Source: Escherichia phage kvi. From it: DNA of 64,000 nucleotides. The translations under genes and the position numbers were made by a program. Shown piece after piece: positions 1 to 64,000 of this stretch. The first letter of the stretch is position 1; every line of letters begins with the position of its first letter. A model generated the notes under the pieces. It had not been told where the DNA came from. It saw only the letters and a list, made by a program, of their open reading frames with translations, and did not search any database. Where the stretch lies: the sequence record MN850615.1; one strand, written 5' to 3'.

Positions 1-44
1 AAAGCAGTAGAAGAAAGAACGATAGCAGCGATAATGTTTTTCAT
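1..44 (-). CDS. 5' end of a gene running off the window (MKNIIAAIVLSSTA..., signal-peptide-like N-terminus)
   Basis: ATG at 44..42 with GAGGAA SD; promoter-like TTGACA-N17-TAAGAT at 79..107 upstream. Confidence 0.35.
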   Translation of the reverse strand, partial: MKNIIAAIVLSSTA

Positions 45-78
45 AATATATTCCTCAGTGTTTTGTCTTGATGGGAGT

Positions 79-107
79 ATCTTACTACTCACTTAATCCG
101 GTGTCAA
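79..107 (-). promoter_or_regulatory. sigma70-type early promoter (TTGACA-N17-TAAGAT)
   Basis: rc of 102..107 is TTGACA; rc of 79..84 is TAAGAT; AT-rich upstream. Confidence 0.5.
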
Positions 108-114
108 CTACTTT

Positions 115-270
115 TTAAATTTCTTCTACAGTAAAGTCTTCAATGTTGTTGTGCTCGGCGAACGTTGCCAGACCAGCATTCCATGCATCATCCTCAGAGA
201 AGAATACACCGTAACGTTCATATCCTTTAGCGCCTTCAAATTTAACCATTAATTTGTGAGTATGTTTCAT
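115..270 (-). CDS. hypothetical small protein (51 aa, MKHTHKLMVKFEG...)
   Basis: track ORF 115..333 trimmed to ATG at 270 with AAGGAGA SD; the longer start would lie inside the promoter at 302..330. Confidence 0.5.
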   Translation of the reverse strand: MKHTHKLMVKFEGAKGYERYGVFFSEDDAWNAGLATFAEHNNIEDFTVEEI

Positions 271-301
271 TTTGATTCTCCTTCGTTGTCTTGATGAGTT
301 T

Positions 302-330
302 AGTATAGGGGATCGCCGATCCCCTGTCAA
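302..330 (-). promoter_or_regulatory. sigma70-type promoter with palindromic 17-bp spacer (TTGACA-ggggatcggcgatcccc-TATACT)
   Basis: read directly on minus strand; spacer is a near-perfect GC-rich palindrome. Confidence 0.6.
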
Positions 331-339
331 CAACTATTT

Positions 340-552
340 TTAATTTTTACCCGCTCGTGCATTAATACGCATTTTCTGAATAGCCATGATCTGGCTTACT
401 GCTTCTTCTTTACGTTCTTGCGTGATAACGTGACCAGATTCCGCAAACTCTCCCGCAACTTCTTCTACGATCTCGCGAACTTGAGAACGTCCAAATATGC
501 GGTTTCCTTCGTAGCTCATAAATTCTGTTACTACTTGCTCGATAGATTTCAT
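340..552 (-). CDS. hypothetical protein (70 aa)
   Basis: track ORF 340..597 trimmed to ATG at 552 with AGGAGAATCAC leader. Confidence 0.5.
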   Translation of the reverse strand: MKSIEQVVTEFMSYEGNRIFGRSQVREIVEEVAGEFAESGHVITQERKEEAVSQIMAIQKMRINARAGKN

Positions 553-581
553 GTGATTCTCCTTTCGTTTGGTATGGTAGT

Positions 582-610
582 ATAATACTACTCCCATTTC
601 TTTACGTCAA
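582..610 (-). promoter_or_regulatory. sigma70-type promoter (TTGACG-N17-TATTAT)
   Basis: rc of 605..610 TTGACG; rc of 582..587 TATTAT. Confidence 0.5.
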
Positions 611-613
611 CAA

Positions 614-775
614 CTATTTTAAATTATTTTCGACCTTCACCCATTCCGCGTATTCTTGCGCGGCTACTTTCGGATTTAGTCCGTCTTCGTACATTGCTTC
701 AAGTAATGCTTCGTCGGTGGGCTTATACCCTAGATAAGCCTCCACCTGATTTTTCCAAATTTTATACCAGTTCAT
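614..775 (-). CDS. hypothetical small protein (53 aa, MNWYKIWKNQ...)
   Basis: track ORF 614..844; internal ATG at 775 chosen because upstream gene ends at 780. Confidence 0.4.
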   Translation of the reverse strand: MNWYKIWKNQVEAYLGYKPTDEALLEAMYEDGLNPKVAAQEYAEWVKVENNLK

Positions 776-779
776 ATTA

Positions 780-1052
780 TCACCAGTCAAGAGCGCGTGT
801 CTCTGCGTCTTCCCATGCTTGATCCATAACAGCCTTGAAAACATATTCTAAAGTATCATCTTTAGAGAATCCGAAGACCTTAGACGGAATATCTTCAATT
901 GCTACTCCCGCGACTTCTGCATTACGCGCTTGGCAATAATGCAACTCTAAGTTATCGAGATAGCGACCGCCTAATTTCTCCATATCATCCCAGCATTTCC
1001 AGTAACCTACTTTATTTGCAATCGCTAACACCTTGCTGTTTTCGTTGTTCAT
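780..1052 (-). CDS. hypothetical protein (90 aa)
   Basis: track ORF 780..1115 trimmed to ATG at 1052 with AGGAGAATCAAAG leader. Confidence 0.5.
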   Translation of the reverse strand: MNNENSKVLAIANKVGYWKCWDDMEKLGGRYLDNLELHYCQARNAEVAGVAIEDIPSKVFGFSKDDTLEYVFKAVMDQAWEDAETRALDW

Positions 1053-1082
1053 CTTTGATTCTCCTTTTGTTTGGTATGTGTG

Positions 1083-1111
1083 TATTATGCAATGATGGAT
1101 TTGTGAAGTCA
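1083..1111 (-). promoter_or_regulatory. sigma70-type promoter (TTGACT-N17-CATAAT)
   Basis: rc of 1106..1111 TTGACT; rc of 1083..1088 CATAAT. Confidence 0.5.
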
Positions 1112-1120
1112 ACAACTTTT

Positions 1121-1152
1121 TAAAATAAAAAAGCCGACCACACGGATCGGCT
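1121..1152 (-). terminator. rho-independent terminator (hairpin agccga...tcggct followed by U-run on minus strand)
   Basis: GC stem at 1131..1152 preceded on plus by aaaataaaaa, i.e. a T-run downstream on minus. Confidence 0.55.
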
Positions 1153-1162
1153 TAATAATCAG

Positions 1163-1558
1163 TTACTTACTAAATTTCTTTTTGGCTTCGTCTACCGCAT
1201 GAGATGCCAGTACCGCAGCCGCATGTGCACTTTTATCTGTGTTGCAGAGAACGCCCAGATAAACATCACGCCAAAGTTTAATCATCTCGTAGATCATATC
1301 AATATCATTTTCTTGTTTGTTGGCGATGCTATTCGTCGTTATCTGGTAAGGTAACGGCTTGATCTGTACTGGTTCCGCCATCGGGCTAATCGGTTTCGGA
1401 TCAGTCATAATAGGTGCTGTTGTGGGTGGTGTTTTCCATACGTCATTATTCCACGGTTTAATCGTTGTATCGTAAAGTTTATAAGGATTTTTGTCTGGAT
1501 TAACCATCCAGGCATGATGAGTACCCAAACCATTTGAAGTGATGCGTCGTTCAGTCAT
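1163..1558 (-). CDS. hypothetical protein (131 aa)
   Basis: track ORF. Confidence 0.5.
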   Translation of the reverse strand: MTERRITSNGLGTHHAWMVNPDKNPYKLYDTTIKPWNNDVWKTPPTTAPIMTDPKPISPMAEPVQIKPLPYQITTNSIANKQENDIDMIYEMIKLWRDVYLGVLCNTDKSAHAAAVLASHAVDEAKKKFSK

Positions 1559-1760
1559 ACTTTCCCTCCAAAAATTCTTTCATCAAATAGTCTATCGTTG
1601 CTCTGTGTTCTGGTGTGTTTGTTATCTCTGCTAACTTATTCAGAGATTCAATAGTGATCCGGTTGGATTCTTCCAGTGTTTCAACGACAATTGGAACAAT
1701 CTTTTTATTGTTGTACACAAATGCAATATAACCGCCTTCTGGATATTCTTTCATAATCAA
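1551..1760 (-). CDS. hypothetical protein (69 aa)
   Basis: track ORF, overlaps neighbours by a few nt. Confidence 0.45.
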   Translation of the reverse strand: MIMKEYPEGGYIAFVYNNKKIVPIVVETLEESNRITIESLNKLAEITNTPEHRATIDYLMKEFLEGKYD

Positions 1761-3103
1761 CCCTTCTTAAGTTCTTTAAGATCTTTCTTATATTCCTTCA
1801 TTGCGGTCGTCTTTGTCCAATACTCATATTCACTATGATGTTTATCGGCATCTTTGACCAGTCGATCATACTCTTCTTGAGTAACGCTATACAATGGCAT
1901 AGAAACTAGCTTATCGGCGTATGGACGCAGTTTTTCATGTCCATTGATGGATTGCATTACCTCGGCCTTTTTCTTGCCCTGTAGCTCGATTTCGCCCTTA
2001 ATTACGCGGTCGATAAATTCAGCTTTAGCCATTGCATAATTGTATGCTTCCAGTGTTTCCGCTTGCATCAATTCAATGCGTTTATCGACATACCCTAATC
2101 GGATTTCGACGAATCGACGGATCAGATCGCTCGCTTTCTCGAATACTTCTACTAAACCACGTTCATTAACCACTACGATATTCTGGGCTACTAACTGTGT
2201 TAGTTTAAAATCCTTCATGATTTGCTCATGTCGAGCGGATTCATCTTCGCTTTTGAAATAATCGCGTTTCAGTGTTACTTCAAATCTGAATCCGTCCTTA
2301 GAGCAACGGTCATTATACGATACAATCAGATCTTTTTCTTCCAGTGCATCCAGTACCGCTACATATTCTTCACGGTCGAACTTATAAGGAACTTCTGATA
2401 TTGTCAGTTTAGTCTTGCCGTTTAGTTCATATGTACCCTCAAGAATCACACCATCGCGATCATCTCGCGGGATAACTTTACCCGTGAATTTCGGGAATTG
2501 AACATTAGGTTCTTTATCCAGTTTTCCGGCAAGTGCTAGCTCTGTGCATTCAATAAGGCTTTCCAGTGAATGCGGTAAAATGTCAGTTTTATACCCTGAA
2601 GCAATACCACTAATACCATTAGCCAATACCATTGGCACAACTGGCAAGTAGAACGCTGGCGGGATGTGTTCCAGATCTTCGTGCTTAGGTGCGCAATTCA
2701 TATCTTTATAGATTTTAAAGAAGTTTTCATGCACACGAGCAAAGATATAACGTGCTGCACCTGCTTTCTGGACTAAACGAGATCCGAAGTTACCTTGACC
2801 GTCAAGCAGTGGAGTATTATTGCTCCATGTATTCGCCATGAGTGATCCGGCTTCTACGGCATTAGTTTCGCCGTGGTGATACCCCAATTCAGCAACACCA
2901 GATCCAATATCTGCCATCTTACGGAATTTCTTACGGTCGCCTTTACTCTTTTGAAGTGCGCACTCCATAACAAAGCGTTGCACTGGTTTAAGCCCATCTA
3001 CTAATTGAGGAATCCCGCGTTCCTCGGCAGAATAGATCGCATATTCCTTAGCTTCATTATGTACAATGCTTTCAAGGCTGCGGTAAGTAACTGATTTATT
3101 CAT
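1757..3103 (-). CDS. 52: DNA topoisomerase II medium subunit (GyrA-like)
   Basis: GyrA-type motifs GLKPVQRF, LDGQGNFGS, AARY; ATG at 3103 with GAGGTGAAG SD (track start 3118 is GTG); position downstream of rIIB as in T4. Confidence 0.85.
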   Translation of the reverse strand: MNKSVTYRSLESIVHNEAKEYAIYSAEERGIPQLVDGLKPVQRFVMECALQKSKGDRKKFRKMADIGSGVAELGYHHGETNAVEAGSLMANTWSNNTPLLDGQGNFGSRLVQKAGAARYIFARVHENFFKIYKDMNCAPKHEDLEHIPPAFYLPVVPMVLANGISGIASGYKTDILPHSLESLIECTELALAGKLDKEPNVQFPKFTGKVIPRDDRDGVILEGTYELNGKTKLTISEVPYKFDREEYVAVLDALEEKDLIVSYNDRCSKDGFRFEVTLKRDYFKSEDESARHEQIMKDFKLTQLVAQNIVVVNERGLVEVFEKASDLIRRFVEIRLGYVDKRIELMQAETLEAYNYAMAKAEFIDRVIKGEIELQGKKKAEVMQSINGHEKLRPYADKLVSMPLYSVTQEEYDRLVKDADKHHSEYEYWTKTTAMKEYKKDLKELKKG

Positions 3104-3110
3104 CTTCACC

Positions 3111-3473
3111 TCATACACGCTTACAAATCACATTCTTTACTTTATCAGATTTATCAGCCCAATCCAATAGCCATTTTAACGGAAGGATTGACACAATAAA
3201 CGGGGCAGCAATCAAAGCAAACATGATACACCGGATAATCAGGAAAGTGCAAGTAACAAAGCTAGCGATACTGATCCCGACAAAACAAAATACCATAGAA
3301 AACAGAGTAATGATATAGAAAGGCCAGAATACCCACTCCCGCATCTTAACGCCTTTGTATTCTCTGAATTGCTTAAAATCTACAAACAACTCTCGGATAG
3401 ACGCGTACAGGACCGAAAAATCATCTTTCATTGCTCTGAATGAGCAATCTTCTATTTTAGAATGACCTAGCAT
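3111..3473 (-). CDS. small membrane protein (120 aa, multiple hydrophobic segments)
   Basis: track ORF; hydrophobic stretches. Confidence 0.5.
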   Translation of the reverse strand: MLGHSKIEDCSFRAMKDDFSVLYASIRELFVDFKQFREYKGVKMREWVFWPFYIITLFSMVFCFVGISIASFVTCTFLIIRCIMFALIAAPFIVSILPLKWLLDWADKSDKVKNVICKRV

Positions 3474-3475
3474 TA

Positions 3476-3769
3476 TTAACCGCCTTTAACCATTGATACA
3501 GGAATTGTTTTCTGATTTGTGTATAAGTGGCCTACTTCAATTTTTTCTTGAATCACCACGACGTTACAATATCCACTGTCTTTAAGTTTTCTGATAATGA
3601 CTCGCTTTTGTTCGTCGGTGATAGGATTGACTGTTCTCACCAATTCACCGCAAATAATAGCACCATCTTTACAATTACCAGTAACTTTCATGCTACGACC
3701 GTGAACAACAACCACGTCACCGTAAATCACATTTTCGTCGTCGTATTTGGTAATAACCGTGACCGTCAT
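3476..3769 (-). CDS. hypothetical protein (97 aa)
   Basis: track ORF; preceded by hairpin aggccgctttgcgcggcct at about 3776..3800. Confidence 0.5.
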   Translation of the reverse strand: MTVTVITKYDDENVIYGDVVVVHGRSMKVTGNCKDGAIICGELVRTVNPITDEQKRVIIRKLKDSGYCNVVVIQEKIEVGHLYTNQKTIPVSMVKGG

Positions 3770-3814
3770 AATGTATTCCCTCTAAGAAAGGCCGCGCAAA
3801 GCGGCCTATGTTGA

Positions 3815-4147
3815 TTATTGTTCTACAGTATAACCGTTGTTTTCAAGCCATGCAATAACAATCTTTTCGCCAATTTCATCGAGCATTTCATCAGCGCCAT
3901 ATTCTTTAATGAAAGTCGATGGATCATTATTGCTTACTACGTGCTGGATCACAACATGTTCAGGAATTGCGTCTAGTAGTTCGCTATGATCATACTCATT
4001 AACGATATCTTCAACACTAACATTATTAACCAAATCAACATCATCCATAGTCACAGTAACGCGACCGGACGGACGCAATGAATATTGGCTACTTTCAACT
4101 TCAACATGTGCACTTTCGCAAGTAACTTTCATATCAACCATAATCAA
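3815..4147 (-). CDS. strongly acidic small protein (110 aa, about 23 D/E vs 5 K/R)
   Basis: track ORF; composition counted by eye. Confidence 0.5.
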   Translation of the reverse strand: MIMVDMKVTCESAHVEVESSQYSLRPSGRVTVTMDDVDLVNNVSVEDIVNEYDHSELLDAIPEHVVIQHVVSNNDPSTFIKEYGADEMLDEIGEKIVIAWLENNGYTVEQ

Positions 4148-4155
4148 TTCCTCTG

Positions 4156-5157
4156 TTAGTAATGGCTAAAACCTTCGGTCACATCTTCAACCACATAGTA
4201 ACGATGACAGCGCATTTTGGCATTTGCATAATCTTTCGGGATACTTACAACGTGACGCGGATCAACTTTGCATTTAATGATTCGGCCTCGTCCACCGCCA
4301 TAGTGCGGAATATAGTGTTTCGCTGCAACGTGGAGGCCATTAGAGCAAGTGCGATCATCATCTGGGTCCACGTCTTTACGCTTCATTTTAACCGTGCGAC
4401 CTGGGCTATTATCAAACGTATGCGTAAAGAAATCTTTATAATCAACATCAACACGTTTCCATGCATAGAAACAACCATCTTCCACGATCTCAATGTCGTT
4501 GTGCTCTAAGAAGTCAAATAGACGATCTACGGCCTTACGGCTAGGGTTTTTCTTGCACTTCTCAAAGAAGTTAAGATAGTGCGTATATGGCTTATTCTCT
4601 TTAATCGACTCCACAACTCGACGAGTCAGATTATTATCAAGAACAATATTATGATAATACACAATACCATTTTCGATACGGAAAGCGCCGTGATAATATA
4701 CTTCAACCGCTTTCTTAATGTCAATCAGCGTAATAGCTTTGATGAAATCATTATGTTTAATCGCTTCCAGTGCTTCCTTAAAGTTAACATGTGATGGATC
4801 AGCAGTATAAACAATGTCACCACATGTAATAGTAATAAACTTAGTTGAGGCTATGGCTACGATTTTTGAGGAAGTAGTTACGGGCTTTTTTGCGCGTTCA
4901 CCGCCTTTTCCTTTACTGGTTTTACGGCGTGCTTTACGTTTTTCTAGTGCCTTGCGACCTTCCGCTACTGCGTCTTTCTGAATCAGTAATACACGGGAGG
5001 CAGTGCGACGAGATACACCAAATGCTGCCGCAAGTGCTTCGCGGGTAGTAAACTTACCTTCGCCCCACTGTTTAGCCAGTTTGATTTGTTTCGCAGAATC
5101 CAGACATTGAACGTTACGGTCAGAGACGGTGATTTTTGCTTTAGTCATAGTATTCAT
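4156..5157 (-). CDS. rIIB: RIIB-like protein
   Basis: C-terminal half recalls T4 rIIB (..KCKVDPRHVVSIPKDYANAKMR..VVEDVTE..); adjacent to rIIA; alternative ATG at 5148 has the better SD. Confidence 0.8.
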   Translation of the reverse strand: MNTMTKAKITVSDRNVQCLDSAKQIKLAKQWGEGKFTTREALAAAFGVSRRTASRVLLIQKDAVAEGRKALEKRKARRKTSKGKGGERAKKPVTTSSKIVAIASTKFITITCGDIVYTADPSHVNFKEALEAIKHNDFIKAITLIDIKKAVEVYYHGAFRIENGIVYYHNIVLDNNLTRRVVESIKENKPYTHYLNFFEKCKKNPSRKAVDRLFDFLEHNDIEIVEDGCFYAWKRVDVDYKDFFTHTFDNSPGRTVKMKRKDVDPDDDRTCSNGLHVAAKHYIPHYGGGRGRIIKCKVDPRHVVSIPKDYANAKMRCHRYYVVEDVTEGFSHY

Positions 5158-5210
5158 TCCTCTATTAGTTGGGCGACTATTGCCGCCCGATTCACATCAT
5201 TATACCAGAA

Positions 5211-5342
5211 TTATTTTGCTTCGACAACCTTGCGGATTGTGCGGTCTGATACATTATAGATTCGTGCCAGTTCGCCTTTAGTCAAACCGCGAGCGTATTG
5301 TTTACGGATGGTTTCTTTCTGGATGGCGGTCAGTTTAGTCAT
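5211..5342 (-). CDS. small helix-turn-helix ORF (43 aa, MTKLTAIQKETIRKQYARGLTKGELARIYNVSDRTIRKVVEAK)
   Basis: ATG 5342..5340 to TAA 5213..5211, absent from track (<60 aa); HTH-like pattern. Confidence 0.35.
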   Translation of the reverse strand: MTKLTAIQKETIRKQYARGLTKGELARIYNVSDRTIRKVVEAK

Positions 5343-5353
5343 AATATCACCTC

Positions 5354-7462
5354 TTAAAATTTAACATTCTTAACCAGTTTCATAAAGTCTTGTGCGCGTT
5401 TGTCATTATGCAGAATACGATACCAGTTATCGACAATATCATACAGTAACGGGCTATTCTCTTTAAACTTCGCACAAACTGCTTTAATTCGTTCGTTTGC
5501 TACCGTGAATTTTTCATCACAAATCTTTTTAGTTTCTTCGTCCATAATCCAACGAGTACGAAGGAGTAACTTGGAAACCTCTTTATTATAATGACGACCG
5601 TACAGTCTGTCAATAAATTCTGGAACACAGCGTTCTAGTTCATCGTCATGAAACAACATAGTGATCACACCCAGATATTCGCCATACCCCAGATGATTGG
5701 TCTTAACCTTCTTAGCCAGACCAGCCAGCTTACCGCGAACAAATTCTAGCGCACATTCCAATTGTTCGTCAACGAGATATTTTTGTGTCTCGTTTCGAGT
5801 AATAATATACTTTGTTACCCCGAAGTAGTCAAGCGCCGTGTGTAATGTATTTTCACTATGGATCGATTTACGACTACGGCTTTCGAATGCATCACCTACG
5901 CGGAACATGTGCAAGCCTGATAACTCGCGAATCTCTGCCGCTTTCATGTGATGGCTGGTTTTATGCCAACTGTCACCAATCTTTTCCATGATATACACGT
6001 TAGGCAGCTTAGGAGTCGCTTCACGTTGTGTACGCTCGGTCTTCTCCGGTTTAACTGCTTTAGCACGCAGATCATCGGCCTCAGAAACTTTAATCACGGT
6101 CATTTCAGAATCATCATAATACTGTTTGATGTACTCGAAAGTTTCCATATGTTTTTCGTTGCGCTGACGGAACACCAGTACCTTTTTATTGATGCCGTAT
6201 TCCTGGACCATACCGTTAAGAGTCAGTGCGCGTAGTTTCGGTTTATCGGTATCATCAATAAGACACATAATATCTTCTTTATGCATCCATACAAAATGCG
6301 TAATGTTGTATTGACTGCTAACGAAAGCAGGGCGCAATTTACTGATTGTGTGACGAGTACGATACAGAGTATACACCTGACCTTCTACGTCATTAGGCGA
6401 ATCTTTACCCGCATTCACAAACTTATTATAGATTGCTACCGGATCATCCCACTGCCCGATCTTACCCATCTTGCTAATAATATTGCGTTGAGTCGATGAA
6501 TACTCGCTCATAAATTGCGCAAGTTTACGCTCTGTTTTAATGTTGGCGATCTTCTCTTTGACCTTTTCCAACATCATTTCATTGATTTCTGCAATGCGTT
6601 TTTCGATGTTCGCTTTAGTCTCAATTGACAAGTGAACTTCTTCACGCGATGGCATCAGGTCCAGATCACCCAACTCAAAATTAATGTAAATGGTCTGGTG
6701 CTGGCGGTTTACAGCTTCTAACCATGTTCCGCGAACATATTCATACGGGATCGGATACTGGATCTTACCCATGATTGCATATACTACATAGGAATCGTTA
6801 TCACGCCCATTACAAACATAATAATTATCAAAGCTAGGGAAATAATTAATTTCGATTGCATTGATATTAGGTTTGTGTTCCCCAAAATGACGCAGTACAA
6901 ATTGCGCTTCTCGATGCCATGTCTGAATATCTTTTTCTTTCACCGGAATAGTGATTTTCAGACCATTGTCTTCATAGGTCGGTTCGTCGAAAATCTGCAC
7001 CATTTTCGGCATAGAGTTTTGCACAAATGCCGTAAAGCCATAAGCGCGACCATTGTAATAGTTTACGATTGTAAAGGTGTCAGTGTAGCTATAAGCAGAT
7101 TTCGCACCTAAACCAAAAGACCCGATATAGTCATTAGTCTGGTCTTTTGTTGATTCAAAGTAAACCGTAAACAGTTGTTCTAATTCTTTCTTAGACGGAA
7201 TACCAGTACCATAATCACGCACAGAGAAATACGGTTCGATTGCAGTCGGTAAATGAATATCAAACGGACGATCTAAGGTTCCGGCTTCTTTGTGAGTGTC
7301 GGTAGCATTGCACGAATACTCACGGACGCAAGCACGCTCACAATATTGATAAGTGTTCTTAGAAAGCACCATAAAAGCCTTGCTACTTGCTTTCAGTGAA
7401 AAATCAACCGCACCGCTCAGGTCACTGCCAAATACTTCTTCATTATCAATATGCATTTTCAT
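5354..7462 (-). CDS. rIIA: RIIA-like protein (GHKL-type ATPase-like N-terminus)
   Basis: 702 aa; segment ..YIGSFGLGAKSAYSYTDTFTIVNYYNGRAYGF.. recalls T4 rIIA; synteny between topoisomerase gene and rIIB. Confidence 0.85.
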   Translation of the reverse strand: MKMHIDNEEVFGSDLSGAVDFSLKASSKAFMVLSKNTYQYCERACVREYSCNATDTHKEAGTLDRPFDIHLPTAIEPYFSVRDYGTGIPSKKELEQLFTVYFESTKDQTNDYIGSFGLGAKSAYSYTDTFTIVNYYNGRAYGFTAFVQNSMPKMVQIFDEPTYEDNGLKITIPVKEKDIQTWHREAQFVLRHFGEHKPNINAIEINYFPSFDNYYVCNGRDNDSYVVYAIMGKIQYPIPYEYVRGTWLEAVNRQHQTIYINFELGDLDLMPSREEVHLSIETKANIEKRIAEINEMMLEKVKEKIANIKTERKLAQFMSEYSSTQRNIISKMGKIGQWDDPVAIYNKFVNAGKDSPNDVEGQVYTLYRTRHTISKLRPAFVSSQYNITHFVWMHKEDIMCLIDDTDKPKLRALTLNGMVQEYGINKKVLVFRQRNEKHMETFEYIKQYYDDSEMTVIKVSEADDLRAKAVKPEKTERTQREATPKLPNVYIMEKIGDSWHKTSHHMKAAEIRELSGLHMFRVGDAFESRSRKSIHSENTLHTALDYFGVTKYIITRNETQKYLVDEQLECALEFVRGKLAGLAKKVKTNHLGYGEYLGVITMLFHDDELERCVPEFIDRLYGRHYNKEVSKLLLRTRWIMDEETKKICDEKFTVANERIKAVCAKFKENSPLLYDIVDNWYRILHNDKRAQDFMKLVKNVKF

Positions 7463-7476
7463 AATATAATCCTCAC

Positions 7477-7734
7477 TTAATTAAAATCTTCTTTGTCCAT
7501 CTCTGCGTAGATTACATCCCACGCCCATAAATCAATAAACGCATTATATGTCACGGTGCAATCGTTGTCAATCACTTCTTTCGCATATTTCTTGATGTTT
7601 TCGTAGGAAACTTGCGGGTCAATTTTGTGTTTACGAAGGTGCGCATATTCATATCTCAGACATTTCATAAACAGGTCCATCGATTTCTTTTCTCGATGAC
7701 ACTTGGCGATCATAAAATCAAAACTTCGACTCAT
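7477..7734 (-). CDS. hypothetical protein (85 aa)
   Basis: track ORF. Confidence 0.5.
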   Translation of the reverse strand: MSRSFDFMIAKCHREKKSMDLFMKCLRYEYAHLRKHKIDPQVSYENIKKYAKEVIDNDCTVTYNAFIDLWAWDVIYAEMDKEDFN

Positions 7735-7745
7735 TTTTCTACTCC

Positions 7746-7940
7746 TTATACATTTTCAATTACCCATTGCAGATGGGCTTCTGCGTCAACCAGTTCAGCG
7801 CGGCTTTTCTCTAAGCACTTGCTGTATTCTTTACGTTCCCACTCGGCAATTTCGTTTTTCAGGACTTCTTCATAGTAAGCAATTACGCCTTTCAGGTCTG
7901 AAACTTTACGGCTTGCCAATTCGATGTAATGGTTACGCAT
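7746..7940 (-). CDS. hypothetical protein (64 aa)
   Basis: track ORF. Confidence 0.45.
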   Translation of the reverse strand: MRNHYIELASRKVSDLKGVIAYYEEVLKNEIAEWERKEYSKCLEKSRAELVDAEAHLQWVIENV

Positions 7941-8127
7941 TTTGATTCTCCTTTGTTACTAGATAACGAATTTGGTCTTGCATTGCGATCAGTTCCCAGC
8001 GTGCTACTTTCATCATGGAAACTGACTCTTTGAACATAATATTAGCTTTTTCCTTCTCCCCTGTCAAGTAGATTTCTGCAATTTTTTCACAAAATTTTTG
8101 AGTTTCTTCATTCTTAAACGGTTTCAT
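7933..8127 (-). CDS. hypothetical protein (64 aa)
   Basis: track ORF 7933..8136 starts at TTG; ATG at 8127. Confidence 0.45.
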   Translation of the reverse strand: MKPFKNEETQKFCEKIAEIYLTGEKEKANIMFKESVSMMKVARWELIAMQDQIRYLVTKENQNA

Positions 8128-8157
8128 ATAAGTCAACCTTTTGTTTTCGATGGGGAC

Positions 8158-8186
8158 ATTATGATATATCCCCGATCCAGTGTCAA
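8158..8186 (-). promoter_or_regulatory. sigma70-type promoter (TTGACA-N17-CATAAT) flanked by inverted repeat
   Basis: rc of 8181..8186 TTGACA; rc of 8158..8163 CATAAT; inverted repeat ggggac..atcccc brackets the -10. Confidence 0.5.
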
Positions 8187-8193
8187 CAGATTT

Positions 8194-8493
8194 TTAATCT
8201 TTTTTCAATGCATCCATTACTCGCTCTGCGATCAGTTCTCGTAAGCACTGATAACCATGATATTTGATGGCAATGTCACGCAGATCATTAACCAGTTCCC
8301 GTACTTCATGGTCTTTCAGATCGTCTCTGTATTTCGATTTAACCGTGTCTTTAGGTGGATTGTGGATAACCTGAAAACCTTGTTCTGCAATCACTGCGGC
8401 TTCTCGCTGGCGTTCATGTTGTACTGTATTTTTGATCAGGTCTACTTCCATGAACTTTGTCATACTCATCATCATGTTATTCTTTTTGCTCAT
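8194..8493 (-). CDS. hypothetical protein (99 aa)
   Basis: track ORF 8194..8529 trimmed to ATG at 8493 with GAGGA SD; longer start overlaps promoter. Confidence 0.5.
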   Translation of the reverse strand: MSKKNNMMMSMTKFMEVDLIKNTVQHERQREAAVIAEQGFQVIHNPPKDTVKSKYRDDLKDHEVRELVNDLRDIAIKYHGYQCLRELIAERVMDALKKD

Positions 8494-8527
8494 TATTAAA
8501 TCCTCATAAACGAAAAGGGAGACTCCC

Positions 8528-8555
8528 ATTATAGAGAATCTCCCTTGTATGTCAA
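8528..8555 (-). promoter_or_regulatory. sigma70-type promoter (TTGACA-N16-TATAAT) followed by short hairpin and U-run
   Basis: rc of 8550..8555 TTGACA; rc of 8528..8533 TATAAT; gggagactccc at 8517..8527 then T-run. Confidence 0.5.
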
Positions 8556-9115
8556 CTAAAATTTAAAGATGCAAACTCCCCGTGATGAATTTTTGCATAT
8601 TCATCATATGCTCTAGCGGCTTCCTCCTGAGTAGCAAACGATCCTATGTATTTTCTGTATCCGTTTATCCTTATTTGTGCTTGCCACGGTCTTTTGCTAG
8701 ATCCTTTGCGATGAGTAACACCATTATATATGCTCGTGCACCCGTCAATTTTCTTTTTATTGTACATGTTTTGTTGTTGTGTTGCCTCCCGTAAATTTGG
8801 TGGATTGTTGTTTTCTGGATTCCCGTCTATGTGGTCTATTACCTTAACCTGTGTTCCATATTCAAGAAACCAGACAATTCTATGTACAAGATATGTAGAT
8901 GTTCTCTTTTTAACCTTATTGTAAACATCTATTGCCAAATGACCGTAATTTAACTTTTTTGTTTTTACTTTATCACCGACTCGGTAGAAATATCCCTCTG
9001 GTAGACCATTAAAAGACGGACTATTTGTTTTGTGATATAGAACACCTTCCGTGTGTTCAAATCTGCGTTTTAATTCCTCTTGAATTTCAGTATTCCAAAA
9101 TTTCGCACTTTTCAT
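8552..9115 (-). CDS. free-standing HNH endonuclease with C-terminal AP2-like DNA-binding domain (homing-endonuclease-like)
   Basis: HNH-type motif ..HRIVWFLEYG..IDHIDGNPENNNPPNLR..; AP2-like ..RPWQAQIRINGYRKYIGSFATQEEAARAYD..; start overlaps topoisomerase stop (TAATATG). Confidence 0.75.
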   Translation of the reverse strand: MKSAKFWNTEIQEELKRRFEHTEGVLYHKTNSPSFNGLPEGYFYRVGDKVKTKKLNYGHLAIDVYNKVKKRTSTYLVHRIVWFLEYGTQVKVIDHIDGNPENNNPPNLREATQQQNMYNKKKIDGCTSIYNGVTHRKGSSKRPWQAQIRINGYRKYIGSFATQEEAARAYDEYAKIHHGEFASLNFS

Positions 9116-9116
9116 A

Positions 9117-10940
9117 TTATGACGCCATCCATGCCTTCCTCATGTCTGAATCTTCACTATAGAGCAAATCGAATAGCTCTTTATAGTTTTCCGGTAACGT
9201 GATGATCTCCATGACAGGATCGTTGATCACGCGATGATAGTCTGATTCTGTGAGCGATGCTAAACCTTTGATATATCGAATGTTGTAACCTTTGATATTA
9301 TCTCGGTCGGTCTCAAAATCTTCTAGGTCATAATACCATCGAACATCATCACCTTTCTTTGGTTCCGCAATGATAATAGGTGTTTTGATAAACCGGATTC
9401 GTCCATCTTCGAACAATTCAGGCCAACGAGCAAAGAAAGAGATCAGACTAGGTTTAATAGACCCGATCCCGTCAGTATCAGCGTCTGTCATAATCGCAAT
9501 ATTTTTGTATTGCATAACTTCCAATGCATCAACACCAAATTGCAAGCCAGTGATCGCCATGATGTTAAAAATTTCGGCGTTCTTAACGATCTTTGCCTCC
9601 GGTTGTTCCCACGTTGTAAGAGTTTTGCCTCGCAACGGGAAACCTCCATGTAAATCTGGATCACGTACAGAGACCAGATAGTTGATCGCGGAATCACCTT
9701 CCGTCAAAAACAGGGTAGTTTCTGCGTCAGTTCCAATAAGGTTAGCTTTAACGTGTTTTGCTACCTTAGCCCGTTTCGCTGCTTTTGCTACCTTAGTCGC
9801 TGCCGCTTTATCTGCTGCCTCTTTGCGTGCCAGGACTACAGCAATAATAGGCATGATAATGTTTTCTTTCTTCGCAATGACTTTAGCCAGCTTTTTAAAA
9901 TCAAGATCAATATGACGCTTGATATCACCAGTTGGATTAGTCAATCGTTCTTTTGTCTGTGAATCAAAACGAAGGTTAGGCAATTCACGAACAATAAGAA
10001 TACAGGTCAATCCAGACTTAACCGCAGCTTTAGTAACATCAACCTTATGTTCTTTCTTGATTCGTTTTACAATCTCTTCACAAAGATCATCTGTCACGTA
10101 GTCTACGTGTGTTCCCCCGTTTTTGGTAAACAGACCATTAGCAAAGGATACTGATTTAAAACCTTCTCCCTCGACCGCAGGAACTAGGGCAAGTGAAAAG
10201 TTTTTATCTTCAATGACAAACGGATCATCATTGTATAGTTTAGCATAATCCTTGAACTTACTAACAATACGTTTACCATTAAACTTAAACGTGATCTTAG
10301 GAAAGATTACGCTCAATGATTGCAGACGATCATGAACAATATCTAAAACAGAGTTGTCCATCATATAACCTTCGAAGTGGTCGAAGTCTGGGCAAAATGT
10401 AACCTTTGTTCCCTTCAATTTTGATGGTTTCGATGACCATGTGATATTTTCAGCACCGTTTGTACATTGAACGGTCATTTCTGTTTCTCCGTCACAGGTC
10501 ACACCAGTAAACCAATCGCTAAAGAAATTTGACAACGACGACCCCACACCGTTCATCCCTTGCGTTAATCGATTGGTATCATCAAAGTTAGACCCTGCTT
10601 TTGTTCGTGTCCATGCGGCTACAGGTTGCGGAATCTGCGTGCCCTCTGGAGTAGTAACCATATGTTGAGGAATACCGCGACCATTGTCTGTTACCGTAAC
10701 AATATTGTTTTGGATATCGACGCTAATCACATTGGCAAATTCAAAATTAGTGCGAATCGCCTCGTCTACAGAGTTGTCGATGATCTCATCAATGATTTTA
10801 ACCAGTCCTGGAACATATGAAATTTTTGTCCATTTACCGAACAGGAAACGTTGGTGTTCTTCGTAAGTTGTTGATCCTATATACATTCCTGCACGCTTAA
10901 GGACATGTTCACGATCAGATAAAATGCGAAACTCACTCAT
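9117..10940 (-). CDS. 39: DNA topoisomerase II large subunit (GyrB-like ATPase and TOPRIM; T4 gp39 and gp60 equivalents fused)
   Basis: 607 aa; N-terminus ..ILSDREHVLKRAGMYIGS.. is the GyrB signature; single uninterrupted ORF. Confidence 0.9.
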   Translation of the reverse strand: MSEFRILSDREHVLKRAGMYIGSTTYEEHQRFLFGKWTKISYVPGLVKIIDEIIDNSVDEAIRTNFEFANVISVDIQNNIVTVTDNGRGIPQHMVTTPEGTQIPQPVAAWTRTKAGSNFDDTNRLTQGMNGVGSSLSNFFSDWFTGVTCDGETEMTVQCTNGAENITWSSKPSKLKGTKVTFCPDFDHFEGYMMDNSVLDIVHDRLQSLSVIFPKITFKFNGKRIVSKFKDYAKLYNDDPFVIEDKNFSLALVPAVEGEGFKSVSFANGLFTKNGGTHVDYVTDDLCEEIVKRIKKEHKVDVTKAAVKSGLTCILIVRELPNLRFDSQTKERLTNPTGDIKRHIDLDFKKLAKVIAKKENIIMPIIAVVLARKEAADKAAATKVAKAAKRAKVAKHVKANLIGTDAETTLFLTEGDSAINYLVSVRDPDLHGGFPLRGKTLTTWEQPEAKIVKNAEIFNIMAITGLQFGVDALEVMQYKNIAIMTDADTDGIGSIKPSLISFFARWPELFEDGRIRFIKTPIIIAEPKKGDDVRWYYDLEDFETDRDNIKGYNIRYIKGLASLTESDYHRVINDPVMEIITLPENYKELFDLLYSEDSDMRKAWMAS

Positions 10941-11039
10941 TATTAAACCTCTTCATAACATAACCATAACTTACTGCAACCGCCACAAAGACGGCTGCAA
11001 CAATCATATTAAAAATTGAGTGATTGTCAAGTATATGAC

Positions 11040-11213
11040 TCATGACACGCGCACATTTTTATCGTAATACCCGCCATTAATCCCGCGCGGGGCAGTTAAT
11101 CCCTGTTTACATTCTTTACCGCATTCAGGGCATTCTGCCTTTTCACGCTCGGAAATTTTGCGGATTTTCTGAAATTGACCGTGTTCTTCACAAGAATAAT
11201 CGTATAATGGCAT
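11040..11213 (-). CDS. small zinc-ribbon protein (CxxH..CPECGKEC)
   Basis: track ORF 11040..11294 trimmed to ATG 11213, just after dexA stop (TAATATG). Confidence 0.5.
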   Translation of the reverse strand: MPLYDYSCEEHGQFQKIRKISEREKAECPECGKECKQGLTAPRGINGGYYDKNVRVS

Positions 11214-11214
11214 A

Positions 11215-11883
11215 TTATCCCCTTTGTTTCTTAACTGAATTTGGATCTGGATTTTCTGGTAGGTCTTCCAGACCCATAGCATAACGTTGTGCATAGATTA
11301 GCATAAGAATATCGCGAGCGCAATCATGAATTGCATCATGTGCGATAAAACCATCTAGCGTACCCATTGGTAACGGACACTCACACATCCCGCGATGCAT
11401 CAATGTACGCTCAATGGCGGTGCGAACATCTCGGATGTTCCAGAATCGCACAGGTTCAAGATTGAACGTCTCTCGTGTATTGTGTGCATCGCGGATCATA
11501 TCAACTAGTAACGGAATATCAAACGCATTACCGCGTGACCACAATACGGATTTAACCGGATCTACCCCTACGGCTTCACAGAATGCGTTAAAACGCGCTA
11601 AACCTTCTTTAGTTGATACTTCCGTACCATTTGTGATTAATTGCTTTCTCATGCCTTCTGAGGCGGTATTCTTCCACCATTCAACCACACCATGATCAAA
11701 CACCCTTACACCTTTCTGGGAAGGAATATCAAATTTTACCAGAAAGGAATTGTCAACCAGTTCTTTAAATGTAGGTGGGTTGTGCGGATCTTCTTTAAAT
11801 CCGATTGCCGCCATATTGATAACCGCCCCATCAGGCGGATAACCTAAACTTTCAAAGTCAATCATTAAATCCACTGGAAGCAT
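11215..11883 (-). CDS. dexA: exonuclease A (DnaQ-like 3'-5' exonuclease)
   Basis: track ORF trimmed to MLPVDLMIDFES.. (222 aa); exo motifs D-x-E and ..HDAIHDC..; recalls T4 DexA; position between dda and topoisomerase gene. Confidence 0.8.
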   Translation of the reverse strand: MLPVDLMIDFESLGYPPDGAVINMAAIGFKEDPHNPPTFKELVDNSFLVKFDIPSQKGVRVFDHGVVEWWKNTASEGMRKQLITNGTEVSTKEGLARFNAFCEAVGVDPVKSVLWSRGNAFDIPLLVDMIRDAHNTRETFNLEPVRFWNIRDVRTAIERTLMHRGMCECPLPMGTLDGFIAHDAIHDCARDILMLIYAQRYAMGLEDLPENPDPNSVKKQRG

Positions 11884-11884
11884 T

Positions 11885-12127
11885 TTAAATATCCTCCGCG
11901 ATATGCCGGAACAACTCCAGATCGTTTTTATCCAGAATGAAACCGCTACAATCAATAATCCCGTTACCGTAATTATCGGTTAACAGTCGTTCCGTTGCCA
12001 TGTATGCGCGTACTTTGTTGTTAAAATTCATTACATGTTGTGCATAGTCACAATGAATCTTTTGACGGTTCCACGCGACAATTGATTGTAGATGTATTAC
12101 ATTAGCCACATTATTAATAACAACCAT
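11885..12127 (-). CDS. hypothetical protein (80 aa, MVVINNVANV...)
   Basis: track ORF 11885..12190 trimmed to ATG at 12127, which overlaps the upstream small ORF stop (TGATATG). Confidence 0.45.
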   Translation of the reverse strand: MVVINNVANVIHLQSIVAWNRQKIHCDYAQHVMNFNNKVRAYMATERLLTDNYGNGIIDCSGFILDKNDLELFRHIAEDI

Positions 12128-12360
12128 ATCAAAACCCTCGCTTAGTGGAATGTTCTGACATTTTATTGATACATACAGCTTGGTAGTCACGAGATTTTTT
12201 TGACGAATTAAGAGCTACGGCCAAAAAATCCTGTAACTGTTCGTTTGTCATTGTTGGCTTACACCGCGTATCTAAACTCTTCTTTCTTCTAGCTTCATTA
12301 GCCATATCAAAACCCTCGCTTAGTGAAATATTCGATCATTTTATTGATACATTCAGCTTC
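12124..12360. repeat. two copies of a ~57-bp direct repeat (12124..12183 and 12302..12360, roughly 85-90% identical)
   Basis: read directly: ccatatcaaaaccctcgcttagtg..attttattgatacat.cagctt in both copies. Confidence 0.8.
12129..12305 (-). CDS. small ORF (58 aa) ending ..CINKMSEHSTKRGF
   Basis: hand-translated; not in track; C-terminal 20 codons are a diverged copy of the next ORF's 3' end. Confidence 0.35.
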   Translation of the reverse strand: MANEARRKKSLDTRCKPTMTNEQLQDFLAVALNSSKKSRDYQAVCINKMSEHSTKRGF

Positions 12361-12468
12361 ACTGTCGCCGGATACGTTCCATCCATAATGACCCCAACTA
12401 AAACACATGGTAACAGTTCCATTGTGACGGCGTACCGTCACTTCGTCAAATTCGGGGATACTTCGCAT
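12307..12468 (-). CDS. small ORF (53 aa) ending ..CINKMIEYFTKRGF
   Basis: hand-translated from ATG 12468; not in track. Confidence 0.35.
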   Translation of the reverse strand: MRSIPEFDEVTVRRHNGTVTMCFSWGHYGWNVSGDSEAECINKMIEYFTKRGF

Positions 12469-12484
12469 AATCATAATAATTTCC

Positions 12485-13876
12485 TCAAATATAGTCTACT
12501 CGATACCTCGCACGGGTAACACCAACATATAATAACTGCATTGCCAATTCAAAGTCAACATTATCTGTACACATGCAAGGGGTATACAGGAACACGCGGT
12601 CTACGCTGATTCCTTGTGACTTATGAATAGTGCAAGCTGGTAATGCTTTTACATTCAAGAACATACGCTTCATCGTCCAGAAAGAATCCCAATCCGGTTT
12701 AAAATTCGGATTCTCTTTCTTCATTTCGCGATATTGTCCGGCGACCGTATTCAGATAGATAGAGAAAATGTTCTTCTGACGTTGTTCTGTCAGAATGTTG
12801 ATTTCTACTAAATCTGGTTTATCTGTAGTTATTCCGACTGCATCTAAACCGACTTTCTGATTTAGGATTTCTTTGTCTTCGTCATCATCGACGCTTTCCA
12901 CTTTCAGAGTATATCCTAAAACTGGTTGCGGATCTACCCCCGTGCAACGTAATGTAAATTCGCGCGGTATAACCTCTTTAACTCGGATCATCTCACCATT
13001 GTTAAAAATAACATTGGGGATCTTCTTCCCGCGTTCATCTCGCAGATATTCGATCAATGGTTCCTGAGTAACCAGAATTTCATCTACAATCACTGGTTCA
13101 TCGGTGTTATAAACGCGCTTACGTACAATTTCATTGAGTTTTTCGACGCTCTTGTTAGTGTAAGCCAGAATACGGTTTTCTAGAAGGTCTTCCGGCGTTT
13201 TAACGGTTTCGAAATAATGCTTCATAAACTCCGGCAGAGTTGAGCTATGGAATACACCCTCGTTACCGCACTGCTTTTCGAATACCCATTTACCATTACG
13301 GACAGCGGTCGCCACATCAATTATTGGCGCATTAGATCGTTTAATCTCTGTAAGTTCTACATTCTGAAACCTTTCATCGGTGAAGAAAGGAGAGATCGAC
13401 GTTGCGCCGCTCGGATCAACTGGTCGTAACTGGTACAGATCACCCACGGCAATAATAACAATTCGACCGTTGATACTCTTCATGAGAATATCAAATAGTT
13501 TCTTATCGACCATACTCGCTTCATCAACAATGATGATCTGAACATCATCTAGCTTAGGAGTATCTTTTTGCTCAAATACTTGAGTATCTTCATAGTTGGT
13601 CGGGTTTAGTCGCAGTAGTGCATGTAAAGTAAATGCTTGACGACCTACCGCTTTACTCAAAACTTTTTTAGCCTGGTGGGTAGGCGTTGCCAAAACCACA
13701 CCAGTTACACCACGGCGGACCATTTCCTGAACAATGAATTTCATCATTGCGGTTTTACCAGTACCCGCCGCACCACGGACAGTTGTATGCTTCTTTTGTT
13801 CAATGCGTTTCATTAGAACATCAAAAGCATGTTTTTGCCCGTCTGTTAACATATCGAAAGTTAATACTCTGCTCAT
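12485..13876 (-). CDS. dda: Dda-type SF1 DNA helicase
   Basis: Walker A GAAGTGKT, helicase motifs, C-terminus ..LYVGVTRARYRV..; recalls T4 Dda. Confidence 0.9.
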   Translation of the reverse strand: MSRVLTFDMLTDGQKHAFDVLMKRIEQKKHTTVRGAAGTGKTAMMKFIVQEMVRRGVTGVVLATPTHQAKKVLSKAVGRQAFTLHALLRLNPTNYEDTQVFEQKDTPKLDDVQIIIVDEASMVDKKLFDILMKSINGRIVIIAVGDLYQLRPVDPSGATSISPFFTDERFQNVELTEIKRSNAPIIDVATAVRNGKWVFEKQCGNEGVFHSSTLPEFMKHYFETVKTPEDLLENRILAYTNKSVEKLNEIVRKRVYNTDEPVIVDEILVTQEPLIEYLRDERGKKIPNVIFNNGEMIRVKEVIPREFTLRCTGVDPQPVLGYTLKVESVDDDEDKEILNQKVGLDAVGITTDKPDLVEINILTEQRQKNIFSIYLNTVAGQYREMKKENPNFKPDWDSFWTMKRMFLNVKALPACTIHKSQGISVDRVFLYTPCMCTDNVDFELAMQLLYVGVTRARYRVDYI

Positions 13877-14190
13877 TATCCTAAAATCCTCACCTTGCGA
13901 ACACAGATAGTATTGAGTTCTCGCCGTACCCGTTCTTTTTCATATTCAGGAATTTTATATTCGATACCATCCCGAACAATTTCAGAAGACCGGATTATGC
14001 CAAATTTTCGTTTAGGTACAACCTTGTATTTCGGTTCACCCGCCAATAGACTCTCACAATAATCTATCTGATCACACATTGACGCTAACGCAGCATCATG
14101 TGTTTCGCAAGTTAGGACGCGACCTTTCGCGTCCACTGAGTATTGAAAGAATCCGTCTTTATCACGATAACATACAGCAAATACATGCAT
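13876..14190 (-). CDS. hypothetical protein (104 aa)
   Basis: track ORF. Confidence 0.5.
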   Translation of the reverse strand: MHVFAVCYRDKDGFFQYSVDAKGRVLTCETHDAALASMCDQIDYCESLLAGEPKYKVVPKRKFGIIRSSEIVRDGIEYKIPEYEKERVRRELNTICVRKVRILG

Positions 14191-14945
14191 TATAAACCTA
14201 CCTTCGCTTTCATCAATTCAATCCACGACGCATCAATCGGAAGCCCGTATTTCACGCGTTCTTTTTGTGCTGGCGTTAAGTTCTCATACTTAGAAAGAGA
14301 TTCAATCAAAACGCTGGTATATTTTAGCACGATTTCGGTATTGTTTGCAATAGCCTTAAGTTTTTCTTCTTTCTTGTTGATTTCGCTAAGGGCTTGCTTG
14401 AGATCTGCAATTTTCTGATAACGTTCTTCCATACGGAAGAGAGTATTTTTAATCGCTCGCTCGGCTGCCTCTGCTTTCTCCGGTTCGTTGTGCTTTTTGT
14501 GGCGCTCGATTGCTAATTTCTTTTCTTCGATTGCCATTTCCTGATTTTTGATGCGATTCTCGTTAAGTTCGATCCACTCGATGTACTTCGCACGTAGGGC
14601 AATTTCATCATCAGAAAGTTTACCGTTAGTTCCTAGTTCCTGGATCTCTTTAAGAGATTCGATAGTGTGATTGCCACGGAAAGAATTGTATTTCAGTTTA
14701 ACCGGAATTACATTGCCATCAACATATCCCAGATTGCAATCAATGCGCTCTAAGGAGAGTCCGTCATCACCTTCACCGAAAGCCTCACCTGAATAGGCAC
14801 AATGAGTCTGGCGGTAAATGTTACGAACAGTGACTAAGCTCATAGAGAAGTCTTTGTTGCGACGTGAAGCACCAGCCATGATAGAGTTCAGCCGGAAAAC
14901 AACCAACGCCAATTCTTCGTTAGATTTAAAAGCAAACAGTTTCAT
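14190..14945 (-). CDS. hypothetical protein with long C-terminal coiled-coil-like region (251 aa)
   Basis: track ORF; K/E-rich heptad-like C-terminal half. Confidence 0.5.
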   Translation of the reverse strand: MKLFAFKSNEELALVVFRLNSIMAGASRRNKDFSMSLVTVRNIYRQTHCAYSGEAFGEGDDGLSLERIDCNLGYVDGNVIPVKLKYNSFRGNHTIESLKEIQELGTNGKLSDDEIALRAKYIEWIELNENRIKNQEMAIEEKKLAIERHKKHNEPEKAEAAERAIKNTLFRMEERYQKIADLKQALSEINKKEEKLKAIANNTEIVLKYTSVLIESLSKYENLTPAQKERVKYGLPIDASWIELMKAKVGL

Positions 14946-15006
14946 AATTGATTCTCCTTAGTTGGCATGTGTGTATTATTGTCTATCTGGTTTGTGCTGT
15001 CAACAC

Positions 15007-15510
15007 TTAAATTAAAGAAAATTTGTAAATCTCTATCAGATCGCCGTTACACGCGTAAACTTCCTCGATCTCATCAAGGATCATGGTCGTCCCTGTCTTG
15101 TATATGCACTCGCGCTCATCTGCCAACATAGCATACAAAGACAGTCGAGTAGTCGGATTGTCATACTCTTTAGACACCACTCGGTCAATAGCATGTTCGT
15201 AATAATTCATGCAAGGCTTGGTAGGTTTTATTGCAATAATCTTTCCTGTTGCATAAACATCGGTCGCAAAGTCCTCTGCTGTTGATTGCAGTGGCGTAAA
15301 GCTCATAGGACGCTCTACAACGAAAGAATCGCCTACAATTAAGGTATCCAGCTTACGACCTTCTCTTTTGCTCACACCGCGATACAAGGCTTCATGATGC
15401 ACTAACCGCTCAGTCTTTTCGATCAATCCATTAAGGATCGACATATCGATATTTTCTTTAGAGTTCATCACTTCATCAATGATGTTAAGTTCTTCTGGTG
15501 TAAATTGCAT
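15007..15510 (-). CDS. putative mono-ADP-ribosyltransferase (ModA/ModB-like)
   Basis: ART-like triad Y-R-G.., ..S-T-A.., ..E-R-E.. with typical spacing; sits between dda and gene 56 where T4 has modA/modB. Confidence 0.5.
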   Translation of the reverse strand: MQFTPEELNIIDEVMNSKENIDMSILNGLIEKTERLVHHEALYRGVSKREGRKLDTLIVGDSFVVERPMSFTPLQSTAEDFATDVYATGKIIAIKPTKPCMNYYEHAIDRVVSKEYDNPTTRLSLYAMLADERECIYKTGTTMILDEIEEVYACNGDLIEIYKFSLI

Positions 15511-15543
15511 AATAAAAAAGCCTCCAATCTTTCGACGGGAGGC
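15511..15543 (-). terminator. rho-independent terminator between the -10 of promoter 15544..15572 and the start codon at 15510
   Basis: stem gcctcc/ggaggc (15520..15543) followed on minus by T6. Confidence 0.5.
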
Positions 15544-15572
15544 ATAATAAAACCATTATAGAGTAGTGTCAA
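15544..15572 (-). promoter_or_regulatory. sigma70-type promoter (TTGACA-N17-TATTAT)
   Basis: rc of 15567..15572 TTGACA; rc of 15544..15549 TATTAT. Confidence 0.5.
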
Positions 15573-15579
15573 CTAATTT

Positions 15580-16104
15580 TTAGTAGCCTCGTTCTTGACG
15601 GGCGAAGTTTTCAGCATTTTTCAGATAGTACAGAATAAAGAGTTCTTGAGCGTCAATACCCAGCGGGATCATCTTTGACAGAATGAAGTGGATAGCGTCC
15701 ACAAATTCAAATTTCACTTCAAGCTGATCTTCCGGTGACAGTTCAGAGAATTTACGCGCTCGCGCTTCCCCGTGGTTCTTTTTCCACATTTTCCAGATTG
15801 CACTTGCATCTTTACCATTGGACATTCCACCCAGCGATGTGTAAAGCTCTCGTGTTTCGTCTGCGATAGCGTCATCCATCCGCTGCATCCAATCCAGCAT
15901 TTCACCGCAAGTCTCTAGCTTAGTTGGATTTGGGACCCAATCAAATTTTTCGGATAGTGCAACCTGCAAACCAGTTTGCATTTCGAGCATCACCTGAAAC
16001 GGATCTTTACCTTCTGCAATCGCGTGATGATATGCGGCGATAGCCGCGTTAATATCTTTTTCGTTAACCAGACCAGCACAAGAATTAAATTCTGACATAT
16101 TCAC
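15580..16104 (-). CDS. 56: dCTP pyrophosphatase-like protein (MazG-type, T4 gp56-like)
   Basis: 174 aa; C-terminal ..LYYLKNAENFARQ.. and overall pattern recall T4 gp56; adjacent to primase. Confidence 0.6.
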   Translation of the reverse strand: MNMSEFNSCAGLVNEKDINAAIAAYHHAIAEGKDPFQVMLEMQTGLQVALSEKFDWVPNPTKLETCGEMLDWMQRMDDAIADETRELYTSLGGMSNGKDASAIWKMWKKNHGEARARKFSELSPEDQLEVKFEFVDAIHFILSKMIPLGIDAQELFILYYLKNAENFARQERGY

Positions 16105-16112
16105 CTCATTAA

Positions 16113-17141
16113 TTAAAATTTACAATATTTCATAAACCGCATTTTAGCCATCAGACCTTGTACGGTGTTCTCTTTGATATATTCCATGATCTGGTCGCGT
16201 GTAGCGCCCTCGTCCTGAATCATGGCGTTAACGTCTTTAGAATGCCACGGGCAACGGTCCCACAAAACAATCTTTTCCCCTGCATTGATAAACTTTTCCA
16301 GTCGGTGCATTGTATCGGCAGACCGTGGTTCCGCATCAAGTACAAACACTCGCTGATCAGGGAAAGGAATTTCATCTAATCCCAAAGTACCGCCAGTAAT
16401 TGCACACCCGTTATCAATAAACAATGAATCGATCGGACCTTCTAAGAAATACACTGGTTTACTCGGATCGGCGCGTTCAAGACCATAGACCTTACTCGCT
16501 AACTCATGAGTTTTAATCGTCATATATTTGGTCTTTCCGTAATCCTTTCTCAATGCTCGCCCCTGAATGGATTCTATCTTGTTCTCGCGGTTAAAGATAG
16601 GAATCACTAAACGCGGTTCAGGTTGTGGATTCTTGAAAGTATCAGCCTTAATGTGATTTGCTACCTTTTGCCATTCTCTCGTGAAATACAGAAGATCCCA
16701 TTTATCGTGAGGAATACAGCGATCACTGACATACTTTATTATAGGATGATTAGCCGGAAGAGTATCTAATCTCTCGCAGAAAGGCAATGTTTGCACTTTC
16801 TTAATCTCCGGCTTTTCTACCTTTTTCAGTGGCTTGAACGTGGTGTTCTTGTGGTCGCCTTGTTCCTTCCGTCGTTCTATAAGCCATTCCCTGAATAGGT
16901 CCGGCTTATACTGTTTGAGAAATTCACCTAACGGCTGATTGTAGTTACAGTTGAAACAGCCGCAACGCAAACTATCCTTATAGGTATAGATACGGAATCG
17001 CGCTTGAGTATGATTTTTCTTTGAGTCACCGCAGATCGGACAACTACAGACCAGCGTAAATGAGCTAGTATGCAACCGTTTAAAATTTCGTTCGCCGTAT
17101 ATGGCTTTTTCCGCTATTTCATAATCTGCGTAGTAAATCAT
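16113..17141 (-). CDS. 61: DNA primase
   Basis: 342 aa; N-terminal zinc-binding CPICGDSKKNHTQARF; TOPRIM-like core; position next to gene 41. Confidence 0.85.
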   Translation of the reverse strand: MIYYADYEIAEKAIYGERNFKRLHTSSFTLVCSCPICGDSKKNHTQARFRIYTYKDSLRCGCFNCNYNQPLGEFLKQYKPDLFREWLIERRKEQGDHKNTTFKPLKKVEKPEIKKVQTLPFCERLDTLPANHPIIKYVSDRCIPHDKWDLLYFTREWQKVANHIKADTFKNPQPEPRLVIPIFNRENKIESIQGRALRKDYGKTKYMTIKTHELASKVYGLERADPSKPVYFLEGPIDSLFIDNGCAITGGTLGLDEIPFPDQRVFVLDAEPRSADTMHRLEKFINAGEKIVLWDRCPWHSKDVNAMIQDEGATRDQIMEYIKENTVQGLMAKMRFMKYCKF

Positions 17142-17150
17142 ATTAACCTC

Positions 17151-17354
17151 TTATAGCTCAAATTTCATGAAAGTTCCCACACTTTCATTTTCATTCTCTC
17201 CGTTCTCATCTAAGCCAAATTTGTAGACACTACCATCTGGCGATGTGTAAGAGAATACACGAAAACGGCCTACCGAATCAAGTTCTGTAAATTCATATTC
17301 TTTTCCGGCTTCAAAAAGTGCATATGTGCTTTTAAGACATTTCATCGTAATCAT
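17151..17354 (-). CDS. hypothetical protein (67 aa)
   Basis: track ORF. Confidence 0.45.
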   Translation of the reverse strand: MITMKCLKSTYALFEAGKEYEFTELDSVGRFRVFSYTSPDGSVYKFGLDENGENENESVGTFMKFEL

Positions 17355-17674
17355 TTAAGCGCCACCGACAACAGAATGAGAACTACACCAACATACATTG
17401 TGATCTCGGATAACTTTTCTGTTTTTGTTTTGTGTCCAGATAATCCGAAAACAACAACACCGACAATAGCGGACAGCAAGCCAACGATAAACATGATGAT
17501 ACTAAGCACCGTCTTTCTCCTTTTTGCGTTTTTCTTTACCCGCTACACTAGGTCCACGATTGGTAATAGATCCGCTCGTTTCCCCTGCTGCGATCTTCTC
17601 AGGATTGCCGCCAGCATCGCCAGCGGTCATATCTTCTTTGAGTTTATTTTCTTCAACAAACTGTTTAAATCCAA

Positions 17675-18052
17675 TCATAGAATAATCTCTTTCAGTAAGT
17701 CAACAATCTGGTCTTTCGTCAGTTTATCCTGATTCTCTACAATCTTGATAACACAAGCATTAACATCTTTTCGAGTCACGCGGGAGATCGTTTTAATACG
17801 ATGAAACGGTTCGTAGAAATATACTGCTTCATTATAGAGCGCAGCAATTTTTCGACGCATTTGATCTTTATCTGACAAGAAAACAAGTGCTGTTTTATGA
17901 CCTTCTACACCCGCCACGTTATATAGTTCAGCAACACCCCAGCGACCTTCCGGTTCAATCATTCCGGCGTGTTTACCGTCGATAAAAATAAGAATATCTC
18001 CGTTGAATGCGGTTTTGAATGCTACATCTTCCGGCGTAATCATATTTTTCAT
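17675..18052 (-). CDS. hypothetical protein (125 aa)
   Basis: track ORF. Confidence 0.5.
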   Translation of the reverse strand: MKNMITPEDVAFKTAFNGDILIFIDGKHAGMIEPEGRWGVAELYNVAGVEGHKTALVFLSDKDQMRRKIAALYNEAVYFYEPFHRIKTISRVTRKDVNACVIKIVENQDKLTKDQIVDLLKEIIL

Positions 18053-18082
18053 AATATCGTCTCCTTAGAGTTTCATTATAGA

Positions 18083-18718
18083 TCAAGCGAATGTAGAAAG
18101 CAAACGTTTTGTTTCTTTCAGTTGTCGTTCAAGATCTTTGCGTTTCTCTTTAAGTTGCATTTTAGCATTATTTCGCTCTCTTGTAACCTCTTTATCAATG
18201 CTCTTATTCCAGTTATCAATATCAGAATAAGTTGGCATACCCAATTCTAGACCTAATGCGGTTGGATACAGGGTAACAGTCCATAAACCGCTAATCTTCT
18301 TAAATAGGTCGGGGTGTAGTGTACTATCTACATCTTCCGGTGTCAACTCTTTTTCTTCTTTCAGTGGTGGGATCTCGTCATATGGTTCCAGTGCATTTAC
18401 TTTAATATCAGATACCTCATCAAAGAATCCGCGTACATCCGCAGGAAATACACAAGCAATTTCCCAACCGTGATCACGCAGAGAAGTAATATTTTTCACT
18501 CCCCCACCATGTGTGATGATTGATGTGACATTGCCATCAAGGTCCACCGAATTTACGAGAAATGGCTTATCGTCTGTCAGATCATTATAAAACTGTGCTT
18601 CGGCTGTAGTCATCTCCAGAAACAGATCTCGGATCGGACGACCATCAGGTGCGTTACCTTCCTTGAGAGTATAAAAGCGACTTACGATCCATTTTGGCGG
18701 TAAAGCATTAGCGATCAT
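18083..18718 (-). CDS. hypothetical protein (211 aa)
   Basis: track ORF. Confidence 0.5.
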   Translation of the reverse strand: MIANALPPKWIVSRFYTLKEGNAPDGRPIRDLFLEMTTAEAQFYNDLTDDKPFLVNSVDLDGNVTSIITHGGGVKNITSLRDHGWEIACVFPADVRGFFDEVSDIKVNALEPYDEIPPLKEEKELTPEDVDSTLHPDLFKKISGLWTVTLYPTALGLELGMPTYSDIDNWNKSIDKEVTRERNNAKMQLKEKRKDLERQLKETKRLLSTFA

Positions 18719-18768
18719 GTTATATCTCCTATCAAATCATTCACCAGCGCCCCGTAGGGCGCATTTTA

Positions 18769-20181
18769 TTAGAAAGTCATGTTATTTGCTAGCTCGTCGA
18801 GTTTTTCTCGTTTCTCGGCTTGCTGTGCGCTTTGTGGTTTAACTTGTGCATTCTCCTGATCTGCGATCTGGTTTGGGACTTCATACCAACGCTGATTGCC
18901 TTTTTTCACACCAACGTTAAACCGTGAATAATAGTTCTTATCACCGTAACGAGACTTGATCTGCTTCATGAGTTGGACGCCCATTTTAGCCAGGTCTTCG
19001 GTTTCGATAACACCCAACATAAAGTCGGCAGTAGCCGGAAGACCTGCTGATTCAGCGGTATCACTCATGTTAAGGTCGGAAGCATCCCAACCAGCACGGG
19101 TAGTTTGTGCCGCAGTCCAACCAACAACATCCCACTTAACAAAAAATCCGCGAAGTTCTTCCGCAATCGCTTTAACGAGAGTGTAGCTATTCTCAGAGTA
19201 TACACGCAAGCGAGACGATGCGCAAATCCCCAGATAGTCAACAATCACAACATCAGGTTTAAACTGTTTCTTGAGTCGCAATTCATTCATTAACGCCTCA
19301 AAGTGATTGGAGTTCGCGCCACCAGTCGGATACTGCTTGATCATCAATTTTCCAACCGGACGATCTCCGATCTTCTTATTCTTAACACGCTTCATACGTG
19401 CGGAATATTCCGCAAAAGAAACATTACCATTATCCAATTCATCTAATGTAATGTCAAGCAAGTTTGCGTCGATACGTTTGGCTACGACATGCTCTGCCAT
19501 CTCCATTGAGATATACAATACATCATAACCACATTCCATATAATCCGCAGCAAGAGAACATAATCCAAGCGATTTACCAACATTTACACCAGCAAGCAAC
19601 ACATTTAGCGTTTTTCTTTCCGCACCTCCTTTCGTGATTTTATTCAACATCGGCAGCTTAAACGGGATCTTATTCGCCTTAGTCTGATATAGCAAGAATC
19701 GTTTTTCAAAGTCATTAAACCAGTCATGACCTACATCAGAATCAAACGTAATGGATAGTGCTTCCTGCATGATCTCAGGAATAGCACCCTCACTCGGCAA
19801 TTTCTTATTCTGTTTCTCTTTTGGTAGTTGTGCGTTCGCCTGAATCTCTAGCGCCCGTGACATTGCATTATACATGGCACGGTCACGAATAAATTTTTCG
19901 GTTTCCTTCATTAACCAATCAAGGTCTTCCGGTGTATTCTCAAGCGAATCAAGAAGAGTTTTAGCCCCTTCATATGTTGTCTGATTGCCTCTCTCCTTGT
20001 CTAAAGCAATCTGTAATGCAGTTGGCGTAGGAATGTTGGAATATTCGTCTACGTGCTTTTTAATCAGCTTATAAATCAGTTTTTCTTCGTCTTCGGTGAA
20101 GTAGTCCGCTTTAAGGTGAGGCCATACATTCGTAAAGAATGCGCCATTGTAAATCAACTGTGAAAAGATAGTTTTAATCAT
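18769..20181 (-). CDS. 41: replicative DNA helicase (DnaB-like)
   Basis: 470 aa; Walker A ..GVNVGKS.., DnaB-family architecture. Confidence 0.9.
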   Translation of the reverse strand: MIKTIFSQLIYNGAFFTNVWPHLKADYFTEDEEKLIYKLIKKHVDEYSNIPTPTALQIALDKERGNQTTYEGAKTLLDSLENTPEDLDWLMKETEKFIRDRAMYNAMSRALEIQANAQLPKEKQNKKLPSEGAIPEIMQEALSITFDSDVGHDWFNDFEKRFLLYQTKANKIPFKLPMLNKITKGGAERKTLNVLLAGVNVGKSLGLCSLAADYMECGYDVLYISMEMAEHVVAKRIDANLLDITLDELDNGNVSFAEYSARMKRVKNKKIGDRPVGKLMIKQYPTGGANSNHFEALMNELRLKKQFKPDVVIVDYLGICASSRLRVYSENSYTLVKAIAEELRGFFVKWDVVGWTAAQTTRAGWDASDLNMSDTAESAGLPATADFMLGVIETEDLAKMGVQLMKQIKSRYGDKNYYSRFNVGVKKGNQRWYEVPNQIADQENAQVKPQSAQQAEKREKLDELANNMTF

Positions 20182-20495
20182 ACATAGCCCCCAACTACAC
20201 GCATAACAAAGGTCTTGAGTTTATACCAGAAAGTTTCTTTTTTCAACTTTTCTTCTGCTTCTTTGATCTGCGCGGTTAACGCCTTAATGACGTGTGGATA
20301 TACCACATCACGATCTGACGGCGTGGAGTAGTCGACCACAATACCTTTAGTGTCTGGATCGTATTCAACATTATGAATATAGACAATATGATGTTCTCCC
20401 TCTTCATCAACAATTATCAGTTCCTGAATAACTGTCTTCATTGCTTCTTGAATCAAGCCGTGTGCTTCTTCTAAACTTGTTGGTTTCTTATCCAT
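20178..20495 (-). CDS. hypothetical protein (105 aa); occupies the gene-40 position between uvsX and 41
   Basis: track ORF; positional only. Confidence 0.5.
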   Translation of the reverse strand: MDKKPTSLEEAHGLIQEAMKTVIQELIIVDEEGEHHIVYIHNVEYDPDTKGIVVDYSTPSDRDVVYPHVIKALTAQIKEAEEKLKKETFWYKLKTFVMRVVGGYV

Positions 20496-20520
20496 AATAT
20501 AATCCTCTCTAGATATGAAA

Positions 20521-20545
20521 AAGGGGCACGTAGCCCCTTTACTAC
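20521..20545 (-). terminator. rho-independent terminator after uvsX
   Basis: hairpin aggggctacgtgcccct followed by T-run on minus strand. Confidence 0.55.
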
Positions 20546-20550
20546 CATTG

Positions 20551-21621
20551 TTATGCTAACATATCTTCGATTTCTTTGTCAACTGCTTCGTCGCTGATCA
20601 CTTGCCCCAGCTTATAATGATCGTTGATTGCTTCGTTAAACTTATCGTTTGTCAGAAGTGGTTTCCAGAACTCAATGCTATTGGTTTCTTTAGCACGGAA
20701 CTTGCGTTCTTCGGTTTCCATCTCTCCGGTCTCGGTATTTAGGATTGAACGAGAATACCAGCCGTTTGACGGTTTCACTACCCAGCCTAACTCTACAGCC
20801 AATTCCAGCAACCCGGAATAAGGATCGATACCACCGCTAAATGTTACGCTAATCGGGAACTTAGATTTTTCTTTAACGGTTCGTGATTTTTCCGCATTCA
20901 GGATAAAATCATAACCAGTAATTTCGGTTCCTTCTTTCTGCTGACGACGACCAATAATGAAAACTTCATTGGCTGAATACATCGCGCCCGTACCGCCGGA
21001 CATAACGGTCTTACTAAACATTTCTTGCGTTTCGTAAGTGTGGTTAATAGCGATGCACGGGATATCATTCATAGTCAGATACGGCGTAACCATACGGAAC
21101 AAGCCTTTAAGTGCTTTAGCTCGCGTCATATCCTGCGCTGATTTCTCATTAATCGCGTCTTCAACTTCTTTTTTGCTTGCTAAGTTACCGATTGAGTCAA
21201 TAAAGATGATCACTTTATCTTCACGGGTAATTTGCTCAAGCTGGTTCATGATTTCAAATTTCAGTTCTTCGATGTTCTTGATTGGAACATGCACCACGCG
21301 ATCAGGATCTACACCCATAGATTCAAGATAAGCGGACGTAATACCAAACTCAGAATCAAAGAACAAGCACGCCGCATCAGGATTCTGTTTCATGTATGCA
21401 CTAACGCAAGTTAATCCCATGTTTGATTTAAAGTGCTTAGACGGACCAGCAAAGAAAATCAGACCAGATTGAAAGCCTTTTTTAAGATCACCTGAAAACG
21501 CAATATTCAGCATCGGGATCTTAGTGCGAGTATTTGTTTTTTCGTTAAAGAAGCTGGATTTAGACAGTACCGCAGTAGTTTTCAGGGTAGAGTTCTTTTT
21601 CAGTTTTTCCAGTACAGACAT
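20551..21621 (-). CDS. uvsX: RecA-like recombinase
   Basis: 356 aa; ..FAGPSKHFKSN.. Walker A and extended match to T4 UvsX as recalled. Confidence 0.9.
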   Translation of the reverse strand: MSVLEKLKKNSTLKTTAVLSKSSFFNEKTNTRTKIPMLNIAFSGDLKKGFQSGLIFFAGPSKHFKSNMGLTCVSAYMKQNPDAACLFFDSEFGITSAYLESMGVDPDRVVHVPIKNIEELKFEIMNQLEQITREDKVIIFIDSIGNLASKKEVEDAINEKSAQDMTRAKALKGLFRMVTPYLTMNDIPCIAINHTYETQEMFSKTVMSGGTGAMYSANEVFIIGRRQQKEGTEITGYDFILNAEKSRTVKEKSKFPISVTFSGGIDPYSGLLELAVELGWVVKPSNGWYSRSILNTETGEMETEERKFRAKETNSIEFWKPLLTNDKFNEAINDHYKLGQVISDEAVDKEIEDMLA

Positions 21622-21632
21622 TATTAATACCT

Positions 21633-21860
21633 CTATTCAGTTAATCCGTAATACTTTAATTGCTTCATTGTTATTCGATCTTTGTAGTGCTCTTGAATTA
21701 ACTTTTTCATCGCATCAACATCGATCGTCACAAATACTTCGTTGCTGTGATTTCCGTGAACTTTCTTGAAATGCTCTATGCCTTCCTCACGTTCACGTTT
21801 AATCTTTTCAATGTCTCTCATCGTATATTTCTCACGTTGGCGGGTATCGTCACCCAACAC
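21633..21860 (-). CDS. hypothetical protein (75 aa)
   Basis: track ORF. Confidence 0.45.
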   Translation of the reverse strand: MLGDDTRQREKYTMRDIEKIKREREEGIEHFKKVHGNHSNEVFVTIDVDAMKKLIQEHYKDRITMKQLKYYGLTE

Positions 21861-21882
21861 CCGCCATTATACACACTTTATC

Positions 21883-23359
21883 TTAAATGTCAAACAGGTC
21901 AGTCAGAGAAGCAACTTTCTCATATTGCAGCTTTGCAGCCGTGGTAATGTTCTCCAGTGGTTTGACGAAAGTCTTATTAAACAACAAAGGCCAGTCTAAC
22001 CACTTTAACACCTCTGATTCAATTTCTGGAGGAATACGAGTACCGGACAACCAACCAAAACAGATTTCTCCAAACGGATTTCGATCTTTCAGCGGTACAA
22101 TCATAACCTTCTCGCCCTCACGAATTGGATCTAGTCCGAATTTTCGAGCATTACGATTATAACACAATACACTCTTAACCGCATACGGACAACCCTTAAT
22201 CGGATACCCGTTTGAATCGCTGTATTTCTGTAGGTTGTTTGCAGATGATACCGCAGCAACCTCAAGATAATCAAGTTTTCTAAATTCTTGCTCAAAAATA
22301 CCGTAGTATTCCTGCAATGACTCTTCACCTTCCTGCAACATACGGCGAATACATTCTTTCAGTGATTTCTGACATGCTTTAGGGGTGGAGCTACGTTGCG
22401 TTTCCAAGCCCATGATTTTTAGCTTAGGTTCAGCAAAGCGCGTTCCTTCCATATCCCAAACATTAAGAGCATAACGCTTTTTGCCAGTCCAGAATCCACC
22501 GATACCCGCAGATTTCAACGGAGGACCAGCAATTGCCTCACGGTCCATAAACATCAAGTGCTCATAGTTGTTCATGTACTCGCATAACTCGCGATATCCC
22601 TTGTCGATAATAGGTTCCATTCGATGTTTACCGAAATTATCAAGGAAGTCAACAAGTTTTTCGGTATCGTCGAAACGGTCTTCCCCGCCAACCTTATCAA
22701 CAACATTGTTAACCAGCACATAAACGGAGTCAGTATCACAATAACGAACATATGCAAAATCGGTTGTTCCGCAAAGCTCGTTTAAGTATTCGTTAATCTT
22801 ACGCTCAATCCACTGAATTGCAAGCTGACCAAACAAGGTGATCGCACTAGCGTTACGGAGATCATAAAAACGGAATTTAGGATTCCCCAACGCACCATAA
22901 AGGGAGTTGATCAAAACTTTTCGAGAAAGCTGGTTTGTATTGCACAAGATCGACTCGTCTTTACATTCTTCCAGCAATTTCTCTAAGGCATCTTTACTTA
23001 ATTCAGAAAGCATCGATTTAAACGCTTCATCAAAGTCGTGACGTACTTCAACGCTATAGCTAATGGTTCCCCCATAAACATGATTTTCATCGTGTAGAAT
23101 CGCTTTACAGAGTTCAGCATTGCGATCACATGCCAACATCATGTTTTTGTACTGCTTACGCTGATCGAATACCTTTTTAATCTCAATCGGTACGATACCG
23201 TGAATATCTTTTCTATACATCCATCCGTTAGGAGAGCAAGAATACTCATCACTCGGACGTGGTGCAGTTTTATTGATATACTCGTGCATCGGTGCAGCAT
23301 CAAAAGATCCGGCGATTGTTTCCGGCGAAATGTTAACCTGACGGATGATTGATGGATAC
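21883..23359 (-). CDS. 43: DNA polymerase (family B), exon 2
   Basis: track ORF 21883..23289 extends upstream in frame to 23359 (..YPSIIRQVNISPETI..), continuing exon 1; exons together give about 892 aa. Confidence 0.85.
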
Positions 23360-23499
23360 CATTATGTTCAGCGCGGTTCGCTACTCCCGCGCCCGTTCTC
23401 TTACGAACTGCTACATGTCACCATGTAGATCAGACTATATCACATTCTCATAGAGAATCCTGCCATTTCGAATCGCTTGATTCTACTCTACTCGGTTCG

Positions 23500-24324
23500 T
23501 TACCCTTTCGATAGTCGTTGAACAACTGCATCTTTAAGCTCATTTTGATCAAACGGTGTTCTCTTACAGTACCCGCTATAATTCTTAGCAAAAGGTTTCT
23601 TCTTACCAAAGATCTCTTTTCCTGAATTATGTGATTCAACAAGAAAATTCACCATTTCATCAAATGTGAAACTTGCAAATTTAGCATAAGTTTCATTACG
23701 TTTTGACATTATTTTACTCATAACTTCCGGTCGTTTAGACGCTGAATTTTCGCGTTTCTCGCCAGTATTAAATGATACCAACTCACCGGAAACATATCTA
23801 GGATCATCACAACTAACTCTAAACCGATTTCCTTCCTTATCCTTAACGATAACAGTATTCTTTAGCTTTTCTGCCATAGAATCAAGACCTTTTCGTATAG
23901 TGTCCTCATCAGCCCCGAAATATTTCTTTCCGCTCATATCGGTTCTGGCTTTTCCGGTCTTGTTTTCGGATATTTTCAGTCTAACTTCCTCTCGCTTGGC
24001 TGGGTTATTGTCTCCAGCGAATGCATCTTTGGTTAACGCCTTCACTTTATCGTCATAAGATCCTCTAGAGATGAAAGCATATGCTCTCTTGCATTCACCG
24101 TTATTGAATATTAAGCACAATAACCGATGCGCCTCGACGTGGTCTTCAAACTTAAGCCTAACAAGATTCCATTTATCTAACCGATATTCAGGGAACATTG
24201 ACTTCGGGCATATATGATGCACCTCGGAATATTCTTCACCCTGATACGGATTAGACACCAGTTTAATGTAGTCGTTTAATGCTTCCTCGTTATGTATTTC
24301 GTACTTTCTTAAAATGTCTTTCAT
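23500..24324 (-). CDS. intron-encoded HNH homing endonuclease (274 aa from MKDIL...)
   Basis: HNH motif ..EVHHICPKS..WNLV..H..H; GGAGG SD before ATG at 24324; TATAAATA upstream. Confidence 0.8.
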   Translation of the reverse strand: MKDILRKYEIHNEEALNDYIKLVSNPYQGEEYSEVHHICPKSMFPEYRLDKWNLVRLKFEDHVEAHRLLCLIFNNGECKRAYAFISRGSYDDKVKALTKDAFAGDNNPAKREEVRLKISENKTGKARTDMSGKKYFGADEDTIRKGLDSMAEKLKNTVIVKDKEGNRFRVSCDDPRYVSGELVSFNTGEKRENSASKRPEVMSKIMSKRNETYAKFASFTFDEMVNFLVESHNSGKEIFGKKKPFAKNYSGYCKRTPFDQNELKDAVVQRLSKG

Positions 24325-24347
24325 CTCGCGCCTCCAATGTATATCAA

Positions 24348-24355
24348 TATTTATA
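24348..24355 (-). promoter_or_regulatory. T4-type late promoter motif TATAAATA upstream of the intron ORF
   Basis: rc of 24348..24355 is TATAAATA, about 24 nt upstream of the HNH start codon. Confidence 0.55.
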
Positions 24356-24473
24356 TACATTATAAGACACGTTAGCTCAAAATGCAACTGCTGCTGATTG
24401 TCTCCTTAGAGATTTCCCAGCAATTAAGCAGGTTATTCGATCACTGTCACCAGTGAAAGCCCCATATCAGTTT

Positions 24474-25675
24474 AGGGAAGTAAGGTCAAAGCTCATCATC
24501 CAACGGTAAGCATTCGGCACAGGTTCTTTTACGAATGCGCCTGGATACGTCTGCTTAGGCTGTATCTTATTTTCCGGTACTACTTTACCCTCAGCTTTCA
24601 GAGATCCGAAGATAATAGCATCCCATACTTTCATCGGGTTATAAACATGGTTAAATTTAATCTTTGCATAGAAACATAGACTATACACCAGATCGATAAA
24701 TCCACGCTTTTTATCAATCGCCAGCACACGATCAACGTCGCCGATGTTATAATCGATGTAAAGTTGATGGTTGTCATCACGCAATTTCTTTAACGGACCA
24801 TCATAATCAACCTTACCGATTCCTGTCTCATATTCAGCAACATAATCTAACGCATATGTTGGTTGAGTCGTAAAGCTAAATTTCTTGTATAGGTCAATAT
24901 AATCAAGGCTTTCGATCCCCATGATCGTAAATGCTTCACGCTCGTTGCCAAAATCATCCTGTGAGATTCGGGATTTAATCTTACCGCACGGGCTTAGACG
25001 GTTAGCGGTTCTACTTCCGAACTTATTACTGATACGTTTAATGATATATGGAATATCGAATGTTTCTGTGTTCCAGCCAGTGAAACCAACGGGTCGGTTT
25101 TCCTCAAAGAATCGGATGTATTCTAACAGCAATTCATCTTCTGTGTCATAGACGTTATAAACAACGCGCTCTACAATATCAGGTCGAAGAATAGACTTGC
25201 TAGATTCCCAGATTTCACCGTTTTTTCCTTTCAAATCAAATACAAAGAAACGATCATGTACGGAATCATAATGCGTAATTGCATCGATAGGATATTTCGC
25301 TTCTTCTGGTTTAGGAAATTCTGGGGCAGTGACCTCGATATCAACCCATGCTACACGGATTTTATTTCGGTCATATCGAATCTCTCCTTTATACGTATCA
25401 GACAGATAGGAGATGATAAAATCATCCATCCCTAGCGCCTCTTGCCCCATTTCTCCCATCTTTTTACGCCATTTGTTGGCCTCGTTCATAGAGGGGAATT
25501 TTTTAGCAATGCAAGGCTTGCCATAGATATCTTTATAATTCGTAACCATACCAGGCGCGGCATGATGAAATAAAGTTGGCGTATATTCAACGTAACGCTC
25601 TTGTTCTTGTCCAGCATCATCAATATAACGCTCGTAGATCTTATCACCTACTCGCTCACATGACAGAAAATACAT
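24474..25675 (-). CDS. 43: DNA polymerase (family B), exon 1
   Basis: 3'-5' exo motifs (..VAWVDIEV.., ..YNIGDVD..); ATG at 25675 with AAGGAG SD; in-frame TGA lies 7 nt inside the intron. Confidence 0.85.
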
Positions 25676-25707
25676 AATATAAACTCCTTCACTTACGAAA
25701 GACACTC

Positions 25708-25736
25708 ATTATAGGGGAATCGACTTAGTTTGTCAA
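25708..25736 (-). promoter_or_regulatory. sigma70-type promoter upstream of gene 43 (TTGACA-N17-TATAAT)
   Basis: rc of 25731..25736 TTGACA; rc of 25708..25713 TATAAT; gggg/cccc flank the spacer. Confidence 0.55.
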
Positions 25737-25757
25737 TACCCCTATCCCATCAGTATC

Positions 25758-26120
25758 TTATCGCCCGATCTGATATTTCTCGATCAGCGTCCACTCTTCT
25801 TTCTGTTTGAAAGACAATACACGGAAATTATTAACTTCGGTAGTTTCAAAATCACTATCAATCAGGGTACACAGATTCCACTGCGCCAGAAGTTTTGCAA
25901 TGTTATTACGGCGTAATTCATCTTCCCACGTCATTTTAACACTACGACCATCTAATTTCAACAACTCCTTGAAATGAACGATGTAATAGCGCCCTTTCTT
26001 CTGGAGAATATGACAAGACTGATACAGTGTCTTGTCTCGATTGTTGGCAATGCCGCAGCGGGTTAAAGTTTCCTTAATTTTAAGGAAGTTTTCAGGACTA
26101 ATCAAATTAATTTCAATCAT
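25758..26120 (-). CDS. regA: translational repressor RegA
   Basis: 120 aa; ..LYQSCHILQKKGRYYIVHFKE.. and C-terminus ..NNFRVLSFKQKEEW.. recall T4 RegA. Confidence 0.85.
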   Translation of the reverse strand: MIEINLISPENFLKIKETLTRCGIANNRDKTLYQSCHILQKKGRYYIVHFKELLKLDGRSVKMTWEDELRRNNIAKLLAQWNLCTLIDSDFETTEVNNFRVLSFKQKEEWTLIEKYQIGR

Positions 26121-26121
26121 T

Positions 26122-26700
26122 TTACCACCTTTCTATAATCTTTTTAAGTCGTTTCCTTTCTGTCTGATTCTTAGTAACACCCGCCAAAAGTTCATCGGTC
26201 GCATACGGTTTAATGTGCTTCAATAACTTGTCCATATATCCCTTTTCATTAGCCAAATCGAGATAAAACCGGGCGTCATCCATATTTACACAATATGCTT
26301 TCGCCACTGCCATTAAAACCAATTTTTGGTCCAATTCTTCTGTTAGTTTAGCCCATTTACCGTATCGTTTCCCCTTAGAAATACTCTGTAAGAGATAATC
26401 AAAATGCATTTGATCTGGGAGGCCATGACCGATTAAATTCATCACATACGCGCTATATAGGCAATCTGCGTGCTGGGAAAGAGCGGTGTTAATCCATCTC
26501 TGGTTATATGCAGAATTGTTTCCCACATTAACGCGCTGTTTATCTAAGGTGATATGATCCATCAGAGCAAATAATGCATTGTCGGTTTTCTCGGTGAATG
26601 TATCCGCTAATTCAGACACCTTTTCCCAATCACGAGAGCGCCATGCAATTTCATGCTCGTTTAATTGTGTATCATCTTCACCGAAAAATTGACCTAACAT
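26122..26700 (-). CDS. 62: clamp loader small subunit
   Basis: 192 aa; position between 44 and regA, 1-nt overlap with 44. Confidence 0.7.
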   Translation of the reverse strand: MLGQFFGEDDTQLNEHEIAWRSRDWEKVSELADTFTEKTDNALFALMDHITLDKQRVNVGNNSAYNQRWINTALSQHADCLYSAYVMNLIGHGLPDQMHFDYLLQSISKGKRYGKWAKLTEELDQKLVLMAVAKAYCVNMDDARFYLDLANEKGYMDKLLKHIKPYATDELLAGVTKNQTERKRLKKIIERW

Positions 26701-27674
26701 TATACGAACTCCAATTCAACCATTAATTGCATTAACAAAAAGACAATGTGAATCTCTTTATCAGCCGCGTGTGCAAACATCTGATTATTTTCACCGATAA
26801 TCTCGGTCAGACGTATAATCGACGCTGGCTTAACTTGAGTATACAACTCATTATAAAGTTTCTTGACAAATTGAGCGTATGTATTGGTATATCGCGGTGC
26901 AAGTTTACGCACATTAGCAAACTGTTTAGTTTTAAGTGCTTCCACCACATCGGTTACTTCGGTATTGCTACTTTCTATAACCATGCTCAATACGCCAGCA
27001 TCAATTTTACCATGTTTAGCGTAGCGGTCCAAAAGTTTCATTACGCGTCGGAAGTCTGGGAAGTTCTGCTTAACCAGTTCCGCTAATACGCGCATTTCTT
27101 CGACTGGCACACCTTCTTTATCAAGAATTGCTTTACACCGGACGATCATTTCTTTCATCATGCGAAGCTGATCATCTTTAGTCGGAGATCCAAACGTGAT
27201 TGGATCAAATCGAGATCGTAACGCTGGGATAATACCTTCTAGATCGTTTGCTGTGATAATGAATGTTACATTGTTTGAGTATGCCTCAGAGAAACTACGC
27301 AAGTGTCTTTGAGCATCAGCTAGCCCCGCTCGGTCATACTCATCGATAATAACAACTTTGCCTTTTTCTCGTTTTTCTTCATCGAGTGATACACTCTGCG
27401 CAAAGCGTGTAATCTCATCTCGGATAAAATCAATCTTACAATCTGCGCCGTTAACAAACAGATAATCAACACCCACATCTTCGCAAAGCGCCTTAGCAAC
27501 GGTTGTTTTACCAGTACCCGGCGATGGGCTATGCAGAATCATTGAAGGGATTCGGCCTTGCTTAACAATCTGCGCGAAGATCTTTTTATCTGCTTCCGGC
27601 AGAATACATTCAGAAATTGATTTCGGACGGTATTTCTGTTCCCACTGAAACTCATTTTCATTAACACTCAGCAT
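26700..27674 (-). CDS. 44: clamp loader large subunit (AAA+)
   Basis: Walker A SPSPGTGKTT, Walker B ..VIIDEYD..; track ORF trimmed to ATG 27674. Confidence 0.9.
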   Translation of the reverse strand: MLSVNENEFQWEQKYRPKSISECILPEADKKIFAQIVKQGRIPSMILHSPSPGTGKTTVAKALCEDVGVDYLFVNGADCKIDFIRDEITRFAQSVSLDEEKREKGKVVIIDEYDRAGLADAQRHLRSFSEAYSNNVTFIITANDLEGIIPALRSRFDPITFGSPTKDDQLRMMKEMIVRCKAILDKEGVPVEEMRVLAELVKQNFPDFRRVMKLLDRYAKHGKIDAGVLSMVIESSNTEVTDVVEALKTKQFANVRKLAPRYTNTYAQFVKKLYNELYTQVKPASIIRLTEIIGENNQMFAHAADKEIHIVFLLMQLMVELEFV

Positions 27675-27739
27675 ATAATCACCTCTCACAAATTACATCA
27701 TTAAAACGGGGAGTATTTATACTCCCCACAAACATTATA

Positions 27740-28429
27740 TTAGTCGGTGTAGCTGGAGTCAAGGTCACACGCGATCATATAAGATACGGTTTCACTTGCC
27801 AGCCATACAGCCTTACGGCGAGTGAAGCTCAGTTTGTAATCGCCGAAGTCAGTAGCAACCAGTTTCATGTTATCTTTACGAATAAAGAAATGGAAGTCTG
27901 CGGTTCCGGTATATTCGCCCATATCAAGACAAAACATCTCATTAGGATTATTTTTGTCAATCTCTTCCCAACCTTTGATCATCAGACGACCATCAATCGG
28001 AAGAAATTCAAGGCGATCCACTTTAAGCTGATTGCTCATTTTCATAAGCTGTTTCAGATCGTCGTTGCTCAGTTCGTAATCTACATCGCTTGCAGGTGGA
28101 GTAACTCGGCCTTTCGGTGATACGATAGCAGCAGCACTAGCACCAGGGTAATTAATTTTCAGACGATCATTAGACACACGAATGTTTCCGGTGCGGTCAT
28201 CAACCGTAATATCTGCTTCATCGCCTACCAGATTCAGAATACCCAGGAAAGAGTTAAGATCATAGATCCCGATTTCGTGTTCCAGTTCTTGATTCAGAGT
28301 CGCTTCACCATATACAACGTTTGTCATGTTTTTGGTGATTAGGACGTTTCCTTTTTTCAGGATGATACCTGGGTTAATAGCGGAAAAGTTTTTCATGGTA
28401 GCAATGGTTTCTTTAGTCAGTTTCATCAA
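27740..28429 (-). CDS. 45: sliding clamp
   Basis: 229 aa; N-terminus ..TIATMKNFSAINPGIILK.. recalls T4 gp45. Confidence 0.9.
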   Translation of the reverse strand: MMKLTKETIATMKNFSAINPGIILKKGNVLITKNMTNVVYGEATLNQELEHEIGIYDLNSFLGILNLVGDEADITVDDRTGNIRVSNDRLKINYPGASAAAIVSPKGRVTPPASDVDYELSNDDLKQLMKMSNQLKVDRLEFLPIDGRLMIKGWEEIDKNNPNEMFCLDMGEYTGTADFHFFIRKDNMKLVATDFGDYKLSFTRRKAVWLASETVSYMIACDLDSSYTD

Positions 28430-28456
28430 ATCACCTTTATCATGTTAATCAATTAA

Positions 28457-28855
28457 TTACGGGTTTACTTCGTGCTCATTTTGAATCTTTAGCATTCTTT
28501 CGATAAATTTTTTCTCGGCTTCCTTGTCGGATGAGTGAGTATACTTCAATCCAATGTAAGCTGTCAAGTATTGTTGCAGAGCATAGACAGTAACAGGATT
28601 CTTTGCGGTCTTTTTGCCGTCGAGATATACCAGATCACCACGAACATCAAACGCAAGTTTACGACGAATCACATCATCAACAAATTTATCTAGAACAAAA
28701 TACCACTCAATACACTCTATCCCGTGACGGTAGTTCATTACATCATTATCTTTGATATAGTCAAACGGAATATGACATAATTTACTATTTTGTAGGATGA
28801 ATAGCATTTGTTCTTTTAAGCTCATACGTTTCATTCTATCACTTCCCATCAGCAA
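28457..28855 (-). CDS. hypothetical protein (132 aa); occupies the rpbA-like position
   Basis: track ORF; positional only. Confidence 0.45.
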   Translation of the reverse strand: MLMGSDRMKRMSLKEQMLFILQNSKLCHIPFDYIKDNDVMNYRHGIECIEWYFVLDKFVDDVIRRKLAFDVRGDLVYLDGKKTAKNPVTVYALQQYLTAYIGLKYTHSSDKEAEKKFIERMLKIQNEHEVNP

Positions 28856-29231
28856 TTGCGATTAGACGAGTTACTACTACGCTAGCGGCTTCAATCAGCA
28901 GTTCATCAGTATCAATCTGATAACCCTTTTCGAGAATATCTTTACCTCGAATAGTTTTAGCGCCTTTAGCAATTGAATCATCGTAATACTTGCGCATTGC
29001 CGCGATCCATTCTTTTTGCACCATATCATCAATATGCGCGTACAGTTCAAAGCGTGCTTGCTGCGGGATAACCTTCATTTTAGCTTTCTCGCTTTCCGGC
29101 ATTTGTAGTACCCACGCTTTACGGATCTTGTTCATTGCTCGGTCAAATTCGAGACTGGTTTTCTTGTTCTGAATGTCTGCTACAGTAATTTTAGCCAGGT
29201 TTGCGGAAGTAGTCATAATATTAATCTCCAA
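28839..29231 (-). CDS. hypothetical protein (130 aa)
   Basis: track ORF. Confidence 0.45.
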   Translation of the reverse strand: MEINIMTTSANLAKITVADIQNKKTSLEFDRAMNKIRKAWVLQMPESEKAKMKVIPQQARFELYAHIDDMVQKEWIAAMRKYYDDSIAKGAKTIRGKDILEKGYQIDTDELLIEAASVVVTRLIAIADGK

Positions 29232-29246
29232 AATAAAATCAGTATA

Positions 29247-29477
29247 TCACGTTCTAAAGTTTGTTGCAACCCCAGCATCAGGGTAATCAAGTTTATCAAA
29301 GTTTGGGACCAGCATAAACTCATGATGACGACAAGACAACATTTTTGTTATGTCTTCATCGCTGTATATGCTGTTTTTCATATCCCCCATACTAACTACA
29401 TATTCTTCACCGGAATATAGATTGATTAAGGTATACAATTCTAACTCCGGCTGCGTTACTCTGTCAAATGTTAACAT
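29247..29477 (-). CDS. hypothetical protein (76 aa)
   Basis: track ORF. Confidence 0.4.
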   Translation of the reverse strand: MLTFDRVTQPELELYTLINLYSGEEYVVSMGDMKNSIYSDEDITKMLSCRHHEFMLVPNFDKLDYPDAGVATNFRT

Positions 29478-31146
29478 TCATTTCAGTGAATCGCCCACGT
29501 TTAACCATCTTGAGATGACGGCTAAAATCATCAGGGTTATGGTCACGATGGCTGATAATATACACGTTATCATCTAACTTGTCAATGATGGAATCAAGTG
29601 CTTTTACGCCTTGAACGTCCGTAGCCCCATCATAAATTTCGTCGAGTACCAACAAAGAAATGTTAGTACCAGATACTTTACCAGCAACATCACGCCATGT
29701 AAAGAGCATCGCAAGGTCAATACGTGCTTTTTCGCCTTGACTGAACGATGTATACGAAAACGATTCACGCCCCCGTGATTTGATTGTTTCGTTAAACTCT
29801 TCATCTAGCGTAAAGATATAATCCGCTTCCATGATATCAAGATAATACGCAATCCGATCATTGAAATATGGAATATATTTCTTGACGATAGACGCCTTAA
29901 CACCGGAATCCTTCAACATTTCTGTTACAAATCCACGGTGATATTTTTCAAGAACTAGCTTTGATTTTTCATTAGTAATCTCTACCAGTTCGTGTTCCAG
30001 TTTAGCAAGTTCTTCGGAATTGTCAACCCTTTCTTTTTGTAATTCCTGAATTGCTTTCTGGATCTGTTTAGCCCGACCTACAGATGCCGTTAAATTCGCT
30101 CTCTGTGACTCTATAGCGCGTTTAATTTCCAAGACCTTAGTTTGTGCTGTCTGGAAAGAATTGGCTTTCTCTGCGTATTCTACGCGTTTCTCGTCAATAA
30201 GAGACAGTTTATGTTCGGCTTGTGCTTTTTGTTCGCGTACAGCCTGATCATTACCCTGAATGATCGGTTGTGTGCACGTAGGACAGATCCCGCCTTTCTC
30301 GTGCATATGGATAACACGGTCAAAGTTCTGGATCTGCGCACCAATCTGTGCGATAGCAGTATTAATTTTAGCCAATGCTGCGCTAGGATCTTCCGGCATA
30401 ACAACAGACAATAGCTCATCGGTCAAGCGCGTTTCTTCGGCTTTAAACGCTTTAGCTGATTCTACTTCTTTCTCGTACATATTCTGCAAACGCTGTAGAT
30501 TCTCGGCACTCGCCTTGCTAGCGTCTTCTATGTACTTTTTATGAGTGTTGATTTGTTGCTGAACGTGATTAGCTTTCATTTCCTGCATTTGGATATTCTG
30601 GGTAATCTCGCGCACATACGCTTTATTCAGTTTATCCATTTCGCCTAGCGTAGCAATATCAAGCAAATCCTCGACCAGTTTACGGCGACCCGCTGCCGGA
30701 AGACTCATAAACGGAACATAACCAGCAGTTCCTAAAACAACGATCTGTTTAAAGCTGGCTAGGTTCATTCCTATGATACCTTCAAAATATTCCTGAAAGT
30801 CTTTGGTGCTTGCGCTCTCGTCGATCTTTTGACCGTCGCGATGCACTTCGAATACTTCCGGTTTTTGACCACGTTTGATATAAAACTCTTTCCCGTCCAG
30901 TTCAAACCAGACTTCGACTAACAGTTTCTTTTTGTTGACGCTGTTAATCAATTGGCCTTTCTTGATACTACGAAACGGTTTACCGAACAACACAAAGCAA
31001 AGCGCCTCGATCATTGTTGATTTACCAGCACCGTTAACACCAGTGATTAGTGTCTTTTTGAATCCGTCTAGCTGAATCTCTACAGGTTCAGCACCCACGC
31101 TCATTATATTTTGATAGCGCAAGGTTTTAAAATTTAACTTTGCCAT
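29464..31146 (-). CDS. 46: recombination nuclease ATPase subunit (Rad50/SbcC-like)
   Basis: Walker A ..GVNGAGKST..; coiled-coil middle; C-terminal ..LLVLDEI..; ATG 31146 gives 560 aa. Confidence 0.9.
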   Translation of the reverse strand: MAKLNFKTLRYQNIMSVGAEPVEIQLDGFKKTLITGVNGAGKSTMIEALCFVLFGKPFRSIKKGQLINSVNKKKLLVEVWFELDGKEFYIKRGQKPEVFEVHRDGQKIDESASTKDFQEYFEGIIGMNLASFKQIVVLGTAGYVPFMSLPAAGRRKLVEDLLDIATLGEMDKLNKAYVREITQNIQMQEMKANHVQQQINTHKKYIEDASKASAENLQRLQNMYEKEVESAKAFKAEETRLTDELLSVVMPEDPSAALAKINTAIAQIGAQIQNFDRVIHMHEKGGICPTCTQPIIQGNDQAVREQKAQAEHKLSLIDEKRVEYAEKANSFQTAQTKVLEIKRAIESQRANLTASVGRAKQIQKAIQELQKERVDNSEELAKLEHELVEITNEKSKLVLEKYHRGFVTEMLKDSGVKASIVKKYIPYFNDRIAYYLDIMEADYIFTLDEEFNETIKSRGRESFSYTSFSQGEKARIDLAMLFTWRDVAGKVSGTNISLLVLDEIYDGATDVQGVKALDSIIDKLDDNVYIISHRDHNPDDFSRHLKMVKRGRFTEMNVNI

Positions 31147-31390
31147 TAATCCACTCCGCAATCACACATTCCATAATATTAAATGCTAACACATCTTCAT
31201 CAATGTTGTAAACACTTGCCGCCTTCACTTTAACTAATGTGTCTCTGCGATCTGGCAACATGATCACATAATCCAGTGTCGCAGGATCATATGTCATAAA
31301 GGGATCAACATAAATCCCTTTATTCAATGCCAGATATTCGCGAAGACCTTCTATAACCCTGTGTCTAAGGTAGGTCATCGATAGAATCAT
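31127..31390 (-). CDS. hypothetical protein (87 aa)
   Basis: track ORF. Confidence 0.45.
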   Translation of the reverse strand: MILSMTYLRHRVIEGLREYLALNKGIYVDPFMTYDPATLDYVIMLPDRRDTLVKVKAASVYNIDEDVLAFNIMECVIAEWINGKVKF

Positions 31391-31983
31391 TTTAGTTTAT
31401 GTTCCTCTAAAAATTCTTCAATTTCACCTTGCAGGTCTTCCGCTTGCTGTTCCAGAATATCGCGAAATTCACCTACAGTCAAGCGGTAATCACATTTCAC
31501 CAGTCGATGCGGGAGAATATACCCTTTATACATTGTCTCTGACGCTTCCAGGAATACCCCACTATGCATGACAGAGATCCAACCTGTTAACGTCAATGGA
31601 GTATTCGGAAAATAATACTTGCTGGATTGTTTCCACTGTACGAAAGCACCATATACAATCGGATTATATTCACCAACCACACTCTTAATAATGGATTCTA
31701 CTTTGTCTTTTACAAAGTCGCCAATGTCCATAGTTACCATCAAATCCTGTGGATGAATCACTTTAAGGTAACGACGATAACCGTCATCATACCACATCTT
31801 AACCACTGGCTGACCCCACATTTTAGCAATACTCGCTTTCAGATAGCCATAGATCGGATTCTTGCAATGTGATTGTTTTAGTGTGTATGTGTGCACCAAT
31901 TTAATAAAATGTTCCATTACCAACAAATCAGAATCAGCCGCGACCATAGTCGTATTCATAATATGTTCCTCGTTCAATCTCAT
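31387..31983 (-). CDS. hypothetical protein (198 aa)
   Basis: track ORF. Confidence 0.5.
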   Translation of the reverse strand: MRLNEEHIMNTTMVAADSDLLVMEHFIKLVHTYTLKQSHCKNPIYGYLKASIAKMWGQPVVKMWYDDGYRRYLKVIHPQDLMVTMDIGDFVKDKVESIIKSVVGEYNPIVYGAFVQWKQSSKYYFPNTPLTLTGWISVMHSGVFLEASETMYKGYILPHRLVKCDYRLTVGEFRDILEQQAEDLQGEIEEFLEEHKLK

Positions 31984-32251
31984 ATTGTTTCAGGTCTTCT
32001 AAAAGTTCATCCACTGCTTGTTTCAGTACATGACGCAGCGTAAAGTAATAGCTTTCATCAAATTCTATTTCCGCGCGAGGAATAGAGCGAAACTTACACT
32101 TAACGGTAGTATCAGTGAGTCGCTTTTCGACCATCATCCGAACTTCTTCATGCTCTTTGGAATACCATACATCAACGGAGATCCCCTTACGTCGAGCAAA
32201 CATAGGCAATGCCTCATTAAATTCCATTACCTTTTGTGCAAGTGTTTTCAT
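31934..32251 (-). CDS. hypothetical protein (105 aa)
   Basis: track ORF. Confidence 0.45.
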   Translation of the reverse strand: MKTLAQKVMEFNEALPMFARRKGISVDVWYSKEHEEVRMMVEKRLTDTTVKCKFRSIPRAEIEFDESYYFTLRHVLKQAVDELLEDLKQYEIERGTYYEYDYGRG

Positions 32252-32499
32252 CGTACAGACCCCATAGATCCACGCGCAATAACATTCTGGGTAATATCAG
32301 CAACCTTACGGGATACGATGTTTGTTAGCCCCTCTTTGGTGATATTTTCACGATCAAATGGGATTTCGTCATGAGTCCACAAACCATAGTTAGATCGAAA
32401 TGATAGCATATACTGACCATCTCGCACAACCTCAAATACATGGATCTTAGTGAATTTCGATAAACCTTCGTTGATTTCTTTCAATGCATTAGTAATCAT
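32248..32499 (-). CDS. hypothetical protein (83 aa)
   Basis: track ORF 32248..32511 (TTG) trimmed to ATG 32499 with GGAGG SD. Confidence 0.45.
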   Translation of the reverse strand: MITNALKEINEGLSKFTKIHVFEVVRDGQYMLSFRSNYGLWTHDEIPFDRENITKEGLTNIVSRKVADITQNVIARGSMGSVR

Positions 32500-32524
32500 A
32501 ACAACCTCCAATCAATTTTTAGAG

Positions 32525-32553
32525 AGTATAACGGGGATTTCTCCCCGCGTCAA
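32525..32553 (-). promoter_or_regulatory. sigma70-type promoter with hairpin spacer (TTGACG-cggggagaaatccccgt-TATACT)
   Basis: rc of 32548..32553 TTGACG; rc of 32525..32530 TATACT; spacer holds ggggag/ctcccc inverted repeat. Confidence 0.55.
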
Positions 32554-33579
32554 CTAACTTTTTGCGCTATTTACCTCGGCTAAAAGTTCATCAGAAATAC
32601 GCTTGACCGCCGCAAGTTCTTCCGGTTCTAGGTTTTGTTCTTCCAGATATTCATATACCATCTGAATAGTGCTTTTAACTTCAATAACACCTGTTTCCTG
32701 TGATGCGCTACTCTCCAGTTTATGGACCACTTTTAGCTTGTGTACAACGGCCTCTAACGCGCTTTCTAACTTAGTTAACCCATTATCAGCAACCGTTGCA
32801 ATAAGACGCACACTAAGCCCCTTAAAGCGTTCTACATCGATTTTATCATCTGACGGGTAAGTGATACGCACATGATAAGTTTTGTCATTCTGGATAAACT
32901 CTTTTTTGTGTGTATCGGTATCGAATACCCAAAACCCACGCGGATCGTTTTCGTCACCCGCCGTTAGTGTGTATGGTGTACCGATATACGTTACATTACC
33001 GCCATCGCTGATAGTATGAAAATGACCGGAAAACACTTCACGGTATTTCTTGAGGAAGTCCGCGCTATAACCTTCGGATTTTAGCCCTTTATAGAAATAG
33101 TAACCGGACAATTCCCAATGGCCTACACAATATTCGCTGAATGAGTTTTGAATAAACTCTAAAATCTCTGATTTATTGTCATCACAAAACCACGGGAACA
33201 GATCAAATGATACACCATCAAAGGTAACTGTTTCCGGTTTATCGATAACCTTAATGCAATCATACTGGCTTAACACTTCACGCGGTGCGTTAGGCTGGAT
33301 CTTGTTTCGTTTAAACATATCATGGTTCCCGACCGTGATATAACAAGTAATTCCAGCCTCTTCCAGTAATGGGATGACCTTAGTACGGTTAAATTTCATG
33401 GTTTCATGGGTAATTGCTTTTCGGCAATCAAACCAATCCCCTGTTTGAATCCATGTCTTAATATTATGCTCTTTGGAGTATTCAACCGCCTTCTTGATGG
33501 TATCAAGAATATACTCATGCACCCACGGATCATCGCCACCGATACCAGTATGCAGATCACCTAAAAGCAAAATTTTCAT
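32554..33579 (-). CDS. 47: recombination nuclease subunit (Mre11/SbcD-like phosphoesterase)
   Basis: 341 aa; phosphoesterase motifs ..LLLGDLH.., ..GDWFD.., ..GNHD.., ..GHFH.. Confidence 0.9.
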   Translation of the reverse strand: MKILLLGDLHTGIGGDDPWVHEYILDTIKKAVEYSKEHNIKTWIQTGDWFDCRKAITHETMKFNRTKVIPLLEEAGITCYITVGNHDMFKRNKIQPNAPREVLSQYDCIKVIDKPETVTFDGVSFDLFPWFCDDNKSEILEFIQNSFSEYCVGHWELSGYYFYKGLKSEGYSADFLKKYREVFSGHFHTISDGGNVTYIGTPYTLTAGDENDPRGFWVFDTDTHKKEFIQNDKTYHVRITYPSDDKIDVERFKGLSVRLIATVADNGLTKLESALEAVVHKLKVVHKLESSASQETGVIEVKSTIQMVYEYLEEQNLEPEELAAVKRISDELLAEVNSAKS

Positions 33580-33669
33580 AGTCTCTTCCTCTCTTCGTTT
33601 TCGATGCTCTCACTATATCACAGAAAAATAAAAAGGGAAACCCCTTTCAGAGTCTCCCTTATAAAGCCA

Positions 33670-33957
33670 TTACAGCATACTTAATACCGTTTGCCGTGTA
33701 CTAATCCACATAGCAGAAAGCAGTTCTGGCGTGTGTGGCTGTTTGTAGATATCACGTAACTTTCCGATAGCGTAGATATACGCATCACGGTTATCATCGA
33801 TGATAGCTTGTTCAGCCCACCGCTTAAGGCGTGCAATCTCTCGCGAGTTCTTACGCAAGATCTTTTCCGCTTTCTTAGCGGCTTTAGCCTCTAGTTCTGC
33901 TTGTACTTTGTCTACTTCATTCACTGCAATCTGGTCATGCTGTTCATTGCAAGTCAT
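33670..33957 (-). CDS. hypothetical protein (95 aa)
   Basis: track ORF. Confidence 0.45.
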   Translation of the reverse strand: MTCNEQHDQIAVNEVDKVQAELEAKAAKKAEKILRKNSREIARLKRWAEQAIIDDNRDAYIYAIGKLRDIYKQPHTPELLSAMWISTRQTVLSML

Positions 33958-33958
33958 A

Positions 33959-34192
33959 TTATTTTACCTCTGGGATATAATCAATTATTAAAGAAAATTC
34001 ATCTTCTGATACATTATAGCTATGTGAGATTGTACCCGTAAAGACCTCAAGATCCGGTGATTTGATATTGCACGGATCGATAATCACCGGAACGCCGCAA
34101 TCTCTCAAAAATAATTTGGCGAAATACGGCACAAGGTCAGTTTCAAACTCTGCTTCTTCCAGCAAACGGGAAATGTTAATTTTCAATCTCAT
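33959..34192 (-). CDS. hypothetical protein (77 aa)
   Basis: track ORF. Confidence 0.4.
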
Positions 34193-34709
34193 AAAATTGG
34201 TCCAAGCTAGGCAATTCCTCGGTCAATACATCTTCAACCTTTGGCGCTTTCGGTTTATTGACCGATTCCTCGTAGTTGTTGATTTTATCGTAAATGTCCT
34301 GTATGAATGCCTCATCAGCAATCTGGCACATATCAGCGTCGCGTTCGTCATATACATGATGCACAAAATATTTGTATTTTGCGGCTGTCGCTGTTCTCTC
34401 TTTTTTAATGCGCTGTACAAAAGCATTAAAGCACGCTTGCGTGATGTAAGCATGAGGATTTTTATACTTTGTCTCGTCAAAATTAATCAAACCCTTGACC
34501 GCCGCTTCGATTCCGTCGTCGATCATTTCTTCGCGCCATGTTTGACTATAACCAGAAAAGTTAAAACGACGTGATAGATTTTTAGAGATTTGCATAATTG
34601 CTAGGCCGATTTGATCGCTCATTGGAACTTGCCGACCTTCTGCTGCAATTTGTTGTTTCCAACGGCAAATTTCTTCGTAAAGCTCTTTATTGTTTACATA
34701 ATCAGACAC
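34176..34709 (-). CDS. 55: late-transcription sigma factor
   Basis: 177 aa; ..[56 protein letters not shown].. recalls T4 gp55. Confidence 0.9.
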
Positions 34710-34749
34710 TTCGCACCCTCGCTATTATTTAGGAAATAACCCTTTCGGG

Positions 34750-36219
34750 CTATTCCCCATTGCCATTATACTTTCTTTGCTTAGTTATCCACACTCTAAC
34801 CATCTCTACAGATTCGCCGTCAGACGGATCAAGAGTTTTTCCTTTTTTCTTCATGCGGTACTTAAATCCGTTAAATCTTGCATTCTCTTGCTCGTTAAAG
34901 TCGAACATCTTTTTAAATGATTTTCGCCCTTTACGCTCACCACATTCTAGCGGAATCATTCGGTCTGTTATTACATTGGCATTAGGTAGAAACGTTTTTA
35001 GATAATCCACCAACGCCCAATCAGGAACATATAGATTAACATTCTCCTTGCTCTCGTTGTCTCTCAGGTTACAACGCAAACATAATTGAAATGCTGGTTC
35101 CAGATAATCAGACACATGACGCGCTTTCAAAAACTCGTTTGTCGGGAGATCACAACTATTAGCAAGACCTTTTAAAATATCAATCTCCCATCGTTGAGGG
35201 TTAAAGCTGAACATCACAGCAACATTTTTATGATGAATGTAAGAGTTAAGACCATAAGATCCGTAAGGTATCCGCTCACCAATACCATTTGTACACGCTT
35301 CTCGGTCCCGATTCACGGTATAAATGAAGTCATCGCCACATTCATTTTTAACCATATCAACAAGACGTTCAAAGGTATTGTTTGTTTCTGACTGGTGACG
35401 CGACCATCGTTCAGAGTCCGTCATAAGGATGATATTAACTCTATCTGTATTTTTATACTCTTTGAAATATAGTCTGGATTCTAGCGCACTCGGAACAAAA
35501 TCGCAATTTGCATAGTATCGTAGATACTTCCCACTATATGTATCAAAGAGATTTGCACATGCTATCGTAACCTTTTTAAAGTCTCCCCACGTACCGTGTT
35601 TGTTATCGTTCAAGAAAACAATTTTCGACCCATTCTTCCGGTGTCCTTCGTTATGTTTTACCATAACGTTGATTTTCTTCTCTAATAACGCCTCATAAAG
35701 CCCTCTAAGAGAAGAATCGATCATATCAGTACCATCCTTCGCACTTTCTATCTTTTCTTTGATAGCGGCCTTCTCAGAGTCTTTTAGAACTAAGTTCTGT
35801 AGGCATTCCGATTCGTCGGCGATTGGTTCGCAATGCTTCGTGATAAGTTCAAGATTAGACTTAAACGGATACTCATTAAATTCAACCAGTTGAGGAACTT
35901 CATCAATGTAAAGAGCATAATCACCAAACATTTTTGAACGTTCCATATTAGATAACGCTGTATGTGTAATGAATATCACATCAGCACCGTCTTTAACTGA
36001 TTGCATTATCGACGCTTGCACTGTCTTAAGGCTTCTTAGTCTTGTGCTATCAATCAAGACAGCACGACCGCCCATTCTTTTAAACTTATTGTAAGATTGT
36101 TCACTTAAAACACGAGATGGCGAAGCAATAACCGCTTTTTCTTTTGTCTCTAGGACGTGGGAAAGTATAGCATCAGTTTTCCCCGCCGCTGGCAATGCGA
36201 TTAATGTTTCAATCTTCAT
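34750..36219 (-). CDS. P-loop NTPase, possibly SF2-helicase-like (489 aa)
   Basis: Walker A ..ALPAAGKT.., motif-Ia-like ..ASPSRVLSEQ.., Walker B ..YIDEVPQ..; basic C-terminal tail. Confidence 0.5.
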   Translation of the reverse strand: MKIETLIALPAAGKTDAILSHVLETKEKAVIASPSRVLSEQSYNKFKRMGGRAVLIDSTRLRSLKTVQASIMQSVKDGADVIFITHTALSNMERSKMFGDYALYIDEVPQLVEFNEYPFKSNLELITKHCEPIADESECLQNLVLKDSEKAAIKEKIESAKDGTDMIDSSLRGLYEALLEKKINVMVKHNEGHRKNGSKIVFLNDNKHGTWGDFKKVTIACANLFDTYSGKYLRYYANCDFVPSALESRLYFKEYKNTDRVNIILMTDSERWSRHQSETNNTFERLVDMVKNECGDDFIYTVNRDREACTNGIGERIPYGSYGLNSYIHHKNVAVMFSFNPQRWEIDILKGLANSCDLPTNEFLKARHVSDYLEPAFQLCLRCNLRDNESKENVNLYVPDWALVDYLKTFLPNANVITDRMIPLECGERKGRKSFKKMFDFNEQENARFNGFKYRMKKKGKTLDPSDGESVEMVRVWITKQRKYNGNGE

Positions 36220-36524
36220 TAGAAACCCTTACGTCGTGCTTTCTGGCATTTCTTGATCATTTTATCAGAAATTTCGCGCTTAGGTGCAATCTCTTTCACA
36301 CCGAAAGCACTAATGCCAAATTCAGAGAGAATATATTCAACCAACAATTCACGCACACGCGCTTTACCGATATTCACGCCGTTATTTTTCAGATATGTCT
36401 GGCCTTCGACTTGCATCAGATCTAAATCCGCGTCGGTAATATTGATTTCTTCCATGCGCCCAAATCGAGAATAAACCATGTGTGCGATTGCATTGTGTAC
36501 TAACATAATATATTCCTCACTCAA
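36219..36524 (-). CDS. hypothetical protein (101 aa)
   Basis: track ORF. Confidence 0.45.
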   Translation of the reverse strand: MSEEYIMLVHNAIAHMVYSRFGRMEEINITDADLDLMQVEGQTYLKNNGVNIGKARVRELLVEYILSEFGISAFGVKEIAPKREISDKMIKKCQKARRKGF

Positions 36525-36526
36525 GA

Positions 36527-36686
36527 ATTACTTAATGATACTTACTTTACCAGATCCGTGACAATGAGCGCAACACCCATCACCACGCAATCCTGTTCCG
36601 TTACAGTGTTTACACTTCTTCAACGGTAAAGCCATTATAGCAAATAAAGCAATAATGAACACCGAAACTAAATTCTCAATAATCAT
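36527..36686 (-). pseudogene. small membrane-anchored ORF with two CxxCxGxG motifs, disrupted by an apparent 1-nt frameshift
   Basis: frame 1 from ATG 36686 gives MIIENLVSVFIIALFAIMALPLKKCKHC then stops; removing one A from the aaa run at about 36598..36600 gives ..CKHCNGTGLRGDGCCAHCHGSGKVSIIK. Confidence 0.35.
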
Positions 36687-36945
36687 AAATCGCCCTCAGT
36701 TCTTTATAGCCTCCAATGTGCTCGTTGTCAATGAATATCTGGGGGTATACAAACCGGAGGCTCTTTGAGTTTAGCCTCCCCGCCAGTTCTTCAATCATAT
36801 CACGGTCGGGAATAATGTCAACCCCGACCTGCTTGAATACTGGTTTAAGTGTATACGGAATACCCAGATCATCCAGTAGCTTCATTGCACTAATACAACC
36901 ATAACAATGATAAGCCTCTTTCGGTATACCGTATATCTCGATCAT
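36676..36945 (-). CDS. nrdH: glutaredoxin-like protein (NrdH-like)
   Basis: 89 aa; CxxC-type active site (..CYGC..), C-terminal ..HIGGYKEL.. glutaredoxin fold signature; next to the nrdG/nrdD region. Confidence 0.7.
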   Translation of the reverse strand: MIEIYGIPKEAYHCYGCISAMKLLDDLGIPYTLKPVFKQVGVDIIPDRDMIEELAGRLNSKSLRFVYPQIFIDNEHIGGYKELRAIYDY

Positions 36946-37442
36946 TTCTCAGCCTTTAATCTTTCTAGTTCTTCTTCCAGTTCCTTGATCCGTTGGTCAC
37001 GTTCAAAGTCACGCTGTAACTTAGTGGCGAATACTCGTTTAAACTGATTGTAATCATCGATTTTAAACACTTCTTCTTCGCCATAGCGACGCACAGAAAC
37101 TTCGTAGTTATTGAAGAATTGTTGCATCATTGCTTCGGATGATAGCTCTGCTGATACCACTTTAAAATATTGATCTTCTGTAGGCGAAAACCAATTACAA
37201 GCATAAAGATAAACCTTTTCATTGTCTGGACACTGGTAAGCCTTACCATCGATTTCAATCACAGAAACATACTCAGGTATACTAGATGAATCAATAGCTA
37301 AGACTTTAAACGCACGGTCCCCGATAAACTCGGAGATCACACGATTCGCATCACTGGTTGCAAATGCTTTACGCGCTTGTTCGTTTTTCCACTGATAGGT
37401 CATACCAACAACAAACATATTACCAACCTCGCTCTTTACCAA
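36942..37442 (-). CDS. member of a tandem paralogous family (N-terminal beta-rich module with ..IEIDG.. and C-terminal helical tail)
   Basis: 166 aa; shares ..TYQWKNE.., ..VIEIDGKAY.., coiled-coil tail with neighbours. Confidence 0.5.
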   Translation of the reverse strand: MVKSEVGNMFVVGMTYQWKNEQARKAFATSDANRVISEFIGDRAFKVLAIDSSSIPEYVSVIEIDGKAYQCPDNEKVYLYACNWFSPTEDQYFKVVSAELSSEAMMQQFFNNYEVSVRRYGEEEVFKIDDYNQFKRVFATKLQRDFERDQRIKELEEELERLKAEK

Positions 37443-38244
37443 TCAAAAATTCAACTTCACGACGTTTAATGTCTTCTTGAAGGTCTTTAATCTTCTGGCG
37501 ATCTTGCATGATTTCATCCATCTTGTCAAGTGCCGCAATGAAATCATCGAAACGTTCAAAGGTTTTACCTTCATTTGCTTCGCCAAATTTAACCATTGTC
37601 AGGCCGTAACGACTACTAAACAGACGTTTCAACTGTCCAACGATCTTAGAATCAGTGGTTATAACTTCCAATTCTTCTACTTCACGAAAGAATTTTCTAT
37701 CAGAATCAATAAACCAGCTAGTTCCTTTATGGTCTCTATCTTCGGTTGCGCTCATTAGAGTATGGTCTTTACCATCAATTTCAATTACATCAATTTGCCC
37801 ACATGGACGAACATTTTTAACAGTAAAAGGTCTATAATTTATTGCTCGTGCAATAACATAATTAAGGTTAGATACGTTTTCAGCATAATGGCAGAAGTCG
37901 GTCATAGCATTCACATCTTTCCAAGTATAAGTTTTACCAACTTCCCATTTCTGGGGAACTTCTTCAACTTCACGAAAGAATTTTCTATCAAATGGACTAA
38001 AGAAATATGTTGCAGTCCAAATGTCTTTTCCTGTAGCAGTTTTCGCCGTATGATAAACACCGTCTAGCTCTATTGCATTAATCCAACCGTTACCCTCGAT
38101 CTCGATGATGGTAAATGGCTTGTCACCAATAGCTGCACTAATATCGCTGTTAAGTGGAGAAAGAACACCTTCTCCGTTAGTAATAAACTCAGTTTTAGCG
38201 TTTTCATCTTTCCAGGTGTAAGTTTTACCAATTTCCCATTTCAT
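37420..38244 (-). CDS. paralogous family member with two tandem copies of the N-terminal module
   Basis: 274 aa; MKWEIGKTYTWKDENAKTEF..IEIEG..FDRKFFREVEE then KWEVGKTYTWKDVNAMTDF..IEIDG..SDRKFFREVEE. Confidence 0.55.
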   Translation of the reverse strand: MKWEIGKTYTWKDENAKTEFITNGEGVLSPLNSDISAAIGDKPFTIIEIEGNGWINAIELDGVYHTAKTATGKDIWTATYFFSPFDRKFFREVEEVPQKWEVGKTYTWKDVNAMTDFCHYAENVSNLNYVIARAINYRPFTVKNVRPCGQIDVIEIDGKDHTLMSATEDRDHKGTSWFIDSDRKFFREVEELEVITTDSKIVGQLKRLFSSRYGLTMVKFGEANEGKTFERFDDFIAALDKMDEIMQDRQKIKDLQEDIKRREVEFLIGKERGW

Positions 38245-38256
38245 AATATATTCCCC

Positions 38257-38757
38257 TTAACCGATTTTATCAAGTTCGTTTAATGCTTTCTCTGCTTCCT
38301 GTATAGCTTGCACTCTTTCCGGCATTTTGTCAAGAAAATCTTTCAACTCTTCAAAACTGGAGATATGACGCAAGGCATTAGCACCGATAGCCGCATGTGA
38401 TTTGCATTCAAAGCGAATTTTATAATTATCCATCGCCAATTTGAGAAGGTCTATTAGATCATATTCATGACCAGGCAATAAAACTTCTTTGAAGCACGCT
38501 CGGTCGCCATCGGAAAACCATATATTATCACCAACATCGATAGAACTAATATAATCCCCTTCGTGATTATAGATTGAACGTACATTACCCCAACGGTCTA
38601 CCGTAGCGACAGTAAATGGTTTATCTAGATATGTAAACACACCATCAATATTAGGTTTTTGTTCGTAACGCCAACAATCACGCAAAATGCGCTTTTCGTC
38701 CTCACCAACCAACTTATATGTCTTCCCTTCTTCCCATTTCATAATATCATCTCTCAT
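38257..38757 (-). CDS. paralogous family member
   Basis: 166 aa; MKWEEGKTYK.., ..DRACFKEV.., helical tail. Confidence 0.5.
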   Translation of the reverse strand: MRDDIMKWEEGKTYKLVGEDEKRILRDCWRYEQKPNIDGVFTYLDKPFTVATVDRWGNVRSIYNHEGDYISSIDVGDNIWFSDGDRACFKEVLLPGHEYDLIDLLKLAMDNYKIRFECKSHAAIGANALRHISSFEELKDFLDKMPERVQAIQEAEKALNELDKIG

Positions 38758-39283
38758 TTTTGATACGTGATTCTAATTGGATCATACGGTCGCGCGTTTG
38801 CTTGTATTCGCGGATAGCACCGATCCGGCTAGGCATACCATCCAGTACGCTCTTAATACCTTCTATGGTAGTAATTTTGGCAATGCTATTATGTAACCCC
38901 ATCTTATCGATCAACTGAATGTCGTAGGCTTCCATAAGCAGACCCAGACGTTCTAAAGTTAGGTCTTCTTCTTTTTCTTCCGATTCTGGAATCTTAGGTT
39001 CAATAGTAACTTCGGTAAAGAAACGACGCTCACCCGACCAAAACCACACACCGGAACAGCCAATAGGGGATTCTTTTAACGTCATAGAGTCGAAATTACT
39101 ATTATTGGTAGTAATTTCTCTAACATCACCATCATCGTCAAGGTCTTCTACCCTAAACGGGCGACCAGCCAACAAGTCAACAATACATCTGTTAATAGAC
39201 GACGAAAATTTAGTCAGTTCGGCTTTCGACGCTTCGCATTCAATCTTGTAAGTTTTACCAACTTCCCATTCCATAATAATCAC
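38747..39283 (-). CDS. paralogous family member
   Basis: 178 aa; MEWEVGKTYK.., ..ERRFFTEV.., helical tail. Confidence 0.5.
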   Translation of the reverse strand: MIIMEWEVGKTYKIECEASKAELTKFSSSINRCIVDLLAGRPFRVEDLDDDGDVREITTNNSNFDSMTLKESPIGCSGVWFWSGERRFFTEVTIEPKIPESEEKEEDLTLERLGLLMEAYDIQLIDKMGLHNSIAKITTIEGIKSVLDGMPSRIGAIREYKQTRDRMIQLESRIKNER

Positions 39284-39284
39284 C

Positions 39285-39794
39285 TCAAATAATTTTCACT
39301 GGAATACTATTAACAATCTTGTATTGTACTTGATTGTCAGACCCCCGCCACGGCTTCTTCGTTGGCATATCTTTAATATAACGCCCATCGATGAACATGT
39401 CAACTGATTCTACAATTTTTCTTTGCTCATCATTCAATTGGTCAAGGGTATAACCAGACCATAGCCAAATATCTTTATTTGGCATCCATGATTTTACTTC
39501 ATCGATGATCCGCTGTACACCCTTTAAATTGCGTTTATACAATGGATCGCCACCTAAGAATGTTAGCCCCTGAATAAAATCAGGTCTAAGCAGATCCAGA
39601 ATCAATCCCATTGTATCATCGGTGAATGGTTCCCCGTTCTTAGGATTGAGTAGGCTAGCATTAAAGCAACCATCACATGCGTGTGAACATCCGGTAACGT
39701 AAAGGGAGACTCTCACTCCCTCACCGTTCACCATATCACAATCTTTAATATCGGCATAGCGTAGCTTGCCGTATGTATCAGAACTCATATTCAA
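39285..39794 (-). CDS. nrdG: anaerobic ribonucleotide reductase activating protein (radical SAM)
   Basis: 169 aa; cysteine cluster ..GCSHACDGCFN.. Confidence 0.85.
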   Translation of the reverse strand: MNMSSDTYGKLRYADIKDCDMVNGEGVRVSLYVTGCSHACDGCFNASLLNPKNGEPFTDDTMGLILDLLRPDFIQGLTFLGGDPLYKRNLKGVQRIIDEVKSWMPNKDIWLWSGYTLDQLNDEQRKIVESVDMFIDGRYIKDMPTKKPWRGSDNQVQYKIVNSIPVKII

Positions 39795-39930
39795 TTACCC
39801 CGAACTCGTTTACAATCTGCGCTTTATAGTAACCACCGCGAGATGCTAATAGATAAGCTGGGCTTAGGTATTCGTATTCACGGATTTCTACTTGTGCGTT
39901 TTCAGTTTCCCAAATCAGTAAAGTCCACAT
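39778..39930 (-). CDS. hypothetical small protein (50 aa)
   Basis: track ORF 39778..40005 trimmed to ATG 39930 with AGGAGAATCAAAT leader. Confidence 0.4.
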   Translation of the reverse strand: MWTLLIWETENAQVEIREYEYLSPAYLLASRGGYYKAQIVNEFGVIEYEF

Positions 39931-39972
39931 ATTTGATTCTCCTGTAAAGTTGTATCTCGTCTTGATGAATAT

Positions 39973-40002
39973 AGTATAGGGGATCGCGAGATCCCCGTCA
40001 AG
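39973..40002 (-). promoter_or_regulatory. sigma70-type promoter with palindromic spacer (TTGACG-ggggatctcgcgatcccc-TATACT)
   Basis: rc of 39997..40002 TTGACG; rc of 39973..39978 TATACT; palindromic spacer. Confidence 0.55.
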
Positions 40003-40005
40003 CAT

Positions 40006-40554
40006 TTATTTTAAATTTTTTCGAATGTATTCAGACCATTCCTTCCCTGTCATTTCGGACCCATTCTGGAAACTGAAATATTCATACGGCATCGAGTCAA
40101 GATAAAACAGGATCATACATCGCGCCATATAATACCAATCACGATTAAAGTAAACTACGTTATCGCCAGTACCATCAGCACCTTTATCATAACCATCGCG
40201 GGTACGGGCGACCCATTGAATAGTATCATTTTTCTCACGGATCGTAACAGGTTCCCAATATCCAGCACATCCAGCATGACCACACGAACAAGTCAGGAAA
40301 TATTGACCTTTTGCTTTGTTGTCATCCCATTCACGATGGATTGGTTCGATCTCGTGAAACAGTGCTAAGCAATCATGATTATGCAACACTGGCTTACCAT
40401 CAATCAATGCATGGAATGTATACAAACGACCAGTAGACAAATAGCTATCCTCACGCTCAACCAGTTCAATAGCAATCTTTTTAGCTCGTTCTTTGTGTCG
40501 TTGTGCTTTACGCTTACGGTTTAATGATTTCATATTCACCTCACACATTATCAA
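40006..40554 (-). CDS. hypothetical protein (182 aa)
   Basis: track ORF. Confidence 0.5.
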   Translation of the reverse strand: MIMCEVNMKSLNRKRKAQRHKERAKKIAIELVEREDSYLSTGRLYTFHALIDGKPVLHNHDCLALFHEIEPIHREWDDNKAKGQYFLTCSCGHAGCAGYWEPVTIREKNDTIQWVARTRDGYDKGADGTGDNVVYFNRDWYYMARCMILFYLDSMPYEYFSFQNGSEMTGKEWSEYIRKNLK

Positions 40555-41096
40555 AGGTCGCGATATAGTACATTATGAAAATGAGAACTTGCATTACCAA
40601 TATTGTAGATAATAAATTCTTCATCCGGCGCTTGCGCTACAAATTGAGTATGAGCAACCGCCACAACCTTAAAAATACGATCCGTGATCTTGTGTTTAAT
40701 TTCGGCTCCTACTTCCATAGGAACATATTCATGTGTTTCTGTTTCAGTCGCAAAACAGCCATCTTCTTCATAAGCACGAACAAATCGATCGCAATCAGTA
40801 CGCTTAACAAATTCAAGAGTATACAATTCTCGTGAATTGTCGGTATAGACTAATACAGAATTATTCTGATAGCGAATCACATACAGGTTATTATCATCGT
40901 CAATTACGCAAAAGCTACGGATTTGTGTTCCTTCGCCTTTACTCCAGCAGATATTAACCACAGTTCCTCTAATAAAAAAACTTTCCTTTAAATTAAAACT
41001 AGCCAATGTGCTAGCGTGCATTTTAACAACAACACCATCGCCAATTTCCAGTTTACGAAGTTTAACTTCTTTGTTCAGTACACAAAACATCATCAT
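40551..41096 (-). CDS. hypothetical protein (181 aa)
   Basis: track ORF. Confidence 0.5.
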   Translation of the reverse strand: MMMFCVLNKEVKLRKLEIGDGVVVKMHASTLASFNLKESFFIRGTVVNICWSKGEGTQIRSFCVIDDDNNLYVIRYQNNSVLVYTDNSRELYTLEFVKRTDCDRFVRAYEEDGCFATETETHEYVPMEVGAEIKHKITDRIFKVVAVAHTQFVAQAPDEEFIIYNIGNASSHFHNVLYRDL

Positions 41097-41124
41097 GTTG
41101 TCCTCTCGTTGTTTTCGATGTGAG

Positions 41125-41152
41125 CATTATACATTAGCTAATCATGTTGTCA
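41125..41152 (-). promoter_or_regulatory. sigma70-type promoter (TTGACA-N16-TATAAT)
   Basis: rc of 41147..41152 TTGACA; rc of 41125..41130 TATAAT. Confidence 0.55.
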
Positions 41153-41161
41153 ACACCCCAA

Positions 41162-41190
41162 AACGAAAAAGCCGACCCTTTCGGATCGGC
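41162..41190 (-). terminator. rho-independent terminator after nrdD
   Basis: hairpin agccga..tcggct followed on minus by TTTTTCGTTTT. Confidence 0.6.
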
Positions 41191-41196
41191 TGAAAT

Positions 41197-43059
41197 TTAC
41201 ATGTGCTTAACGCGGTTTACCATCTCGGAGTGTTTCCCGTGGTTAAATGGACGCAGATCAACAGATCCAAGATATCCACTAACGCGACGGATAACATTCA
41301 TCTTTTCCAGATTGTCATTGCCGCAATCAGGACAAACAAAACCAGACTCGGTTGCTCTCATTTCCTTAGTAGATCCGCATACATGACATACATCAGAAGG
41401 AGTATTAACACCGAAGTAGTGCAATTTATCCATTGCATAGTCTACTACAGTTTCAAGACCTTTCAGGTTGTTTTTCATGTCTGGGAACTCAACATAAGAG
41501 ATCATGCCACCGGACGCCAGCCAGTGATAATCTTTCTCAAAGTCGATTTTCTCAAATGGAGTGACTTTCCGGTCTACGTCAAGGTGGAATGAGTTGGTGT
41601 ACCAGTCTTTATCGGTAGCACCCTTAACAATACCAAATTTCTCTCTGTCCAGTCGATTAAATCGATAGCAAAGACTCTCGGCTGGCGTACCGTAAAGACT
41701 AAACCCAAGTCCGGTTTCGTCCTTCCATTTTTCAGTATAATGACGCAAGATCTTAAGAATATGTTTACCGTATCGCTGCGCATCTTCCGAATCAAACGGA
41801 TGAACACCAAACAGGACGCTCAATACCTCATGTAAACCAATATATCCAAGAGAGATACTAGCGCGACCATCTTTCAGCACTTCCAAAATTTCATCGTTTT
41901 GATGAATACGGAAAAATGCACCTTCTGTATACAGCACCGGAGCAACATTGGCTTTAGCCCCTTTTAAAGCGTCTACGCGACTCATGAGCGCATCAAAGCA
42001 AATAGGCATACGATTAGCTAGCTCTTGTTCGAATAGCTCAATTCTGCGCATTACAGACGCTTTACCAGCACGACGAGCGGCAATAAGGGCAATACGCGGA
42101 AGATTCAGAGTCACAACACCTAAGTTATTACGTCCGTCTAATACTTCTTCGCCTTTCTCATTATGCCACACACCCAGGAAGCTACGACAACCCATCGGGC
42201 TAACCGGAACACTAGATCCAGTGATACTACGGTTATTCTTCGCAGAGATATAATCAGGGTAAAGACGCTTACTAGAACATTCCAATGCAAGTTGCTTAAT
42301 GTCGTAGTTCGGATCTTCCGGTTTAAGGTTTAATCCTTCTTCTAAGAACATCACCAGCTTAGGAAACACCGGAGTGATACCATCTTTACCTAAACCTTTA
42401 GTTCGAACGTTCAGGATCGCTTTCTGAATCAGTTTTTCTTCCCAGCTAGTACCCATACCAAAGGTTAAAGTCACAAAAGGAGTTTGACCGTTGGTGGAGA
42501 ACAAAGTGTTGATTTCATATTCCAACGCTTGATACCCGTCTAACGTTTCTTTTTCTGTCTTCTCTTGTGCATAGAGAGTATCAGCTTTGATTCCGTAGGT
42601 TTCGGCATCAGCAAGGTGTTTATGATATGTTTTCTTAACATACGGTGCTAACACCTGATCAATGTTTGCAATTGTGGTCCCGCCATATTGATGACTTGCC
42701 ACCTGTGCGATAATTTGAGCGGTTACAGCACAAGCAACGCCGATTGATTTCGGACTTTCGATTTGTGCGCTACCCAATTTAAAACCATTCTCTAGCATGT
42801 CTTTAAGATTAACAAGACAGCAGTTAGTAAACGGCATAGCGGGTGCATAATCCATATCATGATAATGAATATCACCGTCTACATGCGCTTTATAGATGTG
42901 CTCAGGTAACACGGTTTTAGCAATCTGTTTAGACACAGCACCAGCAATCAGATCTCGACGTGTCGGGAATGTTCGCGCGTCTTTGTTCGCGTTCTCTTTG
43001 CTTACTTCGTTTTCTTTACCCGTTGCGATCTCTGTAATGTCTTTGATTAGTTTTTCCAT
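41197..43059 (-). CDS. nrdD: anaerobic ribonucleoside-triphosphate reductase (glycyl radical enzyme), uninterrupted
   Basis: 620 aa; C-terminal glycyl-radical motif ..RVSGYLG.. and Zn-ribbon cysteines ..CHVCG..CPDCG.. Confidence 0.9.
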   Translation of the reverse strand: MEKLIKDITEIATGKENEVSKENANKDARTFPTRRDLIAGAVSKQIAKTVLPEHIYKAHVDGDIHYHDMDYAPAMPFTNCCLVNLKDMLENGFKLGSAQIESPKSIGVACAVTAQIIAQVASHQYGGTTIANIDQVLAPYVKKTYHKHLADAETYGIKADTLYAQEKTEKETLDGYQALEYEINTLFSTNGQTPFVTLTFGMGTSWEEKLIQKAILNVRTKGLGKDGITPVFPKLVMFLEEGLNLKPEDPNYDIKQLALECSSKRLYPDYISAKNNRSITGSSVPVSPMGCRSFLGVWHNEKGEEVLDGRNNLGVVTLNLPRIALIAARRAGKASVMRRIELFEQELANRMPICFDALMSRVDALKGAKANVAPVLYTEGAFFRIHQNDEILEVLKDGRASISLGYIGLHEVLSVLFGVHPFDSEDAQRYGKHILKILRHYTEKWKDETGLGFSLYGTPAESLCYRFNRLDREKFGIVKGATDKDWYTNSFHLDVDRKVTPFEKIDFEKDYHWLASGGMISYVEFPDMKNNLKGLETVVDYAMDKLHYFGVNTPSDVCHVCGSTKEMRATESGFVCPDCGNDNLEKMNVIRRVSGYLGSVDLRPFNHGKHSEMVNRVKHM

Positions 43060-43070
43060 TGTATCACCTA

Positions 43071-43094
43071 TTAAAAAGCGGGATTTCTCCCGCT
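43071..43094 (-). terminator. rho-independent terminator
   Basis: hairpin gcgggagaaatcccgc followed on minus by TTTTTAA. Confidence 0.55.
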
Positions 43095-43103
43095 CGTTGA
43101 TAG

Positions 43104-43598
43104 TTATTTTACCAGTTCTGCTAATTCTTTTTCTTTAGCTTCTAGTTCAGCTTTAAGCTGTTTAATCTCTTGTCGCTTCTTATTAGCGGCTTCTTGCTTA
43201 CTATTTCGGATAACCTGATCTAGATACAACTCCCAATCCTGAATATTTTTGATAATGTAACCGTCAACATTAATTGGTCGGAGATTCAGTACAGCTTCCA
43301 GTTTAGTTGCAAAAACTTTAATTGCTGGTGTGAAGTATTCATACTCGTTATCTTCAAACCAATAACCTAGACTTGCATTCTCAATACGAAGATGAAGTTT
43401 AAGATCAAGGTCTTTATCATCGGTATATAGGTCTTTTACACACCCCATAGAATTAACAACAACTTTAAAACGAATTTTATCTACACCACCAAACACATCT
43501 TCAAGAATATCAGCAATTGAGCTATTAGCGCAAGATTGGTCGCTGAATGCGTCAAGATTTTCTTTAGTTACAGTATACCAAACATCTTGTACCCACAT
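43104..43598 (-). CDS. hypothetical protein with C-terminal coiled coil (164 aa)
   Basis: track ORF; K/E-rich heptad tail. Confidence 0.5.
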   Translation of the reverse strand: MWVQDVWYTVTKENLDAFSDQSCANSSIADILEDVFGGVDKIRFKVVVNSMGCVKDLYTDDKDLDLKLHLRIENASLGYWFEDNEYEYFTPAIKVFATKLEAVLNLRPINVDGYIIKNIQDWELYLDQVIRNSKQEAANKKRQEIKQLKAELEAKEKELAELVK

Positions 43599-43652
43599 AA
43601 TATAATCCTCTCGTTGTTAAGTGGGAGTATTATAGCATACTCCCTTCGCATG

Positions 43653-44831
43653 TCAAACACTAACTTTTTTCTTTACTGCTTTCACCTTCTGGCGAATTGC
43701 TCGAATCTCTTCGATCTCTTTTTCAGTCTCTTTAACAATTTCTTTGCGATTCTGAATATCTGTATCGAGATTATCATCAAGTTTAGGCAGCATGTCAATC
43801 AAGAACTTTTTAAGGTCTTTCAGGTTTCGAATAACAGCACCTTCGCCCATTACCGCAACACCCACACCATCCGGCAGATCACCAAACAGCTTAACCAGTT
43901 CAGACAGATGATCATGATCTTCTAGTGCTTCTTCCGGTTCAGATGGCAGTTCAACAAAGTTATAACGTTCATCATTGCTGATCAAGTGATACCAGCAAAG
44001 CCCGAAAGATTTCGGTGTATATTCTACACCATCAATTTCAACCGCGTCAACACTTCCATAATCATCTACTTTAGTTACCTTAAATCCTTGTCCCAGCTTT
44101 TGAACAATTTCAACAACATGACTTGATACAGTTTCAGCGGTAAACCAATATGGCAAATTATGCTGATTTGGCTTGTAGCGTTCACCTACTTTAAATCTCT
44201 GACCATCCGCTTGCATAGCATGAAATTGTTGTTTCGTGATTTCCGCGAAGTATTCAAATTCGCTACCGTCAAACAAGCAATTCCATTGATCACAAAAACG
44301 ATCTGCCTTAACGGTTTCACCTTTCGCGGTGATCATGGTAGCTGATCCGTGCAATTCTTCTTCAACTAAAAAGCCATATTCGACAAAATCAACAAGTTTC
44401 ATGGCTTCTTTGTGCTCTGGGTCATGCTCTCCCCAGAATCGCTTAAATTCTTGCAAACCTTCTGGGGTAAACGAATAACATTTACCTTTTTCAAAGTAAG
44501 TCGGCATTGCATCCTCTTTCTTGTTCATCGCTTCGTATGCCTCTTTTGAGATACGTTTAAAGTATTTGCGCTCATTGTGCATAATCATAGTAGACCAATA
44601 ATAAACGATATCCTCAGCGGAATAAACTACATCTCCAGCTTCAATAGTAATAACATGACCGTGGTCATCTTTTTCTAATACTTTAAAGCCCTTTTCTACG
44701 ATTTCAGCAACCCGAATATGACCACGGCGCGAAGCATCGGTCAGAATAATTGAATAGCGAGAAAAGTCTAGAAACTCATCTTTACCGCCTTCACGGAATG
44801 CATAGTAATGACCTTCAAAGAATTTAGCCAT
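43653..44831 (-). CDS. large member (392 aa) of the paralogous ..EIDG.. family
   Basis: contains ..VDAVEIDGVEY.., ..ERYNFVEL.., ..NERKYFKRI.. and helical tail. Confidence 0.5.
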   Translation of the reverse strand: MAKFFEGHYYAFREGGKDEFLDFSRYSIILTDASRRGHIRVAEIVEKGFKVLEKDDHGHVITIEAGDVVYSAEDIVYYWSTMIMHNERKYFKRISKEAYEAMNKKEDAMPTYFEKGKCYSFTPEGLQEFKRFWGEHDPEHKEAMKLVDFVEYGFLVEEELHGSATMITAKGETVKADRFCDQWNCLFDGSEFEYFAEITKQQFHAMQADGQRFKVGERYKPNQHNLPYWFTAETVSSHVVEIVQKLGQGFKVTKVDDYGSVDAVEIDGVEYTPKSFGLCWYHLISNDERYNFVELPSEPEEALEDHDHLSELVKLFGDLPDGVGVAVMGEGAVIRNLKDLKKFLIDMLPKLDDNLDTDIQNRKEIVKETEKEIEEIRAIRQKVKAVKKKVSV

Positions 44832-44887
44832 AATATAATCCTCTCGTTGTTTAGACGGGAGTATCTTACTACTCCCGTTTCATCATG

Positions 44888-45472
44888 TCAAGCGTTAAAT
44901 GACTTTTGGATCTCTTTCAGTTCAGCTACTTTATCGGCGCTGAATTTAGCGTAGGCATCATGTCGAATAATTTCACTTTCAAGAAAGGTTTCCAGCCGAG
45001 ATCTATTTTCAATAAGGAACTCTTTCAGGTCTTCCGCGTTCTTGATAAAGATTTTATTGTCGGTAATGTCATCTTCAATCGCAAAGGAGATAGAGCGAAC
45101 TTTACCAAACAAGTTAATCAGATCTTCCAGCGATTCTTCATTCTTAACTGGTTTCATTTCTTCAAACTGCTTTTTAGTGATGCGTTTAAAGTATTTGCGC
45201 TCGTTTGCAGCAATCAGAACAGATGCACCTTCATACCCATGAGTTTCTACCAGATACACACGCCCCATCGCATCAACAGTGAGAACTTTAAAGCCGTTAC
45301 AAAGCACGTCATACAAGAACTTATTATGTTGCGGACATCGTTTGATAAATTCTGCGGCTGTTTCTGCATTACGGAAAGTGTAATAACGACCTCGTTCAAA
45401 AACAGCATCATTTGAAGACTTAGCCGGATACAATTTATACGTTTTCTGTACCATAATATAATCCTCTATCAT
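44888..45472 (-). CDS. paralogous family member (194 aa)
   Basis: shares ..NGFKVL.VDAMG.. and ..ANERKYFKRITKKQFEEM.. with 43653..44831. Confidence 0.5.
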   Translation of the reverse strand: MIEDYIMVQKTYKLYPAKSSNDAVFERGRYYTFRNAETAAEFIKRCPQHNKFLYDVLCNGFKVLTVDAMGRVYLVETHGYEGASVLIAANERKYFKRITKKQFEEMKPVKNEESLEDLINLFGKVRSISFAIEDDITDNKIFIKNAEDLKEFLIENRSRLETFLESEIIRHDAYAKFSADKVAELKEIQKSFNA

Positions 45473-45801
45473 TTCACTAATTGAACAGCACGGAACAGAA
45501 TGCGCTCACACGGAAGCAGCATAAATTCCCAACGCGGATCAAAGTCTTTAGCGGTGTATGTTTTCCCATCAACCGAGATTTCACTTACATAACCAACAGG
45601 TGACACTTTAAGAACAGTAAACCCATTCTTGATGACTTCGTAAGTATCTTTCACCCCTTCGTATTCATCATCTAAGAAGTCTTTATGTGCTTGCTCAGAT
45701 TTAAAAACATAGGCCACACCGGATTTAAACATCTTACGCATTGTTGATTCTCCTTCTTGATTAGATGGGAGTATTTTACTACTCCCATTTCTTATTGTCA
45801 A
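45469..45801 (-). CDS. paralogous family member (110 aa)
   Basis: ..NGFTVLKVSPVGYVSEISVDGKTY.. pattern. Confidence 0.45.
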   Translation of the reverse strand: MTIRNGSSKILPSNQEGESTMRKMFKSGVAYVFKSEQAHKDFLDDEYEGVKDTYEVIKNGFTVLKVSPVGYVSEISVDGKTYTAKDFDPRWEFMLLPCERILFRAVQLVK

Positions 45802-45804
45802 CTA

Positions 45805-46278
45805 CTATCTTAATCTTTGTATGAATTGTTTCTTATACTTCTTCGTGATCTCTTCTCTTGTATCCGCGTCACAGTAATCGAAACCTTCTGCGTCCATAAT
45901 AGCAACCATCTCCGCTCGTGTCAAGCGTGAAAATCGTTTTACTTTATCAACAGCATATTGAGGATGTAAATGATTGTTGGTGTAGTCTCCTTTGATGTAA
46001 TTAACATAGTTTGTAGCCCAAACAACGAAATCAGCACCTAAAGCACCAACACCAAACCGTTTAAAGTCTCCGGTCAACGATCCTTCTAGGCGGTTGCAAC
46101 ACGAATGAAGCAATCCCCTTACGCGGCCTTGCCCTTTCCCATCTAGATCATGATCATGGTCAAGATGGTTTTTGCTCATATCCTCAAAAAGTGGCAATTG
46201 ACAAAGGGGGCAAATGCCCCCCTGTTTTTCGAATAGTTCTTGTTTGTACTCTTTAGCACTCTTAGCAGTCAGTAACAT
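45805..46278 (-). CDS. 49: endonuclease VII (Holliday junction resolvase)
   Basis: ATG 46278 gives 157 aa; ..CPLCQ..NHLDHDHDL..GLLHSCCN.. His-Me/zinc motifs as in T4 endoVII. Confidence 0.85.
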   Translation of the reverse strand: MLLTAKSAKEYKQELFEKQGGICPLCQLPLFEDMSKNHLDHDHDLDGKGQGRVRGLLHSCCNRLEGSLTGDFKRFGVGALGADFVVWATNYVNYIKGDYTNNHLHPQYAVDKVKRFSRLTRAEMVAIMDAEGFDYCDADTREEITKKYKKQFIQRLR

Positions 46279-46302
46279 AAATTCACCCTCCAAAGAAGGT
46301 AT

Positions 46303-46596
46303 TTAACCATTAATCTTGTTTTTGACTACAAAGGATCTGAACTCATCAAAACCACCTATATAATCACCATTATAGAAAATCTGCGGCATGGTGGCAATAA
46401 CTTCTACCCCTGCGCGATCCTGAATGTCGGCAATGATAGAATCAATCTTTACCGGACGACCGTTTTCGTCTACACCATCATTAACCGGAATGTAGATGTA
46501 AGGGATCTTACGCGATTCACAAAGGCGCTTTGCATTCTGGCAATACTTACAGTTGTAACCTTCAAAACCAAAAATTTCTACCATATTATACCTCAA
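46303..46596 (-). CDS. nrdC: thioredoxin/glutaredoxin-like protein (NrdC-like)
   Basis: 97 aa; active site ..CKYCQNAKRL.. and ..YIGGFDEF..; adjacent to gene 49. Confidence 0.75.
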   Translation of the reverse strand: MRYNMVEIFGFEGYNCKYCQNAKRLCESRKIPYIYIPVNDGVDENGRPVKIDSIIADIQDRAGVEVIATMPQIFYNGDYIGGFDEFRSFVVKNKING

Positions 46597-47405
46597 TCTA
46601 CGTTAGTTACATAAACTTCTTGCGTATCAGAAGACTTGCCACCTGAACGATCTAGGCAATAGGTCTTATTCAACAGGACGCAGTTTAGATCATTCCGCTT
46701 GATAAAGTCAAGAAGATGATCATTTACCTTTCCCTTATGATGCGTGACATTACTGATACCAAACTGAAAACCACGCGCCATAATAGATTCTACCCACTGA
46801 TAGAATTTAATCTCTTCCTCGTCACTCCAGAACTTATTATATTCCGCAGAAGTGATAAGATACGGCGGGTCCAAATAAACGAAATCACCTGGCAAGATCT
46901 CGATCTCGTCATAGCGACCAGACGTAAAACTGATTCGACCGTCTTTGTTTTCTTCCTTAAAATTCAGGACACGCTCTACCGCGTTTTCGTTAAAAGTCCG
47001 GCGACCAAAATTAGCATTAAATTCGCCCTTCCGGTTATGGCGGTTAATGTTGCTAAAACTATGCTGAATCAACACAAACAGCGATAGCGGATCTGGATTC
47101 TCGTTATACTTCTTACGGAATGTCATGTAAGCGTCTTTATCTTCGCGAGACAAACCATTTTCGGCAATAATCCGCTTGATCGTAGAAACCGGATCAGGAC
47201 ACTCGTCAATGGCCTTGTAAGCGTCAATTAATTGGTGATCATAGTCATTAGCCAGCACATCCCCTTCGACGTACAGAGACACGCTCAAGCCGCCACAAAA
47301 GGCATCAACAAAGCGGTTATAGTGCTTAGGGAAATACTTACTAACACCTGGTAATAGCTTTTCCTTATTGCCAGTATAGGGAATTAAACCTAATGCTTTC
47401 TTCAT
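46593..47405 (-). CDS. dam: DNA adenine methyltransferase
   Basis: 270 aa; motif I ..FVDAFCGGLSV.., motif IV ..DPPY..; recalls T4 Dam. Confidence 0.9.
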   Translation of the reverse strand: MKKALGLIPYTGNKEKLLPGVSKYFPKHYNRFVDAFCGGLSVSLYVEGDVLANDYDHQLIDAYKAIDECPDPVSTIKRIIAENGLSREDKDAYMTFRKKYNENPDPLSLFVLIQHSFSNINRHNRKGEFNANFGRRTFNENAVERVLNFKEENKDGRISFTSGRYDEIEILPGDFVYLDPPYLITSAEYNKFWSDEEEIKFYQWVESIMARGFQFGISNVTHHKGKVNDHLLDFIKRNDLNCVLLNKTYCLDRSGGKSSDTQEVYVTNVD

Positions 47406-47836
47406 TATCCCTTCCTCAAATAAGTTCTCTCAATCTCTACCAGTTCGAAAAAATCTTGCCAGTCGCAAGGAAAATTGCAGTTTCCGAAATGATCCTCTTT
47501 GTAAAGTTCTTTACCGGATGGCAGCTTAATATCTGTTACGCTGTAGTATCCGCAACAATCGCAATCACCCTCTGTATATTCTGTTTTAGTAGGAATATCC
47601 ATCATTGCCAGATACAAAGGTACATCGTCTTGCTCAAAGTTCATGTAACCTTCATGGTCGAATGAAACAAAGTTATCATCGCCACCGAAAGGGATATAAT
47701 GGTCATAATCGGTTACAGGTTGACCGTGTAATTCCCATTCTACATTTTTAACATTACCACTAAACTTTATACCCATAATTTCAACAAGAAAATGAGTATC
47801 GTCAATGTAAATCTTACTAGGGGTTGGATAAACCAT
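47405..47836 (-). CDS. hypothetical protein (143 aa)
   Basis: track ORF. Confidence 0.5.
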   Translation of the reverse strand: MVYPTPSKIYIDDTHFLVEIMGIKFSGNVKNVEWELHGQPVTDYDHYIPFGGDDNFVSFDHEGYMNFEQDDVPLYLAMMDIPTKTEYTEGDCDCCGYYSVTDIKLPSGKELYKEDHFGNCNFPCDWQDFFELVEIERTYLRKG

Positions 47837-47846
47837 TATATAATCC

Positions 47847-48143
47847 TCATATCTCAGAGAATAGAATCTCTGTTAGCTTCACTGACTGCTCTCTGAATGT
47901 TAGCGTATACTCGAAAGGAAAGTCAACACCTAATTTCAGAAGAGAATAGCCTACCGCCTCTTTATGCTTATCGGTTAGGGCGATCCTAACCAATTCCCGT
48001 TGAATCTCTTTAGGAGGTGAATGGATAGTAACACGGGTATCATGCAATGTCCAGTCACCATTTCGAATTAAGATTAACGGTTTATCATCATTGAAGATCA
48101 CCGACCCCTTTCCGGTCGGTGAATGTTTTATATTAATCATCAA
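47847..48143 (-). CDS. hypothetical protein (98 aa)
   Basis: track ORF. Confidence 0.45.
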   Translation of the reverse strand: MMINIKHSPTGKGSVIFNDDKPLILIRNGDWTLHDTRVTIHSPPKEIQRELVRIALTDKHKEAVGYSLLKLGVDFPFEYTLTFREQSVKLTEILFSEI

Positions 48144-48354
48144 ATTCTAAGAAATATTCTGGAACGATATAACCGTTAAAGTCATTGCACTTATAAAAAT
48201 GTGGTGCATTTAATGCTGGATGAGCATTAGTAAAGAGTTTACCCTCTAGAAACAGAATGTAATTAATCGGTCTAATACCGACAGAATCAGGGTCTAAACC
48301 TTTTTCTTTCAGTTCAGCCAGCGTTAAAACTCGTCCAGATCTTAACTTAGCCAT
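48133..48354 (-). CDS. hypothetical protein (73 aa)
   Basis: track ORF. Confidence 0.4.
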   Translation of the reverse strand: MAKLRSGRVLTLAELKEKGLDPDSVGIRPINYILFLEGKLFTNAHPALNAPHFYKCNDFNGYIVPEYFLEFDD

Positions 48355-48640
48355 GATTTACCCCCAATTCATCAAGATTATGTCGCAGCATTTCAGAGTA
48401 TTTTTCTACTTCCTTAATCTTAGTGTGGATCTCCACGATCTCATCCACACTATCAGAAATTTTAATGGCATTCGCGAGCGTGCTTTTACCCGCTTTCACA
48501 GTCTCTTTCATTTCAACCAACATGTCCGCGTGTTTCAATAGTAATTCTTCACGTCGAACATAAGCGGCGGTCAAAGCCTCATCAGCGATTTCTAAAGCAT
48601 TTTCAGCGACACCAACAACCATTTTACGAGTAGACAGCAT
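48347..48640 (-). CDS. hypothetical protein (97 aa)
   Basis: track ORF. Confidence 0.45.
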   Translation of the reverse strand: MLSTRKMVVGVAENALEIADEALTAAYVRREELLLKHADMLVEMKETVKAGKSTLANAIKISDSVDEIVEIHTKIKEVEKYSEMLRHNLDELGVNHG

Positions 48641-48654
48641 AAATTCACCTCACA

Positions 48655-48999
48655 TTATTTCACGTTAACGCCGTCATCAATCCAGCCGACGCTATTTGGT
48701 TTAACAGTTTTACCATAGGATGCATACTTAATCAAGCATGGTTTAACATCATTATCAAATCTTCCTAAACGTACCCCAAGATCAGGAATATCCATGTATG
48801 CGGCTTTATATCCCCATGTACAATATTCAGCATCAATCTCGACCGGGCGGCCTTTAAAAGCATATACTACACCGTGACGGTCAACGATAACATAGCAATA
48901 GCCAGCCGGAAGATACACAGTTTCGCCGTAAACTTTAACTGGAGTAGCAGAAGAGATAAACATAATATAATCCTCACATCGTTCATTTGATGCGGTCAT
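48655..48999 (-). CDS. hypothetical protein (114 aa)
   Basis: track ORF. Confidence 0.45.
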   Translation of the reverse strand: MTASNERCEDYIMFISSATPVKVYGETVYLPAGYCYVIVDRHGVVYAFKGRPVEIDAEYCTWGYKAAYMDIPDLGVRLGRFDNDVKPCLIKYASYGKTVKPNSVGWIDDGVNVK

Positions 49000-49032
49000 T
49001 ATATGATAACCGCATTTTCATGTCAACAGTTT

Positions 49033-49455
49033 TTAAAAATCTTCTTCCGGTTTATATCGACCGTCATCGACTGGTTTTGGACTGAATCCTTTATGCGTGC
49101 ACGGCTTCGCTTCCGGTTTACCAGCAATCATCAAACCAAAACATTTCATTCCCTTATAACACATAACAATATCAACCACGGTCCACGTTATAGGCCATAC
49201 GATTGCAGCAATACAAAATGCTCCTGTATCGACCTCTTTGGTGTCCTTGTCGAATCTGGCGTACAAGCAGAATACTAGATACGAGATCATTGCACCAGTA
49301 GTCCAGATATAAAGCACATTAACAATATCTTGTGTTGTCACATTATCCTCCTTACATGTCTTGCAGTGCATAAAAGCATTTTTCTTCATAGTCATAGAAA
49401 ATGTCAAAGTATGCTTTTTCCACATACTCGCCATTAATCCAAGAGGCAGTAACAA
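49033..49455 (-). CDS. membrane protein (140 aa)
   Basis: track ORF; hydrophobic segments. Confidence 0.45.
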   Translation of the reverse strand: MLLPLGLMASMWKKHTLTFSMTMKKNAFMHCKTCKEDNVTTQDIVNVLYIWTTGAMISYLVFCLYARFDKDTKEVDTGAFCIAAIVWPITWTVVDIVMCYKGMKCFGLMIAGKPEAKPCTHKGFSPKPVDDGRYKPEEDF

Positions 49456-49630
49456 TCAGAGTGGTCCAGTTAGATCCGCTCTCAACGGTAAAGGTTTTAA
49501 TACCCAGCTTCGCTGCCAAGTCGAACGCAAACCGGACGCAACCACGGCAGGAAGTGATATTGGAAGTTTTGATTTTAAAGCCACCGCGAGTTTTAGAAAT
49601 TTCTACTTTAGCGAAAGACAGGTTGCTCAT
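49352..49630 (-). CDS. hypothetical protein (92 aa)
   Basis: track ORF 49352..49687 trimmed to ATG 49630 with AAGGAGAATCAAA leader; overlaps 49033..49455, so one of the two is doubtful. Confidence 0.45.
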   Translation of the reverse strand: MSNLSFAKVEISKTRGGFKIKTSNITSCRGCVRFAFDLAAKLGIKTFTVESGSNWTTLIVTASWINGEYVEKAYFDIFYDYEEKCFYALQDM

Positions 49631-49672
49631 TTTGATTCTCCTTAAGAAAGTGTGTTTCGTTTTGATGTGTGT

Positions 49673-49701
49673 AGTATAGGGGATCACCGATCCCCTGTCA
49701 A
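49673..49701 (-). promoter_or_regulatory. sigma70-type promoter with palindromic spacer (TTGACA-ggggatcggtgatcccc-TATACT)
   Basis: rc of 49696..49701 TTGACA; rc of 49673..49678 TATACT. Confidence 0.6.
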
Positions 49702-49709
49702 CAACTTTT

Positions 49710-50039
49710 TTATGATTTTAGTGAATTAACCACTACATCAAAATGATGTACAGAGTACACCTTATTAAACACATATTCATCGTGTTTAGGAATAGCCCCT
49801 AATCGCTCTATTTCGCTCGCTGACACGATAAACCGTTTATCAGGTGCATTTACCTTATATGCTTCAACAACGCACGGAAAACGCGTTTTAGAGAGTTCGG
49901 GATAGTTTTCTGACTCCATCAGGACAATGAATACCCTATTACATTGATTGTAGAATCCGGTTTTTGATTTCATCAAGTTTTCTTCTCTGTGAAATTCGTG
50001 CAATCTTCCTTTCATGATTTCGTTGGTTCTTGTCTTCAC
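49710..50039 (-). CDS. hypothetical protein (start uncertain; internal ATGs at 49973 and 49919)
   Basis: track ORF overlaps upstream gene by 100 nt. Confidence 0.4.
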   Translation of the reverse strand: MKTRTNEIMKGRLHEFHREENLMKSKTGFYNQCNRVFIVLMESENYPELSKTRFPCVVEAYKVNAPDKRFIVSASEIERLGAIPKHDEYVFNKVYSVHHFDVVVNSLKS

Positions 50040-50280
50040 AGTTTACCCACTCAACAAGGTCTTTACCTAACTCGAAAGCCCATTCTCGGTCCTGTTTTAC
50101 GTTTTGTAGGTATGGACTTTCCGACACTCGACGAAGTGATCTTGTCGCAACAAGAATGATCCCAGGAATGTTCGGATGTTCCTTTCCATATACAATAGGA
50201 CGCGAGTCACTATCAATACCCTGTAAGAAGGTGTATCCTGAATAACTTAGGATCATATACATTTTCATTTCATCCATCAC
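49939..50280 (-). CDS. hypothetical protein (113 aa)
   Basis: track ORF; GAGGAAA SD. Confidence 0.45.
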   Translation of the reverse strand: MMDEMKMYMILSYSGYTFLQGIDSDSRPIVYGKEHPNIPGIILVATRSLRRVSESPYLQNVKQDREWAFELGKDLVEWVNCEDKNQRNHERKIARISQRRKLDEIKNRILQSM

Positions 50281-50390
50281 AGTTTCCTCAACCAGTTATT
50301 AAAGCGAGTAAACAATGATGATTTTCGTGCTTCTTTTACTTTATGTGCACGAAAACCACCAAAACACCATTCATAATCATCACTGAAACA

Positions 50391-50534
50391 TTATTCAACA
50401 GGAACACCCGCATTTCGTAGTTCTCTGGTCGTTATCATGAATCCTTGACATAAGGGGCGACCTTCAACAATGATAGGAAGTTTAACTTTTTCCATGAAAG
50501 TATACCCAGCACGGTCAATAATTTCAATTTTCAT
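50391..50534 (-). CDS. possible small ORF (47 aa)
   Basis: hand-translated in the gap 50281..50523; not in track. Confidence 0.3.
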   Translation of the reverse strand: MKIEIIDRAGYTFMEKVKLPIIVEGRPLCQGFMITTRELRNAGVPVE

Positions 50535-50778
50535 TTACATTATCTCCATAGATCTTTCCAGCAATATCAATTTCACCAGCGCGAACATCTAGGATAAGAT
50601 GTGGTAGGTGTATGCAGTTTTCCCACCCTACGCGCTTCATTTCTTCTACGGTAACGTAAGCCCACCCGTTCGCTGTAATAAAGTCTACTTCAACCTTGAG
50701 AGGAAAGCAAGACTTTTCTATGTCTTCGAATCCGATAATGTGTTTTGTCGTTGAATATGGAATATATCCGGTGATCAT
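50524..50778 (-). CDS. hypothetical protein (84 aa)
   Basis: track ORF. Confidence 0.45.
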   Translation of the reverse strand: MITGYIPYSTTKHIIGFEDIEKSCFPLKVEVDFITANGWAYVTVEEMKRVGWENCIHLPHLILDVRAGEIDIAGKIYGDNVNEN

Positions 50779-51236
50779 TTTGTGATCTCCTTATACTCAA
50801 CACACCATAAGCGGGTAGCCCATGATAAACGCTCATAACGCTGGCAGAAATCGGACCATAGATATTGTGTACCGTCTTGCATGGTTGAAATATGCGTTTT
50901 CTCTCCAACTTTCACGAAAGAAGTATTCGATTTTGTTATCTCGACCGGAGTATATCCGAAAGCTGGTTCCAAGTCAACATCTGAACTAAATGCTAATTTA
51001 ACAGAATTTGTTTTTCTGACCGCTGTCCGGTTTCCTTCTGGGTATAGCACAGCAGGTTTAGCGCCTAAGCGGATAAACTCAGTGTTTTTAATAAACAGAA
51101 TATCATGATAACCGTCATATCCCGACACTTCCATAGTAACAGGAAAATCGATATGTGCTAAACCCGGTAGATCTCGCATATCATGAAATGTAGTCATAAT
51201 CTTTTTCATCCTGTATTCCTCACTCTTCTGTTTCAT
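50775..51236 (-). CDS. hypothetical protein (153 aa)
   Basis: track ORF. Confidence 0.5.
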   Translation of the reverse strand: MKQKSEEYRMKKIMTTFHDMRDLPGLAHIDFPVTMEVSGYDGYHDILFIKNTEFIRLGAKPAVLYPEGNRTAVRKTNSVKLAFSSDVDLEPAFGYTPVEITKSNTSFVKVGEKTHISTMQDGTQYLWSDFCQRYERLSWATRLWCVEYKEITK

Positions 51237-51417
51237 TTCTTTTATATGGTACTATAACAGGATTAATACAGCAAGCACCAATTACGTTATGAGCACCACA
51301 ATTTAAGCATTTATAATCATGGAACTTATTAAGGAATCGCCCGAACTCATAACCGACTAACGCCGCGTGTACTTGAGTCTCGATCTCATCCATATCAGCC
51401 AATGTTTTAACCTTCAT
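51220..51417 (-). CDS. small Cys-rich protein (..CLNCGAHNVIGACC..)
   Basis: track ORF 51220..51456 trimmed to ATG 51417 with GAGGA SD. Confidence 0.45.
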   Translation of the reverse strand: MKVKTLADMDEIETQVHAALVGYEFGRFLNKFHDYKCLNCGAHNVIGACCINPVIVPYKRNETEE

Positions 51418-51427
51418 AATATAATCC

Positions 51428-51718
51428 TCAAATACTGGTTTTGCGAAGATGGTCATTACATGCTTTTAATGCATCAGTCGAGGTGTCATAGCGAGTATTA
51501 TCATAGCACCAATAACCATCTGTCAACTGATAAATTAATCCATCCTTTTTAGCGTCGATGAAAGACAATTCTTTGAAAGTTTCTACTTTCTTTGCTGATA
51601 CTCCACGGTCACGGCGTTTATAGAGTTTAGCTAAAATGCGTTCAGCTTGTTCCTCTTTATCGCCAGACAGATCCCAGATGATGTTTCTGATATGCTTGAT
51701 TAATTGTTCAGTGGTCAT
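51428..51718 (-). CDS. hypothetical protein (96 aa)
   Basis: track ORF; AAGGAGAATCAAAT leader. Confidence 0.5.
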   Translation of the reverse strand: MTTEQLIKHIRNIIWDLSGDKEEQAERILAKLYKRRDRGVSAKKVETFKELSFIDAKKDGLIYQLTDGYWCYDNTRYDTSTDALKACNDHLRKTSI

Positions 51719-51748
51719 ATTTGATTCTCCTTAGTTGGTATGGTTATC

Positions 51749-51776
51749 ATTATACGGGGATTTCTCCCCGTGTCAA
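51749..51776 (-). promoter_or_regulatory. sigma70-type promoter with hairpin spacer (TTGACA-cggggagaaatccccgt-TATAAT)
   Basis: rc of 51771..51776 TTGACA; rc of 51749..51754 TATAAT. Confidence 0.6.
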
Positions 51777-51779
51777 CAA

Positions 51780-52001
51780 TTAAATGATCTCTGCTTCACC
51801 GTTAAGGAAGAAAGACCATGTTTTGTTAGGATAACGAAGCGCCCACGATTCAGCAGTTTTAACACCAGCTTCGAACAATTGACGGCTGGTTACTTTAGCC
51901 ATACCATCTTCGATGGCAACGTTTTCAATAATCATCGGGTACTTAGCGCCACGCATGAAACCGAAGCCAGCGGAAGATTTGATAATTTTAACAGTTGCCA
52001 T
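51780..52001 (-). CDS. hypothetical protein (73 aa, MATVKIIK...)
   Basis: track ORF 51780..52055 trimmed to ATG 52001 with AGGAGAATCAAAA leader. Confidence 0.5.
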   Translation of the reverse strand: MATVKIIKSSAGFGFMRGAKYPMIIENVAIEDGMAKVTSRQLFEAGVKTAESWALRYPNKTWSFFLNGEAEII

Positions 52002-52040
52002 TTTTGATTCTCCTAGAAAGTGTCGTGTTTCGATGGGTGT

Positions 52041-52069
52041 ATTATGCAATAACACCGGATCGCTGTCAA
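52041..52069 (-). promoter_or_regulatory. sigma70-type promoter (TTGACA-N17-CATAAT)
   Basis: rc of 52064..52069 TTGACA; rc of 52041..52046 CATAAT. Confidence 0.5.
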
Positions 52070-52086
52070 CACTTTCTAAGAAAAAT

Positions 52087-52371
52087 TTAAACTAATCGAA
52101 TATAACCAAGAATTTCAGCACCTTTAGCCAGTCCTAAAACTTCCCATTCAAGGTCGCCGTAGTCATAATTTGCAACCATCAACTGACCATTTTTCATGCA
52201 GCAATCATGAGAGAAAATTTGCCCCGCATAAACTACGATAGTAATAAACTTTCCTGATTCTGGCGGTGTGGAAGACAAAGCGACCATATGACCATTCAGC
52301 TTAGTAACCAGTGATGGAACAATAAAATTCGGGCTTACCTTAATACCGTTAAATTCGTTTGTGTCTTTCAT
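52087..52371 (-). CDS. hypothetical protein (94 aa)
   Basis: track ORF. Confidence 0.45.
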   Translation of the reverse strand: MKDTNEFNGIKVSPNFIVPSLVTKLNGHMVALSSTPPESGKFITIVVYAGQIFSHDCCMKNGQLMVANYDYGDLEWEVLGLAKGAEILGYIRLV

Positions 52372-52718
52372 GCCAGACCTCGCAAAACACTAATAGCATA
52401 ATCATGCTGGTTATTCATAATATCGATTGCATTGTGATAACGAGCTAAACCATCAAGGATAAATTCTTGTTTATCCTGTTTCAGTTTGGTATCACGCGCA
52501 GCCATAAGAGCATCAAGAACAGGTCCAAAGTGATTATCTAATTCATCTTCGGTTGCAATGTTTCCTATTGCCTCGTCGATCCGTGATTCTAATGCTTGCT
52601 TTTCGTTGATCACTTGCTGGGTATATTCCAACACATCAAGGATATCGCGGGTAACGTCGCCATGATAAGGTATTCCCGCATGAAGATGATCAATTAGTCG
52701 TTGAATGTCAATGTTCAT
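52368..52718 (-). CDS. hypothetical protein (116 aa)
   Basis: track ORF. Confidence 0.5.
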   Translation of the reverse strand: MNIDIQRLIDHLHAGIPYHGDVTRDILDVLEYTQQVINEKQALESRIDEAIGNIATEDELDNHFGPVLDALMAARDTKLKQDKQEFILDGLARYHNAIDIMNNQHDYAISVLRGLA

Positions 52719-53053
52719 TTGTAACCCTCCTCTGAAAGCACATCCCAGATCGTTGAGTCAAGGTGCATTAAATTCCACATAATAGAGTCATAACTACCGA
52801 AGCCAGAAGTAAAAATTACATCACACTGGCGATAGGTCTTATGAAAATCGGTGGCTGTCTCTGCATCAATAGGCATATCGTCACCGGAAAGCACCAGACA
52901 TTTAAGAATCATAACTCTGTTAGCCGTTGGCGCTTGCTTAGTCTTTTCAGCATATTTTTCGATGATCCGTTTTGCCTTTTCTTCTTTGATACGTCCAGAC
53001 CAAATCCGGTTTCGGTATTGATTCATAATAATTTCAATCACATCATTTTGCAT
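52715..53053 (-). CDS. hypothetical protein (112 aa)
   Basis: track ORF. Confidence 0.5.
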   Translation of the reverse strand: MQNDVIEIIMNQYRNRIWSGRIKEEKAKRIIEKYAEKTKQAPTANRVMILKCLVLSGDDMPIDAETATDFHKTYRQCDVIFTSGFGSYDSIMWNLMHLDSTIWDVLSEEGYK

Positions 53054-53252
53054 TCTTCACGGTCTCCATAATGGTTTTGTAAGCCAGTTTAAGATGATCA
53101 CCGAAAAACTTTGCGGTGTCACCCTTCGGATCGCGGAGCATGGTTTCTACGATCTCATCGGCAGCAACAATTTCTCCTTTCTTTGCTGCATGTTCTACCA
53201 TATACTTCAAAGTTTCTTCGGAAGCAAGTGCTGCGGCTACTGGATTAATCAT
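53043..53252 (-). CDS. hypothetical protein (69 aa)
   Basis: track ORF; AAGGAGAATCAAA leader. Confidence 0.45.
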   Translation of the reverse strand: MINPVAAALASEETLKYMVEHAAKKGEIVAADEIVETMLRDPKGDTAKFFGDHLKLAYKTIMETVKNAK

Positions 53253-53281
53253 TTTGATTCTCCTTTGTTGTCGATGTGTGC

Positions 53282-53310
53282 ATTATGCTATACCCTATTC
53301 CGGTTGTCAA
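53282..53310 (-). promoter_or_regulatory. sigma70-type promoter (TTGACA-N17-CATAAT)
   Basis: rc of 53305..53310 TTGACA; rc of 53282..53287 CATAAT. Confidence 0.5.
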
Positions 53311-53315
53311 CACCT

Positions 53316-53346
53316 AAAAACGAAAAAGCCACCCTTTCGGATGGCT
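53316..53346 (-). terminator. rho-independent terminator immediately upstream of the promoter
   Basis: hairpin agcca..tggct with U-run TTTTTCGTTTTT on minus strand. Confidence 0.55.
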
Positions 53347-53579
53347 TTTGATTATATTTTATTCACGTCCATTTGTATAGTAGTGTTTGAATCGACCTTT
53401 GCTAAACTAGTTAAACATAGTAACCAATTCACCATCCCTTTCCAATGATAACCCTTCCTCGTCTTAGACGGGTCTTCCGATTCGGTAGTAATTGAACACG
53501 CGAAAGTATGAGGAAGCCAAATAGTTGTGTTAATGCTAGTATTCTTTTACTTCTGGTATGCATCCCACGGTGACTAACA

Positions 53580-53978
53580 TTAAGCCAGTCGAGTGAGTTT
53601 ATAAATTGTTTTAAAGCATAGAGCTTTGATATCGTCTAAAACGCTCTGTAACGAGCTATCAACATCATTATAAATCTCACTAGCCATTTGCGTTAACTCT
53701 TGCAAATAGGCAATTTCGCTAATCTCCTTGCGAACGACCAACGTTGGCTGATAACGACCAGTGATCCCAATATTGGTTTCAGTGAAATCATCAACCAATT
53801 CTTGCATTTCAAGATAGAACTCTTCTAGAGCCTTATGTTTTGCATAAGATCCAGGACCAGTTACCCCAAAATGCGCAGAATGCATATAAGTAACACTCAT
53901 CAGACATTCACCGATAAAGCGGTCAACTTTATTATCTTTTCCCTCTTCGGACGTCTTTCGAAAATCACTGAATTTCAT
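53580..53978 (-). CDS. hypothetical protein (132 aa, MKFSDFRK...)
   Basis: track ORF 53580..54077 trimmed to ATG 53978 with GGAGAA SD; longer start overlaps rI-like gene. Confidence 0.45.
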   Translation of the reverse strand: MKFSDFRKTSEEGKDNKVDRFIGECLMSVTYMHSAHFGVTGPGSYAKHKALEEFYLEMQELVDDFTETNIGITGRYQPTLVVRKEISEIAYLQELTQMASEIYNDVDSSLQSVLDDIKALCFKTIYKLTRLA

Positions 53979-54267
53979 GTTCTCGATTCTCCATATTATG
54001 CAACATAACAAACTGTTGTGCGGCATATTCCCCCATAATAAAACACTGCTTAGAATCCATACATTTACTACGAGCATACATCTTCATAATATGGGCATGA
54101 AATTTCTGGCTGGTTTCAATAGAAGGAGATATTTTGTTTACATATACTATCATTGCACCGTCGAAATAATCAGTAAAGTCACCAGTTGGATCATATTGAT
54201 CAGCACTGACACTTCCGACCGCAGTCAAGCATATTGCCGCTGTTAGAGTTTTACGAATAAATGACAT
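53965..54267 (-). CDS. rI: lysis-inhibition regulator RI-like protein (N-terminal signal-anchor, about 100 aa)
   Basis: hydrophobic N-terminus ..LTAAICLTAVGSVSA..; immediately downstream of tk as rI is in T4; late-promoter motif upstream. Confidence 0.55.
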   Translation of the reverse strand: MSFIRKTLTAAICLTAVGSVSADQYDPTGDFTDYFDGAMIVYVNKISPSIETSQKFHAHIMKMYARSKCMDSKQCFIMGEYAAQQFVMLHNMENREHEIQ

Positions 54268-54300
54268 AAGTCATTCCCCCAGATTGAAAATATTCAGTTA

Positions 54301-54308
54301 TATTTATA
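54301..54308 (-). promoter_or_regulatory. T4-type late promoter motif TATAAATA upstream of rI-like gene
   Basis: rc of 54301..54308 is TATAAATA, about 33 nt upstream of ATG 54267. Confidence 0.55.
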
Positions 54309-54335
54309 ATCTGGGGCTTTATTTATGATTAACTC

Positions 54336-54932
54336 TTATTTGGTAGTACCGTCAATAAAATGTTTACGACACACAGAAACATATTTATCCTCTGCGCCGA
54401 CTTCTATTTGAGCACCATCGCGAATAACATTACCCTCTTTATCTACACGAAGGACCATTGTTGCTTTCTTGCCACAATGACAAATACCCTTCATTTCGAC
54501 CAGTTTATCAGCAAATGCCATTAATGCCGCAGATCCTTCAAATAGATTGCCCTGAAAGTCAGTGCGAAGGCCATAGCACAGTACAGGGATATTTGCATCA
54601 TCAACAAGCGCACACAAGCCTAAAACATGCTCTTTAGTCATAAATTGGGCTTCGTCTACAAAAACTGCATCTGGACGCCATCGATCCGGTCTACGCTTAC
54701 CTAACGATTCACGATAAACCAAGTCGAAAAGATCATCCGATTTAGTGAAGGTGATCGCTGGAGCACTTAGACCAATTCGGGAAACGACTTCACTTTCTGA
54801 ATCTCGATTATCAATCGCTGGCTTAAGAATTAATACTCGCATATCACGTTCTGTATAGTTATAAGCACTTTGTAACAGGGAAGTTGATTTGCCAGCGTTC
54901 ATAGATGCATAGTAGAAATATAATTGCGCCAT
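54336..54932 (-). CDS. tk: thymidine kinase
   Basis: 198 aa; P-loop ..MNAGKSTSLL.., zinc-binding cysteines ..CHCG..; recalls T4 Tk. Confidence 0.9.
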   Translation of the reverse strand: MAQLYFYYASMNAGKSTSLLQSAYNYTERDMRVLILKPAIDNRDSESEVVSRIGLSAPAITFTKSDDLFDLVYRESLGKRRPDRWRPDAVFVDEAQFMTKEHVLGLCALVDDANIPVLCYGLRTDFQGNLFEGSAALMAFADKLVEMKGICHCGKKATMVLRVDKEGNVIRDGAQIEVGAEDKYVSVCRKHFIDGTTK

Positions 54933-55225
54933 TAATTAATCTCCAAAAATCCAGCAAGACCTAAACCAATATAAGTCCAGATACAAAGGAAAAAGAAGCA
55001 AACACCCATAGCAAAGATAAATCCGCGTAGTGTCTTTGGATAACCTACCCAATATTCCCGACCATTTTCTAACCGGATCAGTTTATTTCCTTGAGAGTCC
55101 ATATCAATTACAACATGTTTATTTCTGGATTGTAACAGATATTGCTTGACAATCTCAATACCCGCCATAATAACAATAACGAAATTAAAAGTCCACATAA
55201 CAAGGTTAATGATAGTCTCAAGCAT
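54932..55225 (-). CDS. small membrane protein (two predicted TM helices)
   Basis: track ORF; hydrophobic N- and C-terminal segments. Confidence 0.45.
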   Translation of the reverse strand: MLETIINLVMWTFNFVIVIMAGIEIVKQYLLQSRNKHVVIDMDSQGNKLIRLENGREYWVGYPKTLRGFIFAMGVCFFFLCIWTYIGLGLAGFLEIN

Positions 55226-55460
55226 TTTCTATCACCTCCACCCAATCAGGCGTTTCCTGAAATACTCCTTCGCCTTCGTGGTGGATGCATCCTTTATTGC
55301 TACAATACATCCACCAATCCCACATTCCCCACGGTAAACGCTGCATATCGTCGTTACAGCAAGTGAAGACAATAGGCCAACCACATCTAACACATCGGCA
55401 GTTTTCCTTCATGTGAGCGGTATTAGGATTCTTCATAGATGACTCCAATATAATCGACAT
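55218..55460 (-). CDS. small Cys/His-rich protein (putative zinc-binding)
   Basis: ..CRCVRCGWPIVFTCCN..CSNKGCIHH.. Confidence 0.4.
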   Translation of the reverse strand: MSIILESSMKNPNTAHMKENCRCVRCGWPIVFTCCNDDMQRLPWGMWDWWMYCSNKGCIHHEGEGVFQETPDWVEVIENA

Positions 55461-55627
55461 TTACATTTAGGGCAATGCGGTTCTTTAATATAATACCCGT
55501 CTGTCTTTGGAACACTAACAGGAGCGGTTTTTATATTGTATTCCGTGAAACAACGAAAACAAGTTACGTTTTCCACAGACTGACGTTTCACCCAATCACC
55601 GGAATAGAGGTCATTTTTATTTGTCAT
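55433..55627 (-). CDS. small zinc-ribbon-like protein
   Basis: track ORF 55433..55663 trimmed to ATG 55627; ..CFRCF..CPKCKC.. Confidence 0.4.
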   Translation of the reverse strand: MTNKNDLYSGDWVKRQSVENVTCFRCFTEYNIKTAPVSVPKTDGYYIKEPHCPKCKCRLYWSHL

Positions 55628-56072
55628 ATTCCACCACCACAATGTTAATGTCTGGAGTAGCAATATTAATGATCTCTTCTACACATTCCCACTCAAGGCC
55701 ACCGATACCGCAACCGATTTTAGGAATATAGAAAGGCTGTATAGCACCTTCAAAAACATCATTGAGAGTCTCAAATCCTTTCAGGATAGCACCATATTCA
55801 GCATTTGGACCCGGTCGGAATTGGGTATAGAGATTCACCCCGCACCAGTTATAACCATTAACTCGATGAGTCCAGACACTAAACCCACCCAGCTTTTCGA
55901 CCTTACCGCGAGAAGTTTGCTTGTCAATCTCTAACGCTTGCGGGAACTCTTTCGCGATCTTCGCAGCAATACCAGCGCCCATAGTATGAAAACAATTACA
56001 ACCATGAATTAAATGACCGTTTCCTTGTTTAAACAGGGCGATGAGATCGCCCTTTACAGTATCAATAATCAT
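55617..56072 (-). CDS. macrodomain protein of the TARG1/DarG-like type (putative ADP-ribose hydrolase)
   Basis: 151 aa; ..HLIHGCNCFHTMGAGIAAKI.. and ..PKIGCGIGGLEWECV.. recall TARG1 (..CRMGAGIA.. / ..PRIGCGLDRLQWENV..). Confidence 0.6.
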   Translation of the reverse strand: MIIDTVKGDLIALFKQGNGHLIHGCNCFHTMGAGIAAKIAKEFPQALEIDKQTSRGKVEKLGGFSVWTHRVNGYNWCGVNLYTQFRPGPNAEYGAILKGFETLNDVFEGAIQPFYIPKIGCGIGGLEWECVEEIINIATPDINIVVVEYDK

Positions 56073-56087
56073 AATATAAACCTCTCA

Positions 56088-56447
56088 TTAGTCACGGGAA
56101 GACAACCCAGCCATAAAACGGCTTAACAGTGTGTCGCGATAAGCAAAGCATAATTGCTTATCAGGAGCAGTATCACACAAGTTGCGTTTTGTTTTAGCAA
56201 AGCTGGCAATACTCAGATCCCATGCTCGATTTTTTCGTTTTTCGTCTCGACCTTGTTTGTATGCTTCATCAAGTTCGAGCGCGATAAAATCACTACACAT
56301 GTTATCATCATCACAGAAGGTTTTAATGATCTTTTTGTTGATCTCAAATCCTTTGTATTCGAACTTTGGATAAGGGCGCTCATTACTAGCAAGCGCACCA
56401 GCCGAGAACATCATAGCAATCATAGCAACTATTGTCAACTTTTTCAT
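56088..56447 (-). CDS. secreted/periplasmic protein (cleavable signal peptide, 4 Cys)
   Basis: N-terminus MKKLTIVAMIAMMFSAGALA. Confidence 0.5.
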   Translation of the reverse strand: MKKLTIVAMIAMMFSAGALASNERPYPKFEYKGFEINKKIIKTFCDDDNMCSDFIALELDEAYKQGRDEKRKNRAWDLSIASFAKTKRNLCDTAPDKQLCFAYRDTLLSRFMAGLSSRD

Positions 56448-56454
56448 ATATTCC

Positions 56455-64000: not shown

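Follow-up and report, generated by a model that had tools for sequence, protein, structure and literature searches.

A tandem array of GoF-family genes between nrdG and nrdH of Krischvirus phages, with cassette-level variation of the N-terminal module

The stretch of DNA analysed here (the window), 64,000 nucleotides of Escherichia phage kvi (MN850615.1), carries a compact array of four genes, designated G1 to G4, all located on the minus strand. nrdG (39285-39788) lies directly upstream of the array and nrdH (36676-36945) downstream, both being transcribed in the same direction as the array. The four genes are G1 (38747-39274, 175 aa), which is preceded by the SD sequence GAGGTG, G2 (38257-38742, 161 aa), G3 (37420-38244, 274 aa), and G4 (36942-37418, 158 aa), the orthologs of RB49 ORF051c, ORF050c, ORF049c, and ORF048c, respectively; all of these RB49 ORFs, likewise situated between nrdG and nrdH, are annotated as "hypothetical protein". 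The start codons adopted for G1 to G4 are those used in RB49, GEC-3S, and Makalu. Each gene possesses an SD sequence and an intact reading frame, and the stop and start codons are coupled, neighbouring genes overlapping by 4 or 5 nt at one extreme and standing 12 nt apart at the other, and the G4 stop codon overlapping the start of nrdH. A megablast search with the region 36000-40500 retrieved matches in 58 phage records, all of them Krischvirus, at least 80% of the region being covered in 56; the closest was phage FL20 (99.9%). The genus Krischvirus represents the RB49-like T4-type coliphages.

All four proteins follow a common plan, namely one or two N-terminal modules of about 90 residues, an acidic linker, a small C-domain, and a long K/E-rich helix. 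In G1, the module occupies residues 1-92 (38999-39274), followed by the linker (94-103), the C-domain (105-136), and the long helix (137-174). The modules of G2 and G4 comprise residues 1-90 (38473-38742) and 1-91 (37146-37418), respectively, and G3 contains two modules, recognized as two HMM domains, namely module a (37954-38244) and module b (37663-37953), ahead of its C-terminal part (37420-37662). The array proteins are acidic (pI 4.8-5.1), the net charge of the modules lying between -2 and -6.

Upstream of the gene series ORF053c-nrdG-G1 to G4-nrdH, a consensus scan located a sigma-70-type promoter-like site (39973-40001, minus strand), the same position being annotated as a promoter in phage GEC-3S; a second site of this type, matching the consensus at 11 of 12 positions, resides inside nrdG (39375-39403). 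The late-promoter motif TATAAATA was not found near the array, nor was any terminator-like site found within it, and a search of 36000-46500 against Rfam returned no RNA family. From these promoter-like sequences, together with the GEC-3S annotation made by another group, we infer that early transcription probably covers G1 to G4 jointly with nrdG and nrdH.

The first-pass annotation had described these genes as four consecutive paralogs downstream of nrdG, one of them internally duplicated, and both statements are borne out by the comparison of the five N-terminal modules. In BLASTP, nine of the ten module pairs aligned with E values of 1e-6 to 1e-11, the exception being G1 versus G4, which was not significant by itself, while modules a and b of G3 are 50% identical (E 1.7e-27). 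Moreover, G1 to G4 all match phrog_5347 over their full length (E 1e-59 to 1e-92, profile positions 1-165; G1, 2e-63), and these end-to-end matches imply that the C-terminal parts are homologous too, so the likeness is by no means confined to the low-complexity tails. The nucleotide-level repeats that had been pointed out are equally real: over 57 nt, the segments 37895-37951 and 38186-38242 share 82% identity, and a 32-nt repeat family recurs at the starts of G1, G2, G3, and the second G3 module. All of these array repeats are coding sequence of module starts or ends, the module starts encoding the motif M-K-W-E-x-G-K-T-Y. The K/E-rich tail, also described as helical, is indeed predicted as such by AlphaFold2 in G1 (helix 137-174, block-mean pLDDT 82-91 over residues 151-175).

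On the extent of the family, the earlier description has to be revised, since it counted seven copies where the array has five modules and confined the family to 36942-39283. A module HMM built from the five array modules, iterated, and searched against the six-frame ORFs of the window revealed five more genes with seven more modules, giving a total of nine genes and 12 modules. Four of these genes constitute a second cluster (43104-45801, minus strand) between gene 49 and nrdD, with per-module E values of 1e-21 to 1e-25 and matches to phrog_8944 ("goF mRNA metabolism modulator"). They encode proteins of 164 aa (43104-43598), 392 aa with three modules (43653-44831, corresponding to RB49 "frd.2", ORF058c), and 194 aa (44888-45472), and a single module of about 90 aa (45469-45801). 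The ninth member (18083-18718, minus strand, 211 aa, E 6e-26, phrog_16187) is found immediately downstream of the gene 41 helicase and corresponds to RB49 dc2, being annotated as Dc2. In the rest of the RB49 genome (~100 kb), the module HMM detected nothing. A weak partial match to the same HMM was also seen at 61984-62316. In T4, the nrdG-nrdH interval holds only the unrelated 55.8 and the gene 49-nrdD interval nothing; relative to T4, both clusters thus represent insertions.

Beyond the window, scans of G1 to G4 against Pfam and NCBIfam returned nothing but sub-threshold noise, and sequence-profile searches of all PDB chains revealed no solved relatives. A word-indexed search of 5.8 billion proteins recovered only Krischvirus-type orthologs (77 clusters), and IMG/VR contributed just two extra loci. 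When 1.84 billion representatives were searched exhaustively with a profile, only 97 matches reached E <=0.001, about 80 of them small proteins with one to three modules; the family is therefore small and phage-restricted. Two long matches from this search that were inspected, P0087 and P0094, turned out to be repeat proteins and seem spurious, and the other ~15 long ones are presumed to be alike. At the level of predicted structure, a Foldseek search of viral models yielded 56 relatives at E <=0.001, often several per phage, from many T4-like phages (of Aeromonas, Edwardsiella, Proteus, Pectobacterium, Citrobacter, and others) together with a small number of further large myoviruses; those carrying a UniProt name were all called uncharacterized or Dc2.

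Although the first-pass annotation did not recognize the family, it proves to be the GoF/Frd.2/MotB.1 family of T4-type phages, defined by Kim et al. 2025 (PMC12152347), the only relevant paper returned by literature searches on goF, frd.2, and RB49. In the PHROG scan, G1 to G4 gave secondary matches to families labelled "goF mRNA metabolism modulator", and some other family members in RB49-like genomes carry the same label in RefSeq. The module HMM detected T4 GoF over residues 4-90 with 25.5 to 39.9 bits (E 2.4e-12 among T4 ORFs), and hhalign aligned the family profile with GoF over 90 columns (96.5% probability, E 8e-10), the links to Frd.2 (56%) and MotB.1 (62%), both with E about 1e-4, being weaker. 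T4 GoF itself matches phrog_5347 over residues 4-137, which indicates that the linker and small C-domain are common to GoF and the array proteins as well. G1 to G4 thus form a branch of the T4 GoF/Frd.2 family that is specific to Krischvirus and has expanded in tandem. Krischvirus belongs to Straboviridae and stands outside the subfamily Tevenvirinae, which extends the range of the family rather than excluding membership.

According to PMC12152347, GoF is an abundant early protein that migrates as monomer and dimer, and GoF, like MotB.1 and Frd.2, is dispensable in the laboratory. The mutant GoF(D25Y) stabilizes gene 41 mRNA post-transcriptionally and confers a longer half-life on a gene 41 leader-reporter RNA; wild-type GoF has little effect on the reporter, and neither wild-type GoF nor MotB.1 stabilizes gene 41 mRNA (PMC12152347). 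The same paper terms the N-terminal five-stranded barrel of the family "LSm-like", with FeoA-type SH3 domains as its nearest structures, and it mentions neither RB49 nor paralog arrays nor multi-module forms (PMC12152347).

AlphaFold2 models of G1 (mean pLDDT 79.8, module 78-94) and, with lower quality, of G3 (mean 69, most module blocks 77-90) both predict a module composed of beta1, two helices, beta2, beta3, a short beta4 with a loop, a short helix, and beta5, arranged as a bent antiparallel five-stranded sheet or barrel. Its nearest structures are FeoA and SH3-like domains, the same neighbours as are given for GoF (PMC12152347). In G1, the linker (94-103) is predicted to be disordered (pLDDT <50), and beyond it comes a helix-hairpin-helix part, in which residues 105-117 are helical, 121-134 form a beta-hairpin, and 137-174 make up a second helix, of about 38 residues. 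The terminal helix, roughly 35 residues long and amphipathic, displays a moderate heptad pattern, with 7-9 of 13 a/d positions being hydrophobic. No Sm or Hfq structure appeared among the top 60 structural matches, and the hallmarks of Sm, LSm, and Hfq proteins (Sm1/Sm2 motifs, an N-terminal helix followed by five strands, and an RNA-binding ring) were not recognized in the modules. The predicted fold is consequently better described as SH3/FeoA-like than as LSm.

This bears directly on the explanation that the modules are LSm-like RNA binders, which directly bind and stabilize phage mRNAs or 5' leaders, the paralogs and alleles differing in RNA specificity. Several observations speak for it, including the published naming of the fold and the lengthened half-life of the leader-reporter RNA under GoF(D25Y) (PMC12152347), as well as a conserved basic cluster in the beta1 (K-W-E-x-G-K-T-Y) and beta5 (E-R-K-F-F-R-E-V) motifs. 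In addition, the position of the GoF suppressor mutation G84R falls in the E-R-K-F-F-x-E-V motif, and three of the five array modules natively bear a basic residue there (K in G3a and G3b, R in G1). Nevertheless, the acidity of the modules, the missing Sm features, and the failure of wild-type GoF to stabilize RNA all favour protein binding over RNA binding, and we consider the RNA-binding explanation unlikely.

The main new result concerns the variation of the array across Krischvirus. When the window was compared with seven Krischvirus loci in 60-nt steps, nrdG, nrdH, 55.2, and the C-terminal parts of G1 to G4 retained 93-100% nucleotide identity, and the identity dropped, with sharp edges, only in the module-coding segments of about 290 nt each. 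The G1 module is divergent in FL04 and one IMG/VR contig (45-68% nucleotide identity), that of G2 in RB49 (35-63%), module b of G3 in FL04 and the IMG/VR contig L011 (30-80%), and that of G4 in five loci (45-77%). RB49 carries another cassette, 42% identical, in place of the G2 module, which is one of just five spots below 85% identity between the window and RB49 over 46 kb. An alternative G4 module type (57% aa identity) is present in E26, Makalu, FL04, FL15, and two IMG/VR contigs. Mean pairwise amino acid identity amounts to 65-76% for the N-terminal parts versus 92-97% for the C-terminal parts, with the exception of G3 module a (95%); these values come from protein clusters formed at 90% whole-protein identity and are biased by that sampling.

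Polymorphism is highest in the N-module of G1, a gene with 38 protein clusters at 90% identity. Among members of the common G1 type, site entropy reaches about 0.5 for the helices and loops of the barrel versus 0.10 for the C-domain. Clustering of 99 distinct modules revealed that the alternative types share 40-57% amino acid identity with the module they replace and 20-35% with the modules of other slots. Gene conversion within the array, by which the alternative cassettes would be copies of other paralogs, was considered and rejected, each cassette being closest to the module replaced. On these identities, the alternative modules are slot-specific allelic lineages, and the predicted barrel can be regarded as clearly polymorphic at the cassette level on a constant C-terminal part.

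The rapid tandem diversification suggested by the first-pass annotation holds in one respect and fails in another. What diversifies is the N-module within each gene slot; gene number and order are constant in all records examined, and the duplications are evidently old, given the 23-33% identity between the genes. Nor did the copy number comparison that it had proposed disclose any whole-gene change across Krischvirus: three records lack one of the G3 modules (E26, where the absence of module b leaves a 178-aa protein, and ELT4 and AV108, which resemble it), and G2 is split into two CDS in FL15. These two kinds of lesion, together with the sole presence of the unrelated 55.8 at the array position of T4, would be in keeping with the view that the genes are expendable remnants which old duplications have left in a hyperplastic region, their variability reflecting relaxed constraint and neutral recombination. 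We judge that view to be quite improbable, as the four genes are kept across the 58 Krischvirus records with intact frames, SD sequences, and coupled stop and start codons, and as constraint is visible even in the diverged modules. For the C-terminal parts, dN/dS is 0.0-0.2 when the same allele is compared and does not exceed 0.26 between deep alleles, and even the deeply diverged cassettes retain their core residues with dN/dS of 0.25-0.58 (0-0.13 for the flanking nrdG). Codon comparisons thus demonstrate strong purifying selection on the C-terminal half. For G1 the ratio is 0.35-1.07 in the N part (with small counts) versus 0.05-0.18 in the C part. Only in a single pair, which has very few substitutions, is dN/dS not below 1, and these ratios do not demonstrate positive selection. 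Likewise, the variation of the modules fits the host-interaction or counter-defence role that had been proposed for these genes, and a fit of this kind is not a demonstration.

What, then, might such proteins do? Our best reading, which in our estimation has an even chance of being right, is that they are early, acidic, and probably dimeric binders, in which a variable recognition barrel is mounted on a constant scaffold and directed at host factors of RNA handling or defence. In this arrangement, the terminal helix would dimerize the protein or dock a common partner, and the barrel would serve as the recognition module for a macromolecule that differs between host strains. The likeliest target may be a host protein of RNA metabolism, of transcription termination, or of an RNA-targeting defence, and paralogs and alleles together could widen the target range, whereby phage transcripts would be protected or host factors neutralized. 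A protein partner is favoured here for one more reason, namely that a conserved RNA target would need no allelic cassettes. We find it improbable that the proteins are instead modulators of host transcription or termination, with a KOW- or Tudor-like barrel docking RNA polymerase or Rho, which amounts to the original comC-alpha "antitermination" idea. A bolder form of the best reading, which we put forward only tentatively, holds that the barrels are interchangeable SH3-like units on a dimerizing C-domain, shuffled between phages as cassettes of ~290 nt and neutralizing host factors that differ from strain to strain, such as RNA-targeting toxins or other defence proteins.

GoF has puzzled geneticists ever since rho suppressors were studied in the 1970s-90s, and its family was recognized only in 2025. 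While the GoF family itself is already known, the module-level population pattern is new here. With this locus, the family reaches beyond Tevenvirinae and can expand to nine genes and 12 modules in one phage, and multi-module GoF-family proteins are seen to exist. Natural variation also suggests that specificity resides in the N-terminal barrel, the C-terminal half being the constant part. If the counter-defence reading is true, the GoF family would gain a function, and with it a specificity code at the protein level. Furthermore, Krischvirus phages are therapeutic candidates, and variable early genes that possibly shape the host range are thus of practical interest.

Among the closest known systems, T4 GoF (ComC-alpha, 141 aa) has in common with the array proteins a homologous barrel, the acidic linker, and a small strand-helix domain at the C terminus; it is likewise acidic overall and encoded among early and DNA-metabolism genes. 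Unlike the array genes, however, it is single-copy, contains one module, does not possess the ~35-residue K/E-rich terminal helix, adjoins gene 39 instead of nrdG, shares only ~23% identity, and belongs to phrog_622 rather than phrog_5347. T4 Frd.2 and MotB.1, both non-essential early proteins, have the same predicted barrel family and domain order (PMC12152347), whereas their sequence link is weak and their C-terminal parts are different. The RB49 "frd.2" cluster resembles the array in module, C-domain, and K/E-rich tail and is likewise tandem and multi-module in the same phage; in contrast, it already bears goF/frd.2-like names in RefSeq, its modules are 17-37% identical to those of the array, each of its genes has a promoter cassette of its own, and it is 91-98% identical across Krischvirus, with no low-identity cassettes seen. 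FeoA (PF04023) and the C-terminal SH3-like domains of DtxR/IdeR differ from the phage module, which has no sequence similarity to them, no Pfam FeoA match, and no metal or iron link, and which carries a two-helix insert. In the internal-protein (IP) locus of the T-even phages, a short constant part is linked to one that is highly polymorphic and is swapped in the form of cassettes between close relatives, and one of its products, IPI*, is an anti-restriction factor. The IPs are head-packaged products of late genes, and their constant part is an N-terminal capsid-targeting signal. Unrelated as the two are in sequence and fold, the IP locus and the array are alike in uniting a constant part with a cassette-exchanged one.

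The comparison with related Krischvirus phages points to the mixed ancestry of this genome. FL20 matches the window at 99.9% identity across the array of GoF-family genes between nrdG and nrdH (36000-40500), but over the upstream GoF-like cluster (43060-45860) the identity to the same phage is only 92.5%, and it is W115 that provides the best match there (98.4%). Since the best relative differs between the array and the GoF-like cluster, the genome is a mosaic of close Krischvirus lineages. In addition, directly 3' of nrdD on the minus strand (41126-41191) there is a strong terminator-like hairpin with a T-run, in which 6 of the 9 pairs are GC. Within the next 20 nt comes a sigma-70 promoter match that is perfect (12/12), and the two together form a predicted terminator-promoter cassette where gene blocks meet.

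About 1.35 kb of sequence absent from RB49 interrupts gene 43 (DNA polymerase; 21883-25705, minus strand), leaving one ORF at 24467-25705 and another at 21883-23289. This insert contains an ORF for an HNH-type endonuclease of 295 aa (23500-24387), as well as a below-threshold Rfam match to a group I intron (23411-23671; 30.6 bits, E 1.9e-5), and it is probably a mobile intron carrying its own homing endonuclease.

As for G2, the array gene orthologous to RB49 ORF050c, its ortholog in FL15 (locus L014, 1008-1488) is annotated as two short overlapping CDS, the cause being a frameshift or else a sequencing error; the split suggests that G2 is losable. The module HMM gave a weak and partial match (23 bits, model positions 29-59 only) to a 111-aa ORF at 61984-62316 on the minus strand, which may be a chance hit or a remote relative.

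The ninth GoF-family member, RB49 dc2 (211 aa; 18083-18718, minus strand), lies immediately next to the gene 41 helicase, on its downstream side. In T4, the gene 41 mRNA is a target of GoF(D25Y) action (PMC12152347), and, whether by chance or not, dc2 adjoins this very gene.

A second tandem cluster, located between gene 49 and nrdD, comprises four GoF-family genes on the minus strand (43104-45801), one of which encodes a 392-aa three-module protein (RB49 'frd.2'). Near-identical promoter and 5'-leader cassettes precede three of the four genes, each with a -10 hexamer followed by ACTCCC ... GAGAGGATTATATT and then the ATG, and presumably they resemble the mobile early-promoter cassettes known from RB49-type phages.

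Follow-up and report, generated by a model that had tools for sequence, protein, structure and literature searches.

A Krischvirus Ortholog of T4 tk.4 (adfM) Encodes an ALC1-Like Macrodomain with Glutamine at the TARG1/DarG Lysine Position

The 64,000-nucleotide stretch of Escherichia phage kvi analysed here (MN850615.1; "the window") encodes a stand-alone macrodomain protein of 151 amino acids, the Krischvirus ortholog of T4 Tk.4, a member of a gene family whose anti-DarT role is already known. The best explanation, to which we give a probability of about 0.65, is that this AdfM ortholog uses a glutamine-type active site, resembling that of SCO6735, to erase the ADP-ribosylation of thymidine by DarT2 (Table 1).

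The open reading frame is real: it has an ATG start and contains both segments quoted by the first-pass annotation, and its 3′ end runs 11 nt into the next gene. That annotation had assigned the product to the TARG1/DarG type of macrodomain, to be checked by a macro-domain profile search and by structural comparison with TARG1 and DarG; both analyses support the class assignment. The protein covers the whole Pfam macro domain profile (PF01661; 28.7 bits against a gathering cut-off of 22) and matches PHROG 335 (E 8e-63). A profile built from 56 homologs matches the sequences of TARG1 (8e-15), BT1257 (4e-14), SCO6735 (2e-13), Mycobacterium tuberculosis DarG (6e-13), and yeast Poa1p (2e-12) in the PDB. 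An AlphaFold2 model (mean pLDDT 94) has the three-layer alpha/beta macro fold, with TARG1 and DarG as its top Foldseek matches (TM 0.78-0.84). The nearest neighbours in structure and sequence are therefore those of the ALC1-like class (TARG1/DarG/SCO6735/Poa1p), not of the MacroD, viral, or PARG types, and the presence of a macrodomain at this locus is confirmed.

Table 1. Positions in the window of the macrodomain gene, its active-site segments, and genes and sites discussed in the text
Feature	Position	Strand	Basis or remark
tk.4/adfM ortholog; stand-alone ALC1-like (TARG1/DarG/SCO6735/Poa1p class) macrodomain, 151 aa	55617..56072	-	
Shine-Dalgarno sequence GAGAGG	56081..56086	-	8 nt upstream of the macrodomain ATG; direct sequence reading
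Loop 1, residues 23-36, HGCNCFHTMGAGIA; predicted distal-ribose/phosphate binding; includes H23, N26, and T30	55965..56006	-	
Asp50 codon	55923-55925		
Residues 80-84, NLYTQ; strand end with Gln84 at the TARG1 K84/DarG K80 catalytic-lysine position	55821..55835	-	HMMER alignments
Loop 2, residues 117-128, PKIGCGIGGLEW; predicted diphosphate binding	55689..55724	-	Aligns to TARG1 PRIGCGLDRLQW and DarG PPLGVGNGGLDW
Small ORF downstream of the macrodomain gene	55218-55460	-	Pfam Phage_zn_bind and Phage_zn_bind_2 (this and the next ORF)
Small ORF downstream of the macrodomain gene	55433-55663	-	
Sigma-70-like site	56410-56438	-	TTGACA, 17-nt spacer, TATGAT, TG extension; 11/12 matches
vs.1 ortholog	56455-57045	-	Lytic transglycosylase (SLT) domain, Pfam E 6.6e-6
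ModA/ModB-like ADP-ribosyltransferase (context gene)	15007..15510	-	PHROG 832, BLASTP, motifs, srd neighbour

The 3.3-kb neighbourhood of the gene is 98-99% identical to Krischvirus (RB49-like) phages of Escherichia coli, in whose records the macrodomain gene is labelled "macro domain protein," "phosphatase," or "hypothetical protein." The order of genes in the window (rI, tk, three small ORFs, the macrodomain gene, vs, SLT-like vs.1, and regB) matches that in T4 (rI, rI.1, tk, tk.1-tk.3, tk.4, vs, vs.1, and regB). Full-length alignment with T4 Tk.4 gives 44% identity (E 3e-45, 153 aligned columns), in keeping with the divergence of the neighbouring genes from their T4 orthologs (tk 53%, vs.1 52%, regB 41%, and vs 27%); together with the shared gene order, this identifies the window gene as the positional ortholog of T4 tk.4. 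Both genes lie between tk and vs of a T4-like genome, and their products belong to the same length class (151 aa in the window, 155 aa in T4) and share the motifs HGCNCFHTMG and NLYTQ. They differ in loop 2, which reads GCGIGGLEW in the window and GAGIGKGNW in T4, and in their scores against DarG profiles, where the window protein is ahead of T4 Tk.4 (52 bits versus 36 bits).

The macrodomain gene lies in a leftward block whose T4 counterpart consists of early genes. The best sigma-70-like site of the region is found inside the 5′ end of vs, and a transcript from it would begin just upstream of the macrodomain gene; the number of such sites in the upstream scan is not significantly above that in shuffled sequence (20 versus 14.1 ± 4.0), so the timing of macrodomain expression is still read from T4. 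The two small ORFs downstream belong to phage zinc-binding families (E 1e-33 and 2e-23) and fill the tk.2/tk.3 slots, with no BLASTP similarity to T4 tk.2/tk.3. The vs.1 ortholog has a signal-like N-terminal segment in addition to its SLT domain; T4 vs.1 is annotated as hypothetical only.

The active site is strongly conserved in an alignment of 56 homologs. In loop 1, every sequence has G24, N26, C27, M31, G34, and A36, and 55 of the 56 have H23; in loop 2, P117, I119, G120, and G122 are invariant, with G125 and W128 at 90% or more. Loop 1 is most like that of yeast Poa1p (LIHSCNCNGSWGGGIA), with which it shares the pattern HxCNC...GxGIA; the residues mutated in Poa1p, H23 and S30, stand opposite H23 and T30 of the window protein, and N26 has the same offset as N23 of the PhiKZ AdfM. 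Asp50, which belongs to a helix (residues 44-51) standing opposite a gap of TARG1 in the profile alignment, is invariant in all 56 homologs and is conserved in neither DarG nor the PhiKZ protein.

At the catalytic level the likeness to TARG1 and DarG, whose hallmark segments the first-pass annotation had recognised in the two loops, breaks down. In HMMER alignments, "PTKKHW" of DarG lies opposite "YTQFRP" of the window protein (within "NLYTQFRPG"), TARG1 K84 lies opposite Gln84, and TARG1 D125 lies opposite Gly124, within the loop 2 stretch "GCGIGGLEW." The register of Gln84 was checked by its distance to the invariant PxIG anchor, which is 33 residues in the window protein, 35 in T4 Tk.4, 34 in both TARG1 and DarG, and 39 in BT1257. 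HMMER was used for the register of DarG and the PhiKZ protein because MAFFT, at the T-K motif, was one residue out for both. HMMER also placed the glutamine of BT1257 five residues off, which was set aside as a loop-length artefact on the strength of the anchor distances and of a published five-residue-longer loop. On these alignments the catalytic lysine of TARG1 and DarG (K84 and, in T. aquaticus DarG, K80) and the aspartate of TARG1 are absent, and the Lys/Asp covalent mechanism of TARG1 cannot, with Gln and Gly at those positions, operate in the window protein. Column 84 holds glutamine in 55 of the 56 aligned homologs and lysine in one; a wider set of 120 homologs has 114 glutamines and two lysines. 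The family thus has a nearly invariant glutamine here, as in SCO6735, and T4 Tk.4, which is genetically validated, has the same NLYTQ. The sole lysine in the 56-sequence alignment belongs to a homolog with "NLYTK," in which K has naturally taken the place of Q where TARG1 and DarG have their lysine.

A glutamine at this position is compatible with activity. In SCO6735, Gln85 is equivalent to TARG1 K84 and DarG K80, and the Q85A substitution abolishes activity; the wild-type enzyme outpaces both DarG and TARG1 in freeing thymidine of the ADP-ribose that DarT attaches, and it rescues E. coli from DarT (PMC9411070). We equate Gln84 with SCO6735 Gln85 by way of TARG1/DarG and BT1257 (54% identical). 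Like the window protein, SCO6735 and BT1257 have glutamine at the lysine position, an N-x-x-x-Q strand end, and an H-x-C-N loop 1, and they have no Lys/Asp dyad. [quoted passage not shown] The loop after the glutamine is some 5-6 residues shorter in the window protein, which does not have the longer mobile loop of these two, and the DNA-binding loop lysines of SCO6735 are missing, which counts against the best explanation. SCO6735 is, moreover, a cellular stand-alone gene and not a phage gene. A dead macrodomain, as loss of the lysine and aspartate might imply, was considered and rejected in view of the SCO6735 precedent, the same glutamine in the validated T4 protein, and the strict conservation of the site. 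The first-pass annotation had proposed that absence of the catalytic residues from a structural alignment should count against its idea; such a test would wrongly discard it, because SCO6735, a relative of the glutamine type, has full activity on DarT-modified thymidine.

Several features separate the window protein from DarG itself. It covers only positions 3-141 of the 329 in the DarG profile (the macrodomain third), reaches 49.9 bits where the NCBIfam DarG equivalog requires 250, and has no DarT among its gene's neighbours, which are tk, the small Zn-binding ORFs, vs, vs.1, and regB; by these criteria it is not a member of the DarG family. The catalytic lysine (FPTK), the C-terminal DarT-binding domain, and the operon with DarT that characterise DarG are all missing here. 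Human TARG1 (OARD1) is the best Foldseek match, at 28-30% identity, and has both of the loop motifs, but its K84 and D125 correspond to glutamine and glycine in the window protein. A bacterial homolog from Pelagimonas likewise has no DarT neighbour and so gives no reason to assume that the gene was recently captured from a DarTG operon. AdfB was considered as a relative and rejected, being an unrelated 77-aa DarT binder.

Published genetics link the gene family to DarTG2. In a HIDEN-SEQ screen posted in November 2025, tk.4 was the only T4 gene to score significantly on a host expressing DarTG2, and a clean tk.4 knockout made T4 sensitive to DarTG2; Tk.4 is structurally similar to the M. tuberculosis DarG macrodomain, and the gene was renamed adfM (anti-DarT factor Macrodomain), with removal of ADP-ribose from DNA called likely by the authors on inference (10.1101/2025.11.20.689424). 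This role fits the earlier finding that T4 without adfA and adfN remains resistant to DarTG2. The first-pass annotation had suggested that the phage might reverse host DarT-type DNA ADP-ribosylation, which agrees with the genetics of the T4 ortholog, and had presented the function as an open inference, a position overtaken by the naming of the family. By analogy with T4, the 44%-identical window ortholog would be expected to confer the same anti-DarTG2 phenotype. PhiKZ gp104, independently also named AdfM, removes ADP-ribose from DarT2-modified DNA in vitro, and its N23A substitution lowers activity; it is of the lysine type ("FPTKDNW"), and its identity to the window protein is only 26%. The name AdfM is thus shared by two distinct macrodomain lineages, and the biochemistry found for AdfM in the literature concerns the lysine-type PhiKZ protein, with none found for the Tk.4 type (Gln, short loop).

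In the proposed mechanism, DarT2 of the host DarTG2 toxin-antitoxin defence would ADP-ribosylate thymidines in single-stranded phage DNA, and the phage macrodomain would bind the ADP-ribose through its two glycine-rich loops and hydrolyse the ribose-thymine N-glycosidic bond, restoring replicable DNA and acting in effect as an orphan antitoxin. Catalysis would proceed without the TARG1/DarG lysine and in the manner of SCO6735, with Gln84 predicted to position the distal ribose and a water network and with N26 and H23 probably lining the active site. Enzymatic de-ADP-ribosylation of DNA by the window protein is put forward here by analogy with these better-characterised enzymes.

The main rival to this reading, which we regard as unlikely but the most serious of those considered, is that the protein dephosphorylates ADP-ribose-1″-phosphate instead of, or besides, acting on DNA; in a variant, it would process another soluble ADP-ribose derivative arising from NAD-consuming defences such as aRES. 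According to a January 2026 preprint, Adpp of Vibrio phage Gary is an ADPR-1″-phosphate phosphatase that lets NARP1 rebuild NAD+ after the aRES defence, and inactivating any of the three genes of NARP1-AP abolished the phenotype. The Gary macrodomain gene (4004-4480 of the examined stretch), which is the published Adpp, lies between Prs-like and Nampt-like genes, and the gene for another family member, in Acinetobacter phage vB_AbaM_B09_Aci01-1 (4001-4474 of the examined stretch), also adjoins a Nampt-like gene; both are distant relatives of the window protein. Adpp is of the glutamine type and 33% identical to the window protein, so that a verified member of the same sequence family has a different substrate. 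Its gene, however, is embedded between those for Adps and Namat, and its loop after the glutamine is seven residues longer, whereas the window gene is syntenic with T4 tk.4 and not with a NARP cassette. Homologs of Adps and Namat were found neither by annotation nor by tblastn (best E 0.07-0.7) in the window and in a 98.7%-identical complete genome, so an Adpp-type role here would have to do without the partner enzymes that are essential for Adpp. Other viral macrodomains, too, are reported to act as ADPR-1P phosphatases in vitro (January 2026 preprint), so that this activity would not by itself define a biological role; the window protein may have it as a secondary activity. We consider it improbable that the protein is instead a stoichiometric antagonist that binds DarT2 or shields ADP-ribosylated DNA without hydrolysis. 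The missing K84/K80 and D125 equivalents would suit such a role, the anti-DarT factors AdfA and AdfB work by binding, and the dead variants SCO6735 Q85A, DarG K80A, and TARG1 K84A can all still inhibit DarT through their interaction with it (PMC9411070). Yet N26, Q84, and both glycine loops are conserved (N26 in 56/56 and Q84 in 55/56 homologs) despite a mean column identity of 37%, which is typical of an enzyme; the glutamine at the catalytic position is essential in SCO6735 (PMC9411070); and the part of DarG that occludes DarT is the C-terminal domain, which is missing here.

The ADP-ribosyltransferases of this phage type raise a further alternative. The ModA/B-like gene noticed by the first-pass annotation is a genuine homolog: its product matches PHROG 832 (E 1e-20), T4 ModB (BLASTP E 8e-11), and ModA (E 2e-6), contains the R...S-x-T...E-x-E set of motifs (YRG 43-45, SFT 70-72, and ERE 132-134), and is encoded next to srd, exactly in the T4 modA/modB position. 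Its identification is through PHROG and BLASTP to T4 ModA/ModB only, with no sequence match in Pfam, PADLOC, NCBIfam, or the PDB. A single short gene (167 aa) thus stands where T4 has the modA-modB pair. The near-identical complete genome has this gene as well as two ADP-ribosyltransferase genes outside the window (26071-26895 and 26974-29025), for an exotoxin-type protein (274 aa; Pfam ADPrib_exo_Tox) and an Alt-like protein (683 aa). It also contains, adjoining the DNA ligase gene at 39221-39700 and likewise outside the window, a homolog of gp30.3 (Pfam Phage_30_3, E 1e-37), the family of the T4 NADAR anti-DarTG1 factor AdfN; this phage type therefore has homologs of both T4 anti-DarT erasers.

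With three ADP-ribosyltransferases and a macrodomain in one genome, and with TARG1-class enzymes able to de-modify proteins, the phage might tune its own ADP-ribosylation, as the first-pass annotation had suggested, the macrodomain removing ADP-ribose set on host or phage proteins by the ModA/B-like and Alt-like enzymes. We think this very improbable. The combination is the ordinary T4-like complement, so co-occurrence says little, and the transferase and macrodomain genes are 40 kb apart. T4 Alt, ModA, and ModB are arginine-specific (the T4 record gives RNAP alpha as the target of a T4 transferase), and arginine-linked ADP-ribose is reversed by hydrolases of the ARH1/DraG type, whereas the reviewed substrates of TARG1-class enzymes are esters and nucleic-acid adducts. 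In the HIDEN-SEQ screens, furthermore, Alt/ModA orthologs scored in another conflict, against Mokosh, and the DarTG2 host was the only one on which T4 tk.4 scored (10.1101/2025.11.20.689424).

Phage records with homologs of Tk.4 and the macrodomain protein number 2,735. The Krischvirus allele shares 68-69% identity with Vequintavirus macrodomain proteins (e.g., in Escherichia phage AlexBoehm, 3501-3959 of the examined stretch) and only 44-50% with Tk.4 of Tequatrovirus and Mosigvirus, which suggests lateral exchange of the gene among E. coli myovirus lineages.

No new kind of system is present here; RB49-like phages have the same AdfM locus as T4. The remaining interest lies in chemistry without the lysine and in a possible overlap of AdfM and Adpp activities, two reported anti-defence roles within one sequence family. 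Because the Tk.4-type AdfM has no DarG/TARG1 lysine and belongs to the same family as Adpp, a blanket anti-DarT label for all members would be premature. As a tentative and rather doubtful proposal, Tk.4-type AdfM proteins (about 2,700 phage records; Gln, short loop, and invariant Asp50) may form a lineage mechanistically separate from DarG and the PhiKZ AdfM, acting as broad ADP-ribose-1″-X hydrolases that both erase the DarT2 thymidine adduct and dephosphorylate ADPR-1″P. If this is true, one fold would serve the two published anti-defence roles, and the presence or absence of NARP1 in a genome would decide which matters. DarTG stops phage replication by ADP-ribosylation of DNA, and a list of the phages that carry an eraser makes host range easier to predict, in phage therapy for instance.
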